From NCBI GenBank assembly GCA_965112155.1, contig OZ218100.1: DNA of 64,000 nucleotides; one strand, given 5' to 3'. Below are positions 1-64,000 of this stretch, piece after piece. The stretch comes from Podarcis liolepis (lineage: Eukaryota). Within the stretch, counting starts at the first letter, position 1, and each line of letters opens with the position of its first letter. The translations under genes were made by a program, and so were the position numbers. The notes beneath the pieces are model-generated. The model was given only the letters and a program-made list of their open reading frames with translations, ran no database searches and was not told where the DNA came from.

Positions 1-319
1 AGTGGCTCAATAAATAGCTGCCTGGAATCCCCCTGAATTCAATGCATTTTTAGGCAAAAGTTGGATATCTGACAGATCATTCATACCCATTTAAACATTT
101 ATTTATGTATGTGGATTTCTCTTTTGCCTGCAACATTCTTAAAGGTCTCAGGTTTGATAACAAATCATCTCTAAAAATATAGCATGCATCAAGAGATAAT
201 AAATCCACAAAAATGCCAATACAGTTATAAATCAATAGCCCAAACTGGTATATGTACCTTTTGCCTGCTCTAGTAGTCAACTCTCTAACCTGAAAAGTGT
301 TTGTTTTTGTAATTTACAG

Positions 320-381
320 ATGCTACTGAAGGCTATACAATCTGCCCTTGTTTCACATGCCTTGCAACATGTTTCTTTCAA
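320..381 (+). other. candidate 62-nt exon (unassigned plus-strand transcript)
   Basis: Acceptor ttgtttttgtaatttacAG and donor CAA|GTAAGT; two open frames (MLLKAIQSALVSHALQHVSF or xATEGYTICPCFTCLATCFFQ). Not recognised. Confidence 0.25.
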
Positions 382-627
382 GTAAGTACTTGCTTTCCTT
401 ACTCTCTCACTTGTTTTTGCAGTCTGCAGCCAGCATGTTATTCCTTCCCTGCCAAATATGGACTCAAATCTGGAACTCTTGATACAAATCTTGGTTTTCT
501 TAGAGCCCTGCAGGAAGCTTGGATTCTGGGCTCTGAGACGGTTGCAGATGAGTCTTCTGGGAATCCCTCAACTCCTGCTTTTATTTTGTTTAAAAATCAG
601 TGAAAAGGAAATGTGTGTTGGACTCAC

Positions 628-782
628 TGCTTTCCGTATGAAATGTTTTGTGCACATCTTTAAGCTTTCTTGCTTTCTTTCTTTTTTAAAATGGAGACCA
701 GGATATACTTGATCTGACAGTGTCCCCTCAAGAAGCTTTCCTTTCACTGACATTTGACCAAGTCCTTCCTGCTTTCCAGATG
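628..782 (-). CDS. candidate 155-nt internal exon, unknown protein
   Basis: Minus strand acceptor ttctagtcttctttatctctcAG, donor GCA|GTGAGT; open frame xSGKQEGLGQMSVKGKLLEGTLSDQVYPGLHFKKERKQESLKMCTKHFIRKA (part of ORF 568-975). Confidence 0.35.
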
Positions 783-1737
783 CTGAGAGATAAAGAAGAC
801 TAGAAGGTAGGCCTGCTGTAGTATTCCCCCCCCCCCCGCCTTGCCCACATATAAACATGGAAAGCAGAAAATCTGGTCCACAGATTTTCAGGCTGAATAA
901 AAGGGAAAATCCAAAATATACACATCGGACAATAACAAAATAAGCAGGAACCAAATGGAATTTTGCAAAGACCAAGGTGTTGAAGTATATGCAAGGCTAC
1001 TTTTCTTAAACCTTTCGGATTCTGACTCCCGTCTAAATTTTCTCTACATTCTGAGAGTCCCAACTCTTTGCCAAGCTTCTCTTTTGCAAATAACCCTGTC
1101 ATTCTTTAACTAAAGGAGGGAACGCTGTTGGGGAGAGGGGTAATTTAAATCAAGGAAATGGTATGGCGGGAAGGATTCCATTCCTCTTCCCCCAGAACTC
1201 CTGTTCTACCCATTATCTGCTTATTTGTTTGCCACTCTTCTACAAAATTGGGCCCAAAGTGCCTGACAACTTATGACATGAGCTGTTAGAAACAACTTAG
1301 AAAAAACCCACAATATTGTTAATCCCTACCCCAGTCTCTGAGCAGTGAGAGACTCCAGGATTTCCAAATGTTTATCCAAGATTCAGTTCCTGGGAATGAA
1401 GTTCAGCAGAGGCTGTGGTGCCTTTAGGATATATGGGTTTGTTTAAACATATATGCAACCTGAGCATAAGATGGAGGTGCTCACAGCATTTACACCCCAA
1501 CAGATCTCGCTTCTCCATTAGTCACAGCTTTAGATCCAGTGCAGAGCAAGACATGTCTCTCTGTCTTCAACTTCTAGCTTGCTTCCAGCTCACACATAGG
1601 CAAGTCCAGCTATTGCTCTCCTACATTGCAGCTAGGGGAGGGGAGGGGAAGCATGGGGTAATTTTGTGGGGTATGCTTAACTAGCCAATGTCAGTACCTT
1701 AATAAAAGCACTGGGTTAGCAAGCTTGCTCTTATAGA

Positions 1738-1975
1738 GAGTTTGGATTTGATATCCCGCTTTATCGCTGCCCTAGGGAGTCTCAAAGCGGCTAACAATCT
1801 CCTTTCCCTTCCTCCCCCATAACAAACACTCTGTGAAGAGAGTGAGGCTGAGAGACTTCAGAGAAGTGTGACTAGCCCAAGGTCACCCAGCAGCTGCATG
1901 TGGAGGAGCGGGGACGCGAAGCCGGTTCACCAGATTACGAGACTACCGCTCTTAACCACTGCACCACACTGGCTC
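1738..1975 (-). mobile_element. tRNA-derived SINE with L2-like tail (Squam3-like), young copy 1 of 3
   Basis: Near-identical to 11873-12115 and 36174-36428; minus strand starts GAGCCAGTGTGGTGCAGTGG (A box) with a B-box-like segment downstream. Confidence 0.85.
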
Positions 1976-3300
1976 TTCTACCTCCATTCTACCTCCACAG
2001 TTACAGGATCCCAAGAATCGGAAAGGACTCAGAGCATCATTCAGACTGACTCCCCCTCAAACTCAACAATATAAGTAAGTACCCCACAAAAATCAGTTCA
2101 TGTAACCTGCAATTCATATAACATGTAGAACAATGAAAATGAGAGCTTCCTCTCACACATGGATACTTTACTGTGTGCCACATATGTTGGTATTCTAGGC
2201 GGAGGGGGGGGGATCAGGTGATCCAATTATCTTCCAAATTAAATCTGGTCTCCCTGCAAAAAGCAGAAATGAAGGAAGTGTTAATTATTTAATTGACACC
2301 AAAATGGAAAATGGCTATGTGTATTGCTGAAAGGGTTTAACATCGGAAGATTCCATTCTTCAAGCTAAAGAACAGCACGTAGTGGTCTCTGAGCTCCTTA
2401 ATGGGTTGATAATAAACTATTGTTGTTCTGTAGTAGCTAACATGTGAATGATTAACCTTAGATCACAAGGGAGGCTATTTGGTTGCAAATCTCCATTTTG
2501 AAAGGTAATTGCCTTAGGTTCCCAGGTTCTGTGAGAGTAAGGATGTGAATGAAGCTCTCCAGGAAAACAGCTCCAGGAGGATGTAAGGAGAGAGCTTCGC
2601 TTTTATGTCTGTTTGGAATTATATTTTATTTATAAGATGCTGATCCTGTGCTGGACAACACAAGATATTGTATGGAATTATTTGGGTGTATCTTTGAAGT
2701 TTTTTGTTTGGTTTTGAAGAAAATTCTGCAAGTAAAGCTTTAATTAAACTTATAGGCCTTGTCAATGCTTTATTTCCAAAAGGAGTCAGTTTGTATGCAT
2801 CTAGTCACTTTATGCTGTGCAATATTCATATTTGCAATAGGAAGATGTTCGCCTCACAGCTGTGTAGCAACCTGACACATCTGCAGGATTTTGAAAAGTA
2901 TATGGGAAGTCTCCCTGCTACTCTGCTGTTTCCTCCCAGGCTTTTTCTAATTTGCACCTTCTTACTTTAATACCCCTCCCCTGCACTTAGTTTCCTGAGT
3001 CTCTCTCCCTCTCTCCTATGTCGTCTCTGAAACCAGCTTCCATCCTGTTGGAAAACAGAAGCCATGGTTAAGCTGAGGTATACACATTAAAGACAGCCAT
3101 TGAGCATGTGCAGATGACAGCCTCAGTGAATTGTTGTTTGAGGAGCAAATCAGGTGAAGACATACCCATCCTCCTTCTGGTGTGTATAGGGATGTCAGAA
3201 AAAGACTTGAAGCAGCGGGAAACAACCTCTTTGCATTCAAACCACTAAAATGGTATTGTGACAGCATCTCTGGTTCTGCATGTTAGCAGGAATTTCTCAC

Positions 3301-3501
3301 TTCCTGCAATTCCGTAGCCTCCTCCAGGTGTAAGGAGAAACCCTTGTTTGTGCTCTCAGTTCCTTCCTTTGAAGTTGAATCATCTGAGGTCATACAACTC
3401 AGGTGATCAACAGGTGGGCAACCCTGTCCACCTGTCAGAAGTGTTCCACAAAGGTGGAGAAGTTCTGGATCCAACCCACCATCCAAATCCAGTTCTCCAC
3501 C
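3301..3501 (-). CDS. candidate 201-nt phase 0-0 exon, unknown protein
   Basis: Acceptor cattcttgctcctttagggctAG, donor GAA|GTGAGA; 67 open codons GGELDLDGGLDPELLHLCGTLL...LHLEEATELQE. The ORF is bounded by stops just outside both splice sites. Confidence 0.4.
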
Positions 3502-3639
3502 CTAGCCCTAAAGGAGCAAGAATGCAGCTGGGGAGAATTCCTGGACTCTGTGCTCCCTGTGGAGTCATAGGTGTTCAGTGGCCAGGAGTGCAGTTTACCA
3601 ACTATGGCAGCTTCACAACTGCAGCCTTGATTAGATAAG

Positions 3640-3990
3640 TCAGATCTTAGCTGCCCAACGTCTGCTAAATACTCTTCCCAAGGCTCCCTCTTTTTTGGCC
3701 TTCAGGAGGTTCTAGAGACCTTTTTATTGCCGCTGACATGTGGATGATTTAGGGTGCTGTGTTTTCATTTCCCTCCCTCTGCTGCTGCTATTTTAATCTA
3801 GCTATTTTACCTGTTGCTGATAGTTTTATTTGCTGCTATTATCTTAATATTTTAATATTTTGTTTTTATTTTACTATGTTAAAAATCTTACTACTTTATT
3901 GCGATTTTTTGCCTACTTTATTTATTTTCGTAAACCACCTTGGAAGGTTAATTTTTCTGAAAGGTGTTTTGAAAATCTGTTAAATAAGAA
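3640..3990 (+). mobile_element. degraded L2 LINE 3' end
   Basis: T-rich 3' UTR followed by gtaaaccaccttggaagg...aaaggtgttttgaaaatctgttaaataa, the L2-type terminal motif. Confidence 0.55.
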
Positions 3991-4810
3991 AATTCATAAA
4001 ATTTAAATCCTATAAATGTCTGCTCAGAATCTCAATGGGACTTGCTCCAAGATACAGGATTGCAGTGTTCTTCATCACATTTCCATACTGTGCTTAAGGC
4101 AACACACAACAGTATGGGGAGAAAAATAAATAAAACTACATTCTTCTACCCACACACATTAAACAAGTCCCTGACCTTGTTTACATACGAGGTGTGATTT
4201 GTATCTGTAGTGCATTATGCCAACCACATTTTAATTTTGCTATAATGCTTCAGATAATAGTTCTGTGTACATGTTTGCAATCTGATCCTAGAGTTTTTGA
4301 AATGTTCATACCAATTTGCTAACAAGTATTACATTCAATATGTGTGGCTGCGTTGAGATCACAACTATTTTCATTATATGCTACATCTAGATTTACATCA
4401 CAGCTATGCATTAAATACAGAATTCCTGGTCATTGAGTTTTGATGAAGTGTTCATGCCACAGTGCAGTGGGTCACCCCCACATCATATTAGAAGTAGGGG
4501 GGGGAAACCTCCTGCAATTTCTTTTATATTGACAGATGAACCCATCTGCATTTTGTTAACATTTTGTTTTCATTTCTAATTTTGCCAAAACTAACTTTTC
4601 TGCAGACTTTGACTCCCTTTACTTCTGTCTAGAACTTCAGTGCATGAGTTTTAAGATGAATGTCTCAAATGTTCAAAACATTGGATATGTGCCTGAAATG
4701 ACACCTGTGTTGTGGATTTCTTTCTTTTCTTAATGTCTCTTCAATGCAGAATGAGTGGTGTGTAGATCCCTTACCTCTGGGTAAGTGGGGGAAAGCAGAG
4801 AATAACTTAC

Positions 4811-4828
4811 CGGAAACAATAAGATTTT
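4811..4828 (-). other. candidate 18-nt microexon
   Basis: Minus strand tgtctttccctgcAG|AAAATCTTATTGTTTCCG|GTAAGT: strong sites on both sides, length divisible by 3. Confidence 0.3.
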
Positions 4829-5193
4829 CTGCAGGGAAAGACATGGGTATTGCTCCAGTATGCTATGTAGAATAGTTGTTTATGAATGGCAGGGGGAATA
4901 GATGTAATCTGAATTTTATGAGTTGAAGGATGGGGGCTTCCCTCCACTTTTGGCAATGTTGGGCTTGCATTAATGTTTCACTGGCAAGCAAAACATTATC
5001 TAAAATTCAGTAATCACAGCCTTACCTAACCGAATACCCTCCATATGTTGTAGGACTACAACCTCCATCATCCCTGCCCATTGGCTGGGAGGAAACTGGA
5101 TTGAAGGAGTTTGAGTAATCATTTGTTAACCATATCTACAAAGAACCGAGCAGAAAGTCAATGTGTTGCCCTCCAGGTGTGGCTAGACTGTAT

Positions 5194-5351
5194 GGGGTGT
5201 TAGGAGTGGGGGACATGTCATGCTCCTTCTGGGGTAGTATGTCCACCTTTGGTCCACACTCAGCTCTCATCTGTGGCTCCTAGAAGCTGTCAACATGAGA
5301 CAGTGGCCACACCCCAGGAATGGCTTTGACTGGCCAGCTAAACCAGGTGAG
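5194..5351 (+). ncRNA. HDV-like (delta-like) self-cleaving ribozyme fold
   Basis: P1 GGGGTGT 5194-5200 / ACACCCC 5309-5315; P2 CTCATCTGT 5266-5274 / ACCAGGTGAG 5342-5351; P3 GGC 5275-5277 / GCC 5306-5308; L3 begins TCCTAG; P4 TGGC/GCCA; J4/2 GCTAA with C5338. Confidence 0.7.
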
Positions 5352-5400
5352 GCTAGCCAATGGTAGTTCAATCAGCAGTCAGATTTTCCATGAATTGCCG
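5194..5400 (+). mobile_element. RTE-clade non-LTR retroelement 5' UTR fragment
   Basis: ctctcatctgtggctcctagaagctgtc...ggccacacccc...gctaaaccaggtgagg resembles recalled amniote RTE 5' UTRs; begins exactly at a ribozyme P1 strand. Confidence 0.6.
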
Positions 5401-7555
5401 TTTGCTCCTATTCAAAGGTAAAACATGTGTGTTCCCTGGGGAAAGTGTTGCGGGGGGACCATGGCTCTGTCACGTGCCTGGAAAGCTTGGACCTGTACCT
5501 AGAAAGCACAGAGCAAAGGTTAGTGTGGTGGACCCTCGGTGAATGCTGGCACCCAAGCCCAAATGAGGAGCTACTGTCCCTCCTTCAACTCCTCACTCAC
5601 CATCACATGATTCATTCTCTGTTTCTTCCCATTGGGATGCACTGCTTCTTTGTTTCTTCTAACGTCAGGCCTCGGGGCAGCTCCTACTATTAAGCAGACT
5701 GAGGTTCCCACCTTAGGTGGCAGATCTCAGGCTACCATCAAAGGCCAGCAAATTATCAATGATTGAGTTTATTATATGTTTTACCACCACTGAGAAAGCT
5801 CCCTTGAACCTTCTGCCTGAGGCACTAAAATGTGTAGGGTCATCTCTGTCCAGCCCTCCATTTTTTTTACCTCTGCCATTCCTGAGTAGTAGAAAAAAAT
5901 GTGCACAAAGGATAATTTTTGGAGGAGATACAATTAAATAAATCTGTAATGTTGTGTTGAAAGCTGTAAATCAGCCAAAGCACGAGGTTTAAAAGTACAG
6001 CTTTATAGGCAACCACAGTCCAGTCAGCCTAAACTTGTTTGGGCAATTTAATTACAAGCGAGGTATTTTTAAGAGAGTAGGTAATTTTAAAGTCAGTTTA
6101 GATAATTCTTCATTACGAGCCACTTGCCTCATAAATGAAATCTATGTAAACTAAATTGTTAAAAGGGTCTTCAACTTCATAAACTTTACGACTAAGATTT
6201 TCCAGGAAAATAGATCTTGTGTCTATAATAGACCTTATGGAGACAATCTTCCAGGACGATTCCAAGGATTTAAAAGCAACAGCTTTTTAGTTTGGAATAA
6301 ATTCTGTCCCCCTCAAGAGAGGCTTGTGGCTGAAATGTGCAGTGTGTTTCCCATCAGTGGAGCAAACAAGATGAGAAACGATCTTCCTTTGCTCATGTAG
6401 AAATATTGAGAATAGATGCTCCTGTGTAAAGATATTATATGTGATATTTCGTTTGGGTCCTCCGTGCCCCCCAAATGTTATTTATTCATTCTGTAATGGA
6501 ATGGGCCTTCCTCTGGATTGTCACAAGCCAGATTGAAGCAGGCTGTGGCACAAGCAGGAGGGTCGCATCAAAGGATCTTTGCATACAGACTGGCTTATAT
6601 GTAAGACGGCATTCCTTCGAGTATCCAGTCCTAGGTTGTTTAGGATTCTGTACTTCTAGAAAAGAATCTTAAATTTGGCTCAGTAGCGAATTGGTAACTG
6701 GTGCAGTTTTTCTATTTTTATTGTTTCTTTCATAAGATATACACCCCGCATGATTGTAAAAAAAGCCTCAAAGCGGTTCCCAAAAAGATAAGACAATAAA
6801 ACCCAGAAAAATTCACAACCATCGTCCCTGGCCATTGGCCACCCTGCCTGGGGCTGATGGGAACTGGAGTTCAGGAACATCTGGAGAGCCCCAGGTTTCT
6901 TATCCCCAGTTGCTGTTAAGCAAGCTTGAAGAACATGCTCTAAACATGAAGAATTTGTCACCATTTAAACATGATCTCATTTTATGAGAATGATGAGTGG
7001 AATAGTAAATCAATCAGCTTCAGTTTAATTTTTTTCTCCTTTTTGTATGTTTGCTGGGCTTCATTTTTTCATATATATTTTTTGCACTGAAACTTAATTT
7101 TCTGACTTTCCAAACAATTGATAAACCTGTCAAGGGTATATATATATAGAGAGAGATAATAGTTTCATTATTGCATCCCTTTATTTGCACATGTGTTGAG
7201 TTTGCCCTGCTGTTATGACTTGCACAGGCAGTAGATAATCACAGGGTTAGCTTTTCAGAAACTAAAATAGTTCTGGGTGGTGCTTGTAAATGTTCAGAGT
7301 GCACACATATCAAAACCCAAGAAGCCACACTTCATCACAGATTTCGTATGTGGATATATAGTGATACTTAGAATTCTTCAGAGAAGAAGAAAAATATCCT
7401 GAACTACCCTGGGTTTTTGTGTTTGTTTGTTCAATTTGAAAGTGTGCAATTATTCCCTGTTTAGACATCATGAAACAAAGGATGCCATGAAATGTCCTTG
7501 AGGATTTGTTTCTGAATTCTGCTTGTAATATTCTTGATAATTATGGTGCTAGATA

Positions 7556-7690
7556 AGGAATGGGGAACCGGTGGCCCTTCAGATGTTGTTGAACCACAAT
7601 TCCCAGCCACCCCAACCAGCATAGCCAATGCATAGGGATGATGGCAGCTGTAGTTCAACATCTGGAGGGCCATAGCTGCCTCATCCCTCT
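7556..7690. mobile_element. short hAT-type MITE (abundant ~130-bp family; degraded relatives near 5040, 6820, 15590, 17410, 35925, 51445, 56715)
   Basis: Palindromic core ggcccttcagatgttgttgaac...gttcaacatctggagggcc, same family as 60550-60685. Confidence 0.7.
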
Positions 7691-9284
7691 ACTAGCTGGT
7701 AACAAAACAACAAGTTGCAATGAGACTTTTGCAGGGTGAGTTTTATGGTAGATGTAGAACAGTCTTGCTCACATTTCAGTATGGTGACATTTTGGGTTGT
7801 TTTCTTGTATTTAAAGCTGTCCATTTTATATATGTATGCTGGTGTTTCTGTGCAATTTGTTGTCATTGAGGAACCCAATTTGTCTAATAATTTAAAAATG
7901 CAAAATGGGTCATTAGTGTCAGACTTCAAAACCACACCTAGAATAAGGAACTCACAGCTGCCCTACATAGCCAATGATGACTCTACGCAGGTACTAGGGT
8001 AAACCTGCCCACCTTGGCTAGCTATTGGTTCATGTGAAAGGTCTATCTTATCCCACTCAGCTTTCTGGTGTTACTTTGCGATTGTTTTGACTTCTTTCCC
8101 TTTCCTCCTCCCCATTAATTTTAATTAAAAATAAAGCAATTGGGTCTCTCACTGTCTATACTCAAACAGCTGCAAGGAGGCTGTTTTGAACCTGAAATGC
8201 ATTTGCCTGTGATGTCCTTAGTGCAAGACAGAAATCAGAATGACACATTTTTTAAATATATATTTCAGGAAATGTAGTTTTTACATTTAAGTTATGGACA
8301 CCAGGCGTGCATACATAAAACCCACCACCCACAACCCTGGTTTAAGTGTCACTATTGAAAATGGCTTAAAGCCTCTATTTGCTTTTAACGCTAAAGAAGT
8401 AGCCCGGCAGTATGGCTATCACACTGTCCAGTGCATTCTTTTCTTTTCTTTGGCCAGCAGGTAAGTCTTGTATGCCTAATATGTCCAAACAACCAGCAGG
8501 ACTATTGGCTAGCTGCCCAAGACACTGGAATATTTGTCTTCCTGTTTCTAGTCTAATCTTCAGCACCCCTGGTCTTATCTGTTCCATTTTTTCTGGTACA
8601 TGCACTTAATTTGTCTGCCTTTGGCATAATCCATTGAGGCCTGGTGTGGTGTCCTGGCTTTTGGCCCAATGTGAATTTTATCTGATTTAGTTTTATCTTT
8701 CAACCTTGGAATGGGTCCTGATCTAGGCAGACATGGTCCCTGACTGTACGATTGTAGTCTTGCTCCACTTTTAATTTTGTTCTTGCAAGCAGCAAATGAA
8801 GTGATAAGCCTATGTTGGGACGGTACCACATCATAGTTCAGTTGCAGTTCAAATGATGGAATGCTCTTCTGAAAAAATAATAATAAATCCCTGCACACAG
8901 AAAGATAGAAGAATTATTCTAGGCTGGCCTTTCCCCTGTCATGCCGATTTTCTATTAATTGAAATATTAATTGGGGTATTGGGGTGTGAGGTGTAAACCT
9001 CAATTGTAGTCAGAAGTGGTATAGCTCAGCCACAGAGTAACCATCATATGCTGCCCACTAAACCTAGGACTCTGACAAATGGATGTTGACAGTATGCTTG
9101 GTTCTCTCACTATAGCAAGTTGATCATGAGAGAGGTCCTTCCACCTTTAGCCCTTTCTGCCTCAGATGCACTGAAAAGACAACAGAAGCACATATTCTGG
9201 AAATGGTCAATGTACAAAGAAAAAGGATCTGCACATCATAGATATGTTACCATTGGCAGACACCATGCTGGGTGTTGAATTAAA

Positions 9285-9525
9285 TCTCTAAGAAGCAAGA
9301 GATCAGAATGCAGTCATATAAGAGAAGACTATCAGTGGCTACTAGCCATGATAGCTATGTTCTGCCTCCATTGTTGGAAGCATTATGCTGGGCACCACAG
9401 GTGGGGAGTTCACTGTTTCATTTAGGTCCTGCTTGCGCGCCTCCCATAAGCAGCTGGTTGGCCATTGTAAGAACAGGATGCTGAACTACGTGGGCCGTCG
9501 CCTGATCCATCAAGGCTCTTCTTTG
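9285..9525 (+). mobile_element. old CR1-type 3' fragment (relatives at 37590-37742, 43550-43845)
   Basis: Shared motif ggctactagccatgat.gctatg...gaacaggatgctg.acta across the copies. Confidence 0.6.
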
Positions 9526-10410
9526 GCTCTAGGAAGCCCTTTTAGTCCTCAGACTTCATGTAAACATCTTTAAAATGGAAAGGATAATTAGGGTGTTGGA
9601 ATGGTGATGCAAGAGGATTGTGAAGCACATCGCACAAACAAGCTAGTTTGGATGCAGAGAGACCGTAGCTCAAGCAGGAGTGTCTTATACTTTCACAAGG
9701 AGGGTGTCTGTGATTTCCCCTTCCAAATGCAGCTTGAGCTGTCTGCACTGCTTAGCACGCAGTTCTAGATGGTCTTCCATCTTCAGAACAACTTTGCAGT
9801 AGGCATGAGACAAGGGCCTGTCATGGGAAGGGGCAGGCATATTGTGGCTAACCCAAGGAATTCTGGGAACTGTAATCTGATTAGGATGTCAAGGATTCCC
9901 TTGAGACCCTCATTAAATGACAATTTCTTGGGGAGAGGGAACATTTGTTAAACCCGTTTAAATACCTGTGGTGTAGACATGTACTCAGTCTCAAATGTTT
10001 TTATACTGCCAGAGCTCCAGCAAGACCATCGTCTAACAACAGTGTAGAACTGCTATTGCAAATACTGAACATGACAGCTCTATGTCTTAGCTTGATTTTT
10101 GCCTACTCTTTGTGAGAGTTCAAAAATAAAAAAGTACAGAGTGACATGCAGAAGGAATGTGAGTGGGTGGGGGTAAGAAAGAGAGAGATGGCAGGCTAAG
10201 GAATGGAACATATACCAGACTTCATTTGAAAGCATGTTCAGTTGAAAAGAGATTGCCTTAAGGTTCCAGTTGTTACCCACCATGAAACCAGTGAGTCACC
10301 CCAGCTAAATTATAGGATTATTCACCTATTGAACAGACAATAGGTGCATGTTTGCTTATCTTACTGGATCAAGATATAAAGCAGTGCTTTCTTTAAAAAA
10401 TCATTCTCAC

Positions 10411-10461
10411 CGAAGAATCTTCGGTGACCTGGAGGACTGACGTCTTGCTAAAACCATCACC
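10411..10461 (-). CDS. candidate 51-nt phase 0-0 exon (GDGFSKTSVLQVTEDSS)
   Basis: Acceptor tattctgtccttctgaaaAG, donor TCG|GTGAGA; retains CpGs in a CpG-poor background. Confidence 0.3.
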
Positions 10462-10766
10462 CTTTTCAGAAGGACAGAATATTTATCAGCGTATTTTCTG
10501 TAAACGGTTTCAACACTAGCAAGTTATTTGACAATGGCAGACCAGGACTTGAAAATGGAGATAACGAGTAACCTGGTTCTTCATAGAGGCTGTAAAGTAA
10601 TTGTAGGCTGCAGAGGTCTGTGGTTTTTAAATAATGTATTTTTCCAGATACTGTACACACTGTCTTGATCCTTATCACAATAGCGAGACAGCCACTTTAT
10701 GACCAACTGCAAACACATCTTTTGAATAATAATAAAGAAGCAGGCCTTTTGCATATGCGCACATAC

Positions 10767-10916
10767 TTGGGAGTGAGCGCCACTAAATATCTGCGTGACT
10801 GACTTCTGAGAAGGCTTGCATGGTATTGGGCTACGCCTTCTGCAATTCTGCTTCCTTCCTCTCATATATTCTCCACTCTGCCATAAATATTTCTGTAGGC
10901 AGTTGAAGCTGTTCCA
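10767..10916 (-). CDS. candidate 150-nt phase 0-0 exon
   Basis: Acceptor ctttccaaaactttatccggcAG, donor CAA|GTATGT; 50 open codons WNSFNCLQKYLWQSGEYMRGRKQ...GAHSQ. Confidence 0.3.
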
Positions 10917-11872
10917 CTGCCGGATAAAGTTTTGGAAAGTGTCGATGTTAAAGTAAGCAACATTGCTTGCCCAGATTGCTTAAATATCCCATTCAGAATA
11001 CAGTGTTTCAGCCTGGCTTATTTTGGATCAGATTGTATATAGCAATTTAACAGGTGTGTGTATAATTGAAATTCATGACTGTTCGGCTACAAAAGAACCT
11101 TTACCATCAAATTATGACTGTATAGGGTTAGGCATGCATGGCCTTAGCTGTTACACCCAAATGACTGCAAATATGATTCTACCCTAGAATTTTGAAGCCA
11201 CAACCTATCCAAACTGAAGAGGTCAAAGTGTTCAGGTTTAGATCAGATGTATATTTTGGGTTGAGGAGCTCATGGGTTCAATGAACTGCTAGCATTGCCA
11301 CCGGCTGCCTAATGCTCTCATCCCTTGCCAAGTAGCAGCAGCATTTATTTCACTTATTTATTACATTTATAACCATGTGAAAGAGCGGTGTACAAATAAA
11401 CTCTAAGGAGCTCAAAGCAGCATATATAGTTCTCATCCCATGTATTTTGTCCTCAGAACAACCAGGTGAGGTAGGTAAGTCTGAGAGCTAGCAACTGGTC
11501 CAGGGTCACATGAACTTCATGTCTGGGCAGGTACCATTCTGAAACTATAGGCTGATGTTGTGGAACTGACACTATTACTGGCACCACTTAATACTCGTTC
11601 CACACTATTATGGAAATTGATCTTTTAGTGTGGCAGCACCTAGACTTTGGAACTCCCTGCCTGTTGGCACCAGACAGGCACCTTCGCTGTACTCTTTTTG
11701 GTGCCTGCTTGAAACAGACACAGAGGAAGGTTGGGGTTCAAGTAACCACTTACCAAGTAGTAGTGGATGACGTAATCATGCAGATACCTGTCTTCTTAAT
11801 TCCACAAATGACACCTGCAGTAATATCATTTACTTGGTGGTTCTTACGTTTATAAATTTCCCATTAGTTGGA

Positions 11873-12115
11873 AAGAAGAAGAGTTTGGATTTGATATCCC
11901 GCTTTATCACTACCCGAAGGAGTCTCAAAGCAGCTAACATTCTCCTTTCCCTTCCTCCCCCACAACAAACACTCTGTGAGGTGAGTGAGGCTGAGAGACT
12001 TCAGAGAAGTGTGACTAGCCCAAGGTCACCCAGCAGCTGCATGTGGAGGAGCAGAGACGCAAACCCGGTTCACCAGATTACGAATCTACTGCTCTTAACC
12101 ACTACACCACACTGG
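11873..12115 (-). mobile_element. Squam3-like SINE, copy 2
   Basis: Near-identical to 1738-1975; (CTT)n tail seen as gaagaagag on the plus strand. Confidence 0.85.
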
Positions 12116-14624
12116 AAGCTTCTGGTTCAAGAAGGGTTTAGTCATGGGGCTCCTCCGTTCTTCTTGCCCCATGCCTAGAAAGCACGGATCTGAGGCATGG
12201 GTCCAAATGGTTTTGTCTTGCCACTTTCCCCTAGAAAACTCGCTTTTTAGTGCTAAATCTGAGCAAATGTCAATCTGGAGAAAACCACTTTTGAGGTTTG
12301 CTCTGATTCAGCAGTAACAAGGCAGGTTTTCCTGGTGGAAAGTGGTGGAGCAAGCAAAGTGTAGATGAGGCCTCATGCTGCATAGCGGCAAGCTTAGAAG
12401 GAACACTGTATTCTTGTTGCCTAAATGGTTTTCCAAGGGTACAGAGAGTTGTTAAACCAGAAACCAGTATGACGCGGTGGTTAGAGGGCTGGAACAGGGC
12501 CTGGAAGACTAGGGCTCAGCTTGGGCTAATCACTGTCTCTTAGCTTAGCCTACATCGCAGGGTGGTTAAAATGGAGAGAAAGGGTACATGCCACCTTGAG
12601 CCCCCTGGAGGAAAGCTGTGATATAAATCTAATTTAAAAAACCCATCCTCATCCTTAATTTTTTACTGAAACTCTGCTGTATAGTAGTGGTTCCCAAAGC
12701 TCCCCCACCAGACCACTTGAAAATTGCTGAGGGGCATGATGGACAACTTAATAATTCCTTTGCCTGTTGTAGCAATTGTAATGTGCTGTGATAGATGATT
12801 CATGATTTTCAGTTGTATTTTTACAGACACACTACGGACCACCTGAACAAATTGTCCCATGGACCACAATTTGGGAAGCCCTTCTCTTATAGGTCATTTG
12901 ACAGTAGTAGTTTTCCCCCCCTCCAGCTGAGGGAAAGTGAATTTTACATATTCATATTTACTTTGCATTGATTTTGCTATTGGATATGGCAGTGTTGGGC
13001 TCAAACCTTTCCTTCCGTTTTAGTCTGCTGGCCTGCAATAACCATTGTGTTAGTATAAGCAACGCAGTTGGTATAAAGATGCTTCCCAAGACATTTGACA
13101 GATCACTTGGTTCTGCAGTGTGGACAGAAGTGAGGCATGTTGAACTGGTTCAAAACCAGCATTTCTGCCTCCATTAACTTGAAGAAGCTTGTCAGTGACT
13201 TCAATGGAACAGAAGGCTGCTTTGAACTTAAATTTCTTTTGAACGTTTCTTCCAATAGGGTTAGTAAGCAAAGTGGCTTAATGGCCATTTATTATGTGGG
13301 TGGCTGAGTGGGCACAGTCGCCAAAAGACGTCTGGCAGCTGACCCTGTGAGTTAATAACCATTTCTGCAAAGATCAAAGGAGCCTCATCTGTAACCAGCT
13401 GTCATTCCTGGTAATTTGCCTTTTCCTGTCTAATGTCCTAACATGTATTAATGATTTATCACTCTTTGAGAGCGGTTACCTCTATTGCTCTCTCTTTAAA
13501 TGCATGTGCATTTGTATATGTATATATCAGCACAGCTATTGGCTTGTTGTGACTTTAGATTCGTAGGTGAGCACCACACAGTCCTCCTGTCATGCCAGCA
13601 TGTGACAAAGAGTCAGAAGAACCCAGTATTGGCTATTATAGATGTGTGATGGTGATAGAGCTATGATACTTGGCAAGAGTGCAGACCAGTCTTGAATGGT
13701 CAATACTTCCCTGCCTGTGAGGTCCAAGAGAGCATCTGGCTCCCATTGCTATTCATATGAAATTTTGGGAGAACTTGATTTGAAGTGAGGCAGCATCTGT
13801 ACATTCAGAGTGTCCAGCTTTAGCTGGGTTGGTTACTAGCAAAATGTAATCCATAATAAATCGGGTACAAAATATATTGTTGTTTTATTCAGTTTTTTAA
13901 AAACAGTTCATTTCAGGATCTATGCATACAACTGCACATGTTTTGACTGAATTTCACCTGGAATGAAAGCTAGTCATTTTTGAAACATCTGGAGATCATG
14001 AGGACACACACAGCTTTCTCTGCTATCTGAGACTGTGTATTCAACAAACATCTGTTATTTCAACTTCCTTGCCTTCCATTGTTTGATCCAGTCTTGCCAA
14101 TGTGCACTTACCCAAAGTGTTCACCACATTCTAAACCAATCTCATTCTATTTCTTGTGGCTGTTTACAGTGTGATCAGATGGACTGTGCTCAACAGCACT
14201 TTTAAAATATCTGTGGCATGTGCTCTATCCTAACCACTCATTCCCTTTTCCTTGACCTGCCCTTTGTGGAGAGTCTGGAATGTTAAACATTTCTTGTGGG
14301 TCTGCCCAACCTTGTACTTTATTTAAACTTACTCTCCCATTCCCGTTTTCTGAAGCACCTTTCAAGATTGTCTCTTTTCTAAGTCAGAGAGCTGTGATCA
14401 TTGATTCATGCAATCTTTGATTTTGCATATCTCTTCCTTAACAGGAAGCTGTTGAGTGAACTCATTATTGTTGGATGTTTTGGGAATCAATGTGGCATTT
14501 TGAAAGCGGCAGGAATTTTATTTCTTGGAAGCAGATGTATTTTGATGGCAGACATGAATGGCTTGTTTATTACAGGAGTAGGAAAATGATGGAATGTACA
14601 GAGCTTTCATGTTACATGTCATTT

Positions 14625-15086
14625 ATTTTTGATTGCATTTATATCCCATCTTTCTTCCAAGGAGCTCAATGTGCTGTACATAGTTCTCCTCCTCCAAATT
14701 TAATTATCACAACAACCTTGTGAGGTAGGATAAGCTAAGTGTGAGTGACTGGCCCAAGGTCATCCAGTGAGCTTCATGGCTGAGTGTGGATTTGAACCCT
14801 GGTCTCCCAGGTCCTAGTCTTGCACTCTAACCATTACAGTGGTACCTCGGGTTACAGACGCTTCCGCTTACAGACGCTTCCGCTTACAGACTCCGCTAAC
14901 TCAGAAATAGTACCTCGGGTTAAGAACTTTGTTTCAGGATGAGAACAGAAATTGCGTAGCGGTAGCAGTGGGAGGCTCCATTAGCTAAATTGGTACCTCA
15001 GGTTAAGAACAGTTGCAGGTTAAGAACGGACCTCCGGAATGAATTAAGTTCTTAACCCAAGGTACCACTGTAAACTACACTGGCTG
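14625..15086 (-). mobile_element. older MIR/Squam3-like SINE interrupted by a mariner MITE (relatives at 11350-11585, 12465-12635, 53390-53640)
   Basis: cacaacaaccttgtgaggtagg...ggcccaaggtcatccagtgagcttcatggctgag...ggatttgaacc; the head resumes after the MITE (ctacactggct). Confidence 0.75.
14837..15070. mobile_element. Tc1/mariner (Tigger-like) MITE
   Basis: TA|CAGTGGTACCTCGGGTTA ... TAACCCAAGGTACCACTG|TA: terminal inverted repeats with TA target duplication. Confidence 0.9.
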
Positions 15087-17031
15087 GTTGTGTGTATGGA
15101 GGGGTGTATTGCACCTCATCACCACCACAATGCAGACAGCCTTATTATTTAGTTAAGTGGTCCTATACCTCTTTGTTTAGAAATTCCTAGCAAGCATCAC
15201 AGTCTGGTGGCGTGTGTGTGTGCAAGCTTCAGGCTTTGCATTTTTCTTATGGCTGCATTCATTGCAAATTTATTTTAGGAAAACATCTTACTTGTATTAA
15301 TAAAGTTGGGAAAATATCCGTGTGGCCAACAACATGTGCCAAGAAAAATGGTTTGGCTACTCCTTTCCGCTGCATGCATGCATGTGTGGTACTGGCAAAA
15401 AAATGACCTCTCTGAGCAGCAGGTGTAAAAAGACTGCTTGAGTATCGGATGAATTCCTTTTGTATATTTTAAAGCAAAGCAGCAAGAAACTTTCGTCATA
15501 CTTCTGAAACATATTAGGGATGAGCTCCCCTGATCTCTGTGATAGGTTGGATTCTGTAGCAGTTCTTAGAATGTATATGAGGCTTTAGAGCAGCAGTGGG
15601 AAACCTGTGACCCTCTGGATGTTGCTGAGCTACATCACATTGACCATTGGGCAGGCTGGCAGGCTGGCTGGTGGAGTCCATCAACATCTGGAAGCCCACA
15701 GGTTCCCCAGCTGGGCGTTAGAACAGGGGACTCCAACTCCCATCAGCCCCAGCGAGCAAGGCCAATGGTCAGGGATTATGGGAGTTCAAGTCCAAAATAT
15801 TTGGACGGCACTACGTTGGCGACCCCTGCTCTAAAATCTTCAGAGGTTCACATATCTCATCTCAGTAACTAGCAGTGAGTCACCATCCCTTTCTATTTTC
15901 AAAGTCAGAAAAAACAGCCTCCCGATTGTTTCCTAATCCATGTACCCACAACTGGAAACACTCCTATTCAAATGCTACAAAATACATAGCATTTAATATA
16001 CAGCATGCCTCAAAATTCTGACTTTTTATCTCTTTGTGAGAAAAAGTACATGGCTTAGAAAGATCACTCCTTGCTTTAAGCACCCTTTATAAGAGCTGAG
16101 GAGAGGAACTCTATTGGCACACTTTGTGGGAACAGATGGCAGTAAAGCATGTTAAAGACTAACTAATCTGTGATAAGTCCTTTTGAGAATACTCTCTGAG
16201 TTTTTTAAAAAATCCTGTTCTCACTGACAAGATATTTGTTAAAAAATAAACAGTGGGGAGATATAAACAAAACCTGTGCACACATGTTTTTATATTCAGT
16301 TGCCTCCTTGAACATACATTTTAAAAACAATGTCTTGAAAGTGATCTTAAAACTTGGAGTGGTTGCTTTAATCTACATTAATTATTATAGAAACAAAAAT
16401 GGAAAGTGATTCATTCCTGGTTCATTCACCCAGAGTGAAAATAAAAAACATAACAACTCAGCTTGGTGCTTTTCCTTGGCCAGCGTCACACAGTCGCTAG
16501 AGTTAGGTTTGGAAAACCAGATGGAAATCTCTGCTTATGCAAACCACGGTTGCTTGCGTAGCCTGGCTGACATCACAGGGTTATAGGCAGGATGAGATAA
16601 GGATATTTTGGAACATTCCTTAATAGTAAAAAGAGCAAGTTGCCTCCTGAAGGCAGAGTGATTCATATGGCCCCTTTGAACCTGATGTGGTCTCGTTGAC
16701 TGGAGCCCTTTTCAATGATGAATGTAGGTTTAAGTTTAATTTCTTCTGCAGGGAGGCGATAGTGGTGTCAGACAGTAGTCCTTACCTAAAGACATTTCAT
16801 AGACTGGGTCCAAACCTGTGGAACTCCCTCATGACTGAGATTAGGCAGGCACCCTCCTTGTTGAACGTCAGGTGCACAACAAAGACTTTATTATTCCATC
16901 AGGTATTTTAAGGTAGTGTTTGGTTTTATGGTGAGTTTTTACTGTTTAATCCTTGGTGTGGTTTATTTTTATGCACATCACTTAGAAATCCTAATGATTA
17001 AATGGTATATAAACACCTTAAATGAATAATA

Positions 17032-17367
17032 CAGTGGTGCCCCGCAAGACGAATGCCTCGCAAGATGGAAAACTCGCTAGACGAAAGAGTTTTCTGTTTT
17101 GGAGGTGCTTCGCAAGACAAATTTCCTATGGGCTTGCTTCACAAGACGACAATGTCTTGCGAGTTCCTGCTGGTTTTTTCCCCTTTCCCCCCCTTTTTCT
17201 AAGCCGCTAAGCCGCTTATCAGCTGATCCGATCAGCAGATAAGCCGCTAAAAGCCGCTAATAGCGCTAATCCTCAAATCCGTTAATGGGCTTGCTTCGCA
17301 AGACGAAAAAACCGCTAGACGAAGAGAATCACAGAACGGATTCTTTTCGTCTTGCGAGGCACCACTG
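17032..17367. mobile_element. Tc1/mariner (Tigger-like) MITE, second family, inserted in an L2 tail (L2 3' end ~16800-17030)
   Basis: TA|CAGTGGTGCCCCGCAAGACGAA ... TTCGTCTTGCGAGGCACCACTG|TA; internal AGCCGCTAA repeats; CpG-rich, hence young. Confidence 0.9.
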
Positions 17368-19542
17368 TAAATCTATCTGGGCACTTCTTGCATTCTTCTT
17401 ACTACGTCTGGCTGGGTCTGATGGAAGTTGACATTCAACAACATCTGGAGGGCCATGGGTTTGCTTTCTCCAGGAAAGGCAACTCTGAGGCAGCTGCTTC
17501 AGCTTCTACCTCAGATTCTCCTGGTGGCTGTGTGTGTACTACAGGACACAGCCATAAAACAGGCCTGCATGACTTCATACTCACCAAGCAATGAATTGTA
17601 GCCTGCAAAGTGCTTGATGCTTCTGTTTTTTCCTCAGAGAAGAAGAGGTTTGCTGAGATGCTGGTGGGTCGTCAGCACCATCCACGATTGGCAGGTTGCG
17701 TTTGGGTTGTCTGCACGCCTGACCTACATCAGTAATGCATTAATGAGGAAATGGAGGAGTATTGCACCACAAATGAAATGCAATGGGGGGGGGGGGAGGT
17801 GAACATGGATTGTTTGACTGGGGAAACCCTGAGGACATTTGTATACAAGTAGTACAACTGGGCCCCCTCCCTGCTGACAAACATCGCTTGCACATGATGA
17901 AAAGGTTGCATTGAGGGGAATAGGACAAATATAAGCTAGGCAAGGGGACTAGTGGGAGCAGCTGGCTAGACAGCTGCATTTCAGAGAGAGGTTTGTGGAG
18001 GGAGTGGGGGAGGGGGTTGAGTGGATAAGATTTAGATATGGACACAAGCTGAGCCAAACCTCTAAACCGACGTTTCTTTTGAGTAGTATCTAAATGAAAG
18101 CCCCTAAACATAGACTCATCTGCTCGTGCCAAGGAAGCACAGGCCACTAAAGAACTAAAACACAGCCTGCATTTCTCAGTGGTGGCTGTGAGTTTTGTAA
18201 CCAGATGCTGACTGTCTCTTCCTTGTGCTCCAGTGTGAGGCTCAGCATGACACAGAAAGCGCTGGAAACACAACTGAGTTTTCATATGGCCCTCAGGTGA
18301 TAAAAAGGACCATTGCTTGTAATGAAGAAGACACACCAGATCTCCTGATTTCCAGCTCTTTAAATCAACAAATGAGAAATAGGGAAGATACTGGCAGAGG
18401 AGAAAGCCAACACAGTAGACCCATTCAAAGGCTGTTCTGCCCTGTGTGGGTAGGTAAGAAAACACTTCCTGAAGATAAAGTGCCAGAAATGTTTGAGTCC
18501 AACATGGTGGCCATATGGTGTTCTCCCCCTCCTCTTGTCTACCAGAGCATGCAACCGGCAACACAAATTCTTTAAATTCATCTTTTTATACATAAAATAC
18601 ATTCAGATGGAAAGATTATTTGGACACTTTGGAAACTGTTCTTGTTTTTATAAAGATTATTTACAAGGGAGTAGAGGCTTGCTGACACTGGATAAATTTC
18701 TTGGCTTCAATGTTCACATTGTACACCGGCCAGTTTTCTCTCGATGACTCCCCCAGGGGAATTTACTTTTGTGTAAATATTCTTAGGATCAGGTGCTTTG
18801 TTCAAGTTTGCTTGTTTGTTTTACCTGTAGCCAGGTAGGAAAAGAACTTAATTCTGTGCAATACAGTTTCAAGTATCAATTGTTTCCTGAACATGTAATG
18901 GTTTATGGTAAAATGGAAAAGTATTTCCTAAGCAGGAATGGAACAGCATTTTAAGTGTAAAAACCAGTCTGGTTCAAACATTCCCATTGAAGTCTAAATC
19001 TGGAAACAAACATATTTGTTGAAGAGAGTTCAGATCTCTCAGGGTTTTGATGTGGCAGGATTTGTCCCCTCAACTGGTAATCAAATAGTGCAATTGACTT
19101 CCACTGGTCAGTCAAATGCTTGCTTCAGAGAAAAACTCATTTTTGAAATGGTTTCTTCAACATCTGCAGGCCTCTACCCACCACAGAGTAAAAAGGCTGA
19201 TAATCCAAATATAGATTTAGTGACGATCCAAAGAGCTGAAACAAAATCAAACTCAACAGTCTAAACAAACTCAGCTTTATATTTTGGCAATGTATGCTCA
19301 ATGGTAATGTTTTGGCTTTTTCCTTTTTAACTGTCGCCTCTTAGAAGATAGTTTAGCACTTATCTCCCTCAGTTCAAAGGTGGTTTTAGAGGGTTTGCTG
19401 TGGAATTCAAGATACACAGAGTTGTTTACAGGTTGAACATATTGCCCTTTTATCTTTTGTGGAATCTACTCTCCTGATGTTTTCTTTACAGTATTATATC
19501 TGGGACTTTTAATTGTACCTTTTCTTCTCATTTTTTGCATGG

Positions 19543-19584
<42 letters not shown>

Positions 19585-19870
19585 TATTTATTATTTATAT
19601 CCTGCCCATCTGACTGGGTTTCTCCAGCCACTCTGGGTGGCTCCCAACAGAATATTAATAATAAAGAAATGTGATAAAACATCAAACATTAGAAACTTCC
19701 CTAAACGGGGCTGCCTTCAGATGTCTTCTAAAAGTCAGGTAGTTTATTTCCTTGACATCTGATGGGAGGGCATTCCACAGGACAGGCACCACTACCGAGA
19801 AGGCCCTCTGCCGGATTCCCTGTAGCTTCACATCTCACAGTGAGGGAACCGCCAGAAGGCCCTCAGTGGA
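19543..19870 (-). mobile_element. L2 LINE 3' end with (AAT)n tail (microsatellite 19543-19583)
   Basis: (AAT)n then tttatatcctgcccatctg...ccactctgggtggct...gggagggcattccacagg...gagaaggccctc. Confidence 0.8.
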
Positions 19871-20425
19871 TGTAAAGGCATATGTAAAAAGAAATGGATA
19901 CTTCTGAGTCTTTTAATATATTTACATACCTTTAGCATAATGCTTCTTTGAGTGTTTGCCTTGCTTCACCTCAGTACTTTTTAGTGGGATCTATTCATAC
20001 ATTCAGCTGCAAGTCATTGAATGGTAGTGTGTGTACATGCATGAACTGTCCCAGCATTTCCCTCAGTCCAAACCTGTGTACACCATAGTGTGCCTACTAC
20101 AGCAGTTGTGTGTCTGGGGTGGGCAGAAACCAGGGAAGGTTGAGCAGGAGAATCAGTGGTGCTGTGTGTCTCATTCTGATCAGCATTTTAAAGTGGGGAT
20201 GGGGAACCTCAGATCCAGGAATGAGTCCAGGTTCTCCATCCCTGTTTTAACTCAGTCTCCTGGTTGCAAATATGGCAGCCCTGCATAGGAAGGAATCCAC
20301 CAAAACATACAGTAGTTGATATACACCATGCATTCTTTGTCAAGTTCTGCATAACTTGAAAAGAAAGGAGGTTGTACAGTAGCAGTGTGTGGTGGTGAGT
20401 GTCACTGTTAACTTGATTGTAGGAG

Positions 20426-20537
20426 TGTTATCTGATTGTAGGCGTGGTATCTGAAGAAGTGTGCATGCACACAAAAGCTCATACCAAGAACTAACTTAGT
20501 TGGTCTTTAAGGTGCTACTGGAAGGAACTTTTTTATT
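20426..20537 (+). mobile_element. Penelope-like element terminal (pseudo-LTR) fragment
   Basis: ctgaagaagtgtgcatgcacac...gttggtctttaaggtgctact motif; flanked by 13-bp direct repeat TTGATTGTAGGAG (20413-20425, 20538-20550). Confidence 0.75.
20445..20486 (+). ncRNA. minimal type I hammerhead ribozyme motif (core GAAA mutated to AAAA)
   Basis: Helix I TGGTAT/ATACCA; CTGAAGA core; helix II in palindrome GTGTGCATGCACAC; AAAA in place of GAAA; minimal helix III region AGCT; cleavage triplet CTC. Confidence 0.7.
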
Positions 20538-21705
20538 TTGATTGTAGGAGAGAGAAAAATATAATTTATTGTTCCTGGCCTCCTTCCACTTTACTGTTCT
20601 TACCTATAAAACATCTATTGTGGCATTTCCTACTTCCTATGGGTCTAGATCATTATTTGATACACAGGAGAATTTCATCTAATAAAATATGAAATAGGAG
20701 CTGCCTCAAGGAAGAGAAGAAAGTAATGCCTACAGTCAATCTCAGGTCATTCCTGGCCTTTGACAGCTGTTTCCCTCATGTGAGAAAAGTCAAAAGCAAG
20801 TCAAAAAAAGATGTTGAAGTTTATACTTTTGGTCTCCCCTGACACTGAAAGATTGCTCTTAAAGAGATACAGGTAGCGAAATATCAACAAAACAGCTCTC
20901 CACATGCAAGACGAAAAGGCATGGCATCCATTGACAAATAAGTTTCAGCTCCAAATGTAGTAAAAAGAGTTCCCTACCCTGTGATCAGTCAGCTAGTGAC
21001 TGGTGCCCACTCGGACTGTTGGGAGCCAACAGTACATGCAATCATAGCCAATGGCAGGCAGAGCTAACCATTTCCAGGTCCACCCCATCCTCCTGACAAC
21101 AACTGCCAGTCAGAGGCAACAATCCTTCACAACATGGACCAGTGGTTTGACAAGACAGGTGTTCTTGGTCAGTTAGAAGGCAGAACAGGGAACACAGATT
21201 CAGCCTGTGGTGGGTGGTGTAATTCCAGTGGTGTGTGGTGAATTTTTTTGTAGGGGAACAGTTAGGGCCAGAGGCATCAGCTTGTGAGGGCGATTGGTGG
21301 GGGGCTAATACCGCGAGTGTGAGCATTGTGTCTCCCTCTCTTAGCCAGACAGAAACTTCATGGGCTTTGGGAAGGAGACGCCAGGCTTTTGGCAGAATCC
21401 TGGAGTCCCCTTGGCTCTTTCCCCAAGTTGGGCATGCTTTTGGAAGAAGGTGGAAGGACTCTTGGACCTGTCGGATCATCGTGCTTCCCTCCCTACGCCG
21501 AGCAAAAGCTTCCCAGGCTTTGGGAAACAGGCACCAGGGGAACATTTAGATTTTATGTATGCAAATAGTTTTAATTTCATCGATGTTTAATTGTATTTTA
21601 ATGATTAATTTTTCTGTGTTTTTAGTGGTTCTTGGTTTTGTCTGTAAACTACCTTGCATCAGGGAAAAGGGGGGGGGTATAAATTAACAACAACAACAGT
21701 AACAA

Positions 21706-21804
21706 CAGTGCTATTTTTCTGGAAAAGGAGGTGTCAGAATAATGGCAATGGCAACCACCTGAGAGGTGCCAGAACTGAGTTCCAGTGAGTTCCAGCTGAA
21801 AAAG

Positions 21805-21809
<5 letters not shown>
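21706..21809. mobile_element. short hAT-like MITE inserted in an L2 tail microsatellite
   Basis: Ends CAGTGCTATTTTTC / GAAAAAGCCCTG; (AAC)n on the left and (AAT)n on the right. Confidence 0.65.

Positions 21810-21861
<52 letters not shown>
21810..21861. repeat. (AAT)n microsatellite
   Basis: Direct reading; source of the poly-Tyr in ORF 21649-21939. Confidence 0.95.
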
Positions 21862-23087
21862 TGACATGACTAAGGATACAGCAGTTTCATCTATCTCTTC
21901 ATAAATATTGAGCAAGCAAGGTTGTACAATTGATGGCACAAACCCTGTGTGCAGGTTTGCGGGTTACACAGAACTCTTCATCAGTCAGAACAGAAATAAT
22001 CTTGGCAATAATCAGATTGCGAAAACCAATTCTAGATTTGTTTTGTCTCTTGTCCATTTCATAGCACAAACATTCTGCTAAAAGCACTCATTTGTCAGAA
22101 AGCATTTTCTAATCCAGAAGCTCAACACATTAACACCACACAAAGATACACTATATTCAGTCTGGCAAACTTTACCAGACAAGTTGGAATGCAATCTGGA
22201 AACATTTACTGGATTTTCAAATGCAAATGCCAACCACTGTATTTCATTCAGTAGGGGAAGACTTTAAACCTACTATGTTTGTAAAATGTGAATGTCATAA
22301 TGTACACGGGAACAAATTAAGATCCTTGCAATAAAATAAGCTGCAGTTAGTATTGGGCTCCTTTGGGAGGGAGGGTGGGATATAAATTTAACAAATAATA
22401 TTTGTGAGGGGAAAGAGCAGTTATTAAAGCGATTTGGGATTTGAGTCATTGTCTTTTTAAAATCAAAATCAAAGAGAAGTAAAGATGATGGTGCTTTTGC
22501 TGCTTAATTTATATTAAAATTTTCTATCCAAGCTGATGTTGGCATCAGTCCCAATGCTCATGGACCTGCAAGTTATGCAGGTCCAGTGAACCACGGTGCA
22601 AGCCGTGTCCGGTTTGTTTCTTGTGAATGAAGTCTCGTCCATTAGCACAAGTGGGGCACTTCCCTACCAAGCTGCCCTCAGCCAGCCCCCACCTGCCTGC
22701 TTCCTTACTTACACCCAGTCCAGGGCATGGAACTAGCTGTCAGCTTCTTTACTCTTTAGTCTCAGTGTTGCCTTTGTAGAACTCAGCAGGGAGAAAGAAG
22801 TGGACAAAGTCAGAATTAGTTGGCTCCATTTTTCATTGGCTATCTCCACTACTGTTGAGCTTCCCGCCTTTTGTTCTACCAGTCTGAATGGGCACCAGCC
22901 TGCACCATCTGAGCGAATCTTGAATGGATCGCCAGAGTGAGCCCATAGCGGTGTAGCCAGAAAACTAGTTTACCATTAGAGAACCAGATTCCAGTGTGAC
23001 AACAGCAATAGTCCCCAAAAGAAGTGGCTGGCCTTGAATGAACTGGCCCTCACTTTATTCATTGGCTTTGGTACAACACTTGGAGGC

Positions 23088-23088
<1 letters not shown>

Positions 23089-23127
<39 letters not shown>
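23089..23127. repeat. (AAT)n microsatellite
   Basis: Direct reading. Confidence 0.95.
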
Positions 23128-23128
<1 letters not shown>

Positions 23129-23242
23129 CTCCTATTTAGAATTTATATAACACACTGGAATGCTCAAAGTGTTTTGTGTACATTCTTATTGCAACTTTGT
23201 AAGGTAGGTCAGGATTCTTATCCCTGTATTGCAGATGGCAAC

Positions 23243-23362
23243 TTCAAGAGAGGTAGCTGTGTTAGTCTGCAGCACCATGAGTGACAGGCCGGACGCACTG
23301 TAAAGACTCACACATTTATTATTGTGGCCTAAGTGGACTGGAATACCCTTCATCATCAGATG
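23243..23362 (-). mobile_element. degraded Penelope-like terminal fragment
   Basis: Minus strand catctgatgatgaag...aataaatgtgtgagtcttta...gctgcagactaacacagctacctctc, a Penelope pseudo-LTR-type motif. Confidence 0.6.
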
Positions 23363-24396
23363 TACCCTCATCCTGCTCCGCTCCAGTCAATATGAAAAAT
23401 GGTGCCAGGGGTAAGTCTTCATAACTCATTATCAATTGCTTACTTTTATTGTAGCCGTAAAGAGTTACAGGGGCCCTCTGTCTAGGGTGACACCCATGAA
23501 TTACAGTGTTCTAAACCAAGCTGTGCAGTAACGTATTTGAATAATAATGGTAGCCTCCTTTATACAACAGATATGTAGAGATTTTTGGTCCTGTGTTGAC
23601 AAACAGATGTGGGTTGGGTCCTAGTGCATTTTACTCAGATTAAAACCATTGTAATTATGGGCCTAATTTAGTCATGGCCGTGAATTTCAGTGGGTCTTCT
23701 TTGAGTTTGACTAACATTGGGTACAATCCTATGTTGTTTATCTCCCTTCCCTATGTTGCCCCATAGAGCTAGTTGCTGCCACTTTTATAGTGCATCTTTT
23801 CTTGCTCATATAGCTGAAGACCTTGAACCCCAGTTGGCAACTAGCTCTATGGGAGGTCCATTTTGAAGAAGAGCTAGCAGGTGGTCTGTCATCTCCCAAA
23901 GTGGGCTGCCATTCCCACGATAGTTTCTTGTCTCTGGTTTATCAACTGGGGGACCAGCTGACACACTTCAGGGGGGGTCAATGTAGCCCTACACCCTCTA
24001 ATTGTTTGCTTGTTTATTAAATTTATACACCACTCTTCATTCAAAGATCACAGGGTGGTGTACAGTATAAAAGCACAAAATACATGGTATAACAGCAACA
24101 ATACTAACCCTGCCTCCTTTGCCTATAGTGTTTTTTATTAACAGTCCTGAACAGCTCAGAATCTTACCTTTTAGAGCAGGGCCAATTTCAGCTCTGTAGG
24201 ACCTACTGCTGTACGTATGTGTCTTTGTGTGTGCTTTCTATAACCTTGAGACCTGCCAATTGGATCATGGTGTAAAAGACTTATTTAAGAATTCTGAGAC
24301 CACTTTAAATGCCTGGCAGAATAGGTCTTCGCCAAAAGATACTTAGCATTGGCCAAACTTTGGGCAGAGGAGGGAGAAAGGTATTCTACAACCAAG

Positions 24397-24749
24397 TAGA
24401 ATCATAGAATAGAATCATAGAGTTGGAAGAGACCACAAGGGCCATCGAGTCCAACCCCCTGCCAAGCAGGAAACACCATCAGAGCACTCCTGACATATGG
24501 TTGTCAAGCCTCTGCTTAAAGACCTCCAAAGTAGGAGACTCCACCACACTCCTTGGCAGCAAATTCCACTGTCGAACAGCTCTTACTGTCAGGAAGTTCT
24601 TCCTAATCTTTAGGTGGAATCTTCTTTCTTGTAGTTTGGATCCATTGCTCCGTGTCCGCTTCTCTGGAGCAGCAGAAAACAACCTTTCTCCCTCCTCTAT
24701 GTGACATCCTTTTATATATTTGAACATGGCTATCATATCACCCCTTAAC
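24397..24749 (-). mobile_element. young 5'-truncated CR1 LINE 3' end
   Basis: Encodes CR1 ORF2 C-terminus [14 protein letters not shown]...WNLLP...FKQRLD; (ATTCTATG)-like tail; 337/339 identical to 63161-63499. Confidence 0.95.
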
Positions 24750-27700
24750 AAGTACCATTGCCATGAAAGCGCTCTGGCAGGTTGTAGATCCTCTGAACTC
24801 ATTAAGGGGTGGCATTACCAAGAAGGCCAAGACTAGACTGAAATTCATTTTTTCATAGACAATGTGGTTGGAACAGTACAAAATATACAAAAGGAGCATG
24901 CTCCCTGCTCAGTCTAAATAAGAGAGCAGCCCAGAACAGCATACTCACAGGGTATGTCTATGCCCAAGGTAAATAATTGTAGAACAGTTCAGTCTGATGA
25001 ATTGTACTGGTGCTTACAGAAGCCCAAGCCATGACAAATCTGTTAGAACATAGGCCATTGACTTACTTAAGTTCTATTGATGTCAAGGGTAGAAAACAGT
25101 TCTGTTCATTGGTTTCAATTGTATATTTATCCATGTGATTAAAGCTATAATCCTATGTACACTTACTTAGGAGCAAGTCCCGATGAATTTAATGTGATTT
25201 ATTTCAGAGTAAACATTCATACACTGGTGTTGCATACTGCTTTCAAGGAAATCAGTGGGATGAGAGGTGCTTAACTTCAGAGAGGTGCTTAACCTCATCA
25301 CACATTAAGGTGCCATTTTTGAGGTAAATGAGCACCTTATATTTTCTGTGTTATCTTAATCTGAGAGACTATGGAGCACATGTAATGCTGGGGAGGGGGG
25401 AATAAGGAAGCTGATGAAGGAAAAAGCATTGAAAATAAAACATTCCTTCTCTACATGTCTTTCCCTAGGCAAAGATGTGTCACATGTTTTGAATGTACTT
25501 GTGAATTCTGTCTTGCCTGCTAAGCGACAAAAGCAGAAATCTGTACTCAGCATGCTAGCATCCTCTTGTTATTGGATATGGGGTTAGATATTATTTCTCG
25601 GTTTCTAGTCTTTCATTATAATCTACATTCTCATCATGGAAAGAGGTCTGAGAACTTGTGGGTGAGAAAATGGAGTCAGTAAACCCTTGTTTCAAGGCTT
25701 TTGAAGTCTGCAGGATTATATGACTATCTCCATTCATTTCAGTGGTTGGTGAAACAGATTTTTCAGAGGCTGAAAAAATCTTCCTGCTTTTCTGATGTCT
25801 GATTAGAATGGATTGTGCAGATATTTATTTACTTCATGTTTCCATTCCCAGTTCACCATCAGACCCCAAAATATGTCTGAAATGTGAGGTCTCTGATAGC
25901 AGACTAGGCTCTACTTATTCGACACTGAATTTGCTCTTGGAAACAGCAGTTTGAAGGGTACTGAGTGATCATAAAGAACGCCACCATGCTGCACATTCCA
26001 TGCCTACGCAGGAACTGCAGAATTACATTCTCTTAAGTATTGTCCAGACGTTGGAATCTGTTAATGTCTGCAGATTGCACTATTTGCTTCCAACCTTTAA
26101 AAAGTTTTGTTACAATGTAGGCATTGCTTGTTATTATAATTGATCTAGCCCTTAATAGGTTGTTTACAGTATCTCTAATGCATCTTCATAACAATCCTTT
26201 AAAGTACCAGCAGGTGGATGGTGTAATGGCTTAGGTAGCCACTGCCTGCTGAAGCTAAGTAGGGTCGAGCCTGGTTAAACAATCCTTTAAAGCGGCTTAT
26301 TAATATTCTCTCTAACAGAAAGAGAACCCAGGCACTGAGAGTACCATTTGCCCTATAAACACCAGAGTGTTTATAGCTATGGCTGCTATAGCACTTCATC
26401 CGTAATCATTGTATGACTAAGCTGTTCATATTTTAGTTCATAGCTATTAAAAACTTCTGCTAGGATGCTTCCATATTTAGAATCTTCGACACTGCTGAAA
26501 CATTGCTTTTCCGGACTTAACTGGAAGCAGAATCAACACACCAGTTAATATAGTGTTCTGTTATCCAGCAGTGTTCATCCCCATGGCTGAGATTATTTTT
26601 ACAGTGTTTACACGTTATAATGGTTACGCAGTCCGCAAAGCCCTCTCTAACTTTAAATAGAACTGATGTCCATGCCATTTTACCTCTAATTGCTTCCTGT
26701 TTGGTGTGGTCACAGTGTTACTGATGTATTGCCCTTTGAATAGTTAGTTCCTGTTCCCTTCAAGCTCCCATATACAGATCACCCTTCTGTAGAAAGTGAA
26801 GAAATTCTACACCCAGAACCCATATGTTTGCATACAGTGCTCTAGTACCATGTCACTGACACAGTCAGCTTTGAACTTACGTGCATACTGTAGAATGTAT
26901 TCTCCCTTTCATATTCTGGTTGAGGATGAACGCTAGTACAGAATTTAGAAGTCTACCTGAATTGAGTTTTTTGTTTGTTTTAAAGGAAAAGCAAATTCCC
27001 TGTCTCCATGAGAAAAGACTAGAGTCACACACAGTCTGAAGTTCTGGTTTTGAATGTAGAACTCAGACATGATTTTCTAGGGATGCAGAGTAGTGTCGCT
27101 TTGACATCTGGCCCAATGGTTGGGAGCCCTCTATACCTAGCACTGGATATAAGAGTGGCAACCAGTTCAATTTACTACCAGAAATGTCAGGAAGGACTGC
27201 TTGGGGACTGATGCCCCTTGCTTAATGCTGCTACCAATTTGTCTGCAGTCCTCTGCCCATACCTCCCTCCTTCTTCAAGTGCCTTATTCTACTCCCCCAT
27301 GGCAAAAAGTTCCACATTCTTTAAAAACCAGAGCAGAATAAATTATGTAAAATATGATAAGCTTGGAAGCAGCCTGTTTCATTCCTTCAAGAGTTTGGGG
27401 GTTTTTTGGGTTGGTTTTTTGTTTTTAATTAAAGAGCACTGAATACCAGACAGACATCTTGAGCTATGAGAAAAGCACATGTCTGGTTATAAAAGTTGGA
27501 CAGAGAGAGCTACCTCCCACTTCTACATGGGGACAGAAATCTGATATTCATACTATGTTGGGATCAGAAATATGCCACTGCTACGCCGACTGGCAAAATA
27601 GCCACCATATTCAACACATACTCAGCCCAGGAGAGAAGGAGAAAAATACACAAGTGGAGAAAAAAAACAGCATCCCTGGAAAGAGGGCCAGCCCTACCAT

Positions 27701-29519
27701 TTGGTAGGTGGCTGCCTCAGGCGCCAAGTGATGGAGTGGTGAGAGGACAGTGGTGACAGCCTCACCATCTGCTCCTTCTGAGTTCTCCTTGCTGTTTCCA
27801 TGTATTGCTGGACAGAGCTGTGTGTGCTACAGCTACTGCATCACCTAAGCTAACTGACTGCCCTCAGGGGTGGTGGAAGATACAAGACCAGTTGACTTCT
27901 GTATGTAAAAAGGGGGTTGGTACCATGTTGTCCTTTGCTTCACGCAGCAAAATATCTAGGGCCAACCATGCCCTGGAAACTGCCAGTGCCCACCAAGCAG
28001 GGCCATGTCCCCCACAAATGAGGGAGCCAATGAACTCAAGATGACAGGGACATACACACCCAGCACATATCCCTACACACATCCACAGAAGCAACACATG
28101 CAGAAATGCTGCCCTGGCTCCATCGATCCCCCAGTAGCACAACCAGCAATGACCCTGCTATGGCTAGTCCTTACATATGCCTTATAGGTAGGAGTTAGAA
28201 TTCCTATTTTTCAAGAACTTTTTCAGAGCTCAAGGCACAAAGAGGAGGAGAGAGAGCTCATGCAATGCTGCACCTACAGAGCTCCCTGAGCAGGGGACCA
28301 GCAGGAAGCACACACAGCTCTCCTGGGAGAAGGGTTCAGGATCTACCCAGGGAGGAAACAGTTTTGCCTAGCAGCCCAGGGCAAGGACAGACCCAAACTG
28401 GAAATGTCTCACTGAATAAGCCGTGGGGGCTAGGAAGCAGGAGGGTGTGTTTTGCCTCAAGTGGCAAACGGGCTGCATAGGCCCTGAATAAGAGTGAAAC
28501 ACCAATGCTAGCTTGGAATTACTGTGGCCTATTCAGATGGAGGGGAGGGGAAATGAAGGAAAAGTTGAAAGATGAATACACTATAGAAACCATAATCTCA
28601 GGGTTCCTCCCTTCCCCTTTTATTGGCAAACTGTGGAACAGTCTGGAATTGGCTGAAGAGTTGTTGCTGCAGAGAGAATTCATTATGAGTTTAATAAGAA
28701 TTCTTCAAATGTTTCAAACCCCAGTGTTAATCTAGCACATCAAGGCTGAGAACTGCATAGCTCGAAGCTGAACATGGAATCCCAGTAAGCAATTCCAGTC
28801 CTCTGAGAGCAGCTGGATCAACACATTAGCAATGAATCATCAATTCTGCCTCTGATTTTTTCCCTTATTAATGAAAACATCCATGTCTTTCCAAGTTTAC
28901 ATAATCTGGGGTCACGTGGTTACTGCTGCGAAACAAAAAAACTCTTCTAAGACCTCATTAGAGGAAGACAAATGTATGAATAGACTATTTTTGTCCATTT
29001 CATTCCCTGGTCAGCAGCTGCTTTTGCTGGAAGGCCACTTTGGCTGGGGTAGTGGCAGGCTAGGTCTCCAACTCCCTTTCTCCCATAGATCCTCCTGCCA
29101 AGTTCTAGCACGCCAATGTTCACCTCTCCACCCAATTTTTCATCTCTTGGTTGGCAGCAGGGGGTGGGGACTGCATTTTGCCCACAGGCCTCCAGCTGCT
29201 AACCACTATACAGCAATGCTTGTTCATGCTGATCATGCTCCAGAGTACAGTAGTTGGAGTCATCATTATGAGTTAGAAACACAGTATGAAATCTGTGTTT
29301 CTTTCGGTATTCATCTGAAAATTCATAAGCACTTAATGTTGGGTTTATGCCCATTTAGTACCTCCAGCACTGAGAATAAGGGGATGCTAAAGCACAGCTG
29401 TTATGCAGAGTTGGGCTGTGAATGCTCCTGTGGAACAGTGGGAGTTCCTTCTCCCTTGGTACTATGTAGACACCAGACTTGGTAGCTGGTAATAGATGAG
29501 GAAGGACTATTGGTGAGAG

Positions 29520-29685
29520 TCATATACCTCAGCGGTAGAGCATCTGCTTTGGATGCAGAAAATCCCAGGTTAAATTTCCTCATCTCTAGGTAGGGCTGGG
29601 TATGTCTTCAGTTTGGAGCTGTTGTCCAGTCAATGATGCTGGATAGATGGACCAATGGTCTGAGGAAACTTCCAATTTTCCTAAG
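29520..29685 (+). mobile_element. old tRNA-derived SINE (relative at 47378-47875)
   Basis: ctcagcggtagagcatctgctttggatgcagaaaatcccaggtt: tRNA-like head followed by a non-tRNA body. Confidence 0.65.
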
Positions 29686-29857
29686 CTTGGCTGAAGCAGT
29701 TGCAAGAGAAGCCTATTAATGGTATTTTCCTAAATATAGCTGCTTCTCAAAGGTTGACTGAATCATGACATTTACTAGAATGAATAATAAACAGCTTTAT
29801 GGTCTTCCCAATCTCATATCTAAGGGATAACTGCTGGGGGAAATATGTTGGCCTAAA

Positions 29858-29863
29858 TACACA

Positions 29864-29913
<50 letters not shown>
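29858..29913. repeat. (AC)n microsatellite
   Basis: Direct reading. Confidence 0.95.
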
Positions 29914-29915
<2 letters not shown>

Positions 29916-31078
29916 AACAACAACCGGGGCTCTTAACTGTTAGAGAAGCAACGTGCATAGTGTCCAAATAAAATGTAATTTTTAAACAGTTATAAAATAA
30001 TTTTACAATTATATGATGGGGTGGGGGAAACAGCCCTATGTTTCAAATGACTAAAATGAATATGATGACACACATGACATACATGTACAATACACAGCTC
30101 TGCAAGAGAACTTTTAGGACTCTGAAAAGCTATTGGTAGATGACAATGGAATGAGCTCTCAAACCTGCTACCTTGAAATATGGTCTCTTGGTGACCTGGT
30201 AGTAAGCATGTGCCATTAGGAAAGTACTGCATTGTTCATGTAACACATAACCTGCCCAGGTAATACAATGTAGGAAGCTAAGGCCCTACTATTGTGTATG
30301 TGTCATTCTTCCTCCTGGCACTGATAATAGCATCATAAGGCATTTCAGATTGTCTGTTCTACTGGAGTCTGGAGCACGAACCTGTCAGCAAAATTTATTG
30401 GAAACTCCACCACATGGAACTCATGGAATTTCCTGTTCCACTTATGAGTTTTGCTCTCCCGGATTTAAAAACATTGTACTTAAGGTAAAATGGCTTTAGT
30501 CAACATAAGTGCTACAGGTAAATTCTACTTCCACACACTCTGGAAAAAATATAGCCTCTTTCAAATATGTAACAGATATAAAAATAAAAAGGCCAAGCAT
30601 GTACTTTTAGATGCTGACTCAGTAATTTACTAGCCATTATAGAACATGAAAGAAAAGTTAAATCATAACTGTTGGTGGCAACAGATAAAGGAGCCCCAGT
30701 CTGATTGAGAAGGAGAAACCGGACTGGGGAGATGCAGAAAGGTCTACCTTGGCATTCCTCAGAAGCTAATCAACAATGGTGGAGAAGTTGCCCTGAAAGA
30801 CAACTTGCCCACCATCGAATCCACAGCTGCAGGGAAGTCTGAATGTGTTCAAGAGTACACATGCTCATTTTACTATAGCTAGAGGCCACAGAACAGAGTG
30901 GTGTCCTTTATAAACAGAACGTACAACTGAGAACACACAACCCCCCACAAAAAACCCCAGACATGTAGGGATTCTCAGTAGACAATTCAGTGTGGAAAGT
31001 TTGCACTCAAAGCAAAGCTCTTGAAAAGCACTTCTCTGTGCACATGACCTATTTCCAACTTTAAATGTGTGGTATGGC

Positions 31079-31720
31079 TTAGGCTGCATCAACAAAAGCA
31101 TAGTGTCCAGATCACAAGAAGTCATAGTTCCACTGTATTCTGAGCTGGTCAGGCTGCATTTGGAGCAATGTGTCCAGTACTAGGTGCTCCGTTTTAAGGA
31201 GGACATTGGCATACTGGAGAATGTCCAGAGGACGGTAACCAGGATTGTGAAGGGCATGGAAACCAGATCATATGAAGAGTGGCTGAAAGATATGTTTAGC
31301 CTAGGGAGAACAGAAGATTAAGCAGAGACATGATAGTTGGCTTGAAATATCTAAGTGGCTGTCACACAGAAGATGGAGCAGACTTGTTCTCTGTTCCTTC
31401 AGAGAACAGGCTATATCCACTGTGAGTCATACTCAAAGCTGACCCACTGGAAATAATGGACATAGCCAATTTAGAGTCTACTTGGAGTTGAACTTGGATA
31501 AAACCTTATGAGTGAAAGTTGCAGGGAAGCATACTTTGGCTAAACATAGGAGAAACTTCCTAATGGCATGAGTTGTTCAATAGTTGTTCAATAGTAAAGC
31601 AAGCTGCTTCAGGAAGTGTTAGGCCCTCCTTTGCTGGAGGTATTTAAAAAGAATTGGGACAACCATTTATCAGGGATCCTGCACTGACCTCCAAGATCTC
31701 TTTCAGCTCTACAATTTGAT
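31079..31720 (+). mobile_element. older CR1 LINE 3' fragment with a ~95-bp palindromic MITE inserted at ~31410-31505
   Basis: Degenerate ORF2 C-terminus ([34 protein letters not shown]) homologous to 63160-64000. Confidence 0.85.
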
Positions 31721-33239
31721 GAACCCAGTCAATTTGAAACTAAAAGGACGCATTCTGTCGCCATTCCTACAAGTATGTCTCTGCAAATGGAATTGCAAGT
31801 GTATCAAAGGTTTGCTCCTTTATCCAAAACAATTCAGAAACAGAAAGGTAGCTCTGCAAAGCACAATGGTTCCAGAGCGTGGCCTGAAGGCACAGGGTTC
31901 AGCAGCCTTGCTCTATCTGGTTAGTGTTTGAACAGAGGCCATGTGGGAACCTTATGTAGGCCACTTTCCATTCTCTCATGAAGACACAGATACAAATGAA
32001 ATGAATAAATAAATCATGGATGTCCTAGATTTCAGAACACCTCTGCTTTGTGACCCTTTTCTGAACACACACCACATTTCTGGAGTGTTCCTTTGGCAAT
32101 GTGAACATGCAACCATTATGACCAATAGCAACACTGTCTTACCTATTAAATTTCCAATTACACTTGTCTGAGCTACTGTATTATGAACGTGTGAATGGCT
32201 ATGTGACTTGTAAGCATGAAAATTGTCTAACCTTCACCTCACTCTTTAGATTATGCACAGAGAGGAATAAAAGTTCCAATGCTTTCTGAAATAAAAGGTA
32301 CAAAAAAACAATGTTTAAAAAACCCAGAATCCCAATATCAGGGGATAGTATTCTTTAACCATGTATTTGGTGATATTTTACAGCTCAGCGGTCCAAATTC
32401 ACATAAAGTGAATATTCCTGACCAATGTAGATATATTACTGGATGCCATGAATCACTGTTTACTGGACATTCTCATGAAATATGATACATTTCTGACTCA
32501 TTTTTAATTCCCTCGCCAGTATAAGTCATAAAGTAATATGAAACTATAGGCTACAGGTACCCCAAATTGAGTTCAGGGAGGACTATTTTCTGTTTTTAGG
32601 GACAATAATGAATTCTTTATTTCACCTCCCTCCCTCATGCACAGGCTCCTGTGAGAATGCTATTTAGTTCTCTTCAGAAATTACCCTTCAAGTATTCAAC
32701 TGAGTTTGGTGAAGGTGCAGAGGGGAAATCAAGTGGCTCTGTCCTACCTGACTTCTGCACATCAAGTGAAGGTTTGAAGGGGATCCTAAACACATTGAAT
32801 CCTTCCTTTCAACCTTTGCTGAAGGCCAAGGGAAACAGCCAGTGGGCATCAACATGTTTGGGAAAGGGGTGGGGCCAATGGACACACTTCCCTTCTATGC
32901 AGTCACTGAACATGTGGAGGCTAATTTCTGAAAAGCCTTTTCTGTTGTCTTGCAGTATCATGGCACAATAATGTTATGGGTTTGTGGGGGGCCATGTTTC
33001 CCTAAATTTCTGGGTGCCAGATCCTCCCCATAATTCCTGGATTTAGTAAAAGTTAGAATTAATCTAGGTTTGATTAAACACAGAAACTCTCTGGATTTAA
33101 TTATGCTAACAAGCTAAGCCAGCTTGGCAGAGCTAGCTGGATAATTGTAGAGTTGGAAGGGGACCCTGAGGATCTTCTGGTCCAGCCCCCTGCAATGCAG
33201 AAATATGCAGCTGTCCCATAGGGGATCAAATGGCTGGCC

Positions 33240-33559
33240 TGTTACGTATTTAGTGGTCTGTGTTTGCCTGAGCTTGAGTCTGGACTAAGGATTCTGAGCT
33301 CCTGTGTTCTGATTCGATACATGATGTCCAATCACAGAACATTTCCAGATTTAGGCCTCTGCCATTGGCCCTCGAACTTTGAGTCGTGATTTGCAGTTTG
33401 GAAGTTTAGACAGCCAATCACGTTGGGAGTGGGAGTGGCCAAGGCTTTCAGAAATGTATCTAAGCAGTTGCTTTGCCTCGGTTTCCCAGTTATGTAGTTC
33501 AATAAAGGTTCTTGCTGTTATCACTGTGTCTTCCCTCTTGGGAACCCACCTACACTTCA
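33240..33559 (+). mobile_element. solo LTR, 320 bp
   Basis: TG...CA ends, 5-bp target duplication TGGCC (33235-33239 / 33560-33564), CCAAT boxes at 33328 and 33414, AATAAA at 33501. Confidence 0.7.
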
Positions 33560-33564
33560 TGGCC

Positions 33565-34034
33565 CACCAAAGAAACCATCAGAGGGCAAGACTGCCAGGC
33601 AAAGGGGAGTGGAGTAGGACCCCTTCTTTGCTGGGTGCTAGTGGACAGAGGCAAAGGCTAAGATTAGGGTTCCAACTCTGAATGCTATAGGCAGGGAGGA
33701 AGTCCTTGGAGTTGGTTAGCACCAAGAAGGAGGAGAGGCAGAACTTCATGAGAGCTGGGGATGACAGGCTGGAACAAAGAGACACACAGGGTGACTGTCT
33801 TTTGAGTTCAATGTTGTCCTTAAGGGGGAAGCCAGATCTCATGGGATGTGATTGCTCTGCAATCCCTCCAGCTAGGTGCAGGTTGTGTGTATATATATGT
33901 GTGTAAATAAAACCATATATCATAACGACACCACAGTTTCTGCTGTGCCCAATTTTTGAAGGAAACCCGAACCCTCAGTAAGCACTTGGAACGCCTAGAA
34001 TCTCACATCACTCAGAGGTGGGTGGCATGTAACA
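33565..34034 (+). mobile_element. second LTR-like fragment (5' end unclear)
   Basis: Purine-rich body, AATAAA 33906-33911, ends ...ATGTAACA. Confidence 0.5.
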
Positions 34035-36173
34035 ATATTGTTGTGCTCTTCGAGCAGTGAGTACTTCTCTTGGAATAGTGCAAGGTTACAAGGGTGCAGG
34101 TCCTTTCCTTGTGGAAGAAGGTGGCAGGAGGCTTATAGGTGTTTTGTAAGATTTGCATGTATTTACTGATATACAGGTTGAGCATAGGTGGAGACACAGT
34201 TTAAATATTCCAACAGCCCAAAGTAGTTTTGTTTTGTTTAATTCCAGTTTAGGATTATTGGATTAAATATTCTTAGCAACCATTTTTAATAAGTGAGAGG
34301 AAGTGTGGGATCATGGCTAAGTGTGTACACAGTGAGATGGGAAGCACCTCCTCTTAGCCATGAACTTGTTAGGTGGCTTTAGGCAAATCCAGTAGGATTC
34401 TCCCTTTCTCTGCTGTCACCAACATCCATTCCACCCAGCTGAAAGCAGGGACTGTCTTGTTTTTATTGTGCTTGTGTAAGTCACCCTGAAAGCCTTTTCA
34501 CCTAGGATAAAAATTCCTTAAATAAATGAATATATTACTGCCTCCACTCCTGCCAGACCAGCAGTCTGGCAATCAGTTATTATTGTGTTTGTTTATTTAT
34601 TTATTACATTTGCATCTCATGTTTCTTCAGTCAAACTTAAGGTAGCATGCATGGGGTTACCAGACCATCCTCTATCCTGTCACTGACCAAGTTTTGTTCA
34701 TCTTTACCTTCAGACCAGAGTCTTACCTGGCTTCCCTTATGAGGATGTTGCAAGAATTACCAAGGCAATGCATATAAAGAGCTTTGGACATTTGAATTCT
34801 GCTGTATTTATTATCAGCATCACAGAACTCTTTCAACAGATGAGATTAATCATATGCAGAAAGCCGTATAATTTGGTTGTGATGAGTACCTATCATGCTT
34901 TGTACATTTGCTGGTGAATTGTGTAGTTGTGCTCTTATCTTAGATACATGAACATAGCCAGAGAGCACAAACATCCATCAATAGGAGTCAACATGGATGG
35001 AGGAGGGAATTTTACCAGCTCCACTCAGCAGATTAGCAGTTTGTAGGTGATGAAAGCCAATTATCACATAGCAATTGATGCAAGAACTTTCACACGTTCA
35101 CATTATAAAGAAATAGCCATTATCATATAGATATTATAATGTGTGTAACTACTCTTAAGGGTTCATCTTTTTAAAAAGCTGATGCAAGAGCAGGTGGATT
35201 AAATTAAATAAACTAAATGCAATCTAATTAGCCACCAGATTCACAAAACACCACAAAAATTAGGATGCCCTCATTGGACATGAGATATTATGTGAACCCA
35301 AGCAGTTTTGTTTACCCAGTCTAGACAGGACCACAAAGAAGTACTTCATTGACATAATACAATGGTAAGAAGTTTGGGTAGAATCACTGATGCCAAAAAG
35401 AAGAGGCATTAACAAAAAAGGAACAAAGAGAAATGGCACTAAGTGCTGCTGAACATCAAATGGACTGGGGCAGGGAAATAATGAATGAAGATTACAGAAA
35501 GGAACAGACAGCTGTACTGGGTGTGATAGTCTCAGCCCTTCAAAATGCAGCCAGCCCACTTTTTTTATATATGAGAAGCAAAGCTTTCTTGAATCCTTAA
35601 GGTTGCCTGTCTTAGAATTAAGTATTAGAATTTCTGGTCCAGCAGATTAACATACCGACTGCAGCAAGATGGAAGTGAGTCAGTCTTCAAGTATTTCTGC
35701 ACCTAAACAAACAGATTTTACTCAAGAAAGAAAAATATTTTTCACTTCCATTATAAATGGCAGGGATGTGGTGGCTGAGCTCTATCTACATCATAAGCCA
35801 GGAATCTGTCATTGGAATGGGACTAGGGTTACTATGCACACTTTTATCTTGGAGCTAGTCCCAGTGAGCTCAGTAGGACTCACTTCCTAAACATGCATAG
35901 GATCGCTCTACATGAAGTGCAAACAGGGCATCCTTCACCAGCCTGGTGCTCTCCAGATGTTTTGGTCTACAACTCCCACCAGGCCTGAGCAGCACATGCT
36001 GACTGGGGCTGATGGAAGTTGTAGTCCAAAATATATGAACAGCACCAGGTTGGTGACGGCTGAAATAGTGTGGTAAACATGGGACCAGATCCAAGTGGTA
36101 TTTGAGGTCACACATATCAGGCAGCTGTCCATCACTTTTGTACAAACATAAGGTGCATCACATGCAGTCTGGA

Positions 36174-36428
36174 AAGAAGAAGAAGAAGAAGAAGAGTTTG
36201 GATTTGATATCCCGCCTTTCACTCCCCTTCAGGAGTCTCAAAGCGGCTAACATTCTCCTTTCCCTTCCTCCCCCACAACAAACACTCTGTGAGGTGAGTG
36301 GGGCTGAGAGACTTCACAGAAGTGTGACTGGCCCAAGGTCACCCAGCAGCTGCATGTGGAGGAGCGGAGACACGAACCCGGTTTCCCAGATTACGTGACT
36401 ACCGCTCTTAACCACTACACCACACTGG
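36174..36428 (-). mobile_element. Squam3-like SINE, copy 3, with (GAA)n tail
   Basis: Near-identical to the other two copies; CTGGAAA occurs at both ends. Confidence 0.85.
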
Positions 36429-37254
36429 AAAAACAATAAGGCTCATTGTACCCACATATATTTAAAAGAAACACAAATCCTGAAATATTCCAGGGACATC
36501 ATAAACCCAAGAGTTCCATTGAACTCACCAATAATCCTTGGCTGTTACATTTATCCTGATGCAGTTACAGCAAACAACATTTTCAAGAACTTCAGAACTC
36601 GAGATGCTCAGCATTGCTGAGTCTAAACAAACAGCATTGATTAACATTCTCTTTCTCTCGTCTGAGCTATTTTGCTTCAGAGACGTCACTGTTAAAGTTA
36701 ATAGCTTAACAGCAAACCACATTTAAGGGAATGCCTGGCATTAACAGTTCCAGGCCCCAAACGAGATGCTTTGTGGTCAATTAAGCAATGCATATTATAT
36801 CATATAGAGGCATGACTAATACTTGAGGATTAGTGCAAATCCCTTTCACTCATGCGCTTCCTGCTAAAATATGTATTCCTGCCCTACCATACCACTAAGA
36901 TGGGCATCAGCAAAGATAGGCAGTCTAGGCTGCAAACAACCCTCTGCATACTTACTGAGGAGCAAGTCCAATAGAACTCAGTGCGAGTTACTTCCAGGTA
37001 AGGGTTGGCCTTTTAGAGACATCAGATGGTTACAACGGAGATAAGCCTCTTAAGAACACTAGAGAAAAACCCTTTCCAGGCAATCAGCTTAGAGTACAAT
37101 AAATGCACAGACACTACTCATTTATTGCATGGGATTAAGACATAATGATACTGAGCACTCGTATAGTACTGTTGAGTATTGAAAATGTTTCACATCCTAC
37201 CTTAACAATCTTTTCAACGGGCAGGTAAGGTAAGTCCATATTTTTATCTTCATA

Positions 37255-37585
37255 TTGCATCTGGTCCAAATGCAGCATCCAGAATGGCTTTTAGTGTTTG
37301 CTTCTCAGAACATATCACACCGACTTGGTTTGTATTGGCTTCTGATTCATATAAGGGCAAAATCCCAAGAGCTGCTGGCTATTATTGCTAAACCCCTAAA
37401 TGGCTTGAGACCAGGTTATCTGAAGGGCCCCCTACTCCCACAGGAACCTGACTGTGCATTTCATTCAACACCTGTGGCTCCATCTTTGAAGGTGCATTTG
37501 GTGAGGACACCAAAGGGAACCTTCTTGGTAATGCAAGAGATTCTGGAACTTCTTCCTGATTGGTTGGCCCCCTCCCTCTTGAGTT
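37255..37585 (+). mobile_element. degraded L2 ORF2 C-terminal fragment
   Basis: LHLVQ...HITP...LYWL...KPLNGLRPGYLK resembles L2 LQLVQNAA..HITP..LHWLP..KALNGLGPxYL. Confidence 0.65.
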
Positions 37586-38239
37586 TGAAACCAGTTGTTG
37601 GGAATCACAGCTGGGGAAAGCCCTGTTGTGCTCAGGGTCTGCTTGAAGGTTTTCCACTGGCATCTGGTTGGCTACTGTGAGAACAGACTGCTGGAGAGCA
37701 TGGATGTGGAGCCTGATGCATCAGACTTTTCTGATGTTCTTAGCAGGGTTGCAAAGGCTTTAAAAAAAAAAGAAATCTGCACCTTTAGTATGTTTTAATC
37801 TCTTGTTGTGACAAAGTATCTTTAAACTGAACCAGCTTTATGCCTCATTCTAGCTGCTGTTTTAATTATTTAATTATTCCAGTTTTTATCTCATTGTTTT
37901 TAATCGTATGTTTGTGTTGGGAGCTTTTTTTGAGAATCGAAATGCAAGGTAGGCATTTTCTAAAATAATTAATTTTTCCTCCCAGGAGCACTGTGGTCAC
38001 ATGCACAGCGTTCTTCAAAGCCAGAACTGGATTTGGTGTTTAGAAGGGCTCACTTTTGAGCCTCTAGTTGGTAAAGAGCCTTTCTTAACCTGACATCACT
38101 ATTTAGGCTCTCAGTGCATCTGCACCTGGGGTTCTGCTTTAGGATAGACAGAGAATGGTTCCTCTGCTTGAGGAAGCCTGAAAGTCTTATTCAGGAAATC
38201 AGCACAGTCTCAGCATTACCTCAGAGTACAGGATTAATC

Positions 38240-38706
38240 TATGACAGAGAAGGTACCTGGCTAAGAAGTAGCTGAGATGTCCCAGAACCTGACACACCTC
38301 TCCCACTCCACCTTTCAAGAACAGGGTGCGGCCATTCACCTATATGGTTCTTATCCCCATTGAGAACACTGTGCTCCCAAGTGTGTACTCCTATGGGAAT
38401 ATGCATGGCTGAGTCTGTCTGCATTGGTGCAGACAGTGGCACCTCCTTGGCAAGAGGACCTGAATCCAACCCTTGGCCTCTCCTTCTGTCTCTAATTCAG
38501 CTGGCCCTGCCAGCTCGCCAGCTTCATTTCCCTGGCTACCGTGGAAACTTTGCTCTCAGAGGTTTGAGTGGAGACTGACTCAGGTGGCTCCTCCTCCCTC
38601 TTCTGTGCTGTCCAGCAACAGTGAGGTGGAACCCTCTCCCAAGTCACCACTTGAACTTTCCCACTTCCAGCCTCTGCCTTCTCCTCCTCCTCTTCCTCCT
38701 CTGACA
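38240..38706. mobile_element. possible solo LTR (Gypsy-like)
   Basis: Ends TATGACAGAG / CTCTGACA, imperfect 4-bp flank AATC/GATC, strong strand purine skew. Confidence 0.4.
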
Positions 38707-39076
38707 GATCCTACTATCCCCCCCCCCTCTGTCCCAGTTGATGCCACAGGAACTAAGACAATAGATGTGGGGGTTAATTTGTGTTTTTATATTGTATTTT
38801 TATGTTGTGAACTGCCCTGAGATATATGGATGAAGGGCAGTATACAAATTTAATATAAACAAACAAACAAAAATGTGCAAATGGGTAACTGAGATATTGT
38901 AAATGGGTCACTGGCAACAGGTTTCTTGTGGGATTTTCACTGGAAAGGGTAAAGCAGGATTAAATCAGGGAAATAATGCCGGCTGGCATTTTCATGCTGA
39001 CAACGCCATGCAGATGGTGCAAAAAAATCGCATGCATGAGGAACACTGATCTCACCAGAACACCTATCTAGACAAA

Positions 39077-39243
39077 CTGTACTTTCTGTGTATAAGACTA
39101 TGTTTTTTTACTCTAAAATAATGTTTAAAATATGGGCTCGTCTTATACACAGATAGTATCTCCCCCCCATTTTCTTAAATCGGAGTCCCCCAAAATAGGG
39201 GACGTCTTATACATGGGGACGTCTTATAGACGGAAAAATACAG
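39077..39243. mobile_element. Tc2/pogo-like MITE
   Basis: Ends CTGTACTTTCTGTGTATAAGAC / GTCTTATAGACGGAAAAATACAG|TA; internal GTCTTATAC repeats. Confidence 0.75.
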
Positions 39244-39352
39244 TACTCAGAAACTGAGTGTGCATGTTAGGGTACCAATTGGACAGTGCCTGTATGAACT
39301 CACAAATGATGTCTCCCCATCTACTATATGGCTATGTAATACTGCACTAGTA

Positions 39353-39585
39353 CAGTGGTTAAGTACTTAATTTGTTCTGGAGGTCCATTCTTAACCTGAA
39401 ACTGTTCTTAACCTGAAGCACCACTTTAGCTAATGGGGCCTCCCGCTGCTGCCACGCCGCCGGAGCACGATTTCTGTTCTCATCCTGAAGCAAAGTTCTT
39501 AACCTGAAGCACTATTTCTGGGTTAGCAGAGTCTGTAACCTGAAGCGTATGTAACCTGAAGCATATGTAACCTGAGGTACCACTG
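39353..39585. mobile_element. Tc1/mariner MITE, same family as 14837-15070, opposite orientation
   Basis: TA|CAGTGG(deletion)TTAAG ... CCTGAGGTACCACTG|TA; repeated TAACCTGAAG. Confidence 0.85.
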
Positions 39586-42500
39586 TACCTTTGACTGGGA
39601 ACTGCAGTGTGTGTTGTTTCAAAAATATCCATGCTAAGGTTGGGGTTTTTTTAATAGAACACAAAACTACTCAAGTTCAGCTGAGCTTTGGAGCTGCCTT
39701 TCCAGAACCAGATTTGTTGTTGGTGATACGAAGTGACTGAAATGACCTGCTTGCACTCCATCCATCAAACACCTGGACAGGGAGCTTTCCACACAGTGAT
39801 CAAAGCATGGCTTGCTGTGTTGATATATTGGCGAACCTATATGGGGCTGAGCACTGGGGAGTGATAGACAAAGAGGGTTTGCTGACTACAGACAGGCACA
39901 TCTGTTTCAGGCTGACTTTCCAGATGAAGGCCGTCAATAATCAGAGCATACACGATCAGAACTGAAAAGGTTCAGATGATTTGTGCTCTCTGCTCAGTGT
40001 CTCTGCCACATGCAGTACTACCTAGTTTGGCGGGAGCCTCCTCTATAAATAAACATACACACACCTTTCTGTAAGTGGCACACCCTTCTAATTTGCAAAT
40101 CACAAGACGGCTTCCTGCCAGCCCAGTCTCTTAAACAAAGCATAGGCACCTTTATAGTGCCATATGTCATGGCTTGTGACACTGTCAGAAATCAGAGCAC
40201 TGTATCCTAGGCAAAGATAACAAAGACCAAGTGTGGGGGGGGGGGACGGAGATGTGCAAGCAAAAAGACATGTGTGATGAGGAAAAGAACAGAGCTGCCA
40301 ACTTTTTAACTAGCCATGGTATCATCTAGATTTGCATATATCTTGGTATTTTCTTGCATTCTGAGTTGCCCTTAACAGTAGCAGCCAACTGGTTAAAAAG
40401 TTCACTGCATTTTCTGCCCCCCCCCACTGCAAAAGAGTTTGCAGAACTTCAAAGCACCAAATGCCCCGATATCATTTGTAATGTCAGCTGACTGACCACT
40501 GGGCAGCCCTGCCCACCCATCAAATTTGGGCTGTGAGGCAGATCCTGATAAGGTAAATTGAGGGAAAATGTAGACCCAGAGCTCCATTCAGTGCCCCTGC
40601 TGGGCTGCTTGCCAGTAGAGTGGGCCCACAGTTCCAGTGGACTGCTTTACCAAGGCTTCCAAAACTTATCCCTGGGCTTGATATAAAGGAGTATTTGCAG
40701 GCCGAAAAAATGAGGGAGCAGCAAGGAAGATGAATCCCCTTCATGAGTTATTTTCCTATTTCCAGTTGCCTCCAAGCTGCTTTCTTCTCCATAGGTTTCC
40801 AGATATTTATTTATAAGGGTACATTCACAGATTTAATCCAGTTAAGGTGATGCAGGGGAAGAAATTGAGAACAAATTGGGATGGAAAATCAGCCAGTGGG
40901 ACACCAACATACCCTCCAACATGCTGAGTCCCAAAACGGGGATGTGTGTCTTCCCATCCATGTTGCTGAATAAATCATGTGATCATGGAGTCCTACAAAC
41001 AAGCTATTTTCAGGGCTGTGCTCTCACAGCACCCCAAAATGTGTGTTTTGGGGCATTGCGTGAGATCGTCGCCTTCCAAAAAGAGCTTTCTTCAAGGCAA
41101 TATCTCAGTGTGAAATCACAGCATCCCAAATGGCTGCCATGCTCTTGCAGGAAAAATGTCCTGGTTTTTCCGGGACACTTTTGGGATATGCACCAATGTC
41201 ATTCCTCCACTCAAAGAAACACACAGAAACACCTGTTGGGACTTTGTTGCATCGATTTGCATGTAATGTTTAGTTTGTCCTTGATCCTCATACAACAGGC
41301 TGCTACTACATTTTTATGCTGTTAACTGCCCTATGATCTTTGAACTAAGGGTGGTATAGAAATTTAATATGTAAATTAAATTAATAAATACCACTGACAA
41401 AGTTCCAGCACTTAAGGCCCATCCATAGGGGCCTTCCATTGGGGTTTATTCAGTTATTTTATAAAGTCTATTAATGCTGCGGTTACATGTTTATGAAGGC
41501 CATGAAATGATTTGCCAGTTGGAATTAGGCAGCAATTTGTATGAGAAACTGGCAGTGGTGTGAAAGGCAGCCATGGTTGATGGTTCCCTATGGGTACCAA
41601 CGAGCTAGGGAAATTCAAGCATCTTTCAAGGCCATCTCTCAGTCAACCCTTGAGTGTGAGGTAAGTTTCATGTTCTTATTAATTTCATCAGAATATGATT
41701 GGTACTGGCTATCAGAGTGTTAGGCAACCAATCACGGGCCTTACCTCCTAGCAGAAATGGTGGGAAAATTGACAACTTTTCACCTTCTGTAAGGATAACA
41801 AACATTTGCTCTCGCCTGGATTCCCTGAGACAGTCCAGATGGAATTGTAGATGATGGAGGTCGTGTCCCTATGGAGGGTACCTCCTGCTTCATACAGTAA
41901 ACTTTGGAATCTACCCATTAATATGCCTTAATTTAAAACAAATAAGCACATAGCCAAATTTGGTTCACACAGGCTCTGTGTTTGTGCAGCGTTTACAGCG
42001 TCAGGCTTCAGACAGCAGAAACTTCAGCCCTGGCCTTGGCTCAGCCTCCGCTCATATGAGGAATGTGAGACCTGATTGTGAAATCTGAGCTCAGCACTGA
42101 GAACCGCATTAGGTACCTTTCCTGTATCCTCTGTGAACACCCTTTTATATATATAACAAACAAAGCACATGTAAAACGATTCTTCACCGGCCCACATCCA
42201 CACCCAGCTGACTACAGCATTTCCTAATTAGGTTATACTCAATCTTTATAATGGCCTGTTAGTAATAGATGTGGTACTAGAGGGTAATGATAATCTCCGT
42301 TGATATTATTCACTTCCCAGGAATGTAGGGCAGAAGCTGCTCTGCTGGCTTCAGCAGAGAACAATGGAAGAGAAGCGAACCAATAAAGCAGCTATGTCAT
42401 CTTCTCTGGGCTGTGCAAATCCATGTTTGCTCTGTGATGTCTGACAAGCAGGAGGAGGAGGATAAAAATAATAACAATAATAGTTTGTAAAACCACCCTT

Positions 42501-44175
42501 CGCTGTGATGCCGCAAGAATTTGGGAAGCTCTTTAAAAAGTTCACCGACTCAGGCAATGAAGATCTGGAATTGCCTGCTGTATTAAGAGAGTTGGAAGTC
42601 ATGAATGGCTTCCTCTTACGTTTTTACAATGAAAGCAAAAATGAGCTAATATAAATAATTGTGGGCTAAACCCCAAGAATATTTTTATTCCAAATTAAAG
42701 ACAGCAAAGAGCCCCATTATTCATTCCAGATACCAAGTGCTTTCAATTTACCCATGAAATCAGTTGATACTGAAAGTTCCTCTCAACACCTTGTAGAACT
42801 GGGCCCCCAGCATATTAAAGATGAGTGCATTTTTAAAAATGGTGCTTTCAAAACTTAACCAAAGGAAAATAGTCTGTTTACTGTTTATAAAGTTCTCCTG
42901 TGAGCCATCCAATATAAGAGGGACTTGTAATGGCGTTCCTAGCTTGTGTCTCAGTAAAAGGATCTGTTCCTTTATGCAGAGTTGGGGGAGGAATCAACAA
43001 CCTTGCATCAAACATTCCTTGAAGATGTACAAAAATAGTACATCTTATGCACTTAAATAGTACCCTAAGCATTTAAAAGGTTTTGTTGCCCCCATATATC
43101 ACATCTAATTCAAAATTTAAACACTAATAAAACATTAACATTATTAATAAAATATTAATAAAATTCTATTTTTTGAAATGAAACGAAACCTAGGCACAGT
43201 AAAATGGAAAACGATGTTTGTTTTTGCATACTTCCACTGTATTAATATCTGAAACATTTCCTCCTACTTTTTCTAATTGCAAAGTACTTGATCAGATCCT
43301 CAAAACTAACCTTCTGTAGTTTCTGTGGTGCCCCACTTCCCTTGAAGCCCGAAGCACGTGCTTGTTTTGCTTAACGGTTAATCTAGCCCTGGTCTTATGA
43401 CTTATGCGGTCAGTCATTTTTGTGGAAGTGAGTATCAACTTGGAATGCTAGTTATAGGCAGAATCAAGCTGGGAATGTAGCATGATAGGCAAAGCACACC
43501 AAGGCTCCAATGAATAGTAATCAGATGCAGCGCAGAGTTAAACAATGGAGCTTGCTCTCCCAGGAGACAGTAATAGCACTAACTTGGTTGACTTTAAAAG
43601 ATCAGACAAATTCATGGAGGATAGGTCTACCAGTGCCTACTAGCCTGATGGCTATGCTCTGTCTCCCTGGTTGGAGGCAGTATATGTCTGAATACCAGTT
43701 GCTAGAAACTGCAGGGATGGGGACTGCTCATGTGCTTGCGTCCTGCTTGCAGGCTTCCCACAGGCATCTCGCTGGCTACTATGAGACCATGATGCTGGAC
43801 TAGATGGGTCATGGACCTGATCCAGCAGGCTCTTCTTATGTTCTTAATACTGCTGGCAAGAAGGGCAAGGAGAGACTATCTACTCCACAACACTGCTGAT
43901 TAATCCACACCATTCAGAATCTACACTGTGCCATAAGTGCAGGAGCCAAGATGTTAAAGGTGCCTCTAGGGCAAAAATGTAGCAATACACATGCAGATAC
44001 TATAGGTTACAGCGAAAGCAGAGGTAACCCACACCCTAAAATGAGGACCGCCCAATCTACCCTGGCAAAACAGTATTCCCAATTCCAAATACGATAATTG
44101 GATCTGCATGTAAAAGTAAAACAAATCTATTCCATTTCCCAAGAAAACTACTATTTGAGTTTGACCCACATCCTA

Positions 44176-44479
44176 GGGCTCATCCCCCACTTTTGTTCCA
44201 CATTTTCTAGGCACAGGTCCACACTTTCCCAGTCGGTGTCCAAGTGCTTTTTTATTTTTTCGGTCCCATCGCTTTCCCCAGGAAAACCCACTCTCTACTG
44301 CTGAATCAAAACAAATGGCAATTCAGGTTTTCCATGGATTGCCATTTGCTCCGATTCAACAGTAGAGAGTGGGTTTTCACCAGAAAAGTGCCAGGGCAAA
44401 GACAAAAGCTGTTGGAAATGGCCTGCAAAGCCCAGACCTGTGCCTACAAATGTGGAGCAAGATAAGCGTGGATGAGCCC
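44176..44479. mobile_element. fold-back MITE (PIF/Harbinger-like; relative at ~12147-12420)
   Basis: GGGCTCATCC...GGATGAGCCC ends with nested inverted arms (taggcacaggtc/gacctgtgccta; gaaaacccactctctactg/cagtagagagtgggttttc). Confidence 0.75.
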
Positions 44480-47283
44480 CCATAAACAGTCCAGTGTGCT
44501 TTGGCTTCCCCAGTATATGTATTTGCAGGAAAACACAACTGACCGTTGCTTTCACAGGAAGACAGTGTGCACATTTTTCTTTCATTGACATAGTCGCCAA
44601 GCAGAAAAATAAATAAATCTTGAGCTGGAATTGCTTAGTGATAAATGTCACTACAAGTTAATTCCTCATTTTGGACCAAAACAATTTGGAGTTTGGTAGT
44701 TGTTATGCATACAAGAGATTCTGGAAGCAGAGTGATTGTAAAAGCAGCGAGAGAAACAGCCTAGGTCTCTGGATGCAGTTGATTCTTAGGGCATTCACAT
44801 TCTCTGGAAATCGTGATTACATTCCAGAAGAGAACTGCACGTATAAAGCCAAGGATCACTTCTGCAACAGAACCATTTACTTTGAACAACATTTGCTTGA
44901 AGCTACTCCTCCAAACCATCCCACACCTATTTGCCCTGCAATGGAAAGCTGTTCAGGAAGCAGCATGTCAACTTGCACTATTACTTGCAAAGGGGCAATA
45001 TAACACCGCAGCTGGGTAAAGTCCAAGAATTTAATGTGCCAGAATGTTTGTACAGTAACATATTTTTCATTTAAGTTGCTCTGAATGTGAAAAGAAAAGC
45101 CAGTTTCCTTTTGGGCAAGCTACAAATTTCCTCCTTCTTCCATCTCTGTGGAAACAAAAAGGAAGATAATATCACTGAAAACTAAAGTCTCAGGAGATCA
45201 ATGGCAATATAATGAGATTCTAAAACTGGGTTTATAGTCTGCCAAGAAAATTTTCAAGCTGTGCTCTAGGTATTCAGTTTAATATCCCTCTGTGAGAGTT
45301 CCCCACTACCATAATCAGAACTAACCACATTTATTTGGACTCACATTTAATAATTTCAAAAATTAAAAGAATGTAGATGAAATCCAGATTAGAATTTTCT
45401 CATTTTGAAAAGCAGTGGAACATACTTCCCACTCAGATAAATGATAACAACTTTTACGTACAATCTACGTATGCCAGTGTTCAACACTGCTTGGTCAACA
45501 ATTAATAACATTTCCCTCCCAGTTAGCTTCTAAGCCATATCCCAATGCAATTTCCTTTAGGAAACTCAGGTGTTCTCATGCTCAGGGTTGCTATAACTGA
45601 GGATGATAAAGAATTTTTCACCAGGTCAAATCTGGATGGAACCCTGGTGAATTTTCGTCTTCCCCCTACAGTGCCCAGTTTGACTTGTTTCACAAGCAGA
45701 GCTTAGATTTCCAGGTGCCAGATAAAAAAATTATGAGTCAATATCACTCTTGGTCTTGAGTCATGCGCAAGTTATCTGATCACTAAACTGCTTTCCTCTT
45801 GCTCTTTGCTTGCTTGCTTGGTCTGGGCTGTGTAGAGTAGACTGAATGACGGGCAGATGACCCAAAGAAGGTAGAAACAGATACCAAAAGAGAGGTGAGC
45901 CTCAAATGTGCTATGAAACCTTTTACTAGAGAAGAACTTTGCTAGGCCTGATGACAAATTATGACCACAATGTGTAACTCTTTATTAGAGGCAGTAGTCA
46001 TTTCCTATCTCCTGCATGGGCTGTTTCACAGCATGTTTTCAGATTCCTCTCTCCTTTTGTGGGATCTGGCTAGATCGCCCAACCTTTTGGCAGAAATTTA
46101 GAGCAGAGAGCTTTTGAGGATCTGCCAAGACCAAACAATCAACTCCATCTTATGAGAATGATGCCTACAACCCCTTTTATCAGATGTGGCCCCAGTAATC
46201 ACTGCTTTGTTACCTTATAAGGCTGGGCAACTGCAATATGCTTTACAGGGCATGCCCTCTACAATGCAAATTTAAACTGGCTACAAAACCTATTTAATTT
46301 TCACGGAACTTTAAGTTCTCTTATGGTGCTGCAAGAGTGGTAATTATAGAAGCACTGATGAGCTGAAGACCACCATTATTCTCAATGTAATGAGCATTTT
46401 TCAAGTACTATAATATGCAGAAATGGCTTTTTAAAATAAATGGTAGTAGGTTTTATTGGAACCACAAACATTTCAAAGTGTGTGTCTCAAGTTTCCATGT
46501 ATTATATCTCCACAGTAATGTCTGCTCTGGAAGTTGCACGGCAAAGTTGGCAAGCGTATAGTCTGAAGCTTGCATATTTCCCCTGTTAAAGTACATAAAC
46601 TGGAAGTGTGAGGCACTCATGCATCTGCTTGCTGATATTTCTGGTAAAGCACAGTGTGTCAATAAAATTATTTGCATACAACTTAAGTTCTCTGATTTCC
46701 CTAGCTGGAAACGAAGGAATTTGTATTATAGAGATGAATTGTTCTTTGATTATTTGCAAGCTCAAGGTGGCACCAAGTACAGCATACTGTCTTTAGACAA
46801 GGGAAAGTACCTGAAAAAAGATAACATTCATGCCTCTTTATCTGCAATACCATACTTTTACCCTCCGGGCACAATTTAAGGTTCTTTTCCTTTAACCTCT
46901 AACATCATTACTGACTGAAACTCAACATTCACTAGCTGACTCCTCCCTTACATCATATCAATATGAATTCAGGAACCTATTTCCTTAAAGTTTTATCAGC
47001 TGTGCAGCAGCTGAAAACAACTAGATCATGTAGAGAGGAATTCTTGGTGGCTGCTCCAGGAAGATCAAAGCCCAATATGTATTTTGGGGGCGTTGTTAAT
47101 CTTTCCCTTTTAGAAGGAAAGATTTTTACAGGCTGTGGTTTAAGCTGTTAGATGGCTGGGCATTTTGGCACCTAATATGTATTACATGTTTGAACTGATT
47201 TTAGAAGACCATAATTTATTTTCCAGTGTATTTTATATTAACGGGACATGTTATACTGTTGTTTTTTATAATCTGTATTTTTT

Positions 47284-47285
<2 letters not shown>

Positions 47286-47330
<45 letters not shown>
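47286..47330. repeat. (AT)n microsatellite
   Basis: Direct reading. Confidence 0.95.
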
Positions 47331-47334
<4 letters not shown>

Positions 47335-47469
47335 TAGGGGATGTAAAGTTTTATGTACATGTGTATGTTTAGGGAAGGGTCATAGCTCTGTGATATAACA
47401 TCTGCTTTGAATGCAGAAGGTCCCAGGTTCAATACCCAACATCTCCAAGTAGTGGTGAGAAAGAGTCTT

Positions 47470-47800
47470 TCATAGAATTGTAGAGTTGGAAGGGATCCCA
47501 AGGGTCATCTAGTCCAACCCCCTGCAATGCAGGAATCTCAGCTAAAGCATCCATGACAGATGGCCATCCATCTGCTTAAAAACCTCCAAGGAAGGAGAGT
47601 CCACAACTTCCCAAGGGAGACCATTCCACTGACAAACAGGTCTTACTGTCAGAACGTTTTTCCATATGTTTAGTTGGAATCTCTTTATTGTAACTTGTAG
47701 CCATTGGTTCGAGTCTACTCTCCAGAACAAGAGAAAACAAGCTTGCTCCATCTTCAATGTGACAGCCCTTGAGATATTTGAAGATGGCTGTCATATCTCC
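47470..47800 (-). mobile_element. CR1 3' end inserted into a tRNA-derived SINE (47378-47875)
   Basis: Frameshifted ORF2 C-terminus GDMTAIFKYLKGCHIEDG / WNGLPWEVVDSPSLEVFKQ; the SINE head precedes it and the SINE body resumes after it. Confidence 0.9.
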
Positions 47801-48608
47801 CCAGAAGCCCTGGAGAGCCACTGCCAGTCAGTGTAGACAATGTTAAGCTAGATTTGGAATAAGGCATCTTCCTATTTAAAATCTGTTTTTATGTCTGTAA
47901 GGTGTATATGTGCATGTGTGCTTGTGCTTAAGGTTTGCACTTGGCATACATACATTATGTGAAAATATTTATCAAAAATGCGTTGGTCTAAGTAAGGTCT
48001 GTAACATATTTCATATTTGCAATCCATTTACATTTGATACTAGGCTATCATCAGTGCCAAATGTAACATATTTTGAAAAGCGAGCCTTTAATAAAACTGT
48101 CAAAAGTGTACTGTTAAGTCCAAGTGACTGCCAACAGAAACTTCTGAAAGGATGTCATTGGAAGGAAAGAAACAATGCTGGGTTTAGAAGTATCCATGGT
48201 ACTTGTAAAAGTTTCTAACATTATTTATAGATTTCCTATCCACTGACCAGCTAGATTGCCAACAACTGTTCTTGTTGTTCTTTAGCGTTCAGTTAAAACC
48301 ATTGTTATTCCCCTTAAATTGACAGGCCATTTCCTTTGTTTGGCATTTGAAGGCGGGGGGAGGCTTGGACATATATCTGAAATATATCCATAGAGACAAG
48401 AATGTTTATAGAATCGCATGTGTCAAAACCTTGATTCAGCATTAACTACATTACTCTTGTGAATGCCTTTTCATAAAGCGTGCCTCCAATAAACACAGAG
48501 AATGTGTTTTAAAATTCCCCATCAGTACTGTTTCCCTGCCATATCTTTTGTTGAGCTACATTTGCCCACAATACAAGCCAAAAACATACTAGAAAGCAGC
48601 AGTTAGAC

Positions 48609-48930
48609 CAGGGGTAGGCAACCTAAGGTCCGTGGGCCGGATGTGGCCCAACTGCCTTCTCAAACCGGCCCACAGACGGTCTGGGAATCAGCATGGTTTT
48701 TACATGAGTAGAATGTGTCCTTTATCTAAAATGCATCTCTGGGTTTTTGTGGGGCTTGCCTGGTGTTTTTTTACATGTGTAGAATGTGTGCTTTTATTTA
48801 GAATGTATCTCTGGGTAATTTGTGGGGTATAGGAATTCGTTCATTCCCCCCTCCCCAATATAGCCTGGCCCACCACATGGTCTGATGGACGGTGGACCGG
48901 CCCACGGCTGAAAAAGGTTGCTGACCCCTG
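48609..48930. mobile_element. hAT (Charlie-type) MITE
   Basis: TIRs CAGGGGTAGGCAACCT / AGGTTGCTGACCCCTG; perfect 8-bp TSD AGTTAGAC (48601-48608, 48931-48938). Confidence 0.92.
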
Positions 48931-49769
48931 AGTTAGACCTTTGTTAAAGAGACCTACTTGAGAGAACCATTGTCATTTCTAAACTGCTGTTCCTGAGCAA
49001 GATTCCTGAGCCCATTGTATGAAAATTGTGTAAGGGCACAATCAGGGCCAGCTGCAGGTTTGAGAAGGATCCTGGTGGGCCCCGGAAGCCTTACCTGGTG
49101 ACAGCAGGTGGGCAGCACGGAAAACAATACCAGGTTCCTGGGTCTAAACACCATTTTGATTTCCTATAATGCTCCCCCCAGTAGTGTCCTTCTGGGGCAC
49201 TGTGGGAAATTAAAATGGTGGTTTGACTCAGCTGTCCAGCTCCACTGAGAGTTCCAGGCACAGAAAACATTTTTAAGAGGACTCAGGGCAATAATAGGCC
49301 CTGCCAGCTGCCCAAGAAGGCTGGATGCTGATTTTGGCTCTGGGCAGTGGCATTGCGTGGGTGGCCAGCACCCAAAACAAGGCAAGTATCCTTGGCACTG
49401 CCCACCAATAGTTGGAATGAAGGGGCAACAGCTTGACCTACTCATGTGGCAGCCCCCGTGAGTGAACAGCCCAGCAGAGAGTGGGACAGAGAATTGGTCG
49501 GGAACAGGTATCTTTCTAAAGCCCTACAGAGGGTGTCCTAGCAACTGGCCATCAAATCCACTCCTCAGTTCACCCACATAAACATTGGGAGATTTTCTCT
49601 GCGAGGAGGAAGGAACACTATTTTTATTTATTATTACTTCTTTCTTTCTTTCTTTGAAAATATGCTCCCCTAAGAATTTTGTGTACAGGGCAACCACCCC
49701 GTGGCCCTGCCCATGCTATGCCACTGGCTCTGGGTATGAAACCTGAAGAAGGAAGGAAGGAAGGTAGGT

Positions 49770-50088
49770 AGGTAAAGGGACCCCTGACCGTTAGGTCTAG
49801 TCGCGGACGAATCCTGGGTCACGGCGCTCATCTCACTTTACTGGCCGAGGGAGCCAGCGTACAGCATGTGGCCAGCATGACTAAGTCACTTCTGGTGAAC
49901 CAGAGCAGCACACGGAAATGCCATTTACCTTCCCGCTGGAGCGGTACCTATTTATCTACTTGCACTTTGACATGCTTTCAAACTGCTAGGTTGGCAAGAG
50001 CTGGGACCGAACAACAGGAGCTCACCACATCACGGGGATTCGAACCACCACCCTTCTGATCGCCAAGCCCTAGGCTCTGTGGGTTTAA
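49770..50088 (-). mobile_element. Sauria SINE (minus strand)
   Basis: Reverse complement of 54803-55152; tail runs into (AAGG)n/(TAGG)n at ~49748-49775. Confidence 0.9.
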
Positions 50089-52170
50089 CAGAGCAAATAA
50101 CACTGAAGGTCTTTTCGAGGATTTGCCATGAGTTCACTGAGTGGACAGCCAGAGCTTTCTCAAGTGCTTGATCTGTATATAGAGGCAGCAAAGAGACAAA
50201 AAACAAAACCCCATTCGCACTTAAAATATCACAGTGTATAAGCATTTCTCGCCGCCCCCTTATATTGGAGATTGTGTGGGTGGAAATTGTAATTCATGAA
50301 GTAGTCTTTTCCTTTCTTTTTTTGCAACATCTGGTAATAGCACCCAGTAAAAGCAAAGTTGATAAATAAATAATGATGGCTGGGGTCATGCCATTATTTA
50401 TTTATTCATTTTTGGTTATTTTTATACTGTCGGTGCAAAGGCTCAAGGTGCTTCACACACACAAATACAAATGGAGAAACAGGGCGGTAGCAAGATGCTT
50501 AAAGCTAAGTCTCCAGTATGACTGTGATTCCTGTTTGATTGTCAGGAGTCAGCTAGAAGGAATCCTTAAATTGTCGTGGGATAATGTGTCAGGACAAGCA
50601 GGTTTACTAAACTTTCCCTCCCTCTAATCCATTTTAATTTGCAATTTGCATCACTGCAGAAGAAGAGACTTCTGCAGAACAGGAAGCGGTATGTCCGTTT
50701 CCCCGACCACTCTGGGCGGCTTACAGCACATGAAAAATGTAAAACATCAGACATTAACCTCACATCTCTTGGTCATTTTAAGAGGGCACCAATAAAAAAA
50801 TCTCATGCTTCTTGTGTGAAGCAGTAAGCACAATTACATGTCACCCATCAAGCAATTTCAAATACTATACTTCATTACATATTACCTGTTGGTATATAGA
50901 CCCCTCAACAGCTTAAGGGATTGCCTTGCCCCATTTATATTTGCCCTTTTTATAGTATGACTGGATAAGCACTTTATAGGAATGTTGTCTATTGTACTTT
51001 GTTCTCATTGTTACCTGATTTTTAACTGATTTTAGATGTATTTTGTGGTACTGCAAGACACTTCGAAACATTTTAGTAAAAAGTGGTTAATAAATGCAAT
51101 AAATAATAGCAATAATATCTGCTTGATGTTTACGTTCAAGTCAGAGTAGCACTGTTAAAAAGGTTTCACATATGTTCACCTTGAGAACAAGACAGAGGGC
51201 ATTTATTGTGTCTATGTCTAAGTTTTGGCCAAATACTGTTAAGCAAGTACAACTAGAACGTTGTTCAGATGCCTCAGAACAGAGCTTTTCTGTGCTATAG
51301 CACAACTATTGTTTATTGTGTATTATTGTCAAGATGCTAAATATTTTTTGCTGTTTTATGAGTGTACTGTATTGTTCTAGACACTTTGCTTATTGTGTAG
51401 CATATAAGCCTAGGAGCAAGGTGTGAGGAACCTTTGCCCCCCACATGTTGCTGAACTCTATCATTCCTGGTCATGGGCCATGCTTGCTGGGGCTGATGGG
51501 AATTGTAGTTCGTCAACATCTGGTTATAGTTGTTCAATGCTATCAAATAGCAAATGGCAGAATGGATGGGCTTATGAAACCTAAGAAATCCACTGATTCA
51601 GATCTTATCAGATGTGCAGAAAATCCAGAAGACAGATTTCACCTAACCTGCGCAACATGTAGGCCCTACAAGATGGGTGGCCAACTGTCATGGAAGCTTT
51701 AGTTGAGGTTCCAGCATTGCAAGGGATTTTACTAGATGACCCTCAGGGGTCTCCTTCCAACTCTACAATTCTATGCTTCTGATACCCTTCTTAGCAAGGC
51801 CACAACTGCTCACTCCTAGAGGTAGGTGGCAGGTTTTGCCCTTACTGTCGCATTGCCCACAAGTGCATGGATTTACCATTCGCCAGGAACGAATAACGTC
51901 GCTAGCCCACAGCTGCGTGGCCAATGACACCATCCCATTTGCCCACGGACGCATTGCCGCGCTGCGCCCCTTGCCCGCTGCCCAGGTAGCCCCTGACACA
52001 CACGCAGGACCTCGCGTCGCCCCTCAGAGGCGGCAGCTGCTTTGTGGGTGGGGGGAGCCCAGAAAAGAGGCTCAACCTGCTCAGGCAAGCCTCTGAGCGG
52101 GAAGTCTTCCGGGTCCCTTCGGGCTGGCGGTGCCAAAGCTGCTGCTGACGGGGCTGGAAGAGCCACTCAC

Positions 52171-52242
52171 CGTCGCCCGCTTGCTGCTGGCTGCCTCCCT
52201 TTCGTCCTCGCTTGGCTGGCGTCGTGCTGGAAGAGGCAGCAT
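52171..52242 (-). CDS. candidate first exon of a minus-strand transcript (possible start MLPLPARRQPSEDEREAASSKRAT)
   Basis: Donor ACG|GTGAGT at 52170-52165; ATG with A at -3; 24 codons, phase 0. The exon may be non-coding. Confidence 0.45.
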
Positions 52243-52299
52243 TTTCCCGTCAGGGGGCGACGTGAGGAGGAGGAGGCGGCGGCAGCACGGAGGGGCGGG

Positions 52300-52538
52300 T
52301 GCTATGGGTGACAGGCGGTCACAGGTGCCGCGGCCGCCTCTTGAGTCGGATGAGAGGCGCCTCCGCGCCCCAACCAGCTGCCGCCGCTGCTCCCCTCCCT
52401 CCACCCTGCGCGCTGCTGCTGCTTCAGCCGTCAGCCAAGGGCAGCTCTTCCGAGGCGGCGCGTGCAGGGACAGCAGCACGAGCCGAGCAGCTGCGCGCGA
52501 GGGAGCCGGGGAGAGAGACTCGCGCCTGGCAGAAACCA
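52300..52538 (+). other. candidate first exon of a plus-strand gene (5' end approximate; probably 5' UTR)
   Basis: Donor CCA|GTAAGT at 52539 inside the CpG island; ATGs at 52304 and 52350 are open to the donor but the peptides are not recognisable. Confidence 0.6.
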
Positions 52539-54802
52539 GTAAGTTGCTGCTCCTGCGAGCCGCTGTTTGCAACACGAGCAAGGGAACGGCTGTCGCTGTC
52601 GCTGCAGCCGCGGCGATCTGCTTACTTATTGTTTTATTTTGCATCTCCTCGGCCCGTGAAATCGTGGGGAGGGCAGGAGCGGCGCGTTGCATGCGGGCTT
52701 GGATCGGCCCGGGCTGGAGTCGCGGAAGGGGTTGTCGCGAGGCCACGGCGACGACGACCGGCTGCTCTCGGCTTCGACACACGCGCAGCCCCCCCCCCCC
52801 GCGTTTGGTTTTTTCTTTTTGGCTCAGGCAACGGGGAGTGAGGATTGCGCGGGGAGCCGCCCAGCGCTGTAGGATGGCTCCTGCTTTGTGTGTGATGTCA
52901 GTGAAGAGCGGAGTCGGAGATATAACGGGAGGGTTTTGCGAATGGTGGGGAGAGGTAATGGGGGGGGGAGGCTGTTAAGGTGACACAGGAGCCACTGGCA
53001 GGGCAGGCTCTGAAGCGCGTGTAGCGGCTGCAACGCAGAGAACAGGCGCAGTCCAGCCTGGATAGCCTCGCAGAATGGGCACCCCCGTATCGTAATGCAA
53101 ATAGGGGGCCCTCTAGGGAGAGATTGTGCGCGATCTGCACATAATTTTAATGCGGCGTCTTTGAGAATGAGGAGAAGAGATCTGGGGTTGTGTATCTGTG
53201 TCTCTTGTGTGTTAACGGGCAGGAAATCTCCCAAGCCACCTTCTTACAAATTCTGTCCTGTGTAGAAATTGTCTGTAATTTCCAGTTGGAGCTTTACAGT
53301 GAACTGTGCCTGCTGTCGGTGAGCAGAATCGGTGCATAACCAGATATGAAATTCTAAAGCTGATCTACTGATACCCACACACTGCATGATTATTTATTAC
53401 ACTTCTCATACCACTCTTCCTCTAAAGAGCCCAGGAAGATGTACATGGTTCTCTTGTCCCTCTCCTTTTATCCTCACAACAATCCTGCAAGGTAGTTTAG
53501 GCTGAAGGATGGTGGTGCACTGTCAAAGGGTACTTATGTATTACAGTGTACTTATGTATTACAGTATTTCAGGGCTTAGTATGGATTTGAACCTAGTTCT
53601 TGCTAGTCCTCAGCTGACATTCTAACCACCACTATGCCAGTTTTGCTTTTCTGATTATTATTTTTTAATGTTGTGACAGTTCACATCATCAAGCTTGATA
53701 CCAGGTACATTGACCAGTAGCTGCTCTGTTTTGTAAGCTTTTACATTCATCGAATGAATAAAAATCAATGTGCAGATCCCTCTTTAGCAAAAGCCAGGCG
53801 GGCAGGCATGCAACCCATTTTCATGCACCAATGTTGTCATTCATTAGCACACACGTTAAAGGAGGAGCTCAAACAGGGACCTGGCTTCTTTCATGGTAGT
53901 AAAACTAATGTGTATGCTGGTTGTTTCTTTTTTAATTATTTTAAAACCCTGCGGATTTTGTTTTCTCTGAACCGTATCCAAATGTAAATTGCAAATCTTT
54001 GCTTCAGGAGTCCGTTGTATTTTCTTTTCTTTCTTTTTTATTAAAAAATCAATATTTTCAATTGTGCACTTTTGGACGAACCAATTTAAAATAAAAGGTT
54101 GCTCTCTTACTGAATTACTGCATAGTCAAGCAGCTGTGACCTTAATTGCCTTAAAGGAGATACAGAACAGAAAACCTGGAGTGAGTGCACAAATCCTGGA
54201 AGATAGGCTAGAAGTAGCCCTTACACGTGCACAACTACCATATTTCTGTTAAATCAGCTGACATTTATTTTTCCAGCCATGCTGTGGAGGTGGACATTAA
54301 TTTGAGAGGACATGTTAAATGGAAAGGGGTGTTACCTTAACTCTGCTGTGCTTGCTCTGCCCTTTTCATAGAATCCTTAATTAGGTCTTTGCTTCCCTGT
54401 TTGCTGTTCTGTCAGCTGTAGTTTATGGGCGTTTTTGCATCTGAAGCTTAAATCAGGTTGTGCTTAAATTGGCCTCTAATATTAATGTAAAACAATAGCT
54501 ATAATGTACACTTGATTTACCTTCCTTAATGTAGGAGGGGATAACAGCATTTGTATGTGGTATACAAATAGTACTGAAGGACTCATAAAACGTAAGTAGT
54601 GCCTTTCTGGATCAGAGCAGAAGCCCTGTGTTCAGTCTTCAACAGCACCCAGCCAGATGTTCCTGGGAATCTCAACAAGAGGGCAAGATGGTCTCTACTG
54701 TTTGATCCCAGTTTCTGCTTTGCTGTTGGGTGTAATAGCCATTGATAGACCTCTCCCCCCATGGATTTGTGGGCTCCTTTAGAAATATTACCATGCTAAA
54801 TT

Positions 54803-55152
54803 GGGGTGTGGGTGGCGCTGTGGTCTAAACCATGGAGCCTAGGGCTTGCCGATCAGAAGGTCGGCGGTTTGAATCCCCGCGACGGGGTGAGCTTCCGTTG
54901 CTCGCTCCCAGCTCCTGCCAACCTAGCAGTTTAAAAGCACGTCAAAGTGCAAGTAGATAAATAGGTACCACTCTGGCGGGAAGGTAAACGGCGTTTTCGT
55001 GTGCTGCTCTGGTTCGCCAGAAGCAGCTTTGTCATGCTGGCCACATGACCCGGATGCTGTACGCCGGCTCCCTCAGCCAGTAAAGCGAGATGAGCGCCGT
55101 AACCCCAGAGTCATCCGCAACTGGACCTAACAGTCAGGGGTCCCTTTACCTT
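54803..55152 (+). mobile_element. full-length Sauria SINE
   Basis: Head gggtggcgctgtggtctaaacc...ggtttgaatccc, tail gggtccctttaccttt; 15-bp TSD CCTTTAGAAATATTA (54776-54790, 55149-55163). Confidence 0.93.
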
Positions 55153-58100
55153 TAGAAATATTAAACTGGTGGCCACAATAGCATCACTCTAGCTTGTTTG
55201 TTTGCTGGATTTAGAGCTCAGCCAATCCCAAGGACTCAGCGTCAATAATTATATTAATGTAATCTATCCATCCATATCCCTGTCCACCCAAACCCAATGT
55301 GAATAAAGCTTTCAATCTTATACCACTTCAGCTCAGAGTTTGGTGAGCTTCACAATCTCAAAGTTGTGTGGCATGCCTTAGTGTGACTCCTGTAGGCCCA
55401 GTTTGGTGTATTTTAGAGAGAGTTCCTGATTGGTCTTGGAGGACAGGGTAGGACATAAGACTGCAGATAGTTTCCTAGGTTTGTGGGGCCCTGACCACTT
55501 AGTGAATCCTATAAGTTAACTATGGGTTGTGGTGGAGTACTTATTTCCCTTTATTAGTCCTTTTTAGTGTCAATGTGAAAACTGTGATTTCCCTTAAAAC
55601 TAGGTTAGCCTCATTCTCCCCACAAATATATAGCTCCTTTTAGATGCTGTGTGCTTTACTATGTTAATTACAGTTGGGATACAGCTATTAAATTGTCAGG
55701 GTGTCATCTTGTCAGAGTGTGTGTTAATTTCATTCATTCCATTCCCTTTGGCAGTTTTCCTACATTCACTCTCTATTCTTCACACACTACTAGTAGGGCT
55801 TCCATTTATAGAGAGATGGCAAATATATCTGGTGCAATCAGGGAGTGGCATTTAGTTAGACACAGCTAGAAATGGGCTTTTAAAGGAGTACTTGGGCAGG
55901 GAGTGTGTAAAAACTGGAGTCATTTGTTGTACCCATTTGTCCAAAATTCATCACTGTCCACTGTACAAGGAAACAGGATATTGTTCACAGAGAACAATAA
56001 GAAGCTTTAAGAAGTCTCTCAGTTTCTTGCTGCTTCAGCAGAAAAGGCTATCATTGTCTGTGTGACTTTCACTGATTATTGTCTAGTACTCTAAATTGAT
56101 GCCATTTGGATTACTTGTTCTCACCAACTCCCAGTCTTTTTTACGCTTTGATCCTAAACACATTTGCTTGGAATAGAGGTCATCAGCCCCTCACAAGATG
56201 CTGTGTGTAGTATTCTCATGTTGCAATTTTGAATACAGCACACCGCTGTTAGAAAACCAGGAGGTTCATACAATTTGCAGTTATTGAGACATGTTGCAAT
56301 AATAACCACAAGCTGCCTTCCTGCATACCTTTCTGCAAGTGTAACATATAAAAAGCAGGAGAGGAGTAGCAGTTGTAAAGCTAGGAATGTATGGCAAATG
56401 CTCTGTGTGAAGCCAGAAGAACTGGAGCATATCTCTACACTACAAGCTTATAGATGTCTTAAGTATCGTTACTTCCCCCAAAGAATCTTGGCAACTGTAG
56501 CTCAGTGTGTGTGCCGGGAAGTACAGGAAGGAGGTTCCCACACAGTACTACAATTCCCAGAGCTTTCTCGAGACTGTAGTGCACATATGGCCAGCATTAT
56601 TAATTTAACAACCTCTTCGATAAGCAAACTTCATCATATTTCTGCTCCCTCCAGGAAGCTGGATTCTTTGAAATACGTCAAGCAATGTACAGGTGGTCCA
56701 AAACTCACACACTACGGCAACCTTCACCAGCCTGTGCCTTCCTGATGTTTTGGACTTTGGCTAGGGCTGGTGGGAGTTGTAGGCCAGAACATCTGGAGAG
56801 CGCCCAGTTGGTGAAGGCGGCACTACACAAATCATCTTATGCTATGCAAAAGTGGAGGTAGAACCACCCTGCTCTGCCCTACTTTCATAGTAATCCCACT
56901 CCTACTAGGAATCTTGGGATGAGCCCAGAACCTCCATAAAGGAAGGTCAAGATCATAAAGCTGAGGTCAAGTGGGGCATGGATTGAATTTTATGCGCTTG
57001 TTGGAACAAGGAGGAAAGTTTGCACTCAGCCTGGGAGACAGCCTTTTTATTTAACAACTCATCTGCTAGCCAGAGGCCACCAGGAATTCTGCACAAGCCC
57101 TGAATGAGCTGGCAAGACATGGGACTCCATTTTCCTCCTCCAGGTTGCTTGGTTGAGCAAGGAAGGAAAGTGAACCCCTCAGTGCAGTCCCTTCTCTGCC
57201 AGCTCACTTGGGAGAATACACCTTTTGCTTTCTTTCTGTTTTACTAGCCTGTTAAGAAGCCATTGACCTGGATTTTCATGCTGGATGTGGAGGAAAGGGA
57301 TCCATGAAAATCCAGGATGCTAGCAAGCTCTTAGCAGGCAGGCTAGTAAAATATATTACAGGCAAATAACTTTTGTGGACTCTTACACCAGATCCTGCAT
57401 ACTAGTATTGTAGATCAGATCACAAGATCATGTTTGCAACACTCGTGATGAGAAAGCCAGACAACTAGGTCAAAAATGCCCTTCCTTGCCACTGGGTAAA
57501 GTGGATTAGTTTCAGGGATGAAAATGTTTTCTTCATTCTAGTTAGGCTGTTTATTCAGTGCTAGGGGGAAGGCGACTCCTTCCATGACTCTTCATCATTT
57601 TCATATGACAGGGTCTATTACAACAGGAGATGAAAGGCAAAGGAGTTTACAGTCATTTTAAAGCTTGGGAGGTACTATCAATTATAGCAGTAGGCAAAGC
57701 AATTAACATGAATTTAAAAACATTAACTTGTAGGTAAGCCCTGCTCATCTAAATGGAACATCCTTTTAAAATAAGTGTAGTTGGGATGGCAGCCTTAGAT
57801 GATTTTACGGTCAATTTCTTTTCTTGTTCCAAGTGTATCTACTTGAGTTTTGTTTAACAATCCTTATCCTAAATTAGGATAGCAGATTCTTGAAGTATAG
57901 GGGATAACTATTGGGTTGTGCATTTAAAACCTCTTGCTCAGGGCTGGTGCAGATGCAATACTGGCTCTCTCTCAACCAGCCAGCTGGAAAATTAGGATTT
58001 CATTGCCCTTTCCCCCTTTAGCTTCTTCCTCATATGGACCAAATCCTTCATCCTGCCTAAATCACAGCTAAAGGGCACAGCAAGAGTGCCCCTGTTAACC

Positions 58101-58485
58101 ATGGTTGAAGCTAACCAGGTTCCCTCTTGAGCAGGGTTTGTTAACCAGCTACAAAGCCAGATTTTAAATCCTGGTGAAGCAGGATGTCTAACTTGCATTA
58201 GATGTATTTCATGTCAGTGCTCTTATAGCCATTTATTGTAGTTATGGCAGGGGAGAGGAATTTTCCCAGTGAGGAAACACCACTCCTCCAGCTGTCCTCT
58301 AAAGTGGTCTAGGTGGGAGCACATTTGTGAAGGCCTCTTATTGCGCACCAGCAGACACATTCAAGTGCTTAGGAGGAGTGGGTGGGAATGTAAAAGGCCG
58401 CCCCACCCATTCCCTCCCTCCTCCTGGTCTTAGAACTAGTGCCCAGCCTGCCTTCCCCATTTACAGACTGGGATTAGCTGATTGT

Positions 58486-59062
58486 TGTGATGGGGGTGAG
58501 TAGGGATTTTTTGATCAGCTGCGATTGATTGGCAGTCCCCCCTTTTTTTTGCCTACTCCATACTGTAGAAGAACATGGTTGGAGCACTTAGAGGTGGGAG
58601 CTGAATAAATAGCTTCATTGGTTTGGTCACTTGTCAAGCGCGTGTGAGAAAGGGAAGAGGCTGGCACAAAGAGCACCCTGAGGCGCTTTTCGGGTGTATG
58701 GTTATTCCAAAGACTATCACTTTTCAGGTTGTGTGATTCATAGGGCAGGTTATAGATCAGTTTTGAGGCTAACCTATTTGGAGTTGTGGGGTCTAAGGGG
58801 GTGTGAGTCAGGAAACCCTCCTTCTTCAGCTGAAGGAGTCGAGTGCAGTGAAGACGCAGTATTAAGGCCAACTTTTTCCCCTGCAGCACAGGCTCACCCA
58901 ATCGTAATATGCCTAGCAGACTGATAAATAATATGGAATATTTCCCACGCATTGGCTTCCTTCCCCTCTGAGTATCATAAGTTTACAACTTGTCATTAAT
59001 AAAGTGGTATGTGTTTGAACTCACACCTTGCGTCTTGCCTGTTTATTTCTGGTATCCTCACA
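58486..59062 (+). mobile_element. solo LTR, 577 bp (ERV-like)
   Basis: TGTGA...TCACA ends, 6-bp flank GATTGT/GAATGT (1 mismatch), AATAAA 58998-59003 followed by a GT-rich tract. Confidence 0.7.
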
Positions 59063-59132
59063 GAATGTACAGTTTAGTGGCCCTGTTTAATCATGTTTAA
59101 GAGACAGGCAGCATTTCACCTGCTCTGGTAAC

Positions 59133-59169
59133 AACAAACAAACAAACAAACAAACAAACAAACAAACAA
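59133..59169. repeat. (AAAC)n microsatellite
   Basis: Direct reading. Confidence 0.95.
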
Positions 59170-60549
59170 GTTATTCAAAAAGAACAGTACAGAAGAGGAA
59201 GTGATGATCTACCCCAGCTAAACAACGGAAATTGAGTGGATATAATAAGTTTTAATCTGATGCCTCCATCATGGCCTACTGTAGGTAGATAATTATTGTT
59301 TCCCTAATATTATTTTCATCTTGATTCTAAGCATGTTTCCGTGAAATGAGTAAGTCCATTGATTTCAGAGGTTTTGCTTCCAAGAAAGTGTGCCTGGGAT
59401 TGTGGTGTTGTCTTCCTTTCTTCAGTGATTTGATGCAAGTCTCACTAATTTCAGTAGAAATTGCTTCCAGATTGTCACACATCTGCACTTGAGGGATAGT
59501 AAAATTCTTCATGCCTCTCAGCAGGATGATATAGATGACAAAGCTACCCTGTGGTGAGAAATTTCACCTCAGAGTAGTTTATCTTTGTGGGAAGAGACTG
59601 AGAGACATTAACCACAAAAAGTAAAAATGGGGTATCAGAAAGTACCATTGGTGCTAAGATACCTTTCTCTTCAGAGGATTTCTTGGATACAATTTATATT
59701 CACGCTAAGGATGATTTCACATATGCTATAATATAAATTGATAACCAGAAAAGTATGAAACTGCTACCATCCCCTTGTTCATTCAAGCTGTTACCTCAAA
59801 ATGGAAACTAATTGAATATTCGTATTACATATTAGCTATCACTTTTGATGGGTTTACTGTATATCTTTTCTGATAAGTTAGAACCTATTTAATTGTCTTA
59901 GTTTCCTCTGCTCAAGGAATTGTCAGGTTTCTTTGGGGATCCCTTGCAAAGACTTACAAGCAGTCTCAAATAACTTCATTTCCCAGGATTCCCTGAGGCA
60001 AGGTGTGACAATTAAACTGGTATAAATACTGTTGATGTGTATGGCGTAAAGTTGCATTTCAGATTATGGCTACCAGCCACCCAATCTGGAAATGGGGAGG
60101 AACCAAATCTGCATTGGCTCCTTTTTGGCTTGTAGGCATAAGGTGCCCTAGAAAATTTTAATAGGTTTCAATGCTCACCACACCATCTGTTTGTTCCTTG
60201 CTTCTATCCTAACTTTTCAGATCAACCTCCTGCACCTTCTTGACGGTACCATTCATGTGCCAGCTTCAGTCAGCAAGGGCACATAGAGAGGCATTGCACG
60301 TGGTTGCTCTGTAATTGTAAAAATCTGTTCCCTTTAAAGCCCATCAAAATCCAAGTCCGGGTGCCATGTTGAATCGCTGGAAGGTTGATTTGTTTGGGCT
60401 GATACTGTCCTAGAAAGAAGAAGATTGATTTGTTTGGGCTGATGCTCTACTAGAGAGGAGAAATGTGGCTAGATACCCGAACAAATAAACTGCTTCCAGG
60501 GGTCCCCCTCCCTGCCTTTGGCATGTGGCTAGTGCTTATTATCTTAAGT

Positions 60550-60685
60550 CAGTGATGGCCAAACTTGGCCCTCCAGCTGTTTTTGGACTACAACTCCCAT
60601 CATCCCTAGCTAACTGGACCAGTAGTCAGGGATGATGGGAACTGTAGTCCCAAAGCAGCCGGAGGGCCGAGTTTGGCCATCACTG
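60550..60685. mobile_element. hAT MITE, 136 bp, palindromic
   Basis: TIRs CAGTGATGGCCAAACT / AGTTTGGCCATCACTG; perfect 8-bp TSD TCTTAAGT. Confidence 0.93.
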
Positions 60686-62145
60686 TCTTAAGTGAAAGAA
60701 CTCGATTTAGGCTTTTATGCCCACCTGTCATGGAAGTCCTTATTCTCAATTCTACGGATGTGCAGACAGGCTTGGTGGTAAGGGAAAGAATTCTCTACAT
60801 ACTCAGAGGCTTGGCGTTTATACTTAGCATATTCCCTGCCTCGTATTGCAAATATATTCTTTCATTGAACCCTGGCGATCCCTGCATGTGGCAAATTGCT
60901 TGAAAGGGTTTATTTTCCTAAACCTATTCTTTATCCTACAGGCAGCAGCTGTGGCACAATGTGTCTCCCCCACCCTCTTGCTGGTAGGCATGGAAGAATG
61001 CACCTCTCCGTTCAGGGAGTTATGCTGTCTGAACTTCAGATACAAACCAGCGCTAGAATTCTGATTTTGGAACAGAGTCTGACATATATCTGATACACAT
61101 ATCCAGACACATCTGGATATTTGGCTCTTAAAAGGAATTCTCAAATGTCACTCTCTATTACCAAGCTGGCATTTTACATGCGTTTTGTAAACTATATTAT
61201 GTTTTACAGAAGAGGCAAATTTTTCTCTCTCTTCATGCATGTTTCACATATTGTTTGTATGGGAGTAACTGGATCTTCTCATCTAGGCCAGAGTTAATTT
61301 AGACTAAAATCGCTTTAAATTGCCTACCACAATTAGTCATTGACTATCATTTTGCATTTGATATAACCCCCTCTAGCTTTGCTATAAAATCAAATTAACT
61401 GTTGAGGGTAATATGGTTTAACTTAGATTCCTAAACTCCCTTTAATTCAATTTATTCTCTGAGGTGAACAAGCTAGAGCTGGGATGTTGTGGAAGACAAG
61501 AGACATATACTATTATTTTGTCTATGTTTTTCAGGATGCACATTCCATATACACAGTGAAGGGTCTGTTTTCAGTTAGAGATACCAAGAGCTGAGTAATC
61601 TTAGGATGTCTAGAATGCCTGCTGCCAGTGTTACTAATGATAAATTCCCAGTAGGGAGTTGTCTTTGCTGTCGGATTACCATTTACGTTTTCAAATTCTG
61701 ATAATGAGCTCTACTTTGGGCAAACAATCCATTGTGGGGCTTTGGTTACTATATTCTCAGCCCCACCCCCCAATAAAATTCTATTCAATTCTGCTAATAA
61801 CTTTGTAGGTAGTGGTGATCAGTTCCCATTCCGGCCCATTCTCAAAGCCATATTGACTATGGCAGCTGCTGCATGAACTGACTTCCACATGCAGGCATGA
61901 CCACATGAAGGCCAATGGCATGGCTTCATTTTCATTGACGTTGAGTTTGCATTGACAGGCTGCTAGTGTGGCTTATTAAGTGCTCAAGAATAGTGTGCAA
62001 AAACCATAAGATGTTGTTTTTTGCATAGCATTGGCCTTCAGTGACCCTCACTGAGCATGCGGCCAGCAGGAGAAAGTTAGTATGCCTTGTGGCCACTGTA
62101 ATGGAGGTGGTTGTGACAATATGCTTCCACAGATAATATGCTAGA

Positions 62146-62491
62146 GGGACACAGGTGGCACTGTGGTCTAAACCACTGAGCCTCTTGGGCTTGCCAGTCA
62201 GAAGGTTGGCAGTTCGAATCCCTGCAACCCCATTGCTCTGTCCCAGCACCTGCCAACCTAACAGTTCGAAAGCATTCCCTTGCAAGTAGATAAATAGGTA
62301 CCACTGCAGCAGGAAGGTAAACGGGGTTTCCATGCGTTCTGGTTTACATCACAGTGTTCCGTTGCGCCAGAAGCAGTTTAGTCATGCTGGCCACATGAAC
62401 GCTGATCCCTTGGCCTGAAAGTGAGATGAGCGCCACAACCCCATAGTCGCCTTTGACTGGACTTAACCATCCAGGGGTCCTTTACCTTTTA
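62146..62491 (+). mobile_element. Sauria SINE (older subfamily)
   Basis: gggacacaggtggcactgtggtctaaacc...gcaagtagataaataggtacc...ggggtcctttaccttt. Confidence 0.9.
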
Positions 62492-63159
62492 CAGATGATG
62501 GCTGTGGTCTCGAGTTTCATAGAGGTTTCGCTGAGCACGTGGAGCTCTGTGGGGGCAGAGACTGATGATTAACCATGTAAGTGCTAGAAAAAAATGTGCC
62601 TTGTGCACAATGATCCTAATTCTGAGGAGGCAATGATGATAAGAACGATGATAAGAATAATATAACAATGTGACATGTCAATTATGCAAACATCTGACTA
62701 TAGTTATATCCAATCCCATTGCATGGTGGTAGAAAATTTTGTATATTTAAAAAGGAGTTGCTCTAAAATGTGACAGAATAGTAAGGATGCAGGAGAATCG
62801 TATCTCATAAAGATGTGCAATACATGATAGACGCATTTCACCATTTGCTTTGATAATGTTTTCACAGTAAGAATGGACAGTAATAATAATTCCTGCATTG
62901 TAGGGGGTTGAACTAGATGACCCTTGGTTCTCTTCCAACTCTAAGATTCTATGATAATTCCATACTTCAAGTGGCATTCAAAAAATACTTACCTCAGTGT
63001 TAAGGATGCTAAGGACAGGAGTAGGGTAGCAGCAGCTGTGGGAGGCGGCATCACCTTGCCTGACTATGCTGAGGGGTTCCTACAGTATGACACTGCCTTA
63101 GAGTGATGTTTACCTGGAAAAAGAATTTTCTTAATCGTGACATTCACTCTGTGGAATGT

Positions 63160-64000
63160 TAGAATCATAGAGTTGGAAGAGACCACAAGGGCCATCGAGT
63201 CCAACCCCCTGCCAAGCAGGAAACACCATCAGAGCACTCCTGACATATGGTTGTCAAGCCTCTGCTTAAAGACCTCCAAAGGAGGAGACTCCACCACACT
63301 CCTTGGCAGCAAATTCCACTGTCGAACAGCTCTTACTGTCAGGAAGTTCTTCCTAATGTTTAGGTGGAATCTTCTTTCTTGTAGTTTGGATCCATTGCTC
63401 CGTGTCCGCTTCTCTGGAGCAGCAGAAAACAACCTTTCTCCCTCCTCTATGTGACATCCTTTTATATATTTGAACATGGCTATCATATCACCCCTTAACC
63501 TCCTTCTCCAGGCTAAACATGCCCAGCTCCCTTAGCCGTTCCTCATAAGGCATCGTTTCCAGGCCTTTGACCATTTTGGTTGCCCTCCTCTGGACACATT
63601 CCAGTTTGTCAGTGTCCTTCTTGAACTGTGGTGCCCAGAACTGGACACAGTACTCCAGGTGAGGTCTGACCAGAGCAGAATACAGTGGCAATATTACTTC
63701 CCTTGATCTAGATGCTATGCTCCTATTGATGCAGCCCAGAATTGCATTGGCTTTTTTAGCTGCCGCGTCACACTGTTGGCTCATGTCAAGTTTGTGATCA
63801 ACCAAGACTCCTAGATCCTTTTCACATGTACTGCTCTCAAGCCAGGTGTCACCCATCTTGTATTTGTGCCTCTCATTTTTTTTTGCCCAAGTGCAATACT
63901 TTACATTTCTCCCTGTTAAAATTCATCTTGTTTGTTTTGGCCCAGTTCTCTAATCTGTCAAGGTCGTTTTGAAGTGTGATCCTGTCCTCTGGGGTGTTAG
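63160..64000 (-). mobile_element. young CR1 LINE 3' portion (continues past window end), ORF2 frameshifted
   Basis: [18 protein letters not shown]...[19 protein letters not shown]...FKQRLD is the canonical CR1 ORF2 C-terminus. Confidence 0.97.

Follow-up and report, generated by a model that had tools for sequence, protein, structure and literature searches.

A family of non-coding repeats in Podarcis liolepis carries at its 5′ end what was probably an HDV-like self-cleaving ribozyme with a hairpin in its L3 loop. The window (64,000 nt, one strand, from contig OZ218100.1 of assembly GCA_965112155.1) holds one copy of this fold, at 5194..5351. We read it, with a probability of about 0.7, as part of the decayed 5′ head of an RTE derivative whose master RNA was HDV-like, was cut immediately 5′ of the first strand of a tandem GGGGTGT pair, tolerated the hairpin in L3 and was copied by a partner RTE. 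The L3-expanded form is what appears to be new; HDV-like ribozymes at the 5′ ends of RTE, R2 and L1Tc elements, and RTE derivatives made of two parts, are already known (PMC5786205, PMC6765202, PMC3774820, PMC4035085).

The features of the window copy are listed below. Residue names (U20, G25, G38 etc.) follow the numbering of the HDV ribozyme.

5189..5363, + strand: decayed 5′ remnant of the ~740-bp element (consensus 5-20 and 39-203)
5189..5191, + strand: last three bases (TGT) of the first GGGGTGT, probably the true P1 5′ strand; its first four bases are absent in this copy
5194..5200, + strand: second GGGGTGT, taken as P1 in the earlier note; the only full P1-capable strand remaining in the copy
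5201..5264, + strand: J1/2, 64 nt, shortened in this copy by two deletions (about 18 nt and about 8 nt)
5265..5274, + strand: P2 5′ strand, pairing with 5342..5352
5275..5277, + strand: P3 5′ strand GGC, invariant across four published relatives
5278..5305, + strand: L3, 28 nt; the equivalents of U20, C21, C22 and G25 are kept (T5278, C5279, C5280, G5283)
5286..5304, + strand: 19-nt hairpin, probably inserted, of 6 bp with a 7-nt loop, directly 3′ of the G25 equivalent
5286-5291 and 5299-5304, + strand: the two strands of the L3 hairpin stem
5306..5315, + strand: P3 3′ strand GCC followed by P1 3′ strand ACACCCC (5309-5315)
5316..5317, + strand: P1.1 partner, GG in the ancestral element, with A5316 in this copy
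5321..5336, + strand: P4 hairpin, 4 bp with an 8-nt loop, showing CpG decay on both strands in this copy
5337..5341, + strand: J4/2, GCTAA, with putative catalytic C5338; invariant across four published relatives
5342..5352, + strand: P2 3′ strand, starting with A and then a bulged C, a junction shared with the BovB-like fold described below

The earlier note had drawn P1, P2 with one bulge (a C), P3, L3 with its stem, A5316 and J4/2 at these same places, and its J1/2 of ~65 nt measures 64 nt. The hairpin AGGAG...CTCCT that it had proposed within J1/2 was rejected as a family feature: AGGAG sits at a deletion junction specific to this copy, and its partner in RNAfold is 5277-5281, at the P3/L3 boundary. 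AGGAG is predicted to trap the start of P3 and L3 in the window copy. This copy has also lost four of the seven first-strand P1 bases, G38 (A5316) and about 18 plus 8 nt of J1/2. It is probably inactive, in agreement with the impairment that had been suggested for it. The reading of A5316 as CpG decay also stood, since 22 of 63 copies keep G at this position and the C/T-G/A pattern is that of other CpG sites.

The arrangement was searched for with a descriptor of the HDV double pseudoknot that allowed an L3 of 6-40 nt and a one-pair P1.1. With both strands of the 64 kb searched, the window copy was its sole match, and none of 2000 dinucleotide shuffles of 5181-5365 matched; a looser descriptor matched this copy and one further site in the window, and one of 1000 shuffles. 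Under a strict descriptor with a two-pair P1.1 the window copy fails, passing only with one pair. A CpG-aware family consensus, in which no core pair or conserved base is lost, matches the strict descriptor, which none of 3000 shuffles did. U20, G25, the C22-G38 pair, the position of the catalytic C and the CNRA of J4/2 are all the family majority, with G38 restored from the CpG pattern. P1, P3, P1.1, U20, G25 and the catalytic C are kept jointly in 7 of 64 copies. Taken by itself, the L3 stem is statistically weak: at least six Watson-Crick pairs form in 218 of 5000 (4.4%) shuffles of the 28-nt loop.

These figures bear on the simplest alternative, a chance arrangement in the G+C-rich head of a repeat with no ribozyme history. 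A scan of 4500-6200 against Rfam (E ≤ 10, including the HDV, CPEB3 and drz-Agam models) gave no ribozyme family, pseudoknot-free folding of 5184-5360 is unremarkable (z −0.98), and covariation is absent among the copies, all of which such an origin would allow. It sits poorly with the shuffles and with a fold that begins at the exact start of the element, and it is largely refuted by the pair-keeping changes in the echinoderm and snake relatives described below; we regard it as highly improbable.

The carrier was reconstructed from copies in the same genome (40 scored and 30 fetched among 2,873 candidates). The 742-nt consensus, built from 23 near-full copies, describes a non-coding element of ~740 bp with a (CAA)n tail and a median divergence of 8.6% outside CpG sites. 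Of 41 copies that retain both ends, 9 have target-site duplications (TSDs) scoring at least 8, compared with none of 150 swapped pairs; no TSD could be assigned to the truncated window copy, and the remainder of the element was not found elsewhere in the window. The middle of the element matches, by eye, the RTE 5′-UTR domain given in the supplement of Kojima 2018 (PMC5786205). Its last ~60 nt are common to a decayed LINE of the same genome that retains the C-terminal region of an RT and a CCHC end. In addition, a longer subfamily (~870 bp, 256 candidates) has the same head and more of the parental UTR, joined to the end of the partner ORF. The RTE 5′-UTR middle, the shared 3′ tail and the longer subfamily together identify the element as a two-part non-autonomous RTE derivative. 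The earlier note was right in assigning the fold to an RTE-type 5′ end; the carrier itself is not an autonomous RTE.

The partner LINE is represented by 3,318 candidates, and all examined copies are 5′-truncated (8 of 8 extended loci). A full-length autonomous partner was not recovered; of 30 loci, none led on from the 5′ UTR to an ORF for an endonuclease. A young BovB-like RTE of the same genome, found by a protein search, was considered as the partner and rejected; neither of its ends is common to the ~740-bp element. A search for subfamilies by linked substitutions gave no significant result (best p 1.2e-4 among 4,518 tests), and the CpG-intact motif occurs in three copies, none of them young. 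A motif search of the genome for further RTE families returned one match, itself a member of the ~740-bp family; searching the same genome for RTE ORFs with Pfam DUF6451 gave no matches, but the control was equally silent, which makes this search uninformative. Bipartite RTE derivatives of similar build (RTESINE1/2, MAR4_MD and RTE-N2_Lch) differ in that neither a structure nor an L3 insert is described for them in the available parts of Kojima 2018 (PMC5786205).

Sequencing reads that fall on the window at 80% likeness come mostly from other copies; most unique flanks have zero raw-read depth, and no pile of read ends was seen. A diverged copy of the family head appears to be amply covered by single-cell RNA reads from a related organism (on window 5303-5364).

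The family opens with two tandem GGGGTGT strands, the second beginning 9 nt downstream of the first, and either could in principle serve as the 5′ strand of P1. The earlier note had predicted cleavage just 5′ of G5194, at the second strand, and had suggested checking whether the 5′ ends of the family pile up there. Among 90 oriented copies, 69 reach the 5′ region. The ends do pile up, at the first strand: 27 of 69 fall exactly at consensus position 1 and 38 of 69 at positions 1-3. Positions 9-11, which correspond to 5194, account for 7 of 69. A further 12 of 69 fall at positions 4-8, including five at position 7. The main end of the family is therefore nine bases upstream of the predicted one, and the family RNA likely cut itself there. 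The consensus upstream of position 1 is featureless. In 21 of the 27 full-length copies a T directly precedes the first G, and in several it is the last base of the TSD.

Folding energies point in the same direction. The first-strand register is favoured by 7.7 kcal/mol (−68.6 versus −60.9 kcal/mol), and over nt 1-160 its pair probability is 0.93 versus 0.00 for the second. A competing fold exists: in a pseudoknot-free fold of nt 1-200 the first strand pairs with the 3′ strand of J1/2 (0.75) over P1 (0.05). If P1 is formed by the first strand, the second would close the long helix of J1/2 as its outer stem (P1.2). The family-consensus J1/2 of 95 nt is predicted to form one such helix, and the outcome is an architecture with short linkers, a structured J1/2 and a P2 of 12 bp with one bulged C.

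It is quite unlikely that P1 and the cut belong instead to the second strand at 5194, or that both strands are alternative cut sites of equal standing in the family. Such a register has in its favour that the second GGGGTGT is a perfect partner for P1 and that 7 of 69 ends fall at positions 9-11, with some of those at position 7 possibly being the same end plus a chance match of the flank. Against it stand the 27 of 69 ends that lie exactly at position 1, the 7.7 kcal/mol and the published relatives. The second run of all three echinoderm relatives has bases after its GGGG that could not pair with the P1 3′ strand, and in Apostichopus the first strand covaries with that 3′ strand. In the two relatives whose 5′ end is present, the first strand alone is able to form P1. 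Nevertheless, the second strand may be a minor cut site, given the 7 of 69 ends at positions 9-11 and the five at position 7.

The relatives are four RTE-Snek_2-like records in the supplementary data of Galbraith et al. 2020 (PMC7846101), found with a short-motif search and compared by eye. They come from two sea urchins (Strongylocentrotus and Hemicentrotus), a sea cucumber (Apostichopus) and a sea snake (Aipysurus), and their near-identical P1 3′ strand and P2 make them, by eye, evident homologues of the family. Unlike the non-autonomous ~740-bp element with its 28-nt L3, they are autonomous and have an L3 of 7 nt. The predicted HDV-like folds at the 5′ ends of the RTE-Snek_2 records appear unannotated in PMC7846101, as the word ‘ribozyme’ is absent from its text and supplement.

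The earlier note had named covariation as a check on the fold, and the outcome differs between levels. By eye, P3, UCC, G25, GG and GCTAA-AC are invariant in all four relatives, and two-sided changes that keep pairing occur in P1, P2 and P4: in Apostichopus a G-C pair of P1 has become A-U; in P2, one C-G pair has turned into G-C in three relatives and is G-U in the fourth, and another C-G pair has become U-A in Aipysurus; and P4 is formed by three different pairing stems. The Hemicentrotus record has one broken pair in each of P1, P2 and P4, and the 5′ strand of P1 is absent from two of the four records. Within the family no compensatory change was detected beyond CpG decay; in P4, 21 apparent compensations among the copies compare with 20.3 double changes expected. 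Such a lack of covariation is to be expected when copies decay neutrally from a single master.

The earlier note had seen the long, stem-bearing L3 in one copy, and the whole family shares it: searches with exact flanks gave 140 long loops and two short ones, with none in reversed-pattern controls, and the two short matches look like deletions. Among 64 copies, compensatory changes in the L3 stem did not exceed expectation, and all four relatives are without the insert, so that neither set gives the hairpin covariation support. Because L3 is 7 nt, with no hairpin, in four of four relatives, the most likely reading of the hairpin is a later insertion 3′ of G25. The nucleotide that follows G25 shows little conservation in the antigenomic HDV ribozyme and is flexible or bulged there (PMC3386971). 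Published descriptors of HDV-like ribozymes set L3 as TYYHCG*Y or TNCNCGY (7-8 nt) and J1/2 at ≤51 nt (PMC4870747). The expectation that standard descriptors would miss the variant is thus borne out on all three counts: L3 has 28 nt rather than 7-8, position 24 is A in the family, outside the published L3 motifs, and the length of J1/2 fails as well.

The same observations can be read differently, as a fold inherited from a ribozyme-bearing RTE ancestor and disabled by the L3 insertion, with the element spreading from an internal promoter. Were transcription to start at +1, as with Pr77 in L1Tc, the 5′ pile-up would mark transcription starts, and it is compatible with such a promoter. L3 belongs to the active site, and its length is 7-8 nt in the published descriptors and 7 nt in all four relatives; the hairpin is without covariation; and the 5′ end of L1Tc is both promoter and ribozyme (PMC3383444). 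This reading has to accommodate a CpG-aware consensus that has all core pairs and conserved bases in place and matches the strict descriptor, the same head in two subfamilies, and an insert that falls at the most tolerant position of L3. We consider it unlikely on these grounds.

We therefore return to a ribozyme that tolerated its insert. In the mechanism that we propose, the master RNA would have folded as an HDV-like ribozyme with the 19-nt hairpin in L3, and self-cleavage just before the first of the two tandem GGGGTGT strands would have released it from read-through transcripts. The second GGGGTGT would close the long J1/2 helix, and this helix and the 12-bp P2 would keep P1 and P2 joined in the manner of drz-Agam-2. 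The hairpin would point outward from the flexible site after G25 and be tolerated on the surface, with the equivalent of C5338 as the putative catalytic C. The reverse transcriptase of the partner RTE would recognise the common 3′ tail and copy the cut RNA.

Ribozymes of the drz-Agam-2 type are linked to RTE elements. Those of mosquito (Webb et al. 2016, PMC4908430) share with the element the nested double pseudoknot, a long structured J1/2 (P1.2), a 12-bp P2 and short linkers, and in drz-Agam-2-1 the structured J1/2, short linkers and 12-bp P2 speed the reaction (PMC4908430). Unlike them, the element has a 28-nt L3 with a hairpin, has A24, and has an outer J1/2 stem predicted to be made from a tandem copy of the P1 strand. 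Ribozymes of R2 and of L1Tc/NARTc (PMC3774820, PMC4035085) belong to different clades; they likewise lie at the 5′ end of the element and are kept in short non-autonomous derivatives, and their U20, G25 and catalytic C are conserved as in the ~740-bp family. They vary in P1, P2, P4, J1/4 and the spacing of L3 (Nasonia), and no L3 hairpin is reported in the available sections of these papers (PMC3774820, PMC4035085). More generally, no hairpin in L3 of an HDV-like ribozyme was found in the literature searched, which comprised available portions of published work other than Ruminski 2011 and Webb and Luptak 2011.

In the family the loop of the L3 hairpin holds a self-complementary GCAUGC (consensus 133-138), which carries two substitutions in the window copy. 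The hexamer recurs ~100 nt downstream, at about 236-241, either by chance or as a pairing partner. In crystals, CPEB3 ribozymes dimerise through a palindrome in L3 (bioRxiv 10.1101/2022.09.22.508989); by analogy, a role of the hexamer in dimerisation of the ~740-bp element would be speculation. A bolder proposal, which we hold to be doubtful, is that an RTE lineage with an active HDV-like ribozyme has acquired a new peripheral domain in L3, whose self-complementary loop kisses a second RNA or the downstream hexamer and so gates cleavage, and that the same domain may extend from reptiles to cartilaginous fish, out of reach of standard descriptor and Rfam searches.

Variation in HDV-like ribozymes is known in J1/2 and P4, while L3, a part of the active site, is treated by descriptors as fixed at 7-8 nt. 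Homologues with and without the 21-nt L3 insert make the tolerance of L3 for a peripheral domain directly testable. If L3 accepts such a domain, vertebrate RTE ribozymes present in thousands of copies per genome would have been missed by searches. The question is also relevant to the way in which the 5′ ends of RTE elements are set, a point of importance for gene-insertion tools based on RTE.

The young BovB-like RTE, with an ORF of 1036 aa, has a predicted HDV-like fold of its own that starts at the first base of the element. The fold was present in five of five loci tested (six were fetched) and in none of 1000 shuffles. It has a C1-G pair, a 7-nt L3 that does not match the motifs of standard descriptors, a P1.1 of one G-C and a U-U, and a branched P4; its entry into P2 has the same A followed by a bulged C as in the ~740-bp family.

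Scans were also made outside this genome. In a metagenome scan with the RTE 5′-UTR motif, none of 120 loci had an upstream match to the G1/UC descriptor, and a loose descriptor gave one doubtful locus among the 120; two metagenome loci of the scan carry RTE ORFs. Some metagenome loci hold animal RTE elements with ~71-nt tandem repeats of the conserved 5′-UTR domain; their 5′ end is structured, but the descriptors do not class it as HDV-like. Viral scans (0 and 1 matches) and a scan of prokaryote genomes (23 matches) yielded seed-only chance matches, all of which were rejected.

Other short repeats lie on either side of the feature in the window. The one at 5037-5086 has further matches at 7623-7669, 15761-15808, 36006-36037 and 60569-60607, and those at 5379-5415 and 5480-5505 have matches at 44323-44359 and 44204-44229, respectively.
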